Source: an uncultured Bacteroidales bacterium
GTDB lineage: Bacteria > Bacteroidota > Bacteroidia > Bacteroidales > ML635J-15
Length of the DNA stretch: 46,887 nucleotides
Direction: 5' to 3'
Assembly: GCA_964407055.1 (NCBI GenBank)
Contig: CAYOUD010000001.1
Location: 11,838 to 58,724 of the forward strand
Below the pieces are notes generated by a model, which had not been told where the DNA came from, did not search any database, and saw only the letters and a list, made by a program, of their open reading frames with translations. Position numbers and translations under genes: made by a program. Positions 1 through 46,887 of the stretch are shown here, piece by piece; the first letter of the stretch is position 1, and the number at the start of each line of letters is the position of its first letter.

Positions 1-491
1 CGCCAGGCTTTGTTTTTATAAATTTCCCCAGCGGAATCAATGCCAATGCGTTTTCCGGTTTTAATTTCGGGGGAAAAGCCATCATCAAGAATTTGAAATT
101 GTTCTGATTCACAGATGTTCAGGTAATTGAAATTTTTGTTTATTCCCATGCGCTTTGTGAGTTTCCCGGGTCCATTGTATTTTTCAACTCCTCGAATGAG
201 TGCTGCCTGAGGATTGTTTTTTTCTGCGGTTACGATATTAAGCATCCAATGCATTCCGTAAATAAGATAAACGTACAGAATGCCCCCCAATTCATACATT
301 GGAGCTGTTCGTGATGTTTTTCCCTTTCGGGCGTGACATGCCAAGTCTTTCTCTCCGCGATAGGCTTCTGTTTCAGTTATGCGAAAACTTTCGACGCCTT
401 TTTCAGTTTTAATTTGAATGATTTTTCCAATCAGTTTAGGAGCGACAATTAAGACATCATTGGTAAAAAAATCTGAGCTTAATTGTTGCAT
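1..491 (-). CDS. mpg: DNA-3-methyladenine glycosylase (AAG/Mpg family); 3' end lies beyond the window start
   Basis: Reverse-strand translation from ATG (489-491) reads MQQLSSDFFTNDVLIVAPKLIGK...ETEAYRGEKDLACHARKGKTSRTAPMYELGGILYVYLIYGMHWMLNIV. That is the conserved core of the Mpg family. The frame stays open to position 1. It is absent from the ORF track because it is truncated. Confidence 0.75.
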   Translation of the reverse strand, partial: MQQLSSDFFTNDVLIVAPKLIGKIIQIKTEKGVESFRITETEAYRGEKDLACHARKGKTSRTAPMYELGGILYVYLIYGMHWMLNIVTAEKNNPQAALIRGVEKYNGPGKLTKRMGINKNFNYLNICESEQFQILDDGFSPEIKTGKRIGIDSAGEIYKNKAW

Positions 492-493
492 GA

Positions 494-961
494 TTAATAA
501 CGGATTTTATTTTCAAAGTCATCCCATGTTTTGAAGACAATATCAGCCTCCTCTTTCATGATTTGGCGGGTTGGAATTTTTCGCTCACGAATATTTTTTG
601 TCAGCTCTTCATAAATAAATTCGTCATTAAATCCTGCTGCCGCTGCATCTTGGCGGGTACTTGCAAAATAAAGTTTGTCGAGTTGCGCCCAGTAAATAGC
701 TCCCAAACACATGGGACAAGGCTCACAGGAAGCGTAAATCTCACATCCACTTAAATCAAAACTTTGAAGGTTATCACAGGCTTGCCGGATTGCGTTCACT
801 TCAGCATGCGCAGTTGGGTCATTATCACGAGTGACTGAATTTGACGTTTCAGCAATGATTTCTCCGTCTTTAACAATTACGGCACCGAAGGGCCCGTTTC
901 CTGTTTTAATATTTTCTTTTGCCAATTCGATGGCTTTCCTCATAAATTTTTCCTGAAACAT
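494..961 (-). CDS. Nucleoside deaminase module (guanine / tRNA-adenosine deaminase type); alternative model as a separately initiated protein
   Basis: An internal ATG at 959-961 gives MFQEKFMRKAIELAKENIKTGNGPFGAVIVKDGEII..., a typical full-length N-terminus for this ~155-aa family. It is in the same frame as the upstream membrane domain. Confidence 0.4.
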   Translation of the reverse strand: MFQEKFMRKAIELAKENIKTGNGPFGAVIVKDGEIIAETSNSVTRDNDPTAHAEVNAIRQACDNLQSFDLSGCEIYASCEPCPMCLGAIYWAQLDKLYFASTRQDAAAAGFNDEFIYEELTKNIRERKIPTRQIMKEEADIVFKTWDDFENKIRY

Positions 962-2530
962 AAGCTTATGATTTGTTCCCCATAAAAATAGTGAATAAAA
1001 CGTTGCAATAAAAGCAGAACCCGTTAATGTTTCAAAACTGTCTTCTGAGAGCATGCTCAGGCTTGCAATGACAAAGAAGATTAGGAAAAAGTAATTTTTA
1101 AATCCTTGTTTTCGTATTGCAGGCATAAACCAGGCCAACAGGAATATAATAAAACCTATCAATCCGAAAGATATCATGAATGTCAGGTATTGATTGTGTG
1201 AACGATGTCTGAATTCGGGCAACAGGGGCGATTTATCAAGTCGATACTGGTGTTTAAAATAATCGTCAACATCGCCGGTACCAATTCCTAAAACCGGATT
1301 ATCCTTAAAAATATGCCAACCGGTTTTCAGATGTTCAATGCGTTGGGTCAGACTTTGTCCCGATGGATTTCCACCATGCATATAATTATGTAATTGCCAA
1401 ATTGTATAATATAATCGAGCAGCATTTCCTTCTCCCGATTGGAAGCGCACATTGCATATTCCGGATTCAATGGCTTCTATGTCTTTTTCACTGAGTTTAT
1501 TGACAGCTTCTGCATCTTTAAATTCGCCCATGCTAGTTAAATAGCGAATTAGCGTGTGTTGTATATTATGTCCTTTTTTGTCAAGACTGTCGATTTTAAT
1601 CGCTGAAATTGCATTCCAACTTTGTCTTAACTCACGATGATTGACATAGTAATACACTTTATTCCCATTTTCAATTTCAATGGAATTTAGTCGGTGTGTG
1701 TATGGGTTTCCTCTGGCTGTTTTAATTTCTAAATTTTCAGGATAGGGATTGTTTGTATGATAAAATGAATGAATGTACCACCCTAAAAATAAAAAGATTG
1801 AAAGCACTCCAATGCTGATAATGCCGTAGCTAATTCGCTTGAGTCTTTTTTGTTTGGTTTTTTGAATAAAAATGGGCGCAGTAATTAGCAATGTGATGAA
1901 AAATACGAGAATGCCGGTAAATGCTTGCAAGACTAGCAAGATGAAAATATTGAAAGCAAATGCAGTAATGTGTAAAATTTTAAACTGAATTTTTATATGT
2001 GTAATAATTACAAAATATGCACTGATAAACAATGACAGCACAATCATTAAACTCAATCTTATATGACTAATAAAGATGGAATAATCCCGTGGGTTTGAAT
2101 CTCGTGTTTCCAAGAACTCCCATTTTGCCAGCAAAACGGAGATTCCTGCAGCAAATATTGTAAGCACAAAAAGATTCAGTAAAAAATTTCGTTTCCAACG
2201 ACCAAATGCCGGCATGCTTGCCATGATAAGCGGGATTGCCAATAGTGGTAGTTTTTTTTGGATATCTGCAAAGGCATAGTCAAAATTGCTTGTATTGAAT
2301 AGCCAAACGAAGTGAATAATGACAATTAAACTAAATGCCCACACTTCGGGATTCTTCTGAAAGCGGGATTTAATTGGTAGTGTAAAGAATGATAAAAACC
2401 AGACAAGCAACATAAGAAACATGGAAACACTGGTCATATAAAATGAGAACGGCAGACTTGCCAGCAGCAAACATACTGCAAAGAAATATGACAGTTTAAG
2501 CAGTTTATTAAACTTATGTTGTGATATCAT
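494..2530 (-). CDS. Polytopic O-antigen-ligase/polymerase-like membrane protein fused in frame to a C-terminal CDA-fold nucleoside deaminase
   Basis: 678-aa ORF. The first ~520 aa are many hydrophobic helices plus one large soluble loop; the Wzy_C-like call is tentative. The last 155 aa carry the zinc-deaminase signature (PTAHAEVNAIRQA ... SCEPCPMCLGAI). No stop codon separates the two parts. Confidence 0.6.
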   Translation of the reverse strand: MISQHKFNKLLKLSYFFAVCLLLASLPFSFYMTSVSMFLMLLVWFLSFFTLPIKSRFQKNPEVWAFSLIVIIHFVWLFNTSNFDYAFADIQKKLPLLAIPLIMASMPAFGRWKRNFLLNLFVLTIFAAGISVLLAKWEFLETRDSNPRDYSIFISHIRLSLMIVLSLFISAYFVIITHIKIQFKILHITAFAFNIFILLVLQAFTGILVFFITLLITAPIFIQKTKQKRLKRISYGIISIGVLSIFLFLGWYIHSFYHTNNPYPENLEIKTARGNPYTHRLNSIEIENGNKVYYYVNHRELRQSWNAISAIKIDSLDKKGHNIQHTLIRYLTSMGEFKDAEAVNKLSEKDIEAIESGICNVRFQSGEGNAARLYYTIWQLHNYMHGGNPSGQSLTQRIEHLKTGWHIFKDNPVLGIGTGDVDDYFKHQYRLDKSPLLPEFRHRSHNQYLTFMISFGLIGFIIFLLAWFMPAIRKQGFKNYFFLIFFVIASLSMLSEDSFETLTGSAFIATFYSLFLWGTNHKLMFQEKFMRKAIELAKENIKTGNGPFGAVIVKDGEIIAETSNSVTRDNDPTAHAEVNAIRQACDNLQSFDLSGCEIYASCEPCPMCLGAIYWAQLDKLYFASTRQDAAAAGFNDEFIYEELTKNIRERKIPTRQIMKEEADIVFKTWDDFENKIRY

Positions 2531-2548
2531 ATATTGTCAATTCCTATA

Positions 2549-4000
2549 TTACAGGAGCGATTCAGATTTAATCTGTTTGTAACCAAATACGAGATTGCAT
2601 CCCATGCGGAAATTCAAGTTTCTTGTGTTTTGAGGTTGAAATGCACCTAGAATATTATCGCTGACAATATAATACTGTAACATAGCTCCCCGTATCATGA
2701 GTCCAAATCCTATGTTGCTGTATGAATTATTCATAATAGAATAGGATAGATGTGCAGAAAGCCAATTTGTTAGGTTAGAATTTGCTGATACAGTGAGGCT
2801 TTGCAATACACTTTTTTGATAAAATTCAAGACGATATAATGCACCAAAATCAAGCATTTCATGAAAATGATATTGTCCGCCCAGATACATGTCTGTTGGT
2901 AACCAAGTCAGGTATCCACCATCTGTGACATCGGGGGAAAAAATCCGAAGGATAGAATCTGTAAAAGCATCCATGCTTTCATTAAATTCCTCATCATCAG
3001 CAAAAAAGTCCACCTCTATTCCACGGAATGTAAATGTACCGTCTGTTTTCATGCTTATTGGATTTTCATTCCAACTGATAAAACCTAAATCATTAACAGA
3101 AAAATAGGCTGAAAAATCATTGTTGATTTCATAGGTTGCTCCCAAGTCAAGCGCAAACCCCGGATTTTTAAAGTTCAAGGGATAGCTTAATGGATTGTAA
3201 TCATCCATCACCTCATCATCAAAAACAAATTGTAGTGAATCTTGATCGTAATCAACAGGTATTGGCGTATTTGCATGTACTGTCATATCAGCAACAGCAG
3301 TAATTCCGTAATCATTCTGATTTGTAAAAAGGGTAAGCTCATTAATTTTAGTCTGAATATTAGCCATTCCAAACAAGATTTTTGCCTTTCCTCCAACGTA
3401 AAGTCCGTCCATCACTTCAGTGCTAAAACCACCGGCAATTTCCCGATAATGCGTTGCTCGTATGCCTAAATCAGTAAGTACAATTTTTTCGTTGTTTTCA
3501 CGGAAATAATTATTTCCATACCATGCCATGCGGAACAAATCTTTCGGCAGGGTAAGTCCGTAATTGATTTTTTCTGTAATGTTAAAACTTAAGTATGCAT
3601 CATTTTTGGTTTTAAATCCCAGATAAAACAAATCAATATGAGTTTGGAAACGGATATGATTCGCAGTTCGTAAATTCGCCAGAAAGAGTTCTGGGTCAAT
3701 CACTAAGGAATCAGCATAAACACCTTCGCCTTCATGAATGAGATCGGAAAACTGAAATCCGTTATTTGCATAATTGAAATAACTCGGGGGTGGAACTTGT
3801 CCGACAATGGGCAGAATAATACCTCCGATGGTGAAATCATAGTCAGAGCCTATCGCCGGATTTAGATAATTGGTTTGGGAAACTTTATTCATAAAATAGA
3901 ATGTGTTTCCCTGTTGTGCTTTAAGGCTTAATGACGCAAAGCCAATTAAAGCAATTACGAGTGTTGTTTTTATGATATTTTGCATGGCAGTGATTTTCAT
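2549..4000 (-). CDS. Outer-membrane beta-barrel protein of unknown function, with a PorP/SprF-like N-terminal motif
   Basis: Signal peptide ending ...SLSLKAQQ. It is followed by GNTFYFMNKVSQTNYLNPA, compared from memory with PorP/SprF QQDxxFSQYxxNxxxxNPA. The sequence has alternating aromatic/polar beta-strand character and a terminal aromatic-rich strand. Confidence 0.5.
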   Translation of the reverse strand: MKITAMQNIIKTTLVIALIGFASLSLKAQQGNTFYFMNKVSQTNYLNPAIGSDYDFTIGGIILPIVGQVPPPSYFNYANNGFQFSDLIHEGEGVYADSLVIDPELFLANLRTANHIRFQTHIDLFYLGFKTKNDAYLSFNITEKINYGLTLPKDLFRMAWYGNNYFRENNEKIVLTDLGIRATHYREIAGGFSTEVMDGLYVGGKAKILFGMANIQTKINELTLFTNQNDYGITAVADMTVHANTPIPVDYDQDSLQFVFDDEVMDDYNPLSYPLNFKNPGFALDLGATYEINNDFSAYFSVNDLGFISWNENPISMKTDGTFTFRGIEVDFFADDEEFNESMDAFTDSILRIFSPDVTDGGYLTWLPTDMYLGGQYHFHEMLDFGALYRLEFYQKSVLQSLTVSANSNLTNWLSAHLSYSIMNNSYSNIGFGLMIRGAMLQYYIVSDNILGAFQPQNTRNLNFRMGCNLVFGYKQIKSESLL

Positions 4001-4002
4001 GG

Positions 4003-5682
4003 TTAGTTATTATTTAAGGTATCCAAGTTCACTTCAATATTTAAATCGGCTTCTATCGCAACATTAAAGCCAACCTCATAATCGGGGTAAATTTTGATGA
4101 ATTCATCGCTTGCTGCATTTGTTGTTGAAGCAGACGCTTTATAAAGCAGATATTTGGTTTCCATCATTTGCTCAAGTCGTTCTCCTGTAATTTCTAAATC
4201 AATGGTTTTGTTAGTTTTACTAATAACTTGTCCGTTATTATCAATTACTGCACTTTCAATGATCCTGATATCATCCGCTTGTATCACAGAATCAATAATT
4301 ATGTAATTCTCATTTAAAAAATAAGCCTGTGATTCAATAAAGATTGGGAGACCATTATCAATATTTATTCGTATCAATAGTCGTTCAATGATTCCGGGAT
4401 CTTCAAATTCTTCTTCCATGTTAAAGTCTATCGTATCAGTTCCATGGAATCTGTCAATATATCCCCATAGTGGGAGTTCAACTTCTATATCTGCGCGGAA
4501 TTTACTGTCATCCCAGACAAAATTATCATGTCCGGCACTTCCTCCAGGGTTGGTAAATGCATGTGCAATGAATTTTATCCATGCCGGGCGTTGTTGAATC
4601 ACTTCACGGATGTTTGAATTGTTTTTATCGAGAATAAGGCTGTCATCAATGGAACTTCCAAAAACGGTCGGATAGTTCATATAATGGGGCGAAAGAGAGT
4701 CCATTGGTAATCCTGCACCATAATCAATAATGTTATAATACTGATTGAAATGTGATGAATATGCTTTGACAGAATCAAAGTAAAAATTTGTTGGAATTCC
4801 ATAAGAATTATTGTAATAGACTTTAAATTTTGGGTCTTCAAACCAAAAATCCTCAAGATTCCAGCCATCACTTGGATCAAAAAGGTCTAATTCTATTTTT
4901 CCACTTTTGTAGATGAGTGTATTATGCCCAAAATATCCAAACATGGCTTCATGATCAGGTTCGATGAGGTCAATGTCGAGGTTTAATTGTCCGGTATTGT
5001 TTCCACCGGAGTGGACGAAACGAATTTGAATTTCCACCGGGATTTCATTGTATCCCAGTGCTGTTTGTGTTAAATCGACATGGTATCCGACCATACTGTT
5101 ATTCGTGCTTCCATCTGTGCTTCCGTATGGCAAAAGATTTAACACATCTGAAAATGGCACTCCATCTTTAGTAATGGTAGGATATGTAATCGTCAGTTGA
5201 ATACCATGTTGGTAAGTTGATGTTGCAACCATATCTAATGTTCCATAATCCAACCAAATCGAGTCGAGTTCTGCATCTGCATTAAATAAGTCGAAATTAA
5301 GATCTACACTGCGATTTAGTGTTATAACATCACCTGAGCTATTAAACCCAGTGAAATCAACACCTGCAGCCGGCGTTAAAGAGGTTACGTGTTGATTTCC
5401 AATGTTCATTAACGTTGATACTGTATCAGATTCTGCGTGTTCAAAATAGTATAGGGATAAGAAGCCGTCTTTGTTAACTTGAATTCTTCCAACCGAATCG
5501 TAAGCGTTTAGCCCGTCAATCATCGCTAAATTTCCATATGCGATTGGTGCTGCAAGGCTTGGTTCATAGTGAATTTCCCCGGATAACCGGTCAAAATCAA
5601 AGCTGTCTTTGACGCAAGAGTTTGTTCCCAGTATAAATAAAACCAGGATAAACGGGATGATTAGCAGTCTTAAGTTTTTCAT
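4003..5682 (-). CDS. Lipoprotein of unknown function
   Basis: Starting at ATG 5680-5682 gives MKNLRLLIIPFILVLFILGTNSC, a signal peptide plus lipobox Cys. The longer track ORF (to 5766) would overlap the upstream gene by 74 nt, so the shorter start is preferred. Confidence 0.55.
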   Translation of the reverse strand: MKNLRLLIIPFILVLFILGTNSCVKDSFDFDRLSGEIHYEPSLAAPIAYGNLAMIDGLNAYDSVGRIQVNKDGFLSLYYFEHAESDTVSTLMNIGNQHVTSLTPAAGVDFTGFNSSGDVITLNRSVDLNFDLFNADAELDSIWLDYGTLDMVATSTYQHGIQLTITYPTITKDGVPFSDVLNLLPYGSTDGSTNNSMVGYHVDLTQTALGYNEIPVEIQIRFVHSGGNNTGQLNLDIDLIEPDHEAMFGYFGHNTLIYKSGKIELDLFDPSDGWNLEDFWFEDPKFKVYYNNSYGIPTNFYFDSVKAYSSHFNQYYNIIDYGAGLPMDSLSPHYMNYPTVFGSSIDDSLILDKNNSNIREVIQQRPAWIKFIAHAFTNPGGSAGHDNFVWDDSKFRADIEVELPLWGYIDRFHGTDTIDFNMEEEFEDPGIIERLLIRINIDNGLPIFIESQAYFLNENYIIIDSVIQADDIRIIESAVIDNNGQVISKTNKTIDLEITGERLEQMMETKYLLYKASASTTNAASDEFIKIYPDYEVGFNVAIEADLNIEVNLDTLNNN

Positions 5683-5692
5683 AATAAGTAGA

Positions 5693-8458
5693 TTATTTGA
5701 CTTCATAATTATACAAAAAATTTCCTTTCCCTCCGACAAAAAGATTAAAATGTTGTGAACTTTCACTCATATAGCTTATGCTAAATGGGCTTGCACCAGT
5801 CAAAGGGAAACCTTTGTGCAATTCTCCATTAGAGTTAATCAGGTAGAGTTTTTCAGCCACCTTATCACTAATTCCAACTTTGTGATTTGTAGATGAGAAC
5901 ATATAATATGCCGGATCTTCAGTGATATTATTTTCAAATTGATAATTCATCATCGGTTTTTTAAAATGATCAAATACTTCCATGGTTTTTTGATCGAAAA
6001 ATAAATAATCCGCATTTCCGTCTAAATCGAAATCACGGTATATAAAGTAGTGGTTTTCACTGTATGGGCGAAAAAACACGGTATCAACAGAGCCGTCAAG
6101 ATAGGTGTGATAAACCATACCGCGAGTGTCCGTTGTTGTAATGCTTGCATTTTTCCCATCCTCATTCTGAATAAACCAAAACTGGTTTCGCTTAGATGCG
6201 GAAAATTGTTGTTTTGGTTGCACTCGGGATTCTCCGCGCCGGTTTAATATATAAATCCGGTACTTATCATGGAAAACAATGTAATCCTTCTTTCCATTGC
6301 GAATGTGCTGCGGTGGAACTGTTAGCGGGTGTTCGCTTCCTTCAAAGTCAAACCCACTGACAAGGTTTCCTTCACTATTATACATGTATAATTTTTTCGC
6401 CTCTGTGGGGACACAAATTCGGTAATCTCTGGAGTTATCATAATCAAAAAGCGCAAGCCCGCAGCTAGCCGGAGAACGTAAGCTTACAGGGAATCGGTCA
6501 ATATGATTTCCAATACGATCAATTAAGTAAATTTTGGATTTTGTGTTAAAAAGATATTGCAGTTTATTGTTTTTGTATGCATCAACCTGATAAACTTCAC
6601 TGATGATTGCTTCATCTAAGGGTATTTTCCAAAGTATAATTCCTTTTTTGTTGATTAGATAAATTGTGTGATTTACATCTTGAACAAAAATTTCCTTTTC
6701 GTTGGTATGATGATTTTTTACAATTACAGGCTTCATTCGAACTGCAGTGTCAAGTCGGCTTTCCCAGACGGTGTGTGGGGCTTCAAATTCAATTTCGCGA
6801 TGTTGTAAAGCAATGTTGTGATAAATCATATCGTCGCTGACAACTTGTTGAATAACAAATTCATTAAAATGCGATAATATTTCATCTTGGGACATTAAAT
6901 TATTAGCTGTTTTTGCTGTGAGATTACTTAGCAGCCAAGGAATTGCTTTTCGGACATTCAAGTAAAAAATACTTTGACTTTCGCGTGAGAGATTCTTTTT
7001 GAAATCCTGATAAATAGGCGACTTGTCAAGGGTTTTGTTTAGCAGTATGTCATTGATAAAGCGTGCTAGTGAAGCTTTATCGCGGCCGAAAACCACATAA
7101 TTATCGATCATAGTACAGTAATTGGCATCCACTGCAGAAAAAAAGCTGCCATAGTATAATTCAGTCCAGTTTTCAATCGGAAACCTGAATAATGGGTATA
7201 TATGGTTTGAGCCCAAATCGATAGTTCCGGTATAATCATTATATGCTTGCGAAGTGTGCTCAGTGTATGTTTTAATAAAATCAGAGATTAATTTTTCTGA
7301 TTGGCTCTGCGATTTAGTAGAGAGAATAAGATATGCATTTTGATAAATGTCAAGCCTGTTGATATTGCTGATTGCTAAACAAACTTCATTGCTTGTAAGC
7401 CCATAAATCAGTTTTGTCATATCTGCATTTGTGGTATTATTGAATTTCTCAATTTCTTCACTAAAATATTCTGCGTGTTTTGTTTCCTCTAGAAAGCGGC
7501 GTCGCATTTTTTCTAATTGCTCAACATCACTATAGCTTTGTGCATAAAAAAGTACGGTACCTTCAGGCAGGATTTTTTCAAACTCAAATTTTTGTTTGTC
7601 CTGAGCTCTTAAGTGGCTGAGGTAAAGGATGCTTGAGTCCGGAGCCGAAGCAAATCCATTTAAGTTTATAATTTTGTTTTTTAAACTTAAATCGAGCGCA
7701 ATCCAGGTTCCATATTTTTCAAATGCAGGATGTTTTTCTATTACATCAGCTTGAAAGAATGGCGTCATTAAATCGGACAATCTCGATAGATTGATATAGA
7801 AATTGGCAATTTCTTTTTCTCCGGCTGTTCTGTAGGTTTCTTGAAAAGCGATGTTATTTGTCAGGTTAATATCGATATCGGATTGTCTAATAACATCTTC
7901 TACCAAAAGCGAGTTTTTGCTGAACACAAAATTGCGTTTAGCAATTGTGTAGGTGTAGCGTTTTTGATTTTCAGTTTTGACATCAAAAAGATTATGATTA
8001 TCGTATTCTCGTTTGGTTATTTCAGCATTTGAAAACAATGTCTCAAGCTGCCTTTGCAGACTTTCGTTTTTTAGATTTTCAGGCAGTGCAACTAAAAAAA
8101 CAGCTCCCAGTTGGTTCTTTCCGAAATTATGAATTGAAATAATTATTGGATTATTCGTTAGCAGGCTTTGGATTTCTTTTTGTTCGTTTTTTAAACTGTC
8201 CAAAAGCTGAATTTGTTGATTAAGTGTTTGGATTTTTGGATAGTTGCATAAATCCACCCAATAATCAGGCTGCTTGTCAAGTGCTGTTACAAGTGCTTCA
8301 AAATTTCTGATTTCCACAACCATATTAGCATTGATAGGAACCAGACCTATGGTTTCTGTCATTTGCGTATCATTGTTCTTGCTAAATAAAGTAATAATTA
8401 ATAAGCTTGCAATTGCCAATAATAGAATTACGATAAAAATCAATCGCCATTTTTTCAT
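5693..8458 (-). CDS. Large membrane-anchored protein of unknown function with a C-terminal beta-propeller-like repeat region
   Basis: 921-aa ORF with an N-terminal TM helix (WRLIFIVILLLAIASLLIITLF). The C-terminal ~350 aa show repeated hydrophobic-strand / G-N/D turn units (IYLINKKGIILW, IYLIDRIGNHI, LYMYNSEGNLV, IYILNRRGES, LYLINSNGEL). Confidence 0.6.
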   Translation of the reverse strand: MKKWRLIFIVILLLAIASLLIITLFSKNNDTQMTETIGLVPINANMVVEIRNFEALVTALDKQPDYWVDLCNYPKIQTLNQQIQLLDSLKNEQKEIQSLLTNNPIIISIHNFGKNQLGAVFLVALPENLKNESLQRQLETLFSNAEITKREYDNHNLFDVKTENQKRYTYTIAKRNFVFSKNSLLVEDVIRQSDIDINLTNNIAFQETYRTAGEKEIANFYINLSRLSDLMTPFFQADVIEKHPAFEKYGTWIALDLSLKNKIINLNGFASAPDSSILYLSHLRAQDKQKFEFEKILPEGTVLFYAQSYSDVEQLEKMRRRFLEETKHAEYFSEEIEKFNNTTNADMTKLIYGLTSNEVCLAISNINRLDIYQNAYLILSTKSQSQSEKLISDFIKTYTEHTSQAYNDYTGTIDLGSNHIYPLFRFPIENWTELYYGSFFSAVDANYCTMIDNYVVFGRDKASLARFINDILLNKTLDKSPIYQDFKKNLSRESQSIFYLNVRKAIPWLLSNLTAKTANNLMSQDEILSHFNEFVIQQVVSDDMIYHNIALQHREIEFEAPHTVWESRLDTAVRMKPVIVKNHHTNEKEIFVQDVNHTIYLINKKGIILWKIPLDEAIISEVYQVDAYKNNKLQYLFNTKSKIYLIDRIGNHIDRFPVSLRSPASCGLALFDYDNSRDYRICVPTEAKKLYMYNSEGNLVSGFDFEGSEHPLTVPPQHIRNGKKDYIVFHDKYRIYILNRRGESRVQPKQQFSASKRNQFWFIQNEDGKNASITTTDTRGMVYHTYLDGSVDTVFFRPYSENHYFIYRDFDLDGNADYLFFDQKTMEVFDHFKKPMMNYQFENNITEDPAYYMFSSTNHKVGISDKVAEKLYLINSNGELHKGFPLTGASPFSISYMSESSQHFNLFVGGKGNFLYNYEVK

Positions 8459-8547
8459 TACTCTGTCTTTTCTTATAACAAAACTGTTTCTAAATACTTT
8501 GTAATGGTTTTATTCAGACCATACAAGTCTGTAAACAAAATCTGCAA

Positions 8548-9372
8548 TTAGTTAAAGGTTCTGGCTCTTGTCAAATCTGTGCGAGGATTAATGCAAATCA
8601 CTGGAATTTTTAATTTATTCGCAATGATTTTTTGTTCATCTGCTCCAAACATATAATCAGTTAAACCAATATTTTTTGTTGTTATAATCACAATCAATCC
8701 TGCTGAGATATTTTCAGCGAACTGTACCGTTTCTTCCGGAAAATCTTTCATATTAGTTTCAATATCAATTTCATACTGAATGTTGTTTTCTATTAGAATG
8801 CGCTTTGCAAATGCGATATTGTTATTAATAACATGTTGAATGTCTTTAATTCCGGATACTTTTTTTAACATCCGCACTTTAAGTTCGTATTTTTTTGCAA
8901 AATAGACGACCCATTTCATTTTTTCGCGACCTTCCATATCAGCATCAAAGGGTAGAACGAGTTCTTTAAATTCATTTACCGGTTTACGCTGTACCGTTAA
9001 AAACGGTACTTGAGAGCCCACAATCACTTTTAATGCCTTGCTTCCGAAGATTTTTTGGCCACCAATTCTGCCATGTGTCCCCATAACAACCAGTTCTGCT
9101 TTTACAGAATTTGCGTATTCGTTAATTGAGGAAAATAATTTTCCGTGTCTTACAAGTGCTTCAACCGAAATGGATTTATTGGTAGTGCAATTATTAACTT
9201 CTTTTTCCAGTCGTTCCTGTAATTCGGTGTTTTCTTGTTTGTTGTTTGATATATGCAAACAATGAATCTTAGCTCCTGATACAGTGGCGTATCGCTCGGC
9301 ATGAGCAAGTGCAAACTCTGAAACTTCTGTGAAATCCCAAGTTACTACGACAATTTTTTCTTTATTATCCAT
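8548..9372 (-). CDS. Universal stress protein, tandem UspA domains
   Basis: 274 aa with two Usp-type halves. Each ends in a G-x2-G-x9-G(S/T)-like ATP motif (MGTHGRIGGQKIFGSKALKV). Confidence 0.8.
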   Translation of the reverse strand: MDNKEKIVVVTWDFTEVSEFALAHAERYATVSGAKIHCLHISNNKQENTELQERLEKEVNNCTTNKSISVEALVRHGKLFSSINEYANSVKAELVVMGTHGRIGGQKIFGSKALKVIVGSQVPFLTVQRKPVNEFKELVLPFDADMEGREKMKWVVYFAKKYELKVRMLKKVSGIKDIQHVINNNIAFAKRILIENNIQYEIDIETNMKDFPEETVQFAENISAGLIVIITTKNIGLTDYMFGADEQKIIANKLKIPVICINPRTDLTRARTFN

Positions 9373-9429
9373 ATTATTTATTATTTTGATCCTTATTTAC
9401 TTTACGTTTACGAAAAATACGAAAAAATA

Positions 9430-12400
9430 ATGATAAAACTAGTTAAAATATTTTTTCTGAGCATTTTTCTGATTAGCATTTTCTGCTCTAAATCAGCATT
9501 TGCACAATATAACCCCATTGGAGTGCCCAAAATTACAAATTTTGAATCAAAAGACTATGGTTATGAGAGCCAAAACTTTGATATTAGTCAGGGAAAAGAT
9601 GGATTGATTTATTTTGGAAACACAAACGGCATCATTGAGTATGATAATCATTCATGGGATATTATTCGAATGTCAGGAACGCCATCCATTGATGTGGACT
9701 GTTATGAGAGGAATTTTGTGGGTGGATTTAATACCATTGGGTATTTGAAAAAAACCCGTTATGGAACAAAATTAATTTCTCTTTTAAATCAAGAAATTGA
9801 AAAACCCGGACAAATAAATAAAATTGTAGCATTATGTGGAGAATGTTTTTTTGCGACTGACACTTGTATTTATAAATATCAGAATGATGAGCTTTCAATC
9901 TTTTTGTCCGATAGAAAACCTGTAAAGATTTTTAAAGTTGCAGGAGAATTGTATGTCCATATCATGGAAAAAGGATTGTTACATTATAAGAATGGTAATC
10001 TAGAACAAATTGAAGGACTGTCTCAATTTAAAGATTATGGATTTCATGATATTACTTATTTTGATGGAAATCTGGTGTTTAAACCAAGGCGGAGTATCGG
10101 TTTGTTTGTGCAAACAGAGCAAGGTAGTAAGCGTTTTAAAACGCAAATTGATAAAATGTTACAGGATGCAAATGTTTCCCGTTTAGTGAATTATCGAAAC
10201 GAATACCTTATTATTGGAACCGAAGTAAATGGGATTTTCATTATCGACAAGCAGGGAAAATTAGTTTTCCACTTTAATAAATCAAGCGGATTGGCGGATA
10301 ATCATATTTCTAATATATTCATTGATAAAGAACGACAAATATGGGTCAGTACATTTAATGGGATAAGTTACATTGATTTCTCATCTCCTTTTACATACTT
10401 CACAAGTAATCAACGATTAAATGTGTCTATCCTATCAGTTACCCAACACAAAAATCGCCTGTATTTAAGTACAAATCAGGGTGTCTATTATAAAATGGAG
10501 CCTAAAAAGCGAAGTGTAAATTTTGATTATAACGATTTCCTCAGCCTTTTCGAAAAGGTAGAAAATCTAAATTTAAGAGTAAAAAAACTGGTAAGTCTTA
10601 ATGATTTTCTTTATGCGTGTACAGATTATGGTTTATTCCTTATTCGGGATGGAGATGCAGAACTTTTGCTCGAAGGTGATTTTGAAGATTTAACAGAGTC
10701 GCAATTTTACTTGGATCAAATATATATATCGACAAGTAATGGTTTATTGCTTGCATCGCAAGTGGCTAATGAAGAGCTGGAGAAAATTGGTTATATTAAA
10801 AATCTTGATTACAGCATACGAACTATAGCTGAAGATCAGAATGGACGGGTTTGGTTAGGGTCAAATAACGACGGGCTTTTTCGGGTTGATTTTACAAAGC
10901 CTTCAGAATTAAATTCCGCATTTGTCCACATTCAGCGTGGATACGGATTACCTGTTAATTACGATTGGATTGATGTATATAAAACCAGAACCGGCATTTT
11001 GTTTTCTACCTATAATGGTGTTTACCGATATAATGAAAATTCACTTTTTGTAAAAGACAGCCTCCTAGGTTTGAACTTTTCCAGTGATAAAAGATGGGTT
11101 TATCCCATACATGAAGATGAAAAGGGTAATTTGTGGTTTTCCAGTGGGCTTAAAGATACCTATCGGAAACAAAGTGGGATTGCGGTTTTTAACCCTGAAA
11201 AAGGAAATTATAACCTCAGGTTTAGTCCGTTTCAACTAATTTCTGATCGTACCATTGAAAGTATTTACAGAGATAAGACAGGAGTCACTTGGTTCGGTAG
11301 TATCAACGGGCTAATCCGTTATCAGGACAATCATATTCCTAGCGATACAAGTAGTGTTCCTTGTATCTTGCGACATGTTTCGATTGAAGGAGATACCGTA
11401 TTATTTGATAAATCAGTTTTTACAAATCAAAGTAATCTACTGAACTCTCCTGTTGTTTTCACACACAGACAAAATAATATCCGCTTTGAGTTTTCTGCTC
11501 CGTTTTATCAATCAGGAGACAACCTTTCTTATCAAACAAAACTCGAAGGTTTTCAGGATGAATGGACAGAATGGGCTCCTGAATATTATAAAGAATACAC
11601 AAATCTGAGAAGCAATAATTATGTTTTTAAAGTTCGCGCAAGAAGTCCATTTAGTCAGGTTTCTGAAACAACGAACTTTGAGTTTACAGTAAAAACACCA
11701 TTATATCTTGCGTGGTGGGCATTTGTCTTTTATTTAGCATTTGGCTCCAGTTTGGTGTATATGTTGAATAAACGTCGTGAGTACCATCACACAAAAGAAA
11801 AATATGAACTTGAAAGTATTATCGCGTCCCGAACTGAAGAGTTGCTCAAACAAAAAGAACAAACTGAACGTCTCGTAAATAGAATATTACCTAAACGTAC
11901 TGTGGAAGAAATTCGTACCAAAGGGAAAGCCAGCTCAAAAAGATACGAAATGGCCACAGTGCTATTTGCAGACATTCAGGGTTTTACAAAAATTGCAGAA
12001 GAAACACGACCGGAAATTCTGATTAAGCAGCTTGATATTATTTTTAAATCGTTTGATGAGGTTATTGAAAAATATGATATCGAAAAAATTAAAACAATTG
12101 GCGATGCTTACATGTGTGCCGGTGGAATTCCAACATCTAATAGTACAAATCCAATTGAAGTTGCGCTTGCTGCATTGGAAATGCAAACAGTCGTTTCTCA
12201 AATCAACAAAGAAGAATCAGTTGATTTTAAAGTGCGAATTGGTGTGCATACCGGTCCGCTTGTCGCTGGAGTGATTGGAACACAACGAATTGCTTACGAT
12301 ATTTGGGGAGACACCGTAAATATTGCAAGCCGCATGGAAACTCATGGGGAAGTTTCTCAGGTTAATATTTCAGCGACGACTTATTCCCATGTGAAAGACT

Positions 12401-13122
12401 TTCTCCATTGTATGTACCGAGGGAAAAATCCGGTAAAATACAAAGGCGATTTGGACATGTATTACATTAAGGGAATTCGTCCGGAGCTGTCTAAAGGACG
12501 CTCATTAATTGCTCCAAATGAAAATTTCATCATTAAGTTACAAATGGTTCGCTTACAGGATTTACAAAATGATATTCTCGACAAACTTGAAAAGAACCTG
12601 CCGAAAAATTTGTATTATCACAACTTGAAACATACGGTAAATGTATTTTATCAAACTGAAACCATTGCCAGATTAGAGGGTGTTAACGAAAGACAAATGT
12701 TGCATTTGAAAACCGCTGCACTTTTTCATGATATCGGATATCTTGTCAGTTATGATTATCACGAAGAAAAGGGGGTAGAAATTGCACAAAAAACCTTGCC
12801 CGGATATCATTATTCACAGGAGCAGATATCACAGATTTCCGAACTTATTCTGGCTACAAAAGCGCCACAAAAACCACAGAATTTATTGCAGGAAATCATT
12901 TGTGATGCCGATTTGGATTATCTCGGTCGTCCTGACTTTATCCCAACTTCACAAAATCTTTTCAGAGAATTGTTTGATCGCAATAAAATCGGAACCATTG
13001 AACAATGGAACCGAATGCAAATGAAATTCATGGAAAAACATCACTACTTCACAGCAAGTGCGAGAAAACTACGTGAACCGGAAAAACAAAAACGTCTGGC
13101 AGAATTGAAAAAAATGCTATAA
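9430..13122 (+). CDS. Periplasmic propeller/Y_Y_Y sensor fused to a class III adenylate/guanylate cyclase and a C-terminal HD domain
   Basis: Signal peptide, then ~730 aa with two-component-regulator-propeller-like repeats and a Y_Y_Y-like segment (NNYVFKVRARS). A TM helix follows (LAWWAFVFYLAFGSSLVYML). Cyclase motifs are present (VLFADIQGFT, KTIGDAYMCAGG, RIGVHTGPLVAGVIG, YDIWGDTVNIASRME), as are HD motifs (HNLKHT, LFHDIGY, CDADLDYLG). Confidence 0.8.
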   Translation: MIKLVKIFFLSIFLISIFCSKSAFAQYNPIGVPKITNFESKDYGYESQNFDISQGKDGLIYFGNTNGIIEYDNHSWDIIRMSGTPSIDVDCYERNFVGGFNTIGYLKKTRYGTKLISLLNQEIEKPGQINKIVALCGECFFATDTCIYKYQNDELSIFLSDRKPVKIFKVAGELYVHIMEKGLLHYKNGNLEQIEGLSQFKDYGFHDITYFDGNLVFKPRRSIGLFVQTEQGSKRFKTQIDKMLQDANVSRLVNYRNEYLIIGTEVNGIFIIDKQGKLVFHFNKSSGLADNHISNIFIDKERQIWVSTFNGISYIDFSSPFTYFTSNQRLNVSILSVTQHKNRLYLSTNQGVYYKMEPKKRSVNFDYNDFLSLFEKVENLNLRVKKLVSLNDFLYACTDYGLFLIRDGDAELLLEGDFEDLTESQFYLDQIYISTSNGLLLASQVANEELEKIGYIKNLDYSIRTIAEDQNGRVWLGSNNDGLFRVDFTKPSELNSAFVHIQRGYGLPVNYDWIDVYKTRTGILFSTYNGVYRYNENSLFVKDSLLGLNFSSDKRWVYPIHEDEKGNLWFSSGLKDTYRKQSGIAVFNPEKGNYNLRFSPFQLISDRTIESIYRDKTGVTWFGSINGLIRYQDNHIPSDTSSVPCILRHVSIEGDTVLFDKSVFTNQSNLLNSPVVFTHRQNNIRFEFSAPFYQSGDNLSYQTKLEGFQDEWTEWAPEYYKEYTNLRSNNYVFKVRARSPFSQVSETTNFEFTVKTPLYLAWWAFVFYLAFGSSLVYMLNKRREYHHTKEKYELESIIASRTEELLKQKEQTERLVNRILPKRTVEEIRTKGKASSKRYEMATVLFADIQGFTKIAEETRPEILIKQLDIIFKSFDEVIEKYDIEKIKTIGDAYMCAGGIPTSNSTNPIEVALAALEMQTVVSQINKEESVDFKVRIGVHTGPLVAGVIGTQRIAYDIWGDTVNIASRMETHGEVSQVNISATTYSHVKDFLHCMYRGKNPVKYKGDLDMYYIKGIRPELSKGRSLIAPNENFIIKLQMVRLQDLQNDILDKLEKNLPKNLYYHNLKHTVNVFYQTETIARLEGVNERQMLHLKTAALFHDIGYLVSYDYHEEKGVEIAQKTLPGYHYSQEQISQISELILATKAPQKPQNLLQEIICDADLDYLGRPDFIPTSQNLFRELFDRNKIGTIEQWNRMQMKFMEKHHYFTASARKLREPEKQKRLAELKKML

Positions 13123-13356
13123 TGCCTCCATCTCATCTGCAGAAAAATCTTTGCGGTTTTGGTTGATAATTTCACGTGCTTTGATTAAGTGTTCACTGTT
13201 GACCATCAGCTTAACAGAGTCAATCTGACGGAAAACAGAGGAGCTATTTATCCAGGATTCAATTCCAACTTCTTTTAATAATCCTTGCAAAATATTTGCA
13301 CGATACGTATAGCGAAAAATCGCTACGCAAACTAAATGTTTATCATCTTTATTCAT
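13117..13356 (-). CDS. Small DUF2007-like protein (family call tentative)
   Basis: 79-aa ORF convergent with the cyclase gene and overlapping it by 6 nt. The small alpha/beta-like sequence recalls DUF2007. Confidence 0.45.
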   Translation of the reverse strand: MNKDDKHLVCVAIFRYTYRANILQGLLKEVGIESWINSSSVFRQIDSVKLMVNSEHLIKAREIINQNRKDFSADEMEAL

Positions 13357-13487
13357 AAAATATCATTTTTATACTTTTAACGCATTTGTTGGATTGTAAG
13401 TTACAAATAAATGTAATCATTTTAAAATTCGCACCATGATAAGCCATTAATTGGAGTTGATGATTTCTTAAACCAGACTTAATATCT

Positions 13488-13495
13488 TATCTTTG
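13488..13495 (+). promoter_or_regulatory. Candidate Bacteroidota -7 box (TAnnTTTG) for nadB
   Basis: TATCTTTG lies 19 nt upstream of the nadB ATG. Confidence 0.35.
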
Positions 13496-13513
13496 TACTT
13501 TATACACTGAAAA

Positions 13514-15091
13514 ATGGAAACACGCGTTGATTTTCTGATAATCGGTTCTGGTATTGCAGGTTTAAGTTTCGCACTAAAAGTTGCAGAAAAATCTTCGGTT
13601 TTTGTTGTCACAAAATCAAAACTGGCTGATACAGCTACAGCCTATGCACAGGGTGGAATTGCTGCAGTAACCTACCAGCCCGATAGTTTTGAAAAACATG
13701 TTGCAGATACTTTAAATGCCGGTTCATATCTTAATCATAAAGAAACCGTTAAAATTGTTGTGGAAGAAGGACCCAGTCGGGTTAAAGAACTTATCCGATG
13801 GGGAGCATCTTTTGATAAAACAGGAAAAGGAACTTTCAATCTACACCGAGAAGGAGGCCATTCTGAAAACCGTGTGCTCCACCACAAAGACAATACAGGT
13901 GAGGAAATTCAGAAAACACTAATTAAGCAAGTAAAACAGCATCCGAATATTCAGGTTTTTGAAGACCATTTTGCCATTGACTTAATAACAGAACATCACA
14001 TGGGGGAGCTGGTTAGACGTAATACTCCGAACATTGAGTGTTATGGCGCCTATGTATTTGATAAAAACAAAAAACAGATTTTCACTGTGCTTGCAAAGGC
14101 TACTTTATTAGCAACCGGAGGCTGTGGGAATGTGTATTTGAATACGACAAATCCGGAAGTGATTACCGGCGATGGAATTGCAATGACTTATCGGGCAAGA
14201 GGCATGGTTGAGAATATGGAATTCATGCAATTTCATCCTACAGCGCTTTATAACCCAAAATCAACCCAAACATTTTTAATTACAGAAGCGTTAAGAGGTT
14301 CAGGGGCTATTTTGCGCAACATCAAAGGCAATGCCTTTATGGATAAATATGATTCCCGTGGTTCATTAGCTCCAAGGGATATTGTTGCGCGTGCAATTGA
14401 CAGCGAAATGAAAAATTCTGGTTCAGATCATGTGTTTCTCGATGCAACTGCCGTAGGTGCTGATATCTTAAACGCGGAGTTTCCCAACATTTATAAAAAA
14501 TGTAAGGATATTGGAATTGACCCTGTCAAAGATTATATCCCGGTTGTACCGGCAGCACATTATCTCTGCGGCGGGATTACGGTAAACTATAATGCAGAAA
14601 GCTCTATCCACAGATTGTATGCGGTTGGAGAAGTTGCCCACACTGGGCTTCATGGCGCAAATCGTCTGGCATCTAATTCTTTATTAGAAGCCGTTGTGTT
14701 TTCTGATAGAGCAGCGAAGCATGCATTAAAAACGATAGATTCTGTTGATTGGCAAGATAATATCCCGGAATGGGACGATGAAGGAACTATTCCGAATGAA
14801 GAAATGATTTTAATTACCCAATCATGGAAAGAAACACAATCCATTATGAGTAATTATGTGGGAATTGTGCGTTCTAATCTACGCATGAAACGCGCATTAG
14901 ATCGATTGGAGATATTGTATCGAGAAACTGAAGACTTGTATAAAAAGTCAAAAGTTACTGTAAAAATATGCGAACTTAGAAACCTGATAAACGTGGGATA
15001 TTTAATTATTAAAATGGCACAGGAGCGTAAAGAATCTATTGGTTTGCATTGTAATATTGATTATCCTAAAAATAGTAATGCAACTAAATAA
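13514..15091 (+). CDS. nadB: L-aspartate oxidase
   Basis: An FAD GxGxxG N-terminus (DFLIIGSGIAGLS), YAQGGIAA, HREGGHS and a HPTAL...ITEALRG core typical of NadB; 525 aa. Confidence 0.9.
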   Translation: METRVDFLIIGSGIAGLSFALKVAEKSSVFVVTKSKLADTATAYAQGGIAAVTYQPDSFEKHVADTLNAGSYLNHKETVKIVVEEGPSRVKELIRWGASFDKTGKGTFNLHREGGHSENRVLHHKDNTGEEIQKTLIKQVKQHPNIQVFEDHFAIDLITEHHMGELVRRNTPNIECYGAYVFDKNKKQIFTVLAKATLLATGGCGNVYLNTTNPEVITGDGIAMTYRARGMVENMEFMQFHPTALYNPKSTQTFLITEALRGSGAILRNIKGNAFMDKYDSRGSLAPRDIVARAIDSEMKNSGSDHVFLDATAVGADILNAEFPNIYKKCKDIGIDPVKDYIPVVPAAHYLCGGITVNYNAESSIHRLYAVGEVAHTGLHGANRLASNSLLEAVVFSDRAAKHALKTIDSVDWQDNIPEWDDEGTIPNEEMILITQSWKETQSIMSNYVGIVRSNLRMKRALDRLEILYRETEDLYKKSKVTVKICELRNLINVGYLIIKMAQERKESIGLHCNIDYPKNSNATK

Positions 15092-15126
15092 ATAAATTTA
15101 ACATCTCTGTATAGCACAAACTAAAA

Positions 15127-17268
15127 ATGAAGTCTATGAAAATTAAATTACTTTGGATTGTACTTTTTATTGGCCTTTTTGGCGCAAATTCCTTCGCAAA
15201 GGAGGTTCCCAAATCTGTTGCGGAAAAAGTGGCTAAGCAATTTTATTATCAACGAGTAAATCAAATGAAATCTGTTGATTTACAGTCAATTGAACTCCGT
15301 CTAATAACCACAAAACAAAAAAATGCACAGCAAACTTATTATGCATTTAATGTGAATGATAATGATGGTTTTGTGTTGGTTTCTGGACAAAGTTCCGTAA
15401 AACCGGTGCTTGCCTATGCATTTAAAGGTTCATTCAATATGGATAACATGCATCCCGGTCAGGCTGAAATGTTGGAATGGTATGAAAACCAAATTGCTTA
15501 TACAGGAGAAGTAAACCTTCCTGCTTCAGTTGAGATTGAAAAACAATGGAATGATTTGATACATTTTAACATTGGAGATGAAATTAAATCATATCGAAAT
15601 GTAGAGCCAATGTTATTGGTAACATGGAATCAATCTGCACCTTATAATGCAATGTGTCCTGAAGATGCAGCTGCAGCTGGTGGGCGTGTTCCGGTTGGTT
15701 GTGTTGCAACTGCAATGTTGCAGGTGATGAAACATTATAACTATCCCGAAACAGGAACCGGTTCTACAACACACTATAGTTTTTCTAACGGTGGATATGG
15801 AAACATAACGGTTAATTTTGCAAATCAAACGTATAACTGGGAAGGAATGCCATTATCAGCAAGCGGTTACAATGAAGAACTTGCAAAGATAAATTTCCAT
15901 GCAGGGGTTGCTGTTAAAATGTATTGGGGTCCCACAGGTTCTGGAACAAGTACCTCCAGAGTGCCTGATGCATTGGTAGATTATTTCCGTTATGATAATT
16001 CATGTCAGATAGTTAATAAAGATTATTATGGTGACACTGAATACAAAACTATTCTTAAGGATCAGCTGGATGATAATTTACCGATGGTTTATTCTGGATC
16101 TCCGGAATCAGGTGCAGGGCATGCATGGAATTGTGATGGTTATATAGATGATGAATTTCACATGAACTGGGGCTGGGGTGGTGCCGGCAACGGATATTAC
16201 ACGCTTGAGGACCTTGTTTCATCTGCAACGCCCGGTGGTGATGATTATAATTTCATTTACAGCCAAAATGCTGTCATTAACATTTATCCTGAAGCAAATT
16301 ATCCTGAATATTGTTCAGGAAGTAAAACCGTTATTGCTCATCAAGGTGCCTTTGGTGATGGCAGTGCCAACGAAGATTATAACAATAATATGGATTGTGA
16401 ATATTTAATTTCTCCCGAATGTGGTAATTTAATTCGTCTGGGATTTGAACGTTTTGACCTTGGTGATGGCGATGTCCTTACTTTATATGATGGAAGCACA
16501 ACTGCCGGAACGCTTTTAGGCACATTTGATGCAGATAACCTTCCAGGAAGTACTACCATTAATGCGAATACAGGGAATTTATTAATGCGTTTTCAAACCG
16601 ATGGTAGTTCTACCGGAAAAGGATGGTATATAAGTTTTGATACTGAGTATTGTGGTTCAAGCACAGCTTATACCGATCAGAGCGGTATGGTATCTGATGG
16701 TAGCGGAAGCTGTGATTATCAAAAATCTACCGTTTGTTTTTGGCATATTGAGCCGGAAGGTGCGGAGGCTGTGAGATTAGACTTCTCAGAATTTGATCTT
16801 GCCGATGGTATGGATTATGTGAATGTGTATGCAAATTCTACTTCTAACTTAGTGGAAACCTTTGATTCTGAGAACATTCCGGAATCTATTGTTGTGAATG
16901 CACCAAAAGCAATCATCTTGTTTTATGCAAATTCCGATGATAATGTTGCTGGAGGATGGGCTGCGAATTATGCGTCCACAGAGTCTGATATTGAGCGCAT
17001 TGAATTATTGCACGGTGTAAACCTTTACCCCAACCCTGCCAGTCAAGACGTGAATTTAGCATTCAGTTTAAGTCAACCAGAAACCGTGCATATTAAAGTT
17101 TATGATATGTTAGGTAAAACGCTGGCTGAAACAAATTTTAATGCTCCTATCGGATATCAAAAAGTCAGAATTAATCAATTTGTGGACTTTCCTGAGGCAG
17201 GATTATATTTTGTTGATATTGAGGTAAAAGGACAAGTTGTAACACGGAAATTAAGTATTATAAAATAG
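15127..17268 (+). CDS. Secreted C10-family (streptopain-like) cysteine peptidase with two CUB-like domains and a T9SS C-terminal sorting domain
   Basis: Signal peptide and an N-terminal propeptide-like region. The catalytic Cys context is NQSAPYNAMCP...GCVATAMLQVMKHYNYP, and a GHAWNCDGY His motif is present. Two repeats are CUB-like (CEYLISPECGN.., CFWHIEPEGAE..). The C-terminus is LYPNPASQDVNLAF...GLYFVDIEV. Confidence 0.8.
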   Translation: MKSMKIKLLWIVLFIGLFGANSFAKEVPKSVAEKVAKQFYYQRVNQMKSVDLQSIELRLITTKQKNAQQTYYAFNVNDNDGFVLVSGQSSVKPVLAYAFKGSFNMDNMHPGQAEMLEWYENQIAYTGEVNLPASVEIEKQWNDLIHFNIGDEIKSYRNVEPMLLVTWNQSAPYNAMCPEDAAAAGGRVPVGCVATAMLQVMKHYNYPETGTGSTTHYSFSNGGYGNITVNFANQTYNWEGMPLSASGYNEELAKINFHAGVAVKMYWGPTGSGTSTSRVPDALVDYFRYDNSCQIVNKDYYGDTEYKTILKDQLDDNLPMVYSGSPESGAGHAWNCDGYIDDEFHMNWGWGGAGNGYYTLEDLVSSATPGGDDYNFIYSQNAVINIYPEANYPEYCSGSKTVIAHQGAFGDGSANEDYNNNMDCEYLISPECGNLIRLGFERFDLGDGDVLTLYDGSTTAGTLLGTFDADNLPGSTTINANTGNLLMRFQTDGSSTGKGWYISFDTEYCGSSTAYTDQSGMVSDGSGSCDYQKSTVCFWHIEPEGAEAVRLDFSEFDLADGMDYVNVYANSTSNLVETFDSENIPESIVVNAPKAIILFYANSDDNVAGGWAANYASTESDIERIELLHGVNLYPNPASQDVNLAFSLSQPETVHIKVYDMLGKTLAETNFNAPIGYQKVRINQFVDFPEAGLYFVDIEVKGQVVTRKLSIIK

Positions 17269-17288
17269 GATTATTTTAATCTAAGCAT

Positions 17289-17327
17289 AAAAAAACTTCG
17301 CCAAAAAAATTTAGCGAAGTTTTTTTA
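17289..17327. terminator. Bidirectional intrinsic terminator between convergent genes
   Basis: AAAAAAACTTCGC / GCGAAGTTTTTTT inverted repeat with a 12-nt loop and A/T runs on both sides. Confidence 0.6.
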
Positions 17328-17344
17328 TTTTTTCAAAATTCAGC

Positions 17345-17965
17345 TTAGGCTAGTTTCAAATTTAATCCTTCAAGGTAACCGGAAACAATCTTTTGAATAT
17401 ATTTTCCGATAATATCAAACTCCAGATTTACAACAGTTCCTTTTTTAAACGTGTGAAAGTTTGTCACATCATAAGTGAACGGAATAATAGCAACAGCAAA
17501 TTGATCATCCTTAGAATTAACCACTGTCAGAGAAACTCCATTGACAGAGACACTTCCTTTTTCAACCGTGATATTTCCTTTAGAGCGATCATATTCGAAA
17601 GTGAAATACCAACTGCCGTCTGCCTCTTTAACATCAATACAAGTTGCTGTTTGATCTACGTGACCCTGCACCATGTGTCCGTCCAGCAGTTTGTCCATTG
17701 TCATTGAGCGCTCTAAATTCACTTTGTCACCAACTTGGAGTAGCCCGAGGTTTGATTTAATTAGCGTTTCATCAATCGCCGTTACCGTGTATTGTTTTTT
17801 TGCTTTGTCAACATTGACAACCGTTAAGCAAACACCGTTATGAGAAACACTTTGATCAATTTTCAATTTGTCTGCATAAGTACATTCAAGGGTAATGTGT
17901 AAGTTTCCCTTATCTTTTTCCAATGTTATAACTTTTGCAGCTTCTTCAACAATTCCTGAAAACAT
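17345..17965 (-). CDS. ribE: Riboflavin synthase alpha chain
   Basis: MFSGIVEE N-terminus and two lumazine-binding repeats (SVSHNGVCLTV / SVSVNGVSLTV); 206 aa. Confidence 0.9.
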   Translation of the reverse strand: MFSGIVEEAAKVITLEKDKGNLHITLECTYADKLKIDQSVSHNGVCLTVVNVDKAKKQYTVTAIDETLIKSNLGLLQVGDKVNLERSMTMDKLLDGHMVQGHVDQTATCIDVKEADGSWYFTFEYDRSKGNITVEKGSVSVNGVSLTVVNSKDDQFAVAIIPFTYDVTNFHTFKKGTVVNLEFDIIGKYIQKIVSGYLEGLNLKLA

Positions 17966-18046
17966 ATCTTTAAATTTAGTAGGTTTGTATTTCCAAAGGT
18001 GTAAAGGTAAAATTTCCTGTGGATTGCATCAAAAATATTTTCAAAT

Positions 18047-18481
18047 ATGAAGAAAAAAATTTCTCCTCGCATCATAAATTTCATTAATGAACATCATGTA
18101 TTAAGTCTTGTAACAGCTCATAAAGGGATTCCCTGGGTTGCTCAGTGTTTTTATGTTTGGATGGATGAAGAATATGCATTTTTGTTTACGAGTGACGAAG
18201 ATACACGTCATATAAAAGACAGTATGAGAACTAATTTTGTTGCAGGATCAATTGCGTTGGAAACAAAGTCGGTTGGAAAAATACGGGGAATACAATTACA
18301 GGGACATCTCGAAAAGGTAGATGGTGAGCTTTATAAAAAATGCAAAATTGCGTACATCAAAAAATATCCGTTTGCAATTTTATCAAAAACTGCCCTATGG
18401 ATTATCAGGCCAACGTTTTTTAAAATGACAGACAATCGATTTGGCTTTGGTAAAAAACTGTATTGGGGAGAGGACCGATGA
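18047..18481 (+). CDS. Pyridoxamine 5'-phosphate oxidase-fold protein (YhbP/UPF0306-like)
   Basis: 144 aa. The N-terminal INEHHVLSLVT... and GIQLQG segments resemble the split-barrel FMN-binding family. Confidence 0.55.
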   Translation: MKKKISPRIINFINEHHVLSLVTAHKGIPWVAQCFYVWMDEEYAFLFTSDEDTRHIKDSMRTNFVAGSIALETKSVGKIRGIQLQGHLEKVDGELYKKCKIAYIKKYPFAILSKTALWIIRPTFFKMTDNRFGFGKKLYWGEDR

Positions 18482-19338
18482 AATTAAATATTCACGACAT
18501 ATGGTCTGATTATGAGCTTATAGACAGTGGTGCGGGGAAAAAACTAGAGCGTTTCGGAGATTTAATTCTGATCCGTCCCGAAGCGTCGGCGAATCATAAA
18601 CCTGCAAAGGGAAGAACTGAATGGCAACGAACGGCACATGCTGAATTTGTCCAAAACGGAAGAACATCAGGAAATTGGGACATAATTTCTGCCCGTCCCG
18701 ATGTTTGGAATATAAAATTACCTAAATCGCTTAAAAACCTGAAAATAACACTTAAAAAAACCGGATTTAAACATGTGGGTGTTTTTCCTGAGCAGATTTT
18801 AAACTGGAACTTTATTGCTGAGCAAGCAGTTCCTGCGAATGCAAAAATGCTGAATTTATTCGGATACACTGGAGTTTCCTCGCTTGTTGCCTCTGCATTC
18901 GGATATGAAGTTTGCCATGTGGATGCACTAAAGCAGTTAGTATATTGGGGAAAGTCAATGATGCAAGAAAATGCACTGGAAAATATCCGTTGGATTTGCG
19001 ATGATGCTCCGGGCTTTGTGCAACGTGAAATTCGCCGTGAAAATTTGTATAATTTAATTCTCGCTGACCCTCCAGCTTTCGGATACGGGAAAGCAAAACG
19101 TCCTTGGAAGATAGAACGTGATTTGCCTTCTTTCATCCACAATATATCTCAAATTTTGTGTCAGGGTGGGCTGTTTTCGTTAAGTATTTACACACAATCA
19201 ATAGACACTCAACTCGTCTTAAATATGTGTAGAGAGCATGGTTTGAAAACAATACAAGTGAATGATGTGCTTGGTCTTGACAGGTCGGACAACTCAATTG
19301 ATCACGGACAGATTCTTTTTTTCCGTAAAGAAAAATGA
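18478..19338 (+). CDS. Class I SAM-dependent methyltransferase (RlmI/RlmK-type C-terminal catalytic domain)
   Basis: LNLFGYTGVSSLVA (motif I-like) and a LILADPPAFG catalytic motif. Preferred start is MKLNIHD at 18478, giving an ATGA overlap with the upstream stop. The track start at 18463 is less likely. Confidence 0.65.
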   Translation: MKLNIHDIWSDYELIDSGAGKKLERFGDLILIRPEASANHKPAKGRTEWQRTAHAEFVQNGRTSGNWDIISARPDVWNIKLPKSLKNLKITLKKTGFKHVGVFPEQILNWNFIAEQAVPANAKMLNLFGYTGVSSLVASAFGYEVCHVDALKQLVYWGKSMMQENALENIRWICDDAPGFVQREIRRENLYNLILADPPAFGYGKAKRPWKIERDLPSFIHNISQILCQGGLFSLSIYTQSIDTQLVLNMCREHGLKTIQVNDVLGLDRSDNSIDHGQILFFRKEK

Positions 19339-19642
19339 GCTTCTAATTCAAATGAAATTTAATCGGAACCACAATCAGTTTGCTTTTATGAAAATGGTCC
19401 GGTCGATCATATAGATTTTCTGAAATCAATAATAAACTCGTTTTTCGGAATTTTTCGTATGACTTGACCTTTATCTGTGCTATAAAATCGAGTATCCATA
19501 ATCTGCTGTTTTTTTACAATTATAACAAAATAAATGCCGGTCTGTTCATCGTTTAATTTTGAGTGATAATTTGGCAGTTTTAATGGTTTTCTGAAAATTT
19601 GACTGATAGTTTCATGCGGAATCGTTATTTTTACAAAGAAAT

Positions 19643-20398
19643 TTGATACTATTGGAAACAACAATTAAAAAAGCAGCAGAATTAATTAGAAACTCCGGCT
19701 ATACCGTTGCATTTACCGGTGCAGGCATATCAGTTGAAAGTGGGATTCCTCCTTTTCGGGGAAACGATGGTTTGTGGTCAGAATATGATCCGATGATACT
19801 GGACTTAAACCGATATTACTATGGTAGCGAAGAAAGTTGGCCGGTAATAAAACGTTTGTTTTTTGATTTTTTTGGAAACGCAAAACCGAATACTGCTCAT
19901 TACGTATTAGCAGCATGGGAAGCAAAGGGATTATTGCAGACAATAATTACCCAGAATATTGACAATTTGCATCAGGAAGCGGGCAGCAAATCGGTTTATG
20001 AATACCATGGAAACTCACGACAGTTTGTATGTCTTGATTGTGGAAGAATTCAGGATTTGAAAAAAACGGTACTCTTAGATACAGCTCCACTTTGTCTTTC
20101 TTGCAATGGTTTATTAAAGCCTGATTTTATTTTCTTTGGAGAACAAATACCTGAGCCCGCAGCATCACAATCTATTATTGAAGCCAGAAAAGCCGATTTG
20201 TTTATTATCATTGGAACAAGCGGGGAGGTAATCCCGGCAAGTAATATTCCATTTCTCGCTAAAAAATCCGGGGCAAAAATTATTGAAATTAATACTGAGG
20301 AAGGACGTTTTACTCACTCCGTTAGCGATGTGTTCCTGCGGGGAAAAGCTGGAAGCATACTCCCCAAAATTCAAGAATATTTAAACCAGATATTATGA
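19643..20398 (+). CDS. cobB: NAD-dependent protein deacylase (Sir2/CobB family)
   Basis: GAGISVESGIPPFRG, TQNIDNLH, a zinc ribbon (CLDCG...CLSCNG) and IIIGTSG. The track start is a TTG, so the start position is uncertain. Confidence 0.85.
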   Translation: MILLETTIKKAAELIRNSGYTVAFTGAGISVESGIPPFRGNDGLWSEYDPMILDLNRYYYGSEESWPVIKRLFFDFFGNAKPNTAHYVLAAWEAKGLLQTIITQNIDNLHQEAGSKSVYEYHGNSRQFVCLDCGRIQDLKKTVLLDTAPLCLSCNGLLKPDFIFFGEQIPEPAASQSIIEARKADLFIIIGTSGEVIPASNIPFLAKKSGAKIIEINTEEGRFTHSVSDVFLRGKAGSILPKIQEYLNQIL

Positions 20399-21339
20399 AA
20401 ATTGTTTTTTTAGAATCCATTGGAATTAGTGCTCAGCAAGCAGCCGGATATGTTGAGAAATTTAAAAAATCCGGGCATGAGCTTGTCATTTATCCCGACA
20501 GAAATGAGGATCCGACGGAATTGGCAAAACGTGGTGCTGATGCTGATGTTATTGTCCTTAGTAATATTCCTGTGGCAAAATTTTTGCTTGAATCATGGCA
20601 AAATATGAAATATTTAATTGCAGCCTTTTCAGGGACTGATCATATTGATTTAGAATACTGCAATTCACACAATATAAAAGTCAGCAATTCCGCTGGATAC
20701 TCGAATGAATCGGTTGCTGAATTATCCGTAGGAATGTGTTTGAGTTTGCTTAGGGATATTCCTGCTGCCGATGCTCAAACCCGAAAACTATTGGGTCGAA
20801 ATGGGCTCATCGGAACAGAACTCAGCGGAAAAACCGTGGGGATAATCGGCACAGGACAAATTGGCTCCGTGGCTGCTCGTATTTTTTCCGGCTTTGGCTG
20901 TAAAGTGCTTGGTTATAATCGCCGTCAAGCGGATGGAGCATACTGGAAATACACTGATTTAGATAAAATCATCAAAACAGCTGATGTCATTAGTTTGTAT
21001 GTTCCCTTAACGGAAGAAACTAAAGCAATGTTTGGCAAAGCGGAGTTTGAACGTATGAAAACTAATGCAGTACTAATAAATTGTGCCCGCGGGCTTGTCG
21101 TGGATATGCCAGCTTTAAAAACAGCACTTGTTGAGAAACAAATTGCAGGGGCAGCATTTGATATTTATGAAACGGAACCTCCACTGCCGGAAAATCATCC
21201 GTTGTTGAATGCGCCAAACTGTTTACTCATGCCTCATATTGCCTATGCTACACATGAAGCGATGCAAAAACGAATATCCATTGTTTTTGAAAATATCGAA
21301 GCGTATTTGCAGGGGAATATTCTTCGTGAGGTAAAATAA
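20395..21339 (+). CDS. D-isomer-specific 2-hydroxyacid dehydrogenase (NAD-binding)
   Basis: GIIGTGQIGSVAARIF Rossmann motif, a CARG...VD segment, and a MPHIAYAT catalytic His region. ATGA overlap with the cobB stop. Confidence 0.85.
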   Translation: MKIVFLESIGISAQQAAGYVEKFKKSGHELVIYPDRNEDPTELAKRGADADVIVLSNIPVAKFLLESWQNMKYLIAAFSGTDHIDLEYCNSHNIKVSNSAGYSNESVAELSVGMCLSLLRDIPAADAQTRKLLGRNGLIGTELSGKTVGIIGTGQIGSVAARIFSGFGCKVLGYNRRQADGAYWKYTDLDKIIKTADVISLYVPLTEETKAMFGKAEFERMKTNAVLINCARGLVVDMPALKTALVEKQIAGAAFDIYETEPPLPENHPLLNAPNCLLMPHIAYATHEAMQKRISIVFENIEAYLQGNILREVK

Positions 21340-21381
21340 TTATTTAAGGTGCTGTTAATTAATGTTTTAACTTACTGCAAA

Positions 21382-21403
21382 CCATTTTTCTATTAACTCA
21401 AAT
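21382..21403. repeat. 22-nt intergenic motif CCATTTTTCTATTAACTCAAAT, copy 1
   Basis: Identical 22-mer also at 33056-33077. Confidence 0.9.
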
Positions 21404-21489
21404 CTGCACAAAGGGAATGGCATGAATTTTACGGGCTAACGCAGTCAAATTGTTTATTGTCTATGAAAAACGCTGAAAATCTTGATGCG

Positions 21490-21511
21490 AAAGAATTATT
21501 AGAAGTCCCCT
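21490..21511. repeat. 22-nt intergenic motif AAAGAATTATTAGAAGTCCCCT, copy 1
   Basis: 21/22 match to the reverse complement of 33172-33193. Confidence 0.85.
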
Positions 21512-21533
21512 AAAAATAATTCGAAGAAAACTA

Positions 21534-21567
21534 AACTTCTCCAAAGTTTTAAAACTTTGGAGAAGTT
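21534..21567. terminator. Intrinsic terminator: perfect 34-nt palindrome
   Basis: AACTTCTCCAAAGTTTT/AAAACTTTGGAGAAGTT followed by a T-rich tract. It lies 22 nt past the stop of the minus-strand gene 21589-22737. Confidence 0.6.
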
Positions 21568-21588
21568 GGTTTTATTATTTTTTTCGAT

Positions 21589-22737
21589 TTATTGCTGATT
21601 CAGAAATTCATCTAAATCTTCTTTGCTTGAGCTGAATTCAAACACATCTTTAACCTTGTAATAGTTTGATTTATCCGTAACGTAAGGAAATGCAAATTTT
21701 GCTAAATCCTGTTTTGAGCTCTCGTAGCTGAAACAATTTAAAATTCGGATAATTTGTTCGGTACGAAAACACTTTTTTAGCTTTATGATTTGCTGTGCAC
21801 TGCTAACGCGTGTGCTTTCAAAGCTTTCTTCCTTGAGTACTGCAATGATTTCATCCATTTCACGTGCCGGCACAAAACACTCACTGTTTGGATTCTCTAC
21901 AATGCCAGGTTTTTCATCTACTGCATGATTTTCAATAATGGGTTTCGGCTTTTCGGTATTTGCTGGTTCATGAAGCATTAAGATTTTCTGTTTGTAATAA
22001 TCGGTTTCAAGCATTTGTCTTACAAACAAAAAATTATCAATATCATAAATGTAATCATGTACGCCGGAAAACAATTTATACCGAATGTTTTCATCATCCA
22101 TATGACTTGCAAGTTTCATGATTTGTGAAACACTCAAACAGTATTTCTCTGCAAATTGAAGTGCATTGTTTAGCTTCCCGGTTGGGCTTTTTACATTGCG
22201 AACCTGCATTTCAATAATTTCAAATTGTTTGCTGTTGACAGGTTCGCTGCAATCTGCATTTATACTTCCCGAATAAGTTAATGCGTTAGGAAATTTTATG
22301 GGATCTTTAACATTGACAGGATCTTTATTTAACGTGATTTGAGCGTTTGTTGGTTTCGGTCTTGGTTTTTTCTCCATGTTTTTTGCATCATAAAAGCGAA
22401 ATGCGGTACTTCGCAAATCAAAACTATCCATAATCAGATAATAATCATTTGGATTAACAGCTCGCTCGTAAGCCTTTAAACTGAATTGCAGTTTCGTTTT
22501 ATCATTCGGCAACATGGCAGATATTTCTTTAATTTGCCGGCAAGTGAAGTTTTTACTGACAGTAAGTGCCATTGCCATTTCTACTTTTCCGGCAGGACTT
22601 TTTACCATTTGAATTCGTTCCAGATAAACCTCAAATTCATCTTGTTCAACAGGAGCCGGAACACGGTCAACTTGTGCCATGCTGATTAAATAAAGTCCGC
22701 TTAAAACAATTAGTAGTGCAATTTTTTTTATTGTCAT
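21589..22737 (-). CDS. Secreted protein with three DUF4476-like repeats
   Basis: Signal peptide, then three ~75-aa repeats of similar pattern (VKSPAGKVEMAMAL...CRQIKEI..., VKSPTGKLNNALQF...VSQIMKL..., ESTRVSSAQQII...TEQIIRIL...). Confidence 0.6.
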   Translation of the reverse strand: MTIKKIALLIVLSGLYLISMAQVDRVPAPVEQDEFEVYLERIQMVKSPAGKVEMAMALTVSKNFTCRQIKEISAMLPNDKTKLQFSLKAYERAVNPNDYYLIMDSFDLRSTAFRFYDAKNMEKKPRPKPTNAQITLNKDPVNVKDPIKFPNALTYSGSINADCSEPVNSKQFEIIEMQVRNVKSPTGKLNNALQFAEKYCLSVSQIMKLASHMDDENIRYKLFSGVHDYIYDIDNFLFVRQMLETDYYKQKILMLHEPANTEKPKPIIENHAVDEKPGIVENPNSECFVPAREMDEIIAVLKEESFESTRVSSAQQIIKLKKCFRTEQIIRILNCFSYESSKQDLAKFAFPYVTDKSNYYKVKDVFEFSSSKEDLDEFLNQQ

Positions 22738-22785
22738 TTTTTTCAGTTTAAAATCAAAATTTATGCCATCATTAATCTGTACTAA

Positions 22786-25700
22786 TTAGCGCATTACCGC
22801 AACAACACAGGTGCGTTTTTCTTGTTTACGGTTTCCTTGTAAATCAAAATAATCCAACAGGACAATGTAAATACCGGCGCCGGGATGCTGATTGTTGTTG
22901 TTCAGTCCATCCCATTGAATTACTCCTTCTGCCGCTAACATTTCATTCTCCGTCAGGTTTCTGACTAAGTGTCCGGCAGCATCGTAAATTGTGACGCTTA
23001 AAACATAACCTGATTGATCCATGCTGTAATGAATGTTCAAATAATCCTGATATGCGTCGTTATCAGGACTGATGCTTTCGGGGTTTAATTCAAAGGATGT
23101 GTTATGTTCGCCGTAAGCTTGATATTGCGAGTTTTTGTACGTTGGAGTGCCAAAACCAACTGATTCTGCAGCTGAATGCCAGTTGTTTTCATCGGCTGCC
23201 GGTTGGTCGTAGTCAATACGCTCCAGTGCAACACCTTTAACTTCTTTTAGTAATTGAAAATGCCAATCTTCATTATAATACATCTCATCAATTACCTGAA
23301 GATTGCGAGTGCATACTACTGCACGTCCCGAGCTGTTTGTGTAGCTTGGTAAATCATTAATTTCCAATAAGAGTTGCGGATTTTGGCAATAATAATCGCG
23401 TTCAACAGAAGCTATATTTTCGCTAATTACAACATGGTCGCCAGGGAAAATCATAAACCCGCTTTCTGTAATCGGATTGACTTTATCTATCATTAGAGAA
23501 TCATCCCGCGTTGCAATCCGTAAATCTGAAAGATTTATGAATTTTTCTGAACGATTGTACAACTCAACGTAGTCACTGCCTCCTGTTAAGGGGTTAAATA
23601 AAATCTCATTGATAACAATATCTTGTGGTTCAACACTGTCCGGTAAAGCAAAAATCGTATTTAAGCTTTCTTCAATTTGGTTTCCGACACAATCAGTAAT
23701 GCTGTCTGTCATTGTGAGTATATAGACTGTATGGGCTTCAAATTCAGATGAAAAAATCAATTCAATGGCATCCAGTCTGTTTGCCATTCGTTCGGCAGTT
23801 ATTGGTGTGCCAATGCTATTGTTTACATTAAACCGGGTTGGATCAGGTTGAAATTCCGGATGCAGCATTTCATTAAAATAAACCCGTAATGTGTCAGGTG
23901 CATGCACAATTGCCCGCAAGATATCGGGAGCATCATCATCCGAAACACTTGTTGCAACGGAATTTGGTTGCCCCGGAGTACCACCGGTTTCTGAAACGGA
24001 TTCTGCCCAGTTTTCTCCACCTGCACAAGGGTTATCAAGGTCTTTCATTTCCAAAGACCACCCGCCCTCTTGTTTGGTAGGACTTTGATACCAAGTTTCA
24101 CTGTAGTTGACAAAGTGGCTAATAATTCCTTGTGGACTCACGAGCTGCAATTCGCCATATGAATTGGTAAGGCTTGGCAAATTATTAACCCCAACTACAT
24201 TTTCTATGCCTGAAAAGTCATCCGTATAATCACGGTTTGTTAAGCAAACATATCCGTTTACCGGGATTTCAATTGCCGGTAATTCAACTTCTGTGCTTCC
24301 TCGGGAAAATTTCCATCCTGCGAGGTTTATTGGATATTCGGCTCGATTATACAACTCAATGTATTCAGCATCTGGCAGATAAACCCGCGGGCTTGGGTCT
24401 GCCATGATTTCAGTGATTAACACATCAAAATTATTAGCAATATAATTGATGAAATTAATTTCTGTATCCGGCATAAGATTTCCACACATATCAGAAATGT
24501 TTTGAATGGTAAGTGTGTAGGAAACATCTTCGAGAAATGCGGCTACAAATTGCAAGCGGATAGCGCGCGGGTCGTCTTCATCTTGTGTTATTAAAATTGG
24601 CTCACCGAAATCCGGACTTAAATTAAAATTGGAATAATCAAGAAGTGTTGTTGTATCGGGAACTTCACTAAAAGTTATTTTAATTTCATTTGCACTGGAA
24701 AGCTCCCAGGATAGAATTTCGGGGGCTTCGGTGTCAATATTTTCTCCAAAAATGGAATTTTGAGTGCCGGGAGTGCCTCCATCGGGGTTTTCACTTGCTT
24801 TCCAGTTACTCATACCGCTGCATGTATTATTCGGATCAATACGTTCTATACTCCATCCACCATCATCTTTATCCGCATCCTGATACCACTCATCGGTATA
24901 GTTAACAGAGGTAATTAGATTATCTTCATCATCTTGCAACTGAATATTCTCGCCACCATTAGTAGGTGAAATATTTATTCCCACAACATTTCCGTAGGCA
25001 GAAAATTCACCGGTAACATCTTCATCACAAATAATGAGATATCCGTTTGCCGGGATTGTTACCGATGGAAAAGATGTTTCACTTGATCCTTCAATGAGTT
25101 TCCAGTTTTCAAGATTTACAGGTAAATCCCTACGATTGTACAATTCCAAATATTCTTTTTCCGGTAAGCCGACGACAGGGGTTGGGTCAGCCATGATTTC
25201 ATTAAAAATGATATCATCGGCTTCAATAACAACAATTGCAAAGGAAAAGCTGCCTGACTCAATTGGGTTACCGACAATGTCTGTTAAGTTTTGATAATAG
25301 CAAGTGTCTTCCTGATTTGTGATGATGCTTTGATTTAAGCTTAAAATAATTGAGTTGGTTGAACCCTGTGCAAAATTTATTGTTTCAGGATTTCCCAAAC
25401 CGCCGCTGATTTGATAATTCATTGGATCAAGGCTTGTAAGCTCATCCATTGGTTCTGTAAAATTAATTTGAATTGCTGTATCATTGATTATTTCAAATGA
25501 TTCAAACTCCGGATTTGTATTATCTTGAAACTCAACTTGAGAGGATAAGGTTATATTTCCCAATAAGTCAGAAATATTTTCGGCAACTAAGGTGTAAAGG
25601 ATATTGGAAAATGTTGTGGTGGAATAAGTAAGCTGAACCTTTGAATAGGAACTTCCAACCTGTAAAACTTCATCAGGGATGCCAATCCCATTGTTAATGT

Positions 25701-26448
25701 TATAATTTGCAGAATTTAATGTTGTTGTCAAGTTACAAGGTTCTGAAAAAGTTACCTCAAGTTTATTAGTATCAACAATACTTGCTGAAAATATTTCAGG
25801 AGGAGTGTTGTCTTCTATAACCATAAAATCGTCAAAAAACATTTTATCCCACCGGGTTGATGTAAAAACACAATTTACACCGAAATAAAAACTGCTAATG
25901 TGTGTGTCATCAAAAACAGTTCCTTCTGTTACATAGTTTGTTCCGCCTAAGGTGTCAGAGAATAATGACCAGTTTCCGATATCATCGCGTGTTACTTTTA
26001 CGCGGACATTAACAGAGCTTGTGTTAAGCCTATCGTCAATTCCGTCAATAACTTTCGTTTTTGTTGTTCCACTTTGTTTGTAAAGGCTTACTTCGTCATC
26101 TGAATGTCCAATTCGAACAAAATATCCATCAACATTACCCGATAAATCTGATGTGTTTGAACTTAAATATATTTCCGTAAAATTTTGATCTGAGGAGTTA
26201 AAATCAAGTTTCACTAAAAAATCCCAGCTTGCATTTTCAATTGCTTCAGATTGGGTTGAAAGATACGCATTCCCACTTTCAGAGGCATCAAAAAGCTGTA
26301 ATTCATTACTTGCATTCACGGTAAATTTATCGGGTTCGCCGCCCCATGCAGGGTTGTCGGTGAAATCGCCGTCAGAAAAATCATCGGTAAATTGTCCCAT
26401 TAGTGGGAGTGAAAGGCTTGCAATTAGAATAAAAAGTAAATATTTCAT
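22786..26448 (-). CDS. Large surface protein with three lamin-tail (LTD) domains, Ig-like spacers and a type-B-like T9SS C-terminal domain
   Basis: Signal peptide. The unit (I/L)xxEI(M/L)xxP...YxELYNR...L..W occurs three times (IIFNEIMADPTP..YLELYNRRD, VLITEIMADPSP..YIELYNRAE, IVINEILFNPLTGGSDYVELYNRSE). The C-terminus ISPDNDAYQDYLNIHY...WDG...GIYIVLL resembles the gliding-motility CTD. Confidence 0.7.
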   Translation of the reverse strand: MKYLLFILIASLSLPLMGQFTDDFSDGDFTDNPAWGGEPDKFTVNASNELQLFDASESGNAYLSTQSEAIENASWDFLVKLDFNSSDQNFTEIYLSSNTSDLSGNVDGYFVRIGHSDDEVSLYKQSGTTKTKVIDGIDDRLNTSSVNVRVKVTRDDIGNWSLFSDTLGGTNYVTEGTVFDDTHISSFYFGVNCVFTSTRWDKMFFDDFMVIEDNTPPEIFSASIVDTNKLEVTFSEPCNLTTTLNSANYNINNGIGIPDEVLQVGSSYSKVQLTYSTTTFSNILYTLVAENISDLLGNITLSSQVEFQDNTNPEFESFEIINDTAIQINFTEPMDELTSLDPMNYQISGGLGNPETINFAQGSTNSIILSLNQSIITNQEDTCYYQNLTDIVGNPIESGSFSFAIVVIEADDIIFNEIMADPTPVVGLPEKEYLELYNRRDLPVNLENWKLIEGSSETSFPSVTIPANGYLIICDEDVTGEFSAYGNVVGINISPTNGGENIQLQDDEDNLITSVNYTDEWYQDADKDDGGWSIERIDPNNTCSGMSNWKASENPDGGTPGTQNSIFGENIDTEAPEILSWELSSANEIKITFSEVPDTTTLLDYSNFNLSPDFGEPILITQDEDDPRAIRLQFVAAFLEDVSYTLTIQNISDMCGNLMPDTEINFINYIANNFDVLITEIMADPSPRVYLPDAEYIELYNRAEYPINLAGWKFSRGSTEVELPAIEIPVNGYVCLTNRDYTDDFSGIENVVGVNNLPSLTNSYGELQLVSPQGIISHFVNYSETWYQSPTKQEGGWSLEMKDLDNPCAGGENWAESVSETGGTPGQPNSVATSVSDDDAPDILRAIVHAPDTLRVYFNEMLHPEFQPDPTRFNVNNSIGTPITAERMANRLDAIELIFSSEFEAHTVYILTMTDSITDCVGNQIEESLNTIFALPDSVEPQDIVINEILFNPLTGGSDYVELYNRSEKFINLSDLRIATRDDSLMIDKVNPITESGFMIFPGDHVVISENIASVERDYYCQNPQLLLEINDLPSYTNSSGRAVVCTRNLQVIDEMYYNEDWHFQLLKEVKGVALERIDYDQPAADENNWHSAAESVGFGTPTYKNSQYQAYGEHNTSFELNPESISPDNDAYQDYLNIHYSMDQSGYVLSVTIYDAAGHLVRNLTENEMLAAEGVIQWDGLNNNNQHPGAGIYIVLLDYFDLQGNRKQEKRTCVVAVMR

Positions 26449-26632
26449 GCTTATTGTATTTGTCTGATTATTATTTTCCGAAAATTAAAAAAAAGCCTCG
26501 GATATTCCCTTAAGATATAAAAAGTTTTTTAAACATTCAATTTTTTTACATTTGGCTTTTGATTTTTAAAATGGCAGGATAGAAAAATTTGCTTATTTTT
26601 AGTGATTGATTTAGGTTTTAAAAAGCGAGTTT

Positions 26633-27622
26633 ATGAAAATTGCGATTATAGGAGCCAGTGGATTAGTGGGACAGAAAATTTTGCAGGTAATGCAAGAGCG
26701 AGGTTTTCATGCAGATGAGATTTTACTGGCAGCCTCAGAACGTTCAGTAGGTAAGCAATTAACTTATAACGGAAACGCAATTACAATTTGTAGTATATCT
26801 GAGGTTTTGGAAAAATCGCCTGAAATTGCAATGTTTTCAGCCGGTGGTTCAGTATCAAAAAAATGGGCAGCGGAGTTTGCATCGCGTGGTTGTACGGTAA
26901 TTGACAATTCATCTGCTTGGCGTATGAATGCCGATGTTCCTTTAATTGTTCCGGAAGTTAATGCGGGTTTGTTAACAAAAACCGACAAAATTATTGCAAA
27001 TCCGAATTGCAGTACGATTCAGTTAGTGCATGTTTTGGCTCCCTTGCACAGGAAGTATAAACTTGAACGTGTTGTCGTGTCAACTTATCAATCGGTGACA
27101 GGGAGTGGAATAAATGGAATTGCTCAGTTGGATGCAGAACGAAAAGGGGAGACGTCACGTTTGGCATATCCGCACCAAATTGATTTGAATTGCCTTCCGC
27201 ATGGTGGCGATTTTCTGGAGAACGGATACACTTCTGAAGAAATGAAATTAGTAAATGAAAGCCGAAAAATTCTTGGAATACCTGCCTTTCGGTTGACAAG
27301 CACTGTAGTCAGAGTTCCGGTTAAAGGGGGGCATTCAGAAGCAGTAAATATTGAATTTAAGGAAACTCCCAATGTGGATGACATTCGGAAAATTTTGTCC
27401 GATGTGCCAGGAATTATTGTGCAGGACGATGTATCACAAAATCTATATCCTATGCCAATTCATTCTCAGGAGCGGGATGAAACTTTTGTGGGACGCATTC
27501 GTGCCGATGAATCAGAGCCAAAAGCGATTAATCTCTGGATTGTTGCGGATAATTTACGCAAAGGAGCTGCCACCAATGCGGTTCAAATTGCTGAATACTT
27601 GTTGAAAAATCGTTTGGTGTAA
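26633..27622 (+). CDS. asd: Aspartate-semialdehyde dehydrogenase
   Basis: MKIAIIGASGLVGQ N-terminus, an active-site NPNCSTIQL segment, and a C-terminal DNLRKGAA; 329 aa. Confidence 0.9.
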   Translation: MKIAIIGASGLVGQKILQVMQERGFHADEILLAASERSVGKQLTYNGNAITICSISEVLEKSPEIAMFSAGGSVSKKWAAEFASRGCTVIDNSSAWRMNADVPLIVPEVNAGLLTKTDKIIANPNCSTIQLVHVLAPLHRKYKLERVVVSTYQSVTGSGINGIAQLDAERKGETSRLAYPHQIDLNCLPHGGDFLENGYTSEEMKLVNESRKILGIPAFRLTSTVVRVPVKGGHSEAVNIEFKETPNVDDIRKILSDVPGIIVQDDVSQNLYPMPIHSQERDETFVGRIRADESEPKAINLWIVADNLRKGAATNAVQIAEYLLKNRLV

Positions 27623-28422
27623 TGGTAAAAAAGCGTAGAAAGCGTAAAACAATTAAAAACCAGCAATTGTATGTTGTGCTGGTTGTTTCTGTATTGGTCG
27701 TATTGGTCGTAATTGCTAATCCAAAAATACGAAATCGGGTTCGGGGTTTATTTTTAACCCATGCTGTGCCGAGTGTAAGCTTGTCTGAAAGCAAAAATGA
27801 ATTGATTGATTATACTGTGTTTGGTCTGGATGTGTCTAAATATCAGCATGTAGTGGTTTGGGATAAACTGAATTCAAATCACGATTTAGAATTTGTTTTC
27901 GTTCGTGCAACAGCAGGCACAGATTTGCGCGATAAATTTTTTACCTACAATTGGCGCAGTGCAACCGAAAATGAGTTGATTCGAGGTGCATATCATTACT
28001 ATCGCCCGAATGAAAACAGTATTGAGCAAGCGGAGCATTTTATTCGGAATGTGAAGTTGGAAACGGGAGACTTGCCTCCTGTGCTGGACATTGAGGATTA
28101 TTCAAACATTCAATCCTTAAATAGTTTGAAAACCGGCTTGTTGAAGTGGTTGCAGTTGGTGGAGGCACATTATGGTGTTAAGCCGATAATTTACACGTAT
28201 TATAAATATTACGATGCGCATTTAAAAGATGATTCGCGGTTTGATGAGTATCCGCTTTGGCTCGCCAGATATGGTCATGCATCACATTTTAAAGCTCCTG
28301 GTGATAAATGGGTTTTTTGGCAATATGCGCAGCATGGGCAACTTGAAGGTGTTGAGGGAGATGTGGATTTGAATGTGTTTTATCGGGATATTGAGCGCTT
28401 AGAATCACTTTGTGTCAAATAA
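27622..28422 (+). CDS. GH25 lysozyme (muramidase) with an N-terminal membrane anchor
   Basis: TM segment VVLVVSVLVVLVVIA, then FGLDVSKYQ, FVFVRATAG, GAYHYY and LDIE motifs of GH25. The start overlaps the asd stop by 1 nt. Confidence 0.8.
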   Translation: MVKKRRKRKTIKNQQLYVVLVVSVLVVLVVIANPKIRNRVRGLFLTHAVPSVSLSESKNELIDYTVFGLDVSKYQHVVVWDKLNSNHDLEFVFVRATAGTDLRDKFFTYNWRSATENELIRGAYHYYRPNENSIEQAEHFIRNVKLETGDLPPVLDIEDYSNIQSLNSLKTGLLKWLQLVEAHYGVKPIIYTYYKYYDAHLKDDSRFDEYPLWLARYGHASHFKAPGDKWVFWQYAQHGQLEGVEGDVDLNVFYRDIERLESLCVK

Positions 28423-28497
28423 AAACAGGATGTTTTTTACGGAATTTTAAGAAAGCTTATTGATTTTTTGTAAATTTGTCTTTTAAATTGTAAAAAG

Positions 28498-28752
28498 ATG
28501 TTATTACGTTTATTTTTTCTGTTTATCATATTTGTGTTCATCATGTACTTGTTGCTGCGTGTGGTTTTGCCTTATAAATTTCGGAAGATGTCACGCAATA
28601 TGAAAGAAGCAGCGAAGGAACGTGAACATGAATATCGGCAGCGCGGGAGAAAAGAAGGTGATGTGACGATTGAAAATCCCGGAAAAGACAAACACAAGCG
28701 TGACTACAATGATGGTGACTATGTTGATTATGAAGAAATAAAAGATGAATAA
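28498..28752 (+). CDS. DUF4834-like small membrane protein
   Basis: An N-terminal TM helix, a basic linker and a C-terminal GDYVDYEEIKDE tail typical of this Bacteroidota family (from memory). Confidence 0.55.
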   Translation: MLLRLFFLFIIFVFIMYLLLRVVLPYKFRKMSRNMKEAAKEREHEYRQRGRKEGDVTIENPGKDKHKRDYNDGDYVDYEEIKDE

Positions 28753-28768
28753 AGAATTCGTGATTTTT

Positions 28769-29488
28769 TTAATAATTCCCGATTCTCCGAGTTTTTAGTT
28801 TTGCATTGAGGTTTTCATGATTCCCGCCACAAACTTCATTCAGTTTTTCGTAAAATGCTTTCCCGTGATTTTTGTGAATAGTATGGCAAAGTTCATGTAA
28901 AACCACGTAGTCAATTAGTTCATCAGGAAGTTGCATTAAGTGAAGCGAGAAATTTAAATTATTTTTACCGGAGCAGGAACCCCAACGTGTTTTTGCTGAT
29001 GTGATTTTTGCGCTGCTAAAGTTGAAATTGTGTTTTTCTGCAAGGGCGGCAACCCGATGCGGAATATAAAGTCTTGCTTCATCACGAATTATTGCTTCAA
29101 GAAAGCTAAAAATCATCGCTTGGGTTTCTTCTGCCTTGATATCGATGGTTTTTGGAATATAAAGTTTGATGCTCGCTTCACCAATATTATAATGCACATT
29201 GGTTTTATCGGTTTGGTGAAAGGTAATTTTAGAGTGACGCGTATTAACAACCGTTTCAAAGTCAAAATATTTTCTGGTGGGCATTTGGGTTTTCAACCGT
29301 TTTTTCGCAGCAATAATTTTGTCTTTCATGTCTTTCATCACGGACTCTGCCTCTTTATAGCTTCCTCCCGGTGGAATACTGACGTGAACCGTACCGTTTT
29401 GATGAATCTTTAAGTTGTAGTTTCGTTTGGCTCGACCGTTTTTAGTCATTTGAACCAACCCAATCTCGTCAAGAAAAACTTCACGCAT
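28769..29488 (-). CDS. YgjP-like (DUF45 / M48-type) zinc metallopeptidase
   Basis: HELCHTIHKNHGKAF HExxH motif near the C-terminus, WGSCS upstream, 239 aa. Confidence 0.75.
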   Translation of the reverse strand: MREVFLDEIGLVQMTKNGRAKRNYNLKIHQNGTVHVSIPPGGSYKEAESVMKDMKDKIIAAKKRLKTQMPTRKYFDFETVVNTRHSKITFHQTDKTNVHYNIGEASIKLYIPKTIDIKAEETQAMIFSFLEAIIRDEARLYIPHRVAALAEKHNFNFSSAKITSAKTRWGSCSGKNNLNFSLHLMQLPDELIDYVVLHELCHTIHKNHGKAFYEKLNEVCGGNHENLNAKLKTRRIGNY

Positions 29489-29494
29489 ACTACC

Positions 29495-29776
29495 TTATTT
29501 TACAATCTCACTTAGCTTTTTAAATGAGCCGTCTGCAGTTTTGTACATGTCTTTTTCAATGGATTTAAAAGCAATCTTTTTTTCTTTAGTATCCTGAACT
29601 TTGCGAGTTTCATTGATGCGTGTTATCAAATCTGAATGCTTGTTCATCATATCATGCATCAAATCATCAACTGATTCGCTTTTATCTTCGTTCATCAATT
29701 TTGCAATCATGCAATCTGTCAGTACTTCGTAGGTTAACCATTTCAGGTCTTTTTTCAAATCCCGTATGTTTGCCAT
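29495..29776 (-). CDS. Hypothetical small helical protein
   Basis: 93-aa ORF 6 nt upstream of the ygjP-like gene on the same strand. No family recognised. Confidence 0.4.
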   Translation of the reverse strand: MANIRDLKKDLKWLTYEVLTDCMIAKLMNEDKSESVDDLMHDMMNKHSDLITRINETRKVQDTKEKKIAFKSIEKDMYKTADGSFKKLSEIVK

Positions 29777-29903
29777 AATTTCAAATATTATTTCAAGTTA
29801 TTTTGATTTCAAATTTAATGCTTTTTATTCAGTCAGCAAGTGAAAGTGCGAAATAATTTTGAATTATGAATTGAGAATTATGAGTTTTTAATTATGAATT
29901 ATG

Positions 29904-29940
29904 AATTATGAATTATGAGTTTTTAATTATGAGTTTTGAG
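29904..29940. repeat. Left 37-nt terminal inverted repeat of the four-helix-bundle cassette, embedded in (AATTATG)n-type low-complexity repeats at 29861-29948
   Basis: AATTATGAATTATGAGTTTTTAATTATGAGTTTTGAG. The reverse complement of 30378-30414 matches 35/37. Confidence 0.9.
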
Positions 29941-30279
29941 TTTTGATGTTTTTACAATGCTTGTAAGTAACCTCACTAATTCTGCGCATTTTGCTTTTGT
30001 TTGCGAAAAGTCAATGTTAACAAACCTACTTTCATCAAGTAATTCTAACCAATACAATGTTTCTCTTGCTTCTTTGCTTGAGATTGACATTTTGTGAATG
30101 AAATCAGCTTTACTTTCTGCTGCTATTGCTTCATTTATATTTGCTCCAATACTTGTCCCACTTCTGAGTAATTGTTTTGAAATCACAAACTCTTTGTGTG
30201 ATTGCAATTTTTTATACAATTCAACAATCAATAGAGCGAACTCAAAACTCTTATCTTTTACTATGCTCTTTTTCATCAT
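29923..30279 (-). CDS. Four-helix-bundle protein (23S rRNA intervening-sequence protein family)
   Basis: FEFALLIVELYKKL...ISKQLLRSGTSIGANINEA...F..K..IS.KEARET.YWLELL is the family signature. The last codons (KLKTHN*) are encoded by the flanking repeat. Confidence 0.8.
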   Translation of the reverse strand: MMKKSIVKDKSFEFALLIVELYKKLQSHKEFVISKQLLRSGTSIGANINEAIAAESKADFIHKMSISSKEARETLYWLELLDESRFVNIDFSQTKAKCAELVRLLTSIVKTSKLKTHN

Positions 30280-30377
30280 ATTTAATTTTTAATTATGAGT
30301 TTTTAATTATGAATTTTTAGTTTTTAATTTTTAGTTTTTAGTTGTAAAATAGTTTTTAGCTAACAGAATACTCACAA

Positions 30378-30414
30378 CTCAAAATTCATAATTAAAAATT
30401 CATAATTCATAATT
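30378..30414. repeat. Right 37-nt terminal inverted repeat of the four-helix-bundle cassette; related direct repeats lie at 30283-30345
   Basis: CTCAAAATTCATAATTAAAAATTCATAATTCATAATT. It abuts and overlaps (30413-30414) the stop codon (30413-30415) of the next gene. Confidence 0.9.
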
Positions 30415-32728
30415 ATTTCACAATCAGTTTTTTACTCAAATTGTATTCATTGCTAATGAGTTTTATATGGTAAATTCCTTTGTCAAGATTGCTAAGATTT
30501 AGGGTGTAACTGCTGCCGGAAACTTGTTTTTGCTGCACAAGGCGACTGCTGTTGTCGTAGAGCAATAAGCTTGCATTTTGTGTGGCAGGGAACACAAGTT
30601 CGGTGCTACTGCTTGCCGGGTTGGGATACAGAGCTAAGCTAGCTTGCTGTTGCAGCTCGTAGCTGCTGCAAATTTCTGCAGAAACGATGATGGTATCTGT
30701 CCACTCGCAGTACATGTTTCCTTGGGCGGTGTTAAAAGTTTTGCCCATGCTTATTGTTAATGTATCTGTTTGAACTGTGCTGTATGTTTGGCTATAACTT
30801 TGCCCTGTGCTGCCATCCTGCCAGAGGTATGTTTCGTAGCCGGCGGTGGCGGTAAGTAAAAAGCTGTTGTTCAGGCAGGCAGTGGTATCTGCCGGCAGCC
30901 CGCTGCTGAGTGCAGGCAATGTTTCAAGGCCCAGGTTGATGATTGTATCTCCGCCCGGGTTTTCAATCAGAGCCGTGTAAGTGCCGCTGTTGTTATAGGT
31001 TTGCCCGCCAATTTGCACAGCCTCTCCATGGCATAAAATGGCAGTAGAATCCAAATGCACAGGGCAGTTTTTACCGTAACGTGCTAAAAACATGCTTCTG
31101 TTACTTGTATATAAGCTGGTGTCTCCTTCAAAATCTAAATCTGCATCAAAAATTCCGGTGAACCAGATATTACCTGCAGCATCTACTTTTGTGTCGTTAG
31201 CCCAGACTCCCCAACCATCATCTGTTCTGAGGTTGCGGACAGAGCATAATTCCCCGGCTGTGTTGTAAGTGAGGTGGGAGAAGCCGACAAATACGTCTTT
31301 TGTGCCGTCATGCGTGTAAAGGGTGTCTCCAAAATTCAAGCCATAGCCCCATCGTAAGCCTACGTATAAACTGTCATTGGCATATTCGACATTTCCGAAG
31401 TCATTTCCTGCTTCTGTGTAAGGAGTACTGTGCCATAACACGCTACCATCATCTTTATTTAATGCTAATAAATAACTCGCATCATAGGTTCCTGAACAAT
31501 CATAACATGGTGCTTCAAATATATCACCATTTGGGAAAATTGAATGATAAATATCTACTGACTGATTATTTCTTGCATTTCCTGTGCCGGAAATATATAA
31601 TGCTTCATTATTTTCATCAATATCTATGCTTAAAAATGTAGATTGTCCTCCACTATTTGGGACTCCAGCTACTAATGTGTCTGCAGCAAACCGATACATT
31701 TGCTCTACCCACTGAATGGTGCCGGCACTGTCAATTTTCATGACAAAACCAATGTCTTTGCCGTGCTGTTGAAATTCGATTGTGTGGCCATCGGCAAGGT
31801 AGAGGGTGCCGGGGGGATAGTTTTGTTCGGTGCTGTCAAGTAATACTGCTTTTCCGACATAATACATATTGTCATCAGAATCAGCTGTGATGTCCATAAA
31901 ATTAATTTTTGTACGTGGATTTATGACTGAAGTTGAAATGCTGTCGATTAATGGCTTAAACCATTGAATGCCAAAGTTTGCATTGAATTTGAAAAGTAAG
32001 TAATTATTTTTAATGTCAAAATAAAGCGAATCTGTTATGGGTGTTGTATCTACATAGTATTGATAATTATCCCAAAGATAAAAAACATCATTATAAAGCC
32101 CTAGTAGATAATAATTGTTTGAGTTTGAAATGTAAAATGGTGAATTTACAAGCATATGATTTTCCCAGAACCTAGAAGACTCCATCCCTTTCCACAGGAA
32201 TTTGGTGCATAAATTGTTTCCATCAAGATCAAGCTTTGTGAAATAATTATACCAATTTCCATCAATCCAGGGAAAAGTGTAAGGCCATTCTAATTCAGTG
32301 GCGTATATTAGACTGTCCAAAAAATAGGTATTATACGGTTCCTTAAAACGCACATCGCCCATGATGTAAATGGTATCGTTTTTTATTTGCATCCAGTTTG
32401 ATGAGGCATCAAACTGTTGGCATCTAACAGCCTTGGTCCATTGCAATTCGCCCTGACAATTGAATTTTGCCAAAAAACTTCCTCTGGTGTTGTCTGTTCC
32501 TCCTGCCGTTGGCAAATAGGTTGTGTCAATGCTCATCATTTGCCCGTATGCCCCAAAAATATACACATTGCCTTCGCTGTCCATTTCCATGTGTGATGGT
32601 ACATTGTTAGGATTTGTTGAATTACTTGTCATCCCGCCAAATTTTTCTGCAAAGGTCTAGTGAGGGGTTTGGGCGGAAAGCCCTATGGATATTAGTATGC
32701 TTAATAATAGGATTGTCGTATTTTTCAT
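30413..32728 (-). pseudogene. T9SS-secreted beta-propeller-like surface protein, interrupted by an in-frame TAG after the signal peptide
   Basis: ATG 32726-32728 encodes MKNTTILLLSILISIGLSAQTPH. Next comes TAG (32657-32659), and the same frame continues TFAEKFGG-MTSNSTNPNN... into the 739-aa track ORF. The C-terminus LYPNPASSSTELVF...GIYHIKL is a T9SS sorting domain. Confidence 0.65.
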
Positions 32729-33055
32729 TGTTTTGAGTTTAGAAAGTTTGAAAGCAAGAGTATTCCCTATTGATTAAAAAAGATTTCGGAAAGCAGTCAG
32801 CTTTATAATTAAGTGGGTTCATTGTTCTGTTGTTTATTTAATAGACAAAATGTTGTCTGAAAAAAGCAGCAGGCAGAAAAAAATTGCACTGCCAACTTAT
32901 CCCCTTGCATTAGCTTTACAGCCTTGTTACTGGCTTGTTTTTACAAGTCAATACTATCTGCAACTGTCCGGGGAATCCTCAGATAGTGGCTTTTTTAATG
33001 AGTTTTCGTGGCATAACATAAGGTGCTGTTGATAAATACTTTAGCTTGATGCACC

Positions 33056-33077
33056 CCATTTTTCTATTAACTCAAAT
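33056..33077. repeat. 22-nt intergenic motif CCATTTTTCTATTAACTCAAAT, copy 2
   Basis: Identical to 21382-21403. Confidence 0.9.
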
Positions 33078-33171
33078 TTGGGGTAATGCTTGCCATTATC
33101 TTTGCACATCTTCAAACCATCTAACCTGCATTATTCATCGCAAAATTAAGCGTATTTGCATCAATATACTA

Positions 33172-33193
33172 AGGGGTCTTCTAATAATTCTTT
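33172..33193. repeat. 22-nt motif, inverted copy 2 (AGGGGTCTTCTAATAATTCTTT)
   Basis: The reverse complement matches 21490-21511 at 21/22 positions. Confidence 0.85.
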
Positions 33194-33332
33194 TCTTTCA
33201 AAAAAATCATTGAATTATGATTTGTTGATTTTTAGAGAAATATCGTGCGAGCATATTTTTGTTGAAAATGTTAGTCACTAGTGTTTTTTCGCACATCCGT
33301 AAAAATACCGAATGCATTGAATGTTTTTTTTG

Positions 33333-33340
33333 TATATTTG
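33333..33340 (+). promoter_or_regulatory. Candidate -7 box (TATATTTG) for the porV-like / porU-like operon
   Basis: Matches TAnnTTTG, 60 nt upstream of ATG 33401. Confidence 0.3.
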
Positions 33341-33400
33341 ATTAATTAAAAACAACGAATGTCGGATTTGTTTGTTTAAGCTTAGACGATACTGATATCA

Positions 33401-34513
33401 ATGAAATCGAAAATAATTATACTCACTGCTTTTTTGCTTACCGGCTTGTCTGCATTCGGACAAACAGCGCCGAAATATTCCAATGAATTTTTAAATATTG
33501 GTGTCGGAGCGAGGGCGTTGAGCATGTCGGGGGCGGTTGGGGCAAGTTCTGGTGACATTACCGGTATTTATTGGAACCCTGCATCATTGACACTTTTGGA
33601 TAATGATATGGAGCTGGGATTAATGCATGCTGAATATTTTGCAGGTGTCGCATCATATGATTTTGGTGGTATTGCCTATCGAATGGATGACAAAAATGTC
33701 ATTGGAGGCGGATTTGTCCGCTTTGGAGTGGACGATATTCCAAATACTTTGGATTTAATTGACAGCGACGGAAATATTCGATACGACCGATTGTCTTCTT
33801 TTTCAGCATCAGACATTGCCGTATTTTTGTCTTATGCCCGCCAATTGGAAAACGAAAATTTGAGTGTCGGTGGAAATGTGAAACTGATTCGGCGTAAAGC
33901 CGGTGATTTTGGCGGTTCCTGGGGCTTTGGATTTGATCTTTCTGGGCGATATCAGCAAGAAAACTGGATATTTGCCCTCACAGCTCGTGATGTAACTTCT
34001 ACCTTTAATGCCTGGACGTTCAATACGGATTTATTGCGTGAAACCTGGTCGCAAACAGGAAATGAATTGCCTGAAAATTCTATGGAAATAACACTTCCGA
34101 GTTTAACATTAGCTGTTGCAAATCAATTTACCATTTACGAGAAATTTACCGGATTGACTGCCTTGGATTTATTTACCACTTATGATGGTAAACGAAATAC
34201 CTTGATAAAAACAAATTTCATCAGTATTGAGCCTCGTGCCGGCATAGAGTTTGGCTATGATTCTAAAGTGTTTTTGCGTGCCGGAGTTGGAAATGTTCAG
34301 GAAATACCTTTAAGTGATGGTGATCGTGAGTATCGTGTGCAAATGAATCTTGGTGCAGGAATCCAATTTCGGGGACTAAGCATTGATTATGCCTTGTCAA
34401 ATTTAGGAAGCGATGAGAATTTTTACTCGCACGTTTTTAGTTTGCGATATCGTTTTAGTACAAAACAATCGGTTGAAAAACCAAACACAAATAGTCGTTT
34501 AGAAATCAAATAA
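33401..34513 (+). CDS. PorV/PorQ-family outer-membrane beta-barrel (PorV2-like partner of the adjacent C25 peptidase)
   Basis: Signal peptide, then EFLNIGVGARALSMSGAVGA...YWNPASL, the N-terminal motif pattern of PorV/PorQ-type barrels. The C-terminal region has beta-strand character ending ...FSLRYRF. It sits 10 nt upstream of the C25 gene. Confidence 0.6.
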   Translation: MKSKIIILTAFLLTGLSAFGQTAPKYSNEFLNIGVGARALSMSGAVGASSGDITGIYWNPASLTLLDNDMELGLMHAEYFAGVASYDFGGIAYRMDDKNVIGGGFVRFGVDDIPNTLDLIDSDGNIRYDRLSSFSASDIAVFLSYARQLENENLSVGGNVKLIRRKAGDFGGSWGFGFDLSGRYQQENWIFALTARDVTSTFNAWTFNTDLLRETWSQTGNELPENSMEITLPSLTLAVANQFTIYEKFTGLTALDLFTTYDGKRNTLIKTNFISIEPRAGIEFGYDSKVFLRAGVGNVQEIPLSDGDREYRVQMNLGAGIQFRGLSIDYALSNLGSDENFYSHVFSLRYRFSTKQSVEKPNTNSRLEIK

Positions 34514-34523
34514 GTTAAAAAAC

Positions 34524-37500
34524 ATGAAGTATTTTTTACATATCGCCTTTTTTTTGATGATGATTATATCCCTTAACTCCAGTGCGCAAAATGTTGGAAA
34601 TGAGTGGATTGATTATGATCAGGAATATTATCGTGTGCCGGTAACCGAAGATGGAATTCATCGCATACCATATCAAGTATTAGTAAATCGAGGTTTTCCG
34701 GCAAACGAAATTGACCCACGCCGAATTCAAATTTTTTATGAAGGTGAAGAGCAATACATTTATATTAAGGGAGAAGGAAGTAACGGGATTTTTGACCCTT
34801 CAGGATATATTGAGTTTTACGGACAGCGAAATCGTGGATATCGGGACACTGTCCTTTGGGATTCGCCGGAAAATTGTATAAATCCTGATTATAGCCTTTT
34901 TACGGATACCGCAATTTATTATTTGTCCTACAACAATTCTACAAATAATCATCGGATTGCAAATATTATCGACAATAATTTTGATGATTACACAGGAAAT
35001 TTGGCAACTTATTGTATAAAACATGTGCGACAAAACTATGTCGGAACATATTATGGCGCTTCTACACAATGCGTTTATACAGAAGGAGAATCTTATTTGG
35101 ATGCCTCGATACAAGAAGGAAGCCCCCGTACAAAGTCTATTTCAACAGCTTCTGCAAGTTCGGCTGGGCCGGATGCTGTAATAGAAATGGCTGTTGCCGG
35201 AACGCCAAATGAAGATTTTATATCCCCTGTACCTCATCATTTAAAAGTTGATTTTCTGGGAGCTACGCGGGTTGATGAAATATATTATGGTTACGAGTTT
35301 GTCCGCAAGCAGGTGGAAATTTCTGCATCTCAAATTCCGGAGCAAATCAGTTTTGTGTTTTCATCCAATGATGTGCAGTCTCCCAGTGTAAATGATTACA
35401 ATCGTTTGGCTTATATTGACATAAATTATGCGCATAATTTTGATTTTGAGGGAGCAGATCAATTTGAATTTTATCTCCCGTCGGGAAGCGGTGCAAAAGA
35501 CTATCTTGAAATCACGAATTTTAATACAGGCAGTTCCGTGTTTTTATTTGATATCGACCAACATGAGCGAATTCTTGCTGTTAATGATGGCGATATGTAT
35601 AAAGTGCTTGCCAACAATAATAGTACAACCCGCCGTATGATTCTAACAAATCAGGATGGGCTGATTCTTGTGGATTCTTTGGCTTCGGTATCACAAAACG
35701 GAAAATTCACTGATTATTTGACTGAAAATCCCAATCCGCAATATTTAATTATCACTCACCCAAAACTCATGTCGGCTGCTCAGGATTATCAGGCATACCG
35801 AAACAGTACCGGACACAATGCTGTAATTTTTAATGTTGAGGAATTGTATGATCAATATGTTTACGGCGTGAAAAAACATCCGTATGCAATGAGAAATTTG
35901 GTTCAGGATATTATCAACCGAACTGCTCGCCAACCCGATTTCTTGTTCTTGTTGGGGAAAGGAATCAGAACTGCTACGGCACGAAATAATGCTGATTATT
36001 TTAATAATAATTTAGTGCCAAGTTTTGGAAATCCACCGAGCGACGTCTTGATTACTGCCGGCATGGAGGATACGAATTTTGAACCTTTAATAGCAACTGG
36101 TCGTTTGGCGGCAAAAACTAATCAGGAAGTCTTAAATTATCTCGATAAAGTGATGGCATATGAGAGCAACCCGGTGGATGAGTGGATGAAACAAATTATG
36201 CATTTCGGTGGCGGAGCAAATGCAAATGAACAGGAAACTTTTGCATCCTATCTGGAAGATTATGAGGAAATTATTGAGGACACATTGTTTGGCGGATATG
36301 TTCATACTTTTTTGAAAAACAGTTCAGCTCCCATACAAATATCGACTTCAGATTCTGTTCGGAATATAATCAATACCGGAACGAGTATGATGTGTTTTTT
36401 CGGGCATGGATCAACCAGCGGATTTGATCAAAATATTGATTTTCCGGAAAATTATAGCAATCAGGACAGATATCCGTTTATGCTGGCAAATTCTTGCTTG
36501 GCAGGAAATATTCATTTGCAATACAGTGAAAGTAGCAGTGAAGATTGGGTGCTTATTCCAAATCGGGGAGCAATTGGGTTTCTTGCTTCAGTTGGGCGAG
36601 GATTACCCTCATATTTGAATGTGTTTTCAAGAAATCTGTATCGGCAAATCGCTTATGAAAATTACGGAACTCCAATTTCATATCAGCAACAACAGGGAAT
36701 AAAAAATGCACAACAAGGCAGTTTGACGGATATCCGTTTAAAAGTAACTTGTCATGAGATGACATTACATGCTGATCCGGCGATACGAATAAATTTTGCC
36801 GAACTCCCTGATTTGAAAATTACAAACGGCGATTTACGTTTTTCTCCCGAGGAAGTAAGTACCGTTCAGGATAGTTTTCAGGTTTTTGTTGCAGTACGAA
36901 ATGTTGGCAGGGCGTTTCAGGATAGTTTTTTAATTCATGTTGAGCGTCGTTTCCCGGATAATAGCACGAAAACTTTAGACATTACAAGGGAAGGAAGTTT
37001 ATATCTTGATACCATCATGTTTAAACTTCCGGTAAATAGTGAAAAAGGACCCGGTTTAAACCAACTTGTTGTTCGATTGGATTATTACGATGAAATTGAG
37101 GAATTGAGTGAGCTAAATAATAATCTGACGCTGAATTTCTTAATTAGCTCCAGCAATTTATTCCCGATTTATCCATACGAATATGCAATTTATCCGAATG
37201 CCTTGGTGACATTAAAAGCATCTACCGGTATACCTTTCGCCCCGGAAATGCAGTATTTATTCCAAATTGACACAACCGATTTATTTAATTCCAATCTTGG
37301 GGCGCCGCTTTATTCAGGGGATGTTGCTTCCCCCGGAGGCGTTGTTGAATGGTCTGTTCCCATAAGTCTCCTAGCGGATCAGGTTTATTATTGGCGAGTT
37401 GCAGCATCACACCCAAATCCTGATTCTGTCCGATGGAATGAATCTTCGTTTATTTACATTCCAGGAGAAGAAGGTTGGTCGCAAGCGCATTTTTTTCAAT

Positions 37501-39530
37501 TTAAGAAAGACAAGTTCAATTTCATGAATTACAACAGAGATACTCGTGATTTTTCTTTTGTTGAAGCTGCCAGACAAATTCAAGTACATAATCAGGGAAT
37601 ATTATGGACTCAAACGTATAGTGATGTTTTCTGGAGCATCGATGGCGCAATTGGAAGTGGACTTGGTGATGTCGGCTGTTGCGGACCATCACCTGCCATG
37701 ATTGTTGCTGTAGTTGATCCGGTTGAACTTCGTGGATGGATGTCAGATTATCAGGATTTTGGGCACAGAAATTATCCGAAATGTTTTTCACAGGGTGGCC
37801 CAGGCTCTTTTTTCGTGTTTAGTACCGGTTCGGCTGATGATTTTAACGAAGAAGCAATGTTAGCCATGAATGACATGCTTGTAAATTATGTTCCAGATGG
37901 ACATTATATTGTGGCATATTCCTGGGCTGACGGTTATTTTGAAAGCTGGAGTGAAACGCTTTTAACAACATTTGAAAGTTTGGGCTCTACTCAGATTCGC
38001 ACGATTCCAAATGATATGCCGTATATCTTTTTCTGTCAGAAAGGTGATCCTGATTCTGCGGAAGAGGAGGTTGGAGATAATCCGAGTGCTGAGATTGATT
38101 TTTATGTTGATCTTACTACGCCGTTTAATTATGGAACGGTGTTAAGCACTGTGATTGGCCCCTCAAATCATTGGAGCTCGTTGCATTGGTACCAAGAGAG
38201 TATGGATGACCCGGATTTTGATATCAGTCAACTGGAGATTCTTAAATTCGACCCTGTGACATTTGAGGAAACTCCCATTGATACTGTGTATCCACCAAAT
38301 TATGAAATTTATCAACTAAATAATGAGATTCCGGCATCTGAAAATCCATTTTTGAAATTGAAATTTCGCACCCGTGATGATTCTGTCAAAACTCCCGGGC
38401 AACTTGACAAGTGGCAGATACGCTACACAGGTATCCCAGAAACGGCAATCAATCCACAAGCAGGTTTTTATTACAGTGGCGATACCGTAATGCAAGGTGT
38501 GGATTTTGAATTTGCATTGGCAACAGAGAATATTAGCCCTTATGATATGGATTCTCTGCTTGTGAAATATTGGCTGCAAAGTTCAAATAACGAGATGATT
38601 GATTTGGGGACAAAACGATTAAGTCCGCATCCGGCAGGGGATGTTATTATGGATACTTTACAATTTAATACCATCGATTTAAGTGGACTAAACTCTATAT
38701 GGATTGAATATAACCCAAGCGTAGCCGGTGGGAATTATGATCAACCGGAGCAGTATCATTTTAATAACATTGCGCAGTTTTATTTTTATGTTCAAAGCGA
38801 TGATAAAAATCCAATATTAGATGTTTCTTTTGATGGAGTAAGAATCCTAGACGGAGACATTGTATCGGCGAAACCTGAAATATTAATCAGCTTAAATGAT
38901 GAAAATCCCTATTTGGCACTGAATGATACTGCCTTGTTTAGAGTTTATCTTACCGACATAAACGGCGGGACAGAACATCGGATATTTTTCCGTGATAGTT
39001 TTGGCAATGAACAGTTGGAGTGGACTCCCGGTGTTTTACCTGAAAATAAATTCCGCATTGTATATCGCCCCGAATTTGATGCGGATGGCATTTATCAGTT
39101 GAGGGTACAGGCAACCGATATGTCAGGAAATGAATCCGGCGATTTTGACTTTACCATAAGTTTTGAAGTGATTACAAAGTCGAGCATTACTCACATTCTC
39201 AACTATCCCAATCCGTTCTCAACGTCAACCCGATTTGTTTTTGAACTGACCGGTTCGGTTATCCCGGATGAAATTCGCATTGAAATTTATACCGTTACCG
39301 GAAAGCTTGTTAAAGTGATTGATCAATATGAGCTGGGCCCGGTAAATATTGGTCGGAATATTTCAGAATATGCGTGGGATGGTACTGATATGTATGGCGA
39401 CCGCTTAGGAAATGGCGTGTATTTTTATCGTGTAAAAACTAAAATTCAGGGTGAGGATATTGAACGTCGTTCCAATGAATCGGATGCGTTTTTTAAACAA
39501 GAAATTGGCAAAATGTACCTCATGCGATAG
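34524..39530 (+). CDS. C25 (gingipain-type) cysteine peptidase, PorU-like T9SS sortase paralogue (PorU2-like), 1668 aa
   Basis: The PorU-like N-terminus reads WIDYDQEYYRVPVTEDGIHRIPYQVL. Catalytic His context is MCFFGHGSTSGF and Cys context is FMLANSCLAGN. The C-terminus has an Ig/CTD-like domain (ILNYPNPFSTSTRFVFEL...GVYFYRVK). The gene stops at TAG 39528-39530, inside the left 71-nt repeat. Confidence 0.7.
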   Translation: MKYFLHIAFFLMMIISLNSSAQNVGNEWIDYDQEYYRVPVTEDGIHRIPYQVLVNRGFPANEIDPRRIQIFYEGEEQYIYIKGEGSNGIFDPSGYIEFYGQRNRGYRDTVLWDSPENCINPDYSLFTDTAIYYLSYNNSTNNHRIANIIDNNFDDYTGNLATYCIKHVRQNYVGTYYGASTQCVYTEGESYLDASIQEGSPRTKSISTASASSAGPDAVIEMAVAGTPNEDFISPVPHHLKVDFLGATRVDEIYYGYEFVRKQVEISASQIPEQISFVFSSNDVQSPSVNDYNRLAYIDINYAHNFDFEGADQFEFYLPSGSGAKDYLEITNFNTGSSVFLFDIDQHERILAVNDGDMYKVLANNNSTTRRMILTNQDGLILVDSLASVSQNGKFTDYLTENPNPQYLIITHPKLMSAAQDYQAYRNSTGHNAVIFNVEELYDQYVYGVKKHPYAMRNLVQDIINRTARQPDFLFLLGKGIRTATARNNADYFNNNLVPSFGNPPSDVLITAGMEDTNFEPLIATGRLAAKTNQEVLNYLDKVMAYESNPVDEWMKQIMHFGGGANANEQETFASYLEDYEEIIEDTLFGGYVHTFLKNSSAPIQISTSDSVRNIINTGTSMMCFFGHGSTSGFDQNIDFPENYSNQDRYPFMLANSCLAGNIHLQYSESSSEDWVLIPNRGAIGFLASVGRGLPSYLNVFSRNLYRQIAYENYGTPISYQQQQGIKNAQQGSLTDIRLKVTCHEMTLHADPAIRINFAELPDLKITNGDLRFSPEEVSTVQDSFQVFVAVRNVGRAFQDSFLIHVERRFPDNSTKTLDITREGSLYLDTIMFKLPVNSEKGPGLNQLVVRLDYYDEIEELSELNNNLTLNFLISSSNLFPIYPYEYAIYPNALVTLKASTGIPFAPEMQYLFQIDTTDLFNSNLGAPLYSGDVASPGGVVEWSVPISLLADQVYYWRVAASHPNPDSVRWNESSFIYIPGEEGWSQAHFFQFKKDKFNFMNYNRDTRDFSFVEAARQIQVHNQGILWTQTYSDVFWSIDGAIGSGLGDVGCCGPSPAMIVAVVDPVELRGWMSDYQDFGHRNYPKCFSQGGPGSFFVFSTGSADDFNEEAMLAMNDMLVNYVPDGHYIVAYSWADGYFESWSETLLTTFESLGSTQIRTIPNDMPYIFFCQKGDPDSAEEEVGDNPSAEIDFYVDLTTPFNYGTVLSTVIGPSNHWSSLHWYQESMDDPDFDISQLEILKFDPVTFEETPIDTVYPPNYEIYQLNNEIPASENPFLKLKFRTRDDSVKTPGQLDKWQIRYTGIPETAINPQAGFYYSGDTVMQGVDFEFALATENISPYDMDSLLVKYWLQSSNNEMIDLGTKRLSPHPAGDVIMDTLQFNTIDLSGLNSIWIEYNPSVAGGNYDQPEQYHFNNIAQFYFYVQSDDKNPILDVSFDGVRILDGDIVSAKPEILISLNDENPYLALNDTALFRVYLTDINGGTEHRIFFRDSFGNEQLEWTPGVLPENKFRIVYRPEFDADGIYQLRVQATDMSGNESGDFDFTISFEVITKSSITHILNYPNPFSTSTRFVFELTGSVIPDEIRIEIYTVTGKLVKVIDQYELGPVNIGRNISEYAWDGTDMYGDRLGNGVYFYRVKTKIQGEDIERRSNESDAFFKQEIGKMYLMR

Positions 39531-39561
39531 GTTTACCACTGTACTCCCATCGTTTGATTTA
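39491..39561. repeat. Left copy of the perfect 71-nt direct repeat flanking the R-M island
   Basis: TTTTAAACAAGAAATTGGCAAAATGTACCTCATGCGATAGGTTTACCACTGTACTCCCATCGTTTGATTTA is identical to 42782-42852. The bases flanking each copy differ on both sides. Confidence 0.97.
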
Positions 39562-39638
39562 AACTTGTCTTATGCTATGCATAATTCAAACATTCATCGT
39601 TCTGAAATAAATCTGTCCCGTTAGGGAAAAAATATTGG

Positions 39639-39670
39639 TACACCCGGACAAGGAACGCAGTCTGGGTGTA
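39639..39670. other. Hairpin-capable inverted repeat in the island's left non-coding arm
   Basis: TACACCCGGA - 12 nt - TCTGGGTGTA. Nine of ten positions are Watson-Crick and one is a G-U pair in RNA. Confidence 0.4.
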
Positions 39671-39779
39671 TGCTAATGTATAAATGTGGTTTTGCGGAAT
39701 TTTTGCAATTTGGCAAGCAAAAATTGTGACAAAAGCAATTTAGAAGTGTTTAAAATTTGGAGTATTAAAAAACCCTGTC

Positions 39780-39787
39780 TATATTTG
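39780..39787 (+). promoter_or_regulatory. Candidate -7 box (TATATTTG) for the island operon
   Basis: Matches TAnnTTTG, 33 nt upstream of the HTH gene ATG. Confidence 0.4.
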
Positions 39788-39801
39788 TCATAAAATGACA
39801 A
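39785..39801. promoter_or_regulatory. Palindromic candidate operator (C-box-like): TTGTCAT-AAA-ATGACAA
   Basis: Perfect 7+7 inverted repeat overlapping the candidate -7 box, 19 nt upstream of the XRE/C-protein start. Confidence 0.5.
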
Positions 39802-39820
39802 GATTTAATTTACAAGTCAA

Positions 39821-40147
39821 ATGAAAGAAACATTCGGAGAATATATAAAATTATTACGGACTGAAAATGGGATGACCTTAACTCAATTAGCAGCACAATT
39901 AGATATGGATTCTGCAAATTTGAGCAAAATAGAAAATAACAAGAGGGAATTTGATGAAAGACGATTGGAAAAACTTGCAGATGTTTTCAATTTGGATGCA
40001 GATAGATTAAGGGATGAGCTTTTCAGTGAAAAATTTGCAAAAAAAATTTATGATAATTGTTGCTCTGAAAACGCATTAATCTTAGCAGAAGAAAAGGTGA
40101 AGTACCTTAAACAGTCAAATATTAAACAAGGAAATTTAGATTTTTAA
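39821..40147 (+). CDS. XRE-family helix-turn-helix regulator, probable R-M controller (C) protein
   Basis: HTH segment MTLTQLAAQLDMDSANLSKIENNKREF. It is the first gene of the island operon and lies 2 nt upstream of the methyltransferase start. Confidence 0.75.
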   Translation: MKETFGEYIKLLRTENGMTLTQLAAQLDMDSANLSKIENNKREFDERRLEKLADVFNLDADRLRDELFSEKFAKKIYDNCCSENALILAEEKVKYLKQSNIKQGNLDF

Positions 40148-40149
40148 TT

Positions 40150-40950
40150 ATGAAAATAGTATCATTATTTGCAGGTGCCGGTGGGCTTGACTTAGGTTTT
40201 TCAAAGGCAGGGTTTGATATTGTCTGGGCTAATGAATATGATAGAGATATTTGGAAAACATACGAAAAAAACCATCCTAATACAACCCTTGATAAAAGAA
40301 GCATTACAAAAGTACCAAATGAAGATGTTCCTGAATGTGATGGTATTATTGGAGGTCCTCCTTGTCAAAGTTGGAGTGAAGCGGGCTCCTTGCGTGGTAT
40401 TGATGACAATAGAGGTCAGTTATTCTTTGATTTCATTCGCTTGCTTGAAGCAAAACAACCTTATTTTTTCTTGGCAGAAAATGTTTCCGGAATGCTTTTA
40501 TTGAGACATAAAGAAGCCCTTGATAACATTAAAAAACATTTCAAGAACGCTGGAATTGGATATGATTTGCATTTTAAACTGCTTAATGCAAAGAATTATA
40601 AAGTTCCACAAGATAGAAAGCGAGTTTTTTTTATTGGCTTTAGAAGTGATCTAAATATTGATTTTAATTTTCCTGAAGGCTTTAATGAAATAATTCCACT
40701 AAGCAACACAATTAGCGATTTAACGGAGAACGTCCTAAGTGCAAAAAATGGAAAAAATGCAAATAATGGGAATTGCAACGTACCTAATCATGAATATATG
40801 GATGGTGGTTTTTCGAGTATTTTTATGTCTAGAAATCGAGTAAGAAGCTGGGATGAAGTTTCATTTACTATTCAAGCAGGCGCCAGACATGCTCCTCTGC
40901 ATCCACAAGCTCCAAAAATGAAATTTATTGAGCAAAATATTGCAGCATAA
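40150..40950 (+). CDS. DNA (cytosine-5)-methyltransferase, M.HaeIII-like, C-terminally truncated (motifs IX and X absent); probably non-functional
   Basis: Motif I LFAGAGGLDLGF, motif IV GGPPCQSWS, motif VI FFLAENVSGM, motif VIII QDRKRVFFIGF. The target-recognition region NHEYMDGGFSSIFMSRNRVRSW...LHPQAPKM closely tracks M.HaeIII as I remember it. The ORF stops 10 codons later without QGFP / GNAVP motifs. It is 266 aa against ~330 aa for the family. Confidence 0.7.
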   Translation: MKIVSLFAGAGGLDLGFSKAGFDIVWANEYDRDIWKTYEKNHPNTTLDKRSITKVPNEDVPECDGIIGGPPCQSWSEAGSLRGIDDNRGQLFFDFIRLLEAKQPYFFLAENVSGMLLLRHKEALDNIKKHFKNAGIGYDLHFKLLNAKNYKVPQDRKRVFFIGFRSDLNIDFNFPEGFNEIIPLSNTISDLTENVLSAKNGKNANNGNCNVPNHEYMDGGFSSIFMSRNRVRSWDEVSFTIQAGARHAPLHPQAPKMKFIEQNIAA

Positions 40951-41186
40951 TGGAAAGTATAAAATTTGAAAATGAGTTTTATTTAGTTAGAGAATTAGTA
41001 ATTCCTGAATTTGGATATGTAAAAGTAAGCACATTAGGTTTAAATTTTAAAATGATGCTTGATGATGGTTCTTACTTTTCAGAGAAAGCAAGGATTTTAG
41101 ATGAAGATATTTTCTTTTATGTAGAGTTAAATCAAATAATGTTTAATGAATATCAATTGATTAATCTACTAAAGAGTGAATTATGA
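40950..41186 (+). CDS. Hypothetical acidic 78-aa protein
   Basis: The start overlaps the methyltransferase stop (TAATG) and the stop overlaps the next start (ATGA). It has 14 Asp/Glu against 7 Lys/Arg. No family recognised. Confidence 0.5.
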   Translation: MESIKFENEFYLVRELVIPEFGYVKVSTLGLNFKMMLDDGSYFSEKARILDEDIFFYVELNQIMFNEYQLINLLKSEL

Positions 41187-41689
41187 TTCAATTTCAATTT
41201 TTTCCAAGGTCACAAGGAATTACACCAAAAATAAAAGCCATAATTGACTGTTTTGTTGAGGCAAATGGTAAAATTGATTCTGATTATAAAAATCTCAACA
41301 GTAATGCGGTCTTAAAAGAATTATCTGAGCCATTAACTAAACTTGGGTTTAAAGTTGAATTAAGTAAATCAAAAGATGATAAAATAAATGTGCCAGTATT
41401 ATTTGGATTTAATGACCAAATTGATAAATGTTTTAACGCTGATGCTCTAAACGATGATGGTACTATTGTAATTGAAGTTGAAGCTGGAAGAGCAACTGAG
41501 AACAATCAATTTTTAAAAGATATTTTTCAAGCATGTATGATGTTTGGAGTTGAATATTTGGTTATTGCTGTTAGAAATATTTACAGAACACATAAAGATT
41601 TTGAAATTGTATATACATTTTTGGAAACACTTTATATTTCCAATAGGATGCATTTGCCATTGAAAGGTATATTACTTATTGGGTACTGA
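41183..41689 (+). CDS. 168-aa PD-(D/E)XK-fold protein with a BamHI/BglII-like E-x-E signature (restriction-endonuclease-like)
   Basis: The segment FNADALNDDGTIVIEVEAGRATENNQFLKDIF...VEYLVIAV...LKGILLIGY parallels BamHI PIDVY...GMEFETGNISSAHRSMNKLL...IDLAIILMP...PFIFIGF as recalled. Candidate residues are D87, E98, E100 and K112. Confidence 0.5.
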   Translation: MIQFQFFPRSQGITPKIKAIIDCFVEANGKIDSDYKNLNSNAVLKELSEPLTKLGFKVELSKSKDDKINVPVLFGFNDQIDKCFNADALNDDGTIVIEVEAGRATENNQFLKDIFQACMMFGVEYLVIAVRNIYRTHKDFEIVYTFLETLYISNRMHLPLKGILLIGY

Positions 41690-41776
41690 CCGCGTGAGGG
41701 ATTGAAGCGGTTACCCCACAGCGAGGAACGAGCGAGGAGTAAAAGCGGAAAGCCCGACCCGCAGGGGCACGCCCAA
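41690..41776. other. GC-rich (~65%) purine-rich 87-nt element between orf168 and the endonuclease frame; candidate structured RNA or element end
   Basis: I counted 55 G/C in the 84 nt at 41691-41774, in an AT-rich context. A possible interrupted 9-bp stem spans 41691-41700 / 41714-41723 with a 13-nt loop. No start codon is present. Confidence 0.5.
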
Positions 41777-41780
41777 ATAA

Positions 41781-42734
41781 AAAACAGTAAAAGCATTTGA
41801 ATATGCTCTTTTAAAAGAATTCTATCAACGATTAAAAACCCCTAATAACAACGTAATTATTGTTGAAAGTGAACCATACAATACTGCAAAATCTTGTTTT
41901 GAAAGTTTTTGTGAAGATGAACAAGGATTTTATTCTCTTGTGTCTAGTGCTTCAATAAACTTTCTTGTTGATATTGAACCTCGCTTATCTAATAGTATCA
42001 GTCCTGAAGATACCTTGCAACTTGAAATTGTTTCTGATAGTGAAGGACAATCTGGTGATGTTAGAGATGTTTTAGCAATTCGCTTACTTCAAAAATGGGA
42101 AATAGGTATCTCAGCAAAAAATAATCACAGAGCAGTAAAGCATTCTAGATTATCACAGAAGATTGATTTTGGTGAAAAATGGCTTGGTGTACCCTGCTCA
42201 AAAAAATATTTTGAGGAAATCAAACCAATTTTTGATTATTTGACTGCATTGAGGGAAATGGACAAAGATACAACGTGGACTTCTATTCCTGATATGCATC
42301 AGAAAATATATGTTCCATTACTTGATGCCTTTAAACGAGAGTTACAACGATTAAATGATGAGAATCCGGAGATTGTACCACAAAAACTTGTAGAATATTT
42401 AATTGGAAATAAAGATTTTTATAAAGTAATTAAAGGAAAAAACAAAGTAGAGATTCAAGCCTATAACTTACATGGGACACTAAATTTACCTTTTGATAAA
42501 GTAAAACCTAAAGCGAGAATTCAAAAGCTTAAATTGCCAACAAGATTGATTGAAATTGTTTATGACAATAACTCTGTCACAACTATGATTGTCTCTCTCA
42601 GTGAGGGTTGGCAAATTTCTTTTAGAATCCACAGTGCAAGTTCAAGAGTTGAACCGTCTTTAAAATTCGATATTAATTTGATTAGCGCACCCCATACACT
42701 CTTTAACAATCATATTTTTATTGGGGAGAAGTAA
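41781..42734 (+). pseudogene. Type II restriction endonuclease (HaeIII/GGCC-type inferred from its partner), lacking a start codon
   Basis: The frame is open for 317 codons directly after a TAA at 41778-41780 and begins KTVKAFEYALLKEF... The first canonical in-frame start is a GTG 53 codons in (track ORF 41940-42734). A PD-(D/E)XK-like segment GDVRDVLAI...WEIGISAKNNHRAVKHSR is present. Confidence 0.55.
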
Positions 42735-42781
42735 GTTCCTTCTTAAAAACACAATAGAAAGTCCTGTTTTTTTACTAATAA

Positions 42782-42852
42782 TTTTAAACAAGAAATTGGC
42801 AAAATGTACCTCATGCGATAGGTTTACCACTGTACTCCCATCGTTTGATTTA
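42782..42852. repeat. Right copy of the perfect 71-nt direct repeat
   Basis: Identical to 39491-39561. It supplies the functional 3' end (NQTMGVQW*) of the minus-strand gene 42824-43585. Confidence 0.97.
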
Positions 42853-43585
42853 CCCAAAATGTGGTTTTAGTCTTTAATTGTTGAATATCGCAATCGCTTT
42901 CGGTAATATCGACAGTAAGATTTTGGATTTCCTGCTGTTTAAAAGCGTTTAAAACCGGAATAAGGCTTTCAAATTCAGTGCATTGTGTTTGCAACATAGC
43001 ATTTCTGATGAATTCGTTTTCTACCGTTTCATCCGATAACATAAGCCGATTACTTTCCAACCAAATTCCTGTAATAATTAAGCCTGCAAGCGCTGAACGT
43101 TGTGCTTGTATCAAGTCAGATGTGACAGAGGTATAGGCTTGGTTTAGGATTTGAAGCAAACTGTCCGATGTATAGACATTTCGCTCAATTTTTTCAACCG
43201 CAAAAAGAATTTCATCCCGAGGTAAATCCAATGCAAAAAATCGACTTTCAAGCTCTGCTGCATATTCCATGCTTAAATTTACACGGTTAAAATAGCGCAG
43301 GTAGCTTAAATCTGCAAGTAAAATGCCGGTTTGCAAAGCAATCTGCTCATAATTTTCCGGCATTAGAATTTTGTTTGGCATGAGTGTTTCCTGAAAACTT
43401 ATGTTTGCATGCTCAAGCGGGGCAATCATGTCTTGATAACTCGGAATGCTGTCTGGGAGTAATTGAATATCTTCGCTGATTGCACTTTCATCAATTACAA
43501 ATTCGGACTCCTGCTTTTGTCCACAGGAAAAAACCAGTAAACAACATAGCATTAAAATGAATTGCGTTTGTCTCATTATTTCCAA
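42824..43585 (-). CDS. Lipoprotein of unknown function, co-transcribed with GH92
   Basis: Signal peptide plus lipobox (LLVFSCGQ). The body is helical. It overlaps the GH92 stop by 10 nt. Confidence 0.6.
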   Translation of the reverse strand: MEIMRQTQFILMLCCLLVFSCGQKQESEFVIDESAISEDIQLLPDSIPSYQDMIAPLEHANISFQETLMPNKILMPENYEQIALQTGILLADLSYLRYFNRVNLSMEYAAELESRFFALDLPRDEILFAVEKIERNVYTSDSLLQILNQAYTSVTSDLIQAQRSALAGLIITGIWLESNRLMLSDETVENEFIRNAMLQTQCTEFESLIPVLNAFKQQEIQNLTVDITESDCDIQQLKTKTTFWVNQTMGVQW

Positions 43586-46554
43586 TATATTTCATCGGCA
43601 AAAATCCAGCCTTCGCCACCGTATCCAAGGTGCCATTCTGGAATGTCGCCGTAAGTTTTTGCTTTAATTTTTATGTATCTCACCTTTTGGGTTGCGAAAT
43701 TTATTCCAATATCTTCAACAAAAGCACCATATTTATCATCGCTGATTTCAGCTTTCTTAATTCCTGCTTTTTGAAATTGTTTTGACTGATTTGCAAGATA
43801 AAATTCAACGTCTGTCGGCATCCAAATCCAGCTTTTAATGTCTTGTAAAAAACCGACATGAACCGATGAGATTTCCATTGCTCTGCCCAAATCAACAATA
43901 GCAATTAAATCTTGAGCATCATATCCTTGCCATTCTCCTGTGCGGAAATCATTGCCTCCACGGATACCATCAATCAGGGCTGTATTTCCGCCGGCATTAT
44001 ATTGATTACTGTATTCTGAAAATAGCTCAATACTCACTCTGTCATCAATTTTTTTGTATTTCCCAACAACAATGCCGCTTTGCTTTTCGCCCTGCATAGC
44101 AATGCATTGTATCTTAGCATCATCATAAATTGTAATGGGATCTGAATAAATATTTGAGTTTTGATTTGGTTGACTGCCGTTGGTGGTATAAAAAATCATA
44201 ACATCTGCTTGCTGTGGTGTGTGAATTTTTATTTGCAGCGAATCGGAGAAACTCCGTTGTGCAGGTGTCGTTATCGGGCTGATAATGATTGGCTCCTCGG
44301 TAATTCGTGATGTGAAAATTGCATCCTCATTACTACCAAAGTCTTTGTTTGGTGTTGCTCCCATCACAAAATGCAGGTTGCCGCCTTTCATGATTTGTTC
44401 ATGTTCGATGTATGACTTGTTCCATGGCTTTCCATTTATCTCTACCGATTGAATATAAATATTTTTATCGCTGAGATTTTCGGCAGTAATTTCAAACTGT
44501 TTTCCGTTTTCAAGTTGGATAATTGCTGTATCAAACATGGGCGAGCCAAAATCGTAAATTCCGCTTGCCGGATTTACCGGATAAAAACCAAGCGCACTAA
44601 AAACGTACCATGCCGACATTTGTCCGCAATCTTCATTGCCTATATAGCCGTCGGGTTGGTCGCTGTACATTTCATTCATGATTTGTTTTACTAATTCCTG
44701 CGTTTTCCATGGCTTTCCGCAGTAATTGTACATGTATGCAATGTGGTGGCTGGGTTCGTTTCCATGCGCATATTGCCCAATGAGCCCTGTAATATCAACC
44801 TGATGTCTGCCGCTGGTTTCATTATCCGCAGCAAAAAGTGAATCTAACAAAGCATCCATTGCATCCGGGCCGCCAAGCATGTCCATCCACCCATGGATAT
44901 CCTGAGGAACATAAAAACTGTATTGCCATGCATTTGCTTCGGTATAATTGAAGTTTACTTCGGCAGGATCAAATGGAGAAAACCAACTCCCATTCACACG
45001 TGCACGCATGAGTTTTGTATCAGGATCAAAATGATTTTTGTAATACTGTGCCCGTTGGATGAATGTTTTATAAACATCATCTTTTCCCATTTGCTTTGCC
45101 ATTTGTGCGATACACCAATCATCATAAGCATATTCTAAAGCCTTGGAAACTGATTCGTGTTCATCTTCAACGCCAATATATCCTTTGGAAATAAATGCCG
45201 GTAATCCGAGATGATCCATTGTTGCAGAATGAACCATCGCTTCGAGCGCAAGTTCTGCATCAAAATCATCAATGCCTTTGGCATAAGCATCTGCAATAAC
45301 AGGGATAGCATGATAGCCAATCATGCAACCGGTATAATTTCCTGCAAGCTCCCAAACCGGCAGTTGTCCGCCCTGCTCATATTGGGCTAAAAAAGTTTTA
45401 ATAAAGTCGTTTGTTCGTTTGGTTTGGGTAATAGTAAACAGCGGATGCGTTGCCCGATACGTATCCCAAAGTGAAAAAACAGTGTATTGCGTGTGGTTTT
45501 TTGCCTGATAAATTTTATGGTCGATTCCCCGATATTTTCCATCTACATCGGTGAAGAGATTGGGCGCAAGATAAGCATGATAAAGCGCTGAATAAAACAC
45601 CTTTTTTTTGTACTCATCACCACTTACGACAATGTCGCTGAGTTCATCATTCCATGCAGATTTTGCACGGGATTTTATAGACTCAAAATCAAATTTATCG
45701 GTTTCTTGTTCGAGATTTTGTTTCGCACCCTCTATGCTGACAGCAGAAATCCCAACCTTCACGATAAGTACCTTGTCTTTCAAATCATTAAATCCGGCAA
45801 TGACTTTAATACCTTTTCCGTAGGCATCAAACGCATCGTTGATATCTGCATCATTAATTTTATAAAAAATTGAATTGATTGGTTCGGAAAAACGGGCATA
45901 AAAATACACATGCTGATCTTCAGCCCAAGCTTGTGAGCGACGAAATCCGGAAATATCCGTTTCATTAATCTGCTTAAATCCCGATTCAAGTACTTCGTCA
46001 CGGTGGGCAAGGTCAATCATCATGTATGCCGTGTCGTTATTGTTGTAACGGTATTTGTGAACTCCTGTCCGTTCGGTAACAGTAAGTTCAACATCTACAT
46101 TCGGTGTTTCGAGATGCACAGCATAGTAACCGGGTGAAGCAATTTCTGTGTCATGACTAAAAACAGAACCATAACCGGGTTCATCAAAGAAATATCCGCT
46201 ATCATAGGTGTATTTTCCACTCATTGGCATGAAAAGAATATCACCGTAATCTGAAACTCCGGTTCCGCTAAGATGTGTATGGCTGAATCCGTAAATAATT
46301 GAATCTGAATAGTGATATGCAGAGCAGCCGTCCCATCCCGTTAAACGAGTATCAGGGCTGAGTTGAACCATTCCGAAAGGCATACTTGCCCCCGGATACG
46401 TATGACCATGTCCTCCGGTACCAACCATGGGATTTACATATTGGCTCAGGTCATGAATTGTTTTTTTATGTTTTGGAATAAAGAAAGTGACAAATACGAG
46501 TGCTGCAATAAATGCAAGCATAAAAAGTATCGGAAACGTTTTGCGATTTTTCAT
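43576..46554 (-). CDS. GH92 alpha-mannosidase with C-terminal CHB_HEX_C-like and discoidin (F5/8 type C)-like domains
   Basis: GH92 N-terminus reads YVNPMVGTGGHGHTYPGASMPFGMVQLSPDT. The core has YHYSDSIIYGFSHTHLSGTG and the GNEPSHHIAYMY / GNEDCGQMSAWYV motifs. The C-terminus has FYTTNGSQPN and galactose-binding-like segments. Confidence 0.85.
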   Translation of the reverse strand: MKNRKTFPILFMLAFIAALVFVTFFIPKHKKTIHDLSQYVNPMVGTGGHGHTYPGASMPFGMVQLSPDTRLTGWDGCSAYHYSDSIIYGFSHTHLSGTGVSDYGDILFMPMSGKYTYDSGYFFDEPGYGSVFSHDTEIASPGYYAVHLETPNVDVELTVTERTGVHKYRYNNNDTAYMMIDLAHRDEVLESGFKQINETDISGFRRSQAWAEDQHVYFYARFSEPINSIFYKINDADINDAFDAYGKGIKVIAGFNDLKDKVLIVKVGISAVSIEGAKQNLEQETDKFDFESIKSRAKSAWNDELSDIVVSGDEYKKKVFYSALYHAYLAPNLFTDVDGKYRGIDHKIYQAKNHTQYTVFSLWDTYRATHPLFTITQTKRTNDFIKTFLAQYEQGGQLPVWELAGNYTGCMIGYHAIPVIADAYAKGIDDFDAELALEAMVHSATMDHLGLPAFISKGYIGVEDEHESVSKALEYAYDDWCIAQMAKQMGKDDVYKTFIQRAQYYKNHFDPDTKLMRARVNGSWFSPFDPAEVNFNYTEANAWQYSFYVPQDIHGWMDMLGGPDAMDALLDSLFAADNETSGRHQVDITGLIGQYAHGNEPSHHIAYMYNYCGKPWKTQELVKQIMNEMYSDQPDGYIGNEDCGQMSAWYVFSALGFYPVNPASGIYDFGSPMFDTAIIQLENGKQFEITAENLSDKNIYIQSVEINGKPWNKSYIEHEQIMKGGNLHFVMGATPNKDFGSNEDAIFTSRITEEPIIISPITTPAQRSFSDSLQIKIHTPQQADVMIFYTTNGSQPNQNSNIYSDPITIYDDAKIQCIAMQGEKQSGIVVGKYKKIDDRVSIELFSEYSNQYNAGGNTALIDGIRGGNDFRTGEWQGYDAQDLIAIVDLGRAMEISSVHVGFLQDIKSWIWMPTDVEFYLANQSKQFQKAGIKKAEISDDKYGAFVEDIGINFATQKVRYIKIKAKTYGDIPEWHLGYGGEGWIFADEIYWK

Positions 46555-46574
46555 GAATTAGATTTTTGTTTGCT

Positions 46575-46582
46575 CAAAAATA
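46575..46582 (-). promoter_or_regulatory. Candidate -7 box for GH92 (TATTTTTG on the minus strand)
   Basis: CAAAAATA on the plus strand, 21 nt upstream of ATG 46554. Confidence 0.35.
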
Positions 46583-46651
46583 AGAAAATCTCACAAAGGC
46601 GATAAATAAACTGGATTATAATTAGTGTCTGCAAGAAAACTATTGTTTTTC

Positions 46652-46779
46652 AGTCTCTGATAAGAAAACGTCAAAGATAAGACTTTCGATGTTTCTGAAA
46701 CCAAGGAGTCCGCCAGCCGGCGGATCGACTGTTTTAGAAACGAGAATAACGCAATATTTGGCGTTTTCTTGCAGAGACT
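46652..46779. repeat. 128-nt nested imperfect palindrome with a GC-rich apical hairpin; a third arm copy lies at 46625-46640
   Basis: Outer arms are AGTCTCTGATAAGAAAACG and CGTTTTCTTGCAGAGACT. Middle arms are GTTTCTGAAAC and GTTTTAGAAAC. The inner hairpin is TCCGCC-AGCC-GGCGGA (46709-46724). Confidence 0.6.
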
Positions 46780-46861
46780 AAATACTAATTTTGGTAATTT
46801 GAAATTGGTGCATATGAATAATGCGGGTTAATAGTTTCACTCGCTATGTCGTAATAAAAAA

Positions 46862-46882
46862 AGGCTCCTGAAAACGGAGCCT
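46862..46882 (-). terminator. Intrinsic terminator for a minus-strand gene lying beyond the window end
   Basis: AGGCTCC-TGAAAAC-GGAGCCT. On the minus strand it is followed by TTTTTTT. Confidence 0.55.
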
Positions 46883-46887
46883 TTGTT

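What the first reader, a model, noticed from the sequence alone, without database searches (positions are those of the whole stretch)
39491..42852. R-M island inserted with a perfect 71-nt target duplication spanning the 3' ends of two convergent genes
The 71-mer at 39491-39561 is repeated exactly at 42782-42852, and the bases just outside each copy differ. Each copy contains the last 38 nt plus TAG of the porU-like gene, a 2-nt spacer, and the last 29 nt (including the stop) of the convergent lipoprotein gene. The left copy completes the porU-like gene and the right copy completes the lipoprotein gene, so both host genes stay intact. The 3,220 bp in between carry restriction-modification-type genes and no integrase, transposase or terminal inverted repeats. 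This is the signature called insertion with long target duplication. It was reported for R-M units in Helicobacter pylori genome comparisons (Kobayashi laboratory), and I am not aware of it in Bacteroidota. An integrase-less satellite using a 71-bp att site is an alternative.
Basis: partly seen in the sequence, partly recalled or inferred. Interest (0 to 1): 0.7.

Follow-up and report, generated by a model that had tools for sequence, protein, structure and literature searches.

The report
Defective restriction island, 71-bp target duplication
A 3.2-kb piece of foreign DNA carrying a broken restriction-modification system was inserted between two converging genes of an uncultured Bacteroidales bacterium, copying 71 bp of the target to both sides; the insertion is confirmed, but it is a new example of a known and still unexplained insertion mode.

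Summary
An exact 71-mer lies at 39491-39561 and 42782-42852 and occurs nowhere else in the window. It spans the PorU2-like stop codon (37 nt + TAG, not 38), a 2-nt spacer and the last 29 nt of the convergent lipoprotein gene.

Three independent assemblies of the same species, and two sister species, have the two genes tail to tail around a single 71-mer. Three other assemblies carry the island; one of them, a k=141 contig, spans both copies. So this is a real insertion polymorphism, and the empty state is ancestral.

The 3,220-bp insert has lower GC, no recombinase, no terminal inverted repeats and no ends shared with related islands. It meets the published criteria for "insertion with long target duplication".

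The cargo is not an intact R-M system:
- The HaeIII-family methylase lacks motifs IX and X.
- The HaeIII-family endonuclease lacks its start codon.
- Between them sits a nested cassette: acidic ORF78, ORF168 with a BamHI/OkrAI-like nuclease fold, and a Flavo-1-like RNA motif.

In other metagenomes this cassette recurs inside GGCC R-M loci at many different breakpoints. How the duplication was made remains inferred. Verdict: a new member of a known kind, of moderate interest.

The parts
34524..39530 (+). PorU2-like T9SS sortase-family gene (1668 aa). Its last 37 nt and TAG stop lie in the left repeat copy.
   Evidence: NCBIfam PorU_rel_Nterm E 2e-224, Por_Secre_tail at the C-terminus. The protein is identical in the empty-site contig L001.
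39491..39561 (.). Left copy of the 71-bp target duplication. It completes the PorU2-like gene and carries a 29-nt fragment of the lipoprotein 3' end.
39562..42781 (+). Inserted island, 3,220 bp, GC about 0.29-0.33 against 0.38-0.42 in the flanks. All genes lie on the + strand.
   Evidence: Absent from empty alleles L001, L025 and L026 and from sister species L028 and L029. Composition.
39562..39779 (.). Left arm of the island: non-coding, with no homolog in any related island or other fetched locus. Presumably donor-flank DNA.
   Evidence: Homology to related units starts only at 39752-39780. blastn of the arm against all loci gave nothing.
39785..39801 (.). C-box-like palindrome TTGTCAT-AAA-ATGACAA, 20 nt upstream of the C gene.
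   Evidence: Conserved as TTTGTCAT-N4-TGACAAG upstream of the C genes of L007 and L009 while the surrounding sequence varies. Operator function is inferred.
39821..40147 (+). Controller (C) protein-like HTH regulator, 108 aa.
   Evidence: Pfam HTH_3 2.6e-12. PADLOC HTH_VI and Control_protein. It is the first gene of related C-M-R-Vsr units.
40150..40950 (+). M': truncated HaeIII-family C5 cytosine methyltransferase, 266 aa, ending after ...KMKFIEQN. Motifs IX (RRLSVRECARIQ.FPD) and X (GNAVPV) are missing.
   Evidence: Pfam DNA_methylase positions 1-253 of 324. Alignment with the intact 335/353-aa M of L007 and L009.
40950..41186 (+). ORF78: small acidic protein (pI 4.4), a fast-evolving partner of ORF168. 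Function unknown.
   Evidence: An ORF78-family gene precedes ORF168 in most of 80 loci. pI. dN/dS 0.4. Not related to the MTase C-terminus (hhalign probability 0.4%).
41183..41689 (+). ORF168: nuclease-like protein with a BamHI/OkrAI-type PD-(D/E)XK fold. Invariant D87...E98-x-E100.
   Evidence: 3,769 homologs. AF2 model pLDDT 84.9. Foldseek best hits OkrAI 3odh_B (E 4.5e-3, prob 0.99) and BamHI. Invariant residues. No Pfam, NCBIfam, PADLOC or PHROG hit.
41684..41780 (+). GC-rich Flavo-1-like RNA motif directly 3' of ORF168. It replaces the start codon of the R gene.
   Evidence: Rfam RF01705: 31 bits against a gathering score of 42, full model length, E 4e-5 to 7.6e-4. 94% identical to L017 where flanking genes are 75-81%. 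Present 3' of ORF168 in at least 15 loci.
41781..42734 (+). HaeIII-family restriction endonuclease reading frame: 317 codons open, lacking the first 5 codons and any in-frame start before GTG 41940.
   Evidence: Pfam RE_HaeIII 4.8e-94. Intact homologs are 322 aa and start MAIQTKTGKAFEY. Junction alignment.
42735..42781 (.). Right arm of the island: possible decayed stub of the 5' end of a vsr gene (weak).
   Evidence: blastn homology to the L007 unit runs to 42770, which is 36 nt into L007's overlapping vsr gene.
42782..42852 (.). Right copy of the 71-bp target duplication. It completes the lipoprotein gene and carries a 40-nt fragment of the PorU2-like 3' end.
42824..43585 (-). Lipoprotein gene (250-253 aa, signal peptide with a Cys), convergent on the PorU2-like gene.
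   Evidence: The 250-aa product is identical in occupied and empty contigs. No family hit.

Best explanation
In one lineage of an uncultured Bacteroidales species, a 3,220-bp fragment of foreign, AT-richer DNA was inserted exactly where the PorU2-like gene and a lipoprotein gene meet tail to tail. The 71 bp of target that spans both stop codons ended up on both sides of the insert, so both genes keep complete 3' ends (shown).

The insert is not an element with defined ends. It is a piece cut out of a C-controlled GGCC (HaeIII-family) C-M-R-Vsr unit. It consists of about 220 bp of unrelated left flank, C, M, R and perhaps a stub of vsr. It already carried a nested cassette (ORF78, ORF168 nuclease, Flavo-1-like motif) that removes methylase motifs IX and X and the endonuclease start codon (shown).

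Most likely mechanism (inferred): a single recombinase-independent, illegitimate capture of a linear DNA fragment. Either the fragment joined at a break whose two strands were cut 71 nt apart, or repair replication switched template into the fragment and returned 71 nt upstream of where it left. Fill-in synthesis then created the duplication. This is the 'insertion with long target duplication' described by the Kobayashi laboratory.

The [71-island-71] allele now segregates beside the ancestral empty allele in a recombining population (shown). It can presumably move between strains by ordinary homologous recombination of its flanks and be lost by recombination between the repeats (inferred).
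For: - Exact 71-nt repeat, unique in the window.
- Single-copy empty sites in three independent assemblies with flanks 99.6-99.9% identical.
- The same tail-to-tail, 2-nt-spacer arrangement without an island in two sister species, so the empty state is ancestral.
- Empty alleles carry ATC/GGA where both copies of the occupied allele carry ATT/GGC, and ATC is the outgroup state. The empty alleles are therefore not recent excision products of this occupied allele.
- Occupied allele in three further assemblies, including a k=141 contig that spans both copies.
- GC drop in the island.
- No recombinase, transposase or inverted termini.
- Related units (L007, L009, L011-L014, L017-L022) align only to 39752/39780-42734/42770. 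They sit in other genomic contexts and have no long flanking direct repeats, so there is no conserved att site or element end.
- The locus meets all criteria of Furuta et al. 2010 (PMC2853133), including their remark that such repeats often span stop codons and leave the target genes intact.
Against: - The donor sequence was not found, so junction microhomology, the key signature of illegitimate joining or template switching, cannot be read.
- The R-M cargo looks disabled. There is no GGCC site in the 71-mer, and the nearest sites are at 39336 and 44868. The Kobayashi idea that the element's own restriction enzyme makes the break gets no support here.
- Both SNPs that separate occupied from empty alleles fall inside the 71-mer, 3 nt apart, where about 0.1 would be expected from the flank divergence. 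This hints that the window lineage may have received a pre-formed allele from another strain rather than being the place where the insertion happened.
- The other islands of this family examined show no clean long duplication.
Confidence: 0.72

Rival explanations
1. The window's lineage did not experience the original insertion. It received the finished [71-island-71] allele from a conspecific donor. This could have happened by homologous recombination of the flanks after transformation or conjugation, or by Campbell-type single crossover between a circular [island + one 71-mer] and the resident 71-mer. This explains spread within the species, not the origin of the duplication, and it is compatible with the main explanation.
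For: Only 39506/39509 (in both copies) and 44041 are perfectly linked to occupancy. Neighbouring SNPs (38876, 44571, 46707) are shuffled between occupied and empty contigs, so the population recombines and the island-linked block is at most about 0.6 kb to the left and 1.7 kb to the right. Two SNPs inside 71 bp exceed the roughly 0.1% flank divergence.
Against: A single crossover between a circle carrying ATT/GGC and a resident ATC/GGA 71-mer would usually leave the two copies different, yet they are identical in all occupied contigs. No circular junction or tandem form could be tested. The sample is small: three or four occupied and three empty contigs.
Confidence: 0.3
2. Site-specific integration: the island is an integrase-less satellite or mobilisable element whose attP equals the 71-bp attB and which is inserted by a recombinase encoded elsewhere.
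For: Perfect direct repeats flanking a low-GC island are also what att sites look like. Integrases can act in trans.
Against: 71 bp of identity to a species-specific junction of two coding 3' ends is not a conserved target. The sister species already differ at roughly 8-14 of the 71 positions. No recombinase lies in the island or among the neighbouring genes. Related islands have different ends, different contexts and no shared flanking repeat. The right end may lie within a vsr stub rather than at an element terminus, though that evidence is weak.
Confidence: 0.05
3. The nested ORF168 nuclease, rather than generic DNA damage, made the staggered break, so that islands carrying this cassette insert with long target duplications as a rule.
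For: ORF168 has a BamHI/OkrAI-like nuclease fold with the acidic triad conserved. In 80 other ORF168 loci, 9 of 13 direct-repeat pairs of at least 28 nt flank ORF168, against about 3.4 expected. These include L033 (about 100 nt, 84%), L076 (137 nt, 82%, the 3' end of the upstream gene), L084 (61 nt, 88.5%) and L100 (78 nt, 100%).
Against: The control is biased because the loci are centred on ORF168. Some pairs are ORF78 paralogs or cassette-internal (L052, L100). No empty sites were checked for those loci. Most loci, including two copies of the same island in different contexts (L011 and L012), show no flanking repeat. There is also no short duplication within 450 nt of ORF168 beyond chance. 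Type II-like enzymes of this fold cut with 0-5 nt stagger, not 71 nt (general knowledge).
Confidence: 0.07
4. Artefact or reversed polarity: the duplication is an assembly error, or the island is ancestral and the 'empty' sites are deletions.
For: De Bruijn assemblers can misjoin at repeats. Recombination between 71-bp direct repeats would give a perfect empty site.
Against: Independent k=141 contigs read through both copies. Two sister species are empty with the same gene geometry. The gene fragments in the duplicate copies can only arise by duplication. Empty alleles carry the ancestral ATC, not the ATT of the occupied allele.
Confidence: 0.03

Closest known systems
Insertion with long target duplication of restriction-modification units (Nobusato et al. 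2000, Gene 259:99; Furuta, Abe & Kobayashi 2010, NAR 38:2428, PMC2853133)
   Same: A small insert (under 20 kb) carries R and M homologs and no mobility gene. It is flanked by a direct repeat longer than 30 bp that is single-copy in an empty-site relative. The repeat spans stop codons so the target genes survive, and the insert has lower GC than the host.
   Different: The host phylum (Bacteroidota) is not among those listed: Proteobacteria, Cyanobacteria, Actinobacteria, Thermus. The duplication covers the stops of two convergent genes at once. The R-M cargo is already disabled and carries a nested nuclease cassette, so an active restriction enzyme of the island is unlikely to have driven the event. 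Evidence comes from metagenome populations rather than pairs of complete genomes.
Genomic islands and prophages integrated by tyrosine or serine recombinases (att duplications, often tRNA 3' ends)
   Same: Direct repeats flank a low-GC island, and the target gene is restored by the repeat.
   Different: There is no recombinase, no conserved target and no conserved element ends. The 71-bp identity is to a species-specific sequence.
IS elements and DNA transposons (short target-site duplications)
   Same: A target duplication flanks the inserted DNA.
   Different: The duplication is 71 bp rather than the under 10 bp that Furuta et al. give as typical for transposons. There are no terminal inverted repeats and no transposase.
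HaeIII-family (GGCC) type IIP R-M units with C protein and Vsr, as in L007 (GCA_040777565) and L009
   Same: Same gene order and about 80-85% nucleotide identity over C, the first 790 nt of M, and R. Same C-box-like palindrome.
   Different: 268 bp of the intact unit (M 3' end, spacer, first 5 R codons) are replaced by the 841-bp ORF78-ORF168-Flavo-1 cassette. vsr is reduced to, at most, a stub.
BamHI/OkrAI-type restriction endonucleases and free-standing homing-endonuclease genes (comparison for the nested ORF168 cassette)
   Same: A small PD-(D/E)XK nuclease fold with a D...E-x-E motif. The gene is highly conserved, spread across phyla, and often solitary between housekeeping genes, for example between hisH and hisA/F in L071.
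   Different: Only fold-level similarity (E 4.5e-3, 12% identity). There is no cognate methylase. It is linked to a small acidic ORF and a structured RNA motif. It sits preferentially inside GGCC R-M loci, with many different breakpoints in M and R. No activity is known.

Membership tests
Insertion with long target duplication (criteria of Furuta et al. 2010) | The inserted segment contains both R and M gene homologs | tested here: met
   Pfam DNA_methylase 7.8e-72 and RE_HaeIII 4.8e-94. Both are truncated. The paper itself counts cases with partial M and R genes.
Insertion with long target duplication (criteria of Furuta et al. 2010) | Insert shorter than 20 kb | tested here: met
   3,220 bp
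Insertion with long target duplication (criteria of Furuta et al. 2010) | Flanking direct repeat longer than 30 bp | tested here: met
   71 bp, 100% identical
Insertion with long target duplication (criteria of Furuta et al. 2010) | A related genome has an empty site with one copy of the repeat aligned to both flanks | tested here: met
   L001, L025 and L026 (same species) and L028 and L029 (sister species)
Insertion with long target duplication (criteria of Furuta et al. 2010) | No mobility gene (integrase, transposase, resolvase, phage gene) in the insert or among the five flanking genes | tested here: met
   The insert was scanned with Pfam, NCBIfam, PADLOC and PHROGs. Precomputed Pfam for the neighbours shows Por_Secre_tail, Peptidase_C25, GH92, MurJ, AMP-binding and PPIase. 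ORF78 is unassigned but is 78 aa and acidic.
Insertion with long target duplication (criteria of Furuta et al. 2010) | The repeat is not a multi-copy genomic repeat | tested here: inconclusive
   Only two copies in the 46.9-kb window, and none in the JGI metagenome scan of a 43-nt core. The whole genome was not available.
Functional HaeIII-family type IIP R-M system | C5 methyltransferase with all ten motifs, including IX and X | tested here: not met
   M' ends after ...KMKFIEQN. RRLSVRECARIQ.FPD and GNAVPV are absent. ORF78 does not supply them (hhalign probability 0.4%).
Functional HaeIII-family type IIP R-M system | Full-length endonuclease gene with its own start codon | tested here: not met
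   The first 5 codons (MAIQT) are replaced by the Flavo-1-like element. An in-frame TAA lies at 41778-41780. The first in-frame start is GTG 41940, at codon 54 of the retained 317-codon frame (about residue 59 of the intact 322-aa protein).
Functional HaeIII-family type IIP R-M system | GGCC methylation of host DNA | not testable with these tools
   Needs methylome data. GGCC is about 3-fold under-represented in the host part of the window (17 against 53-60 expected). This reflects history, not present activity.
Integrase-mediated integrative element (att x att) | Tyrosine or serine recombinase encoded in or next to the element | tested here: not met
Integrase-mediated integrative element (att x att) | Element ends and att core conserved among copies in different genomes | tested here: not met
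   Related islands align only internally (39752/39780-42734/42770). The arms have no homologs.
IS element or DNA transposon | Terminal inverted repeats, a transposase and a short target duplication | tested here: not met
   No terminal inverted repeats. No transposase. The duplication is 71 bp.
Flavo-1 RNA motif (Rfam RF01705) | Score at or above the Rfam gathering threshold with the consensus structure | tested here: inconclusive
   31 bits against a gathering score of 42. Full-length match, E 4e-5 on 181 nt and 7.6e-4 on 3.4 kb. Folding energy is not exceptional (z = -1.1). Homologous copies in L017 and others did not pass E 0.01 in a 50-kb scan.
BamHI/OkrAI-like PD-(D/E)XK restriction endonuclease (ORF168) | Fold similarity plus a conserved acidic catalytic triad | tested here: inconclusive
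   Foldseek OkrAI E 4.5e-3, prob 0.99, TM 0.58/0.52; BamHI E 0.13. D87, E98 and E100 are invariant in 32 homologs. No sequence-level hit to PDB or Pfam.

The most novel reading that the evidence does not exclude
The nested ORF78-ORF168-Flavo-1 unit may be a previously undescribed selfish nuclease cassette that lives in, and disables, GGCC-specific R-M systems. It removes the methylase 3' end and the endonuclease start in one stroke. It recurs in HaeIII-type and NgoPII-type loci with many different breakpoints. It also occurs alone inside housekeeping operons. The identical M'/ORF78 junction is found in R-M units that are saturated at synonymous sites yet still show dN/dS of 0.03-0.06. This suggests the cassette is moved among live R-M units by recombination, that is, by homing-like spread. 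In the strongest version, its nuclease also supplies the breaks that let such islands insert with long target duplications.
Probability: 0.2. Interest if true: 0.7.

Novelty: new member of a known kind. Interest (0 to 1): 0.38.

Why it matters
Insertion with long target duplication has been catalogued since 2000, but its mechanism has never been shown. This locus adds a clean, perfectly preserved case in a new phylum. Both alleles co-occur in natural samples of one study series, so PCR or long-read tests for circular or tandem intermediates are feasible.

The case also shows that an active R-M system in the cargo is probably not required for this insertion mode. That weakens the idea that the element's own restriction enzyme makes the break.

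The more unusual by-product is the ORF168 nuclease cassette, which appears to colonise and erode GGCC R-M systems. If confirmed, it would be a parasite of a selfish element. It would also give a function-linked context to the orphan Flavo-1 RNA motif.

Tried and rejected
- An exact-match scan of JGI metagenome contigs with a 43-nt core of the 71-mer found nothing.
- Look-ups of the 253-aa lipoprotein form and of the 264-aa R form (P0022) were not on record.
- ORF78 as the missing methylase C-terminus, giving a split M like M.AquI: rejected by hhalign (probability 0.4%).
- The ORF78 structure model was too poor to use (pLDDT 55.9). A PDB profile search was empty, and the word-based homolog search found only 2 proteins.
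- A co-conversion gradient near the cassette junctions, which would support recent homing into the window's unit, was not seen.
- Long flanking repeats around related islands L007, L009, L011, L012 and L013: none.
- A short duplication within 450 nt of ORF168 in 54 loci: nothing beyond chance except L108.
- Microhomology at the right junction, using L007 vsr as a proxy donor, was only weak similarity and is not interpretable.
- Rfam at gathering threshold found nothing in the window, and no tRNA was found.
- ORF168 in phage records: none. In plasmids there is one 51% match on a Bacillus plasmid, unannotated, with a dcm gene about 3 kb upstream.
- The promoter/terminator scan was uninformative.

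Full report
OBSERVATION. The window holds one long direct repeat: 71 nt, 100% identical, at 39491-39561 and 42782-42852. No further copy or partial copy exists on either strand. The chance expectation for such a pair in 46.9 kb is about 1e-32. The PorU2-like ORF (34524-39530; NCBIfam PorU2 N-terminal domain, E 2e-224) ends with TAG at positions 38-40 of the repeat. Positions 41-42 are a GT spacer. Positions 43-71 are the last 29 nt, stop included, of the convergent lipoprotein ORF (42824-43585, minus strand). The bases outside the copies differ, and the interval between them is 3,220 bp.

REALITY AND POLARITY. Exact-protein look-ups found the locus in other assemblies. Contig ERZ27316330 k141_172949 (L001) encodes the identical 1668-aa PorU2-like protein, followed 2 nt later by the lipoprotein gene. 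It aligns to the window at 99.86% up to 39561 and at 99.90% from 42782, and it has one 71-mer. Two further empty contigs come from ERZ27315402 (L026) and from an unrelated run, SRR8526173 (L025). The occupied allele is present in three assemblies. ERZ27317826 (27.9 kb, k=141) spans both copies. ERZ27316679 crosses the left junction. In SRR8862235, the k=31 Logan contig is the island plus exactly 30 nt of repeat at each end. A scan of species-representative genomes with the lipoprotein found two sister species, Bacteroidales MAG GH38 (81% identity) and Bacteroidota MAG268 (78%). Both have the same tail-to-tail geometry with a 2-nt spacer and no insert. The empty state is therefore ancestral, and the duplication is not an assembly artefact.

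THE CARGO. All island genes are on the + strand, and GC falls to 0.29-0.33 from 0.38-0.42 in the flanks. The contents, in order:
- about 220 bp of non-coding DNA with no homolog in any locus fetched;
- a C-box-like palindrome conserved in related units;
- a 108-aa HTH controller-type protein;
- a C5 methyltransferase of 266 aa that matches Pfam DNA_methylase only over positions 1-253 of 324;
- ORF78 and ORF168;
- a 91-nt GC-rich element;
- a HaeIII-family endonuclease frame;
- 47 bp that may be a decayed stub of a vsr gene.

Intact relatives exist. L007 (GCA_040777565) and L009 (JGI 3300027985) carry C-M(335/353 aa)-R(322 aa)-Vsr, and they align to the window at about 80-85% over 39780-40939 and 41781-42770. 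Against them, the window's methylase stops after ...KMKFIEQN and lacks motif IX (RRLSVRECARIQ.FPD) and motif X (GNAVPV). The endonuclease frame lacks its first five codons (MAIQT), has an in-frame TAA immediately upstream, and has no start before GTG 41940. So 268 bp of an intact unit have been replaced by an 841-bp cassette. As encoded, the GGCC R-M system looks disabled.

THE NESTED CASSETTE. ORF168 has 3,769 homologs, most of them 168 aa and 65-100% identical. They are named in Bacteroidota, Balneolota (Cyclonatronum), Spirochaetota (Treponema) and Acinetobacter records, with a 51% match on a Bacillus plasmid. No Pfam, NCBIfam, PADLOC or PHROG family matches. An AlphaFold model from 32 homologs (pLDDT 84.9, pTM 0.83) matches OkrAI best (3odh_B: E 4.5e-3, probability 0.99, TM 0.58), then BamHI. 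D87, E98 and E100 are invariant and resemble the BamHI-type D...E-x-E site (general knowledge). ORF78 is acidic (pI 4.4) and fast-evolving (dN/dS 0.4). A family member with the motif DGxYxSxEAxxIDExIFYFV precedes ORF168 in most loci. ORF78 is not the missing methylase C-terminus (hhalign probability 0.4%). The GC-rich element is a sub-threshold, full-length match to Rfam Flavo-1 (31 bits against 42). It is 94% identical between the window and L017, where the neighbouring genes are 75-81% identical. It follows ORF168 directly in at least 15 loci.

In 80 metagenome loci with ORF168, the gene lies beside fragments of HaeIII-type M and R genes at many different breakpoints:
- M is cut after about residue 30, 56, 74, 96, 112, 123, 170 or 262.
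- In other loci ORF168 is followed by 3' parts of M.
- In L085 the cassette replaces M residues 124-228.
- In L034 M is cut just before motif X.

In L076 the neighbour is a truncated NgoPII-type GGCC endonuclease instead. Elsewhere ORF168 stands alone, for example between hisH and hisA/F in L071.

The same M'(266 aa)-ORF78-ORF168 arrangement with the identical junction occurs in at least three diverged lineages in different genomic contexts (L011/L012, L017-L022/L031, and the window). Yet M' and R show dN/dS of 0.03-0.06 with saturated dS and no internal stops. The window's M' is closer to the intact L007 gene (85%) than to the other M' copies (78%) along its whole length. Two readings remain open. 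Either these truncated genes still do something, or the cassette with its junctions is carried among live GGCC R-M units by recombination. I could not decide between them.

NO ELEMENT ENDS, NO RECOMBINASE. Related islands align to the window only between 39752/39780 and 42734/42770. The arms next to the 71-mers are unique. Two 95%-identical copies of one island variant sit in different contexts (L011, L012) without any target duplication or terminal repeat. No terminal inverted repeats flank the window's island. The genes around it are ordinary: Por_Secre_tail protein, PorU2, GH92, MurJ, an AMP-binding enzyme and PPIase. This rules out a transposon. It also makes an att-using satellite very unlikely, because a 71-bp attP identical to a species-specific junction, one that already differs at roughly 8-14 positions in sister species, has no plausible origin other than prior residence at this very site.

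POPULATION SIGNAL. Across the shared 14 kb, occupied and empty contigs differ at about 0.1%. Only three polymorphisms are perfectly linked to occupancy. Two are 39506 T/C and 39509 C/A, both synonymous, both inside the 71-mer, and both present in both copies. The third is 44041. Sites 38876, 44571 and 46707 are shuffled among occupied and empty contigs. So the population recombines, and the island-linked block is short. ATT at 39506 is derived relative to both sister species; the second site cannot be polarised. Three consequences follow:
- The empty alleles are not recent excision products of this occupied allele.
- The two changes predate the duplication or were homogenised afterwards.
- The window's strain may have received the finished allele by homologous recombination rather than being the site of the original event.

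MECHANISM. What is shown is the end product: a foreign fragment without defined ends, flanked by a perfect 71-bp copy of the target. What is inferred is the route. The product fits a recombinase-independent capture of linear DNA with 71 nt of repair synthesis. This could be joining at a break with 71-nt overhangs. It could equally be two template switches during repair replication, the second landing 71 nt upstream of the departure point. Without the donor I cannot read junction microhomology. Using L007 vsr as a proxy gave only weak similarity. The island's own GGCC endonuclease is an unlikely agent: it lacks a start codon, and the nearest GGCC sites are 155 bp to the left and 2 kb to the right.

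The ORF168 nuclease is a candidate agent only in a speculative sense. Some other ORF168 islands are flanked by long direct repeats: L033 about 100 nt at 84%, L076 137 nt at 82% (the 3' end of the upstream gene), L084 61 nt at 88.5%, and L100 78 nt at 100%. Overall 9 of 13 repeat pairs flank ORF168 against about 3.4 expected. However, the control is biased, two cases are ORF78 paralogs or cassette-internal, no empty sites were checked, and most loci show nothing.

COMPARISON WITH WHAT IS KNOWN. The locus satisfies every criterion that Furuta, Abe and Kobayashi (2010, PMC2853133) used for 'insertion with long target duplication': R and M homologs in the insert, an insert under 20 kb, a repeat over 30 bp, an empty site in a relative, and no mobility gene. 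It also matches their observation that such repeats often span start or stop codons and spare the target genes. Their cases come from Proteobacteria, Cyanobacteria, Actinobacteria and Thermus. Bacteroidetes are not mentioned, and a full-text search found no Bacteroidota case under that term. Three things differ here: the phylum, the coverage of two convergent stop codons by one repeat, and a disabled, cassette-invaded cargo.

VERDICT. It is a new member of a known, mechanistically unexplained kind of event, so the interest is moderate (0.38). The most unusual item is the nested ORF78-ORF168-Flavo-1 cassette and its apparent habit of colonising GGCC R-M loci, which deserves its own study.

Noticed in passing
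window 40950-41780; loci L011-L022, L031-L110: ORF78 + ORF168 (BamHI/OkrAI-like fold) + a Flavo-1-like element form a conserved cassette. It lies inside HaeIII-type and NgoPII-type GGCC R-M loci at many different M and R breakpoints, and elsewhere stands alone. It looks like a selfish nuclease cassette that colonises or erodes R-M systems.
   Followed up: partly
window 41684-41780; L017 2374-2475 and at least 14 other loci: The 91-nt GC-rich element 3' of ORF168 is a sub-threshold, full-length Rfam Flavo-1 match (31 bits against 42). It is 94% conserved where neighbouring genes are 75-81% conserved. It replaces the R start codon. This would give the orphan Flavo-1 motif a gene association.
   Followed up: partly
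window 40150-40950 and 41781-42734, compared with L007, L009, L011, L017: The truncated methylase and the start-less endonuclease show dN/dS of 0.03-0.06 with saturated dS and no internal stops, even between units that share the identical cassette junction. The window's M' is closer to an intact M (85%) than to other M' copies (78%). This is unexplained.
   Followed up: partly
window 39506, 39509 (= 42797, 42800), 44041: The only SNPs perfectly linked to island presence. Two of them are 3 nt apart inside the 71-mer and occur in both copies. Nearby SNPs (38876, 44571, 46707) are shuffled between occupied and empty contigs, so the population recombines.
   Followed up: yes
whole window outside 39562-42781: GGCC is about 3-fold under-represented in host DNA: 17 sites against 53-60 expected. 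The island has none, against 1.5-2 expected. This suggests long exposure of this lineage to GGCC-specific restriction.
   Followed up: no
L071 4306-6291: A solitary ORF168 homolog sits between a hisH-like (GATase) gene and a hisA/F-like (His_biosynth) gene, overlapping the end of the first. That is an insertion inside a housekeeping operon.
   Followed up: no
L076 4037-6867: A GC-rich genome carries truncated R.NgoPII - ORF168 - M 3' fragment, flanked by a 137-nt, 82%-identical direct repeat that is the 3' end of the upstream 464-aa gene. This is a possible older case of the same insertion mode. No empty site was checked.
   Followed up: partly
L100 540-617 and 2259-2336; L108 4844-4886 and 5707-5749: A perfect 78-nt direct repeat (43 nt in L108) flanks ORF168. 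However, the repeat is the 3' end of an ORF78-family gene that here lies downstream of ORF168. This suggests cassette-internal or tandem rearrangement rather than target duplication.
   Followed up: partly
window 30413-32632 (-), 31169-31199, 32283-32423, 32551-32564: The Por_Secre_tail protein gene upstream of the locus has dense SNP clusters between assemblies. L001 nt 1-141 do not match the window at all upstream of 32424. This may be a local hypervariable or rearranged segment.
   Followed up: no
L111 (CP095861.1 27318-27821): A 51%-identical ORF168 homolog, not listed as a gene in the PLSDB table, lies on a mobilisable Bacillus plasmid. A dcm methylase gene lies about 3 kb upstream and an MvaI/BcnI-family endonuclease gene about 4 kb downstream.
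   Followed up: no

Follow-up and report, generated by a model that had tools for sequence, protein, structure and literature searches.

A small acidic protein and a predicted BamHI-fold nuclease form a candidate cassette inside broken GGCC-type restriction-modification operons

In a 46,887-nucleotide stretch of DNA from an uncultured Bacteroidales bacterium (the whole of this 46.9-kb stretch is referred to here as the window), two small genes occupy the place where the methyltransferase gene and the endonuclease gene of a GGCC-type restriction-modification (R-M) system should meet. This arrangement raises the question what the two genes are and how they relate to the R-M genes around them. 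The flanks are clear homologues of the HaeIII/NgoPII GGCC systems and include a controller (C) protein and a C-box-like palindrome, but the two genes between them are foreign to both systems, the methylase lacks motifs IX and X and the endonuclease lacks a start. The unit lies on the forward strand. It includes the palindrome TTGTCATAAAATGACAA (39785-39801), a candidate operator just 5' of the C gene (39821-40147, 108 amino acids; HTH_3, E = 2.6e-12). Next follow the HaeIII-like C5 methyltransferase M' (40150-40950; Pfam DNA_methylase, E = 8e-72), the small acidic protein orf78 (40950-41186, 78 amino acids), the predicted nuclease orf168 (41183-41689, 168 amino acids), a Flavo-1-type structured element (41689-41786) and the HaeIII-type endonuclease frame R' (41781-42734; RE_HaeIII, E = 2e-101).

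An initial sequence-only reading of the region had described orf78 and orf168 as translationally coupled genes between a truncated methyltransferase and a start-less endonuclease frame; its coordinates proved exact to the base. Both stop/start overlaps are present (TAATG at 40948-40952 for M' and orf78, ATGA at 41183-41186 for orf78 and orf168), and the second recurs in most related loci. Expression from the C-protein-controlled operon, as that reading had also suggested, is plausible in view of these overlaps and the conserved palindrome. The C gene is conserved upstream of M' in six related loci (L001, L005, L013, L015, L018, and L065), and in L001 it is preceded by the same C-box-like palindrome (TTGTCAAAAAATGACAA). 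The whole unit is bracketed by a perfect 71-bp direct repeat (39491-39561 and 42782-42852, 100% identical), the left copy of which overlaps the 3' end of a 1668-aa upstream gene. No integrase or transposase was found within the repeat-bracketed unit. By analogy with R-M units whose insertion left a long duplication of the target (Furuta, Abe and Kobayashi, 2010; PMC2853133), the repeat, lying over a host gene 3' end, is a candidate target duplication of the same class.

Profile extents and the absent start codon bear out the truncation on either side. M' covers positions 1-253 of the 324 positions of the DNA_methylase profile, with motifs I-VIII and the target recognition domain (TRD) kept and motifs IX and X absent. 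The protein ends in HPQAPKMKFIEQNIAA directly followed by the stop, where complete relatives run on through RRLSVRECAR..GNAVPV. Its C-terminus (KMKFIEQN-IAA-stop) has the same last codons and stop as the 3' end of the native methylase gene. R' has no ATG, GTG or TTG before position 41940 and is preceded by a TAA at 41778-41780. Other sequence takes the place of the native N-terminus MAK(V/I/N)A(S/T)QTING, and the first ~5 codons (MAKVA) are gone; otherwise the frame is intact over RE_HaeIII positions 2-298 of 298. The 5' lesions of R' differ by lineage: the window has the TAA and has lost Asn-Gly, stops are found in L002, L017 and L019, and L065 has a frameshift or a stop. A programmed -1 frameshift at ATG GGA AAG was considered for R' and rejected, the slippery heptamer not being conserved; the out-of-frame ATG before R' is a by-product of the Asn-Gly codons AAT GGN. 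With its methylase motif set incomplete and its endonuclease start absent, the HaeIII-type system of the window is, as judged from the sequence, broken in its own genes.

The predicted nuclease orf168 belongs to a large family. A sequence search returned 3,769 homologues, which form 1,029 clusters at 50% identity, and dN/dS values of 0.03-0.18 indicate strong purifying selection; orf168 is therefore more than a chance open reading frame. Identities of at least 65% extend across Bacteroidota, Proteobacteria, Acidobacteria, Spirochaetes, Firmicutes, Planctomycetes, and Cyanobacteria. The claim that neither orf78 nor orf168 belongs to a named family agreed with profile searches in Pfam, NCBIfam, PADLOC and PHROGs, in which neither protein matched; a single orf168 homologue carries PF26497. 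Likewise, searches of the PDB by sequence and by profile matched orf168 to no solved restriction endonuclease. Similarity emerged at the level of the fold only: the AF2 model (pLDDT 85.9) gave OkrAI as best Foldseek match (probability 1.00, E = 1.5e-3, TM 0.61/0.55), followed by BamHI chains. The core elements follow in the same order as in OkrAI and BamHI within a small single domain. Residues E59, D87, E98, and E100 are invariant among 35 close homologues; among 25 relatives at 36-54% identity E100 is still invariant and D87 and E98 are at least 90% conserved. The arrangement E59...D87...E98-x-E100 resembles that of the acidic residues E77/D94/E111/E113 of BamHI. The BamHI-type fold and the D..ExE arrangement that had been read from the letters are thus supported, as is the smaller size (168 amino acids vs. 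192-194 residues resolved in OkrAI). Unlike OkrAI and BamHI, orf168 has no intact cognate methylase, and the methylase with which it was historically paired is of the C5 (HaeIII-like) type; BamHI is paired with an N4 methylase. These models and alignments are best explained if orf168 is a miniature Type II restriction-type nuclease that has a BamHI/OkrAI fold and a predicted E..D..ExE site. Two other kinds of nuclease were considered. A Vsr-like mismatch nuclease was rejected, since no Vsr profile matched and true Vsr proteins are encoded by separate genes beside distant relatives. A methyl-GGCC-dependent (Type IV-like) nuclease would explain the broken methylases, but is unlikely because distant relatives share an operon with intact C5 methylases (L164, L116, and L089); no 5mC-binding domain was found in orf168.

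The upstream protein, orf78, is as acidic as had been noted, with 14 D/E against 7 K/R and a pI of 4.36. Its predicted structure (pLDDT 94.6) had no fold match in the PDB or BFVD, no Pfam domain was detected in the family (22 members), and comparison of domains and structure revealed no resemblance to a known antitoxin, DNA mimic or regulator. An orf78-family gene adjoins orf168 in 54 of the 83 related loci compared, only one further copy occurs in the 733 kb that cover these loci, and for orf78 queries from other phyla a 168-aa gene came directly after orf78 in every case. Like orf168, orf78 is thus more than a chance reading frame. As to whether the two always form a pair, no orf78-family gene was seen apart from orf168, but orf168 has an unrelated acidic partner of 62-68 aa in 11 of the 83 loci and no small partner at all in 18. 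In some of these 18 loci there is direct coupling between orf168 and trpD, hisH or an intact RE_NgoPII gene, indicating that orf168 alone is tolerated in those genomes. The acidity and tight linkage of orf78 would suit an inhibitor, antitoxin or DNA mimic. By eye, ARxxxDDF.F.Y of orf78 is like the motif IX sequence ARxIDExIFYFV. The possibility that orf78 is a diverged methylase C-terminus carrying motif IX was discarded on the basis of hhalign of the family alignments (probability 0.2%). A split methylase of the M.AquI kind, completed by orf78 or orf168, is not supported for the window either, as neither protein has GNAVP-type motifs. At loci of pattern A, M is present as separate N- and C-fragments with ~50 residues absent between them.

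Comparison of related loci showed that orf78 and orf168 have constant ends and variable flanks. In 46 of the 83 loci they lie inside HaeIII- or NgoPII-type operons (RE_NgoPII, for example, in L003), between M and R fragments that are cut at many positions, in line with the earlier proposal that they displaced the core of a GGCC R-M system. That no intact methyltransferase partner is present was borne out far beyond the window: not one of the 46 R-M-bearing loci in this orf168 subfamily contains a complete M, and all 37 upstream M genes are incomplete. The left end, ATT GCA GCA TAA TGG, corresponds to native overlaps of M stop and R start, with the ATG of orf78 occupying the overlap. The R gene resumes at (S/T)QTINGK, about codon 6, past the Flavo-1-type element. 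The truncated upstream reading frame runs in frame into the terminal AA-stop in all 16 loci that have this motif; in loci with other ends it mostly stops no more than 23 nt from the partner ATG. Insertions were seen at many positions of M, in R, at the trpD/trpC and hisH/hisA junctions and elsewhere. An intron- or intein-like insertion was rejected, as the M pieces on either side do not join up and R, not M, follows in the window. In two pairs of loci the inserted genes diverged less than their surroundings: nucleotide identity between L001 and L013 is 95-98% in the cassette and 80-88% in the flanks, and pS between the window and L005 is 0.48 for orf168 and 0.65-0.76 for the flanks. On these comparisons the cassette appears younger than its flanks. 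Taken as a set of sequences, orf78 and orf168 are best explained as a self-contained, widespread cassette that is probably exchanged horizontally. No match was found in phages, and among 72,556 plasmids only one pseudogene was detected.

The cassette also occurs outside R-M operons. Whether it sits in defence islands or in R-M units had been posed as an alternative; both settings were seen. Neighbours in such islands include AbiH, Abi_2 and RelB/YoeB; one stand-alone module is found in the order AbiH, orf78-orf168, Abi_2, Mrr_N, and another lies in a variable Treponema island. More distant orf168 relatives have a different surrounding: Vsr-orf168-C5 methyltransferase, orf168 followed by a full C5 methyltransferase, or HTH-orf168. 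Only for such distant relatives (L089, L116, and L164) is an intact methyltransferase adjacent. Their position in ordinary Vsr/C5-methylase operons indicates that the orf168 family is derived from restriction enzymes. The site GGCC is depleted in the flanks of the hosts (O/E 0.49 vs. 0.84 in hosts of a divergent subfamily), both in hosts with and in hosts without local R-M remnants; this is an indirect hint that GGCC may be the target of orf168.

The element between orf168 and R' resembles the Flavo-1 RNA motif (Rfam RF01705; Weinberg et al., 2010, PMC2864571). The window copy aligns to the whole RF01705 model and shares its stem structure, with a different apical part, and scores 31 bits (E = 8e-4), which is below the gathering threshold of 42 bits; it is therefore described as a sub-threshold variant. 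Copies directly after orf168 at 10 related loci score above the threshold, among them those of L025, L027, L034, L038, L039, L042, L051, L053, and L062 (56-64 bits). With a model of our own the window element scored 93.6 bits, and 17 of the 20 matches in the 733 kb lay immediately 3' of orf168, in the same orientation as the gene. The shared secondary structure, which the window copy fits, has 18 pairs, 5 of them with compensatory changes; this covariation is modest evidence because the alignment is small and the sequences are related. Other Flavo-1 copies have been described as dispersed and in either orientation (PMC9723704). A generic dispersed repeat was rejected for the present genomes, given the 17 matches that follow orf168 and the single copy in the 46.9-kb window. 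The element belongs to the unit.

How the cassette came to lie in these operons, and what it does there, can be explained in several ways. Our tentative preference, which we consider quite possible, is a nuclease-plus-partner module that is independent of a methylase, resembles toxin-antitoxin or abortive-infection systems and has captured a GGCC R-M operon and outlasted it. The cassette would take the place of the operon's second gene, which is translationally coupled, its orf78 ATG landing on the native M-stop/R-start overlap, and the HaeIII-type R gene would lose its first ~5 codons and start codon. M would then lose motifs IX and X by in-frame deletion, with ribosomes still flowing into orf78. 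The R-M genes would become a decaying shell in which selection maintains the cassette, expressed from the C-protein-controlled operon, while the acidic partner (orf78, or the unrelated 62-68-aa protein elsewhere) would hold the nuclease in check. Because the operon's own R-M genes are broken, the nuclease apparently survives with no dedicated methylase. Toxicity of orf168, its inhibition by orf78 and a role in defence would follow from this account. As in Type II toxin-antitoxin and abortive-infection modules, a small acidic upstream gene overlaps a co-directional enzyme gene, partners are interchangeable, and the cassette is highly mobile and located in defence islands. Unlike in such modules, the putative toxin is a DNase with a restriction-enzyme fold, orf78 has an unmatched fold without an HTH, RHH or AbrB DNA-binding domain, and about a fifth of the orf168 loci are without any partner. 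A wider version, in which a Type II restriction-endonuclease lineage swapped its methyltransferase, and with it epigenetic self-protection, for a small protein partner, the cassette spreads by entering the coupled second-gene position of GGCC R-M operons, which it silences and outlives, and the orphan Flavo-1 motif is its 3' element, seems to us somewhat doubtful.

Alternatively, orf168 could be an ordinary Type IIP restriction endonuclease for GGCC or a GGCC-containing site, with the host protected by a GGCC methyltransferase encoded elsewhere; the locus would then be the wreck of an R-gene replacement, in which an orf168-type R-M system recombined through a shared M with HaeIII/NgoPII-type systems, and orf78 would have a minor accessory role, for instance as a subunit or expression timer. 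The classical V-R-M, R-M or C-R order around distant relatives, the coincidence of the cassette's left end with the natural 3' end of a HaeIII-like M and the GGCC depletion irrespective of local R-M remnants fit this explanation, as do the intact RE_NgoPII genes without a local M at some loci, which also need a distant protecting methylase. Dependence on a methylase would, however, predict that some adjacent copies are kept, and 0 of the 37 upstream M genes are complete; nor was a second C5 methylase found in the 46.9-kb window or within 16 kb of the cassette in Treponema (L178). In addition, two unrelated acidic partners replace each other, a pattern more in keeping with an inhibitor than with an obligate subunit. 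We regard this explanation as unlikely. Decidedly less probable is a homing-type selfish element without cellular function, whose nuclease would drive a promoterless cassette into operon stop/start junctions (R-M operons, trpD/trpC, hisH/hisA) by break-induced or transformation-mediated recombination. Free-standing homing endonuclease genes are known, for example T4 seg/mob, and I-Ssp6803I is a PD-(D/E)xK enzyme. Like these, orf168 is lodged in or between conserved genes, without transposase or terminal repeats, as a precise insertion of one or two reading frames with the ATG over the upstream stop in unrelated operons; the lesser divergence of the cassette relative to its flanks in two locus pairs, its extremely patchy spread over phyla and its near absence from plasmids and absence from phages also suit such an element. 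Against it, the junctions lie in many genes and positions instead of one long target site, most loci have a linked partner gene and orf168 is under strong purifying selection. A BamHI-size dimer reading ~6 bp would also cut the host many times, so that something must still protect the host.

The complete five-gene unit C-M'-orf78-orf168-[RNA]-R' could also be a functional, rewired system, in which truncated M' and start-less R' are both active and R' is translated non-canonically with involvement of the Flavo-1-type element. Cyclonatronum, from a different phylum, has exactly this architecture, conservation of the structured element is accompanied by compensatory changes, and dN/dS of M' and R' among the window, L001 and L017, which share the junction, is 0.05-0.2, the first 50 R' codons included. 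Such values are hard to reconcile with long-dead genes, unless the invasions are recent or were spread by recombination. We nevertheless consider a rewired system very improbable: each lineage has its own small lesion at the R' 5' end, no start or slippery site for R' is conserved, M' ranges from 28 to 261 residues between loci, and M' is without motif X, which in C5 methylases forms part of the pocket for AdoMet.

If the methylase-independent module is the right reading, it would represent a route from restriction-modification to toxin-antitoxin-like immunity, in which a protein partner takes over from the methylase while the nuclease is retained, and a case of a selfish defence module that enters another one and empties it from within. 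R-M systems annotated with this architecture would then be non-functional shells. The ~168-aa predicted nucleases with BamHI fold form a very large uncharacterised family, which may have GGCC-related specificity and would be among the smallest restriction-type enzymes. The acidic orf78 family, with its novel fold, may specifically inhibit a Type II-like nuclease, and the position of the structured element 3' of orf168 gives the orphan Flavo-1 RNA motif a consistent genomic context for the first time.

The cassette genes orf78 (40950-41186, 78 aa) and orf168 (41183-41689, 168 aa) lie in the ORF map between pieces of a HaeIII-type restriction-modification (R-M) system. Upstream are an HTH_3 controller gene identified by domain match (C, 39821-40147) and a 266-aa ORF for a C5 methyltransferase (M'), and downstream is a RE_HaeIII-type endonuclease frame (R', 41790-42734; E=2e-101, model positions 2-298 of 298). 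M' runs into orf78 through TAATG at 40948-40952 and orf78 overlaps orf168 at ATGA (41183-41186); these ORF coordinates and overlaps, called earlier from the sequence alone, proved exact. The sequence-only reading had also described a truncated methyltransferase and a start-less endonuclease, and both descriptions held. M' matches only positions 1-253 of 324 of the Pfam model, so that motifs IX and X are absent. No ATG, GTG or TTG occurs in the R' frame before 41940, and a TAA at 41778-41780 closes the frame; despite the absent start and this TAA just upstream, the frame is open for 314 codons. The start-less state recurs in L001 (Cyclonatronum), L013, L017 and L065 (L-numbers denote loci with orf168 homologues from other genomes), and in L001 a gene caller chose ATA as the start of R'. 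The palindrome TTGTCATAAAATGACAA (39785-39801), which precedes the C gene by 20 nt and is conserved in L001, is a likely candidate for the C-box operator. The neighbours at 34524-39530 and 43576-46554 are ordinary Bacteroidota genes, encoding a 1668-aa Peptidase_C25-type protein and a GH92 glycosidase, and metagenome contig ENA ERZ27317826 k141_611521 matches the window.

A word-indexed search identified 3,769 homologues of orf168 (the best 120 of the 3,769 at 68-100% identity), and an exhaustive profile search gave 1,029 clusters at 50% identity; almost all of these proteins have one domain and ~165-200 aa. Genome matches with at least 65% identity were found in Bacteroidota, Gamma-, Beta- and Alphaproteobacteria, Acidobacteria, Spirochaetes, Selenomonadaceae, Planctomycetes and Cyanobacteria. 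No member was found in 50,697 phage records, and 72,556 plasmid records yielded a single pseudogene. This sole plasmid match (L087; Bacillus sp. H8-1 plasmid CP095861, 27318-27821) is a 51%-identical, stop-interrupted, unannotated homologue near a dcm gene, a HhH-GPD/MutY-like ORF and a MvaI/BcnI-family endonuclease. Sequence-level searches of family libraries and solved structures gave no match for orf168, and no Pfam domain was found in orf78, in agreement with the earlier failure to recognize either protein as a named family. One orf168 homologue carries the precomputed accession PF26497 and the family may therefore already be catalogued; no characterization of it was found. The AlphaFold model of orf168 is confident (pLDDT 85.9), and its best PDB matches were OkrAI (probability 1.00, TM 0.61/0.55) and then several BamHI chains, as expected from the BamHI-like fold proposed before. 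All close homologues share E59, D87, E98 and E100, a set that includes the proposed D...E-x-E residues; relatives at 36-54% identity keep E100 without exception and D87 and E98 with few exceptions. orf168 is a real and very widespread protein and, judged by its model, a putative nuclease of BamHI/OkrAI fold.

A single-sequence search with orf78 found two relatives only. In two other lineages an orf78 relative is followed by an overlapping 168-aa gene. An equivalent ORF is present at the same place in Cyclonatronum and most related loci. The claimed acidity of orf78 was correct (14 D/E vs 7 K/R, pI 4.36) and extends to its family (mean pI 4.7, mean net charge -8). Its AlphaFold model is very confident (pLDDT 94.6), with no significant match in PDB or BFVD. 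With a family profile, an orf78-type ORF was found to adjoin orf168 in 54 of the 83 non-redundant loci of the window's subfamily (49 directly upstream, 5 directly downstream), with just one more copy in 733 kb of loci. The two genes do not always occur as a pair, however: 11 loci have, in the position of orf78, a helical acidic protein that is unrelated to it and 60-68 aa long (94 aa in L020), and 18 loci, about a fifth, have no small partner. In these 18 the orf168 ATG overlaps a stop codon belonging to a different gene, e.g., RE_NgoPII, trpD or hisH. Two Burkholderiaceae MAGs (L026, L040) have such a lone orf168, at the trpD|trpC and hisH|hisA junctions. orf78 is a real protein, tied to orf168, and diverges far more rapidly than the genes around it: the window and L005 share 43% identity in orf78 and 96% in orf168.

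Reference proteins were mapped onto the 83 loci. In 46 loci the cassette (orf78 or another partner, plus orf168) lies between same-orientation pieces of a HaeIII-like methylase and a HaeIII-/NgoPII-type endonuclease, and its constant ends inside these broken operons support the earlier proposal that a cassette displaced the core of a GGCC R-M system. On the left the cassette begins immediately before the partner's ATG; on the right it runs either to the orf168 stop codon or to where a Flavo-1-type structured element ends. In the flanking genes the cuts are widely scattered: the last residue of upstream M ranges from 28 to 261, and downstream fragments begin at M residues 2-261 or R residues 1-234. 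A complete, start-bearing methylase was found in none of the mapped loci. Some loci keep the native M-stop/R-start overlap downstream (e.g., L067, aca gca TAA TGG caa), and the left end, ATT GCA GCA TAA TGG, is homologous to this overlap. The native R protein begins MAK(V/I/N)A(S/T)QTINGKAFEY, and loci of the window's class take up the R frame again at (S/T)QTINGK, directly past the structured element; in the window itself TAA replaces Gln and Asn-Gly is missing. Given this left end and the resumption of R downstream, the native R start codon now belongs to orf78, leaving R without one. In all 16 loci keeping the motif, the truncated ORF ahead of the cassette reads in frame into ...AA*, and in most others it stops at most 23 nt from the partner's ATG. 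The M truncations look like nested in-frame, microhomology-type deletions, selected for translational coupling into the partner gene.

The element directly 3' of orf168 in the window (41689-41786) is GC-rich and matches Rfam Flavo-1 (RF01705) below threshold (31 bits vs 42, E=8e-4); copies at the same position pass the threshold in nine loci (L025, L027, L034, L038, L039, L042, L051, L053, L062). When aligned, 17 copies fold into a common structure with 18 pairs, of which 5 show compensatory changes, and the derived model found 20 matches in 733 kb, 17 of them directly past orf168 on the same strand. No further copy was found in the window; L062 and L066 have a second, inverted copy 1-3 kb upstream. 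Flavo-1 is an orphan Rfam motif (PMC2864571); its other flavobacterial copies are scattered and occur in both orientations (PMC9723704). Its tie to the orf168 cassette was unexpected. The element may act as a terminator or insulator, an mRNA 3' stabilizer or a recombination site. In four Acidobacteria loci (L029, L063, L068, L072) orf168 is followed by a conserved hairpin-rich sequence and an ORF starting MWNDTDIPLAVFFTF..., which we take to resemble REP-associated tyrosine transposases (RAYT).

Between L001 and L013 the cassette and RNA element show 95-98% nucleotide identity and the flanking M' and R' 80-88%; between the window and L005, pS is 0.48 for orf168 vs 0.65-0.76 for C, M' and R'. 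The cassette, being less diverged than its flanks, has therefore been exchanged among already diverged operons. The whole C-M'-orf78-orf168-R' unit is mobile too: the window and L005 have only this unit in common (78.6% nucleotide identity), with different surrounding genes. A perfect 71-bp direct repeat brackets the unit (39491-39561 and 42782-42852), its left copy overlapping the last 40 nt of the Peptidase_C25-type gene, and by this likeness the unit looks like an insertion with long target duplication, a class described for R-M systems (PMC2853133).

It is conceivable, though on balance unlikely, that orf168 is an ordinary restriction enzyme protected by a GGCC methylase elsewhere in the genome. 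A homing-type selfish gene is a doubtful explanation of the cassette. That the five-gene system is still functional in rewired form is very improbable in our estimation. Between loci with an identical junction dN/dS is 0.05-0.2 for M' and R', and in the window, L001 and L017 the R' frame (311-314 codons) remains intact though it has no start. Past selection, predating recent recombination-mediated invasions, could explain this, as could non-canonical expression. Five diverged genomes (L003, L047, L059, L061, L077) have a full-length RE_NgoPII-type gene whose stop overlaps the orf168 start, and a downstream methylase that is a C-terminal fragment or missing; these endonucleases apparently have no local methylase.

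Among 80 loci of a divergent subfamily (~45% identical to the window's orf168) classical R-M arrangements occur, such as Vsr, orf168 and a C5 methylase in that order, spaced by 3 nt (L164), a full-length C5 methylase gene after orf168 (L116, L089), an overlapping HTH gene beside an Eco57I-type methylase (L129), and adjoining Vsr or HhH-GPD glycosylase genes (L093, L143, L088). The orf168 family therefore derives from restriction enzymes and has a habitual link to 5-methylcytosine systems. The historical methylase partner of the window's subfamily is HaeIII-like, in line with GGCC being the most depleted 4-bp palindrome in its host flanks (loci L005-L084; O/E 0.49 overall; 0.48 with and 0.51 without local R-M remnants). 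In divergent-subfamily hosts O/E is 0.84, an imperfect comparison as host taxa differ. The window has 17 GGCC sites in 46.9 kb (O/E 0.28); GATC is low too (O/E 0.37).

The reading we tentatively prefer is that the cassette is a methylase-independent nuclease module, translationally coupled to the operon it entered. The small acidic partner would keep the restriction-type DNase harmless, and expression would come by translational coupling from that operon. Loss of the R start would make M dispensable and let it erode, and the cassette would persist and spread after R-M decay. Stand-alone orf78-orf168 pairs between AbiH and Abi_2/Mrr_N genes, and a variable Treponema defence island with the order M' (129 aa)-orf78-orf168-R' (148 aa), provide supporting context. 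An inhibitor or toxin-antitoxin (TA) function is plausible. The cassette would combine a restriction-type nuclease with TA-like organization, both of known kinds; its nuclease family is large and uncharacterized, and its partner is novel in fold.
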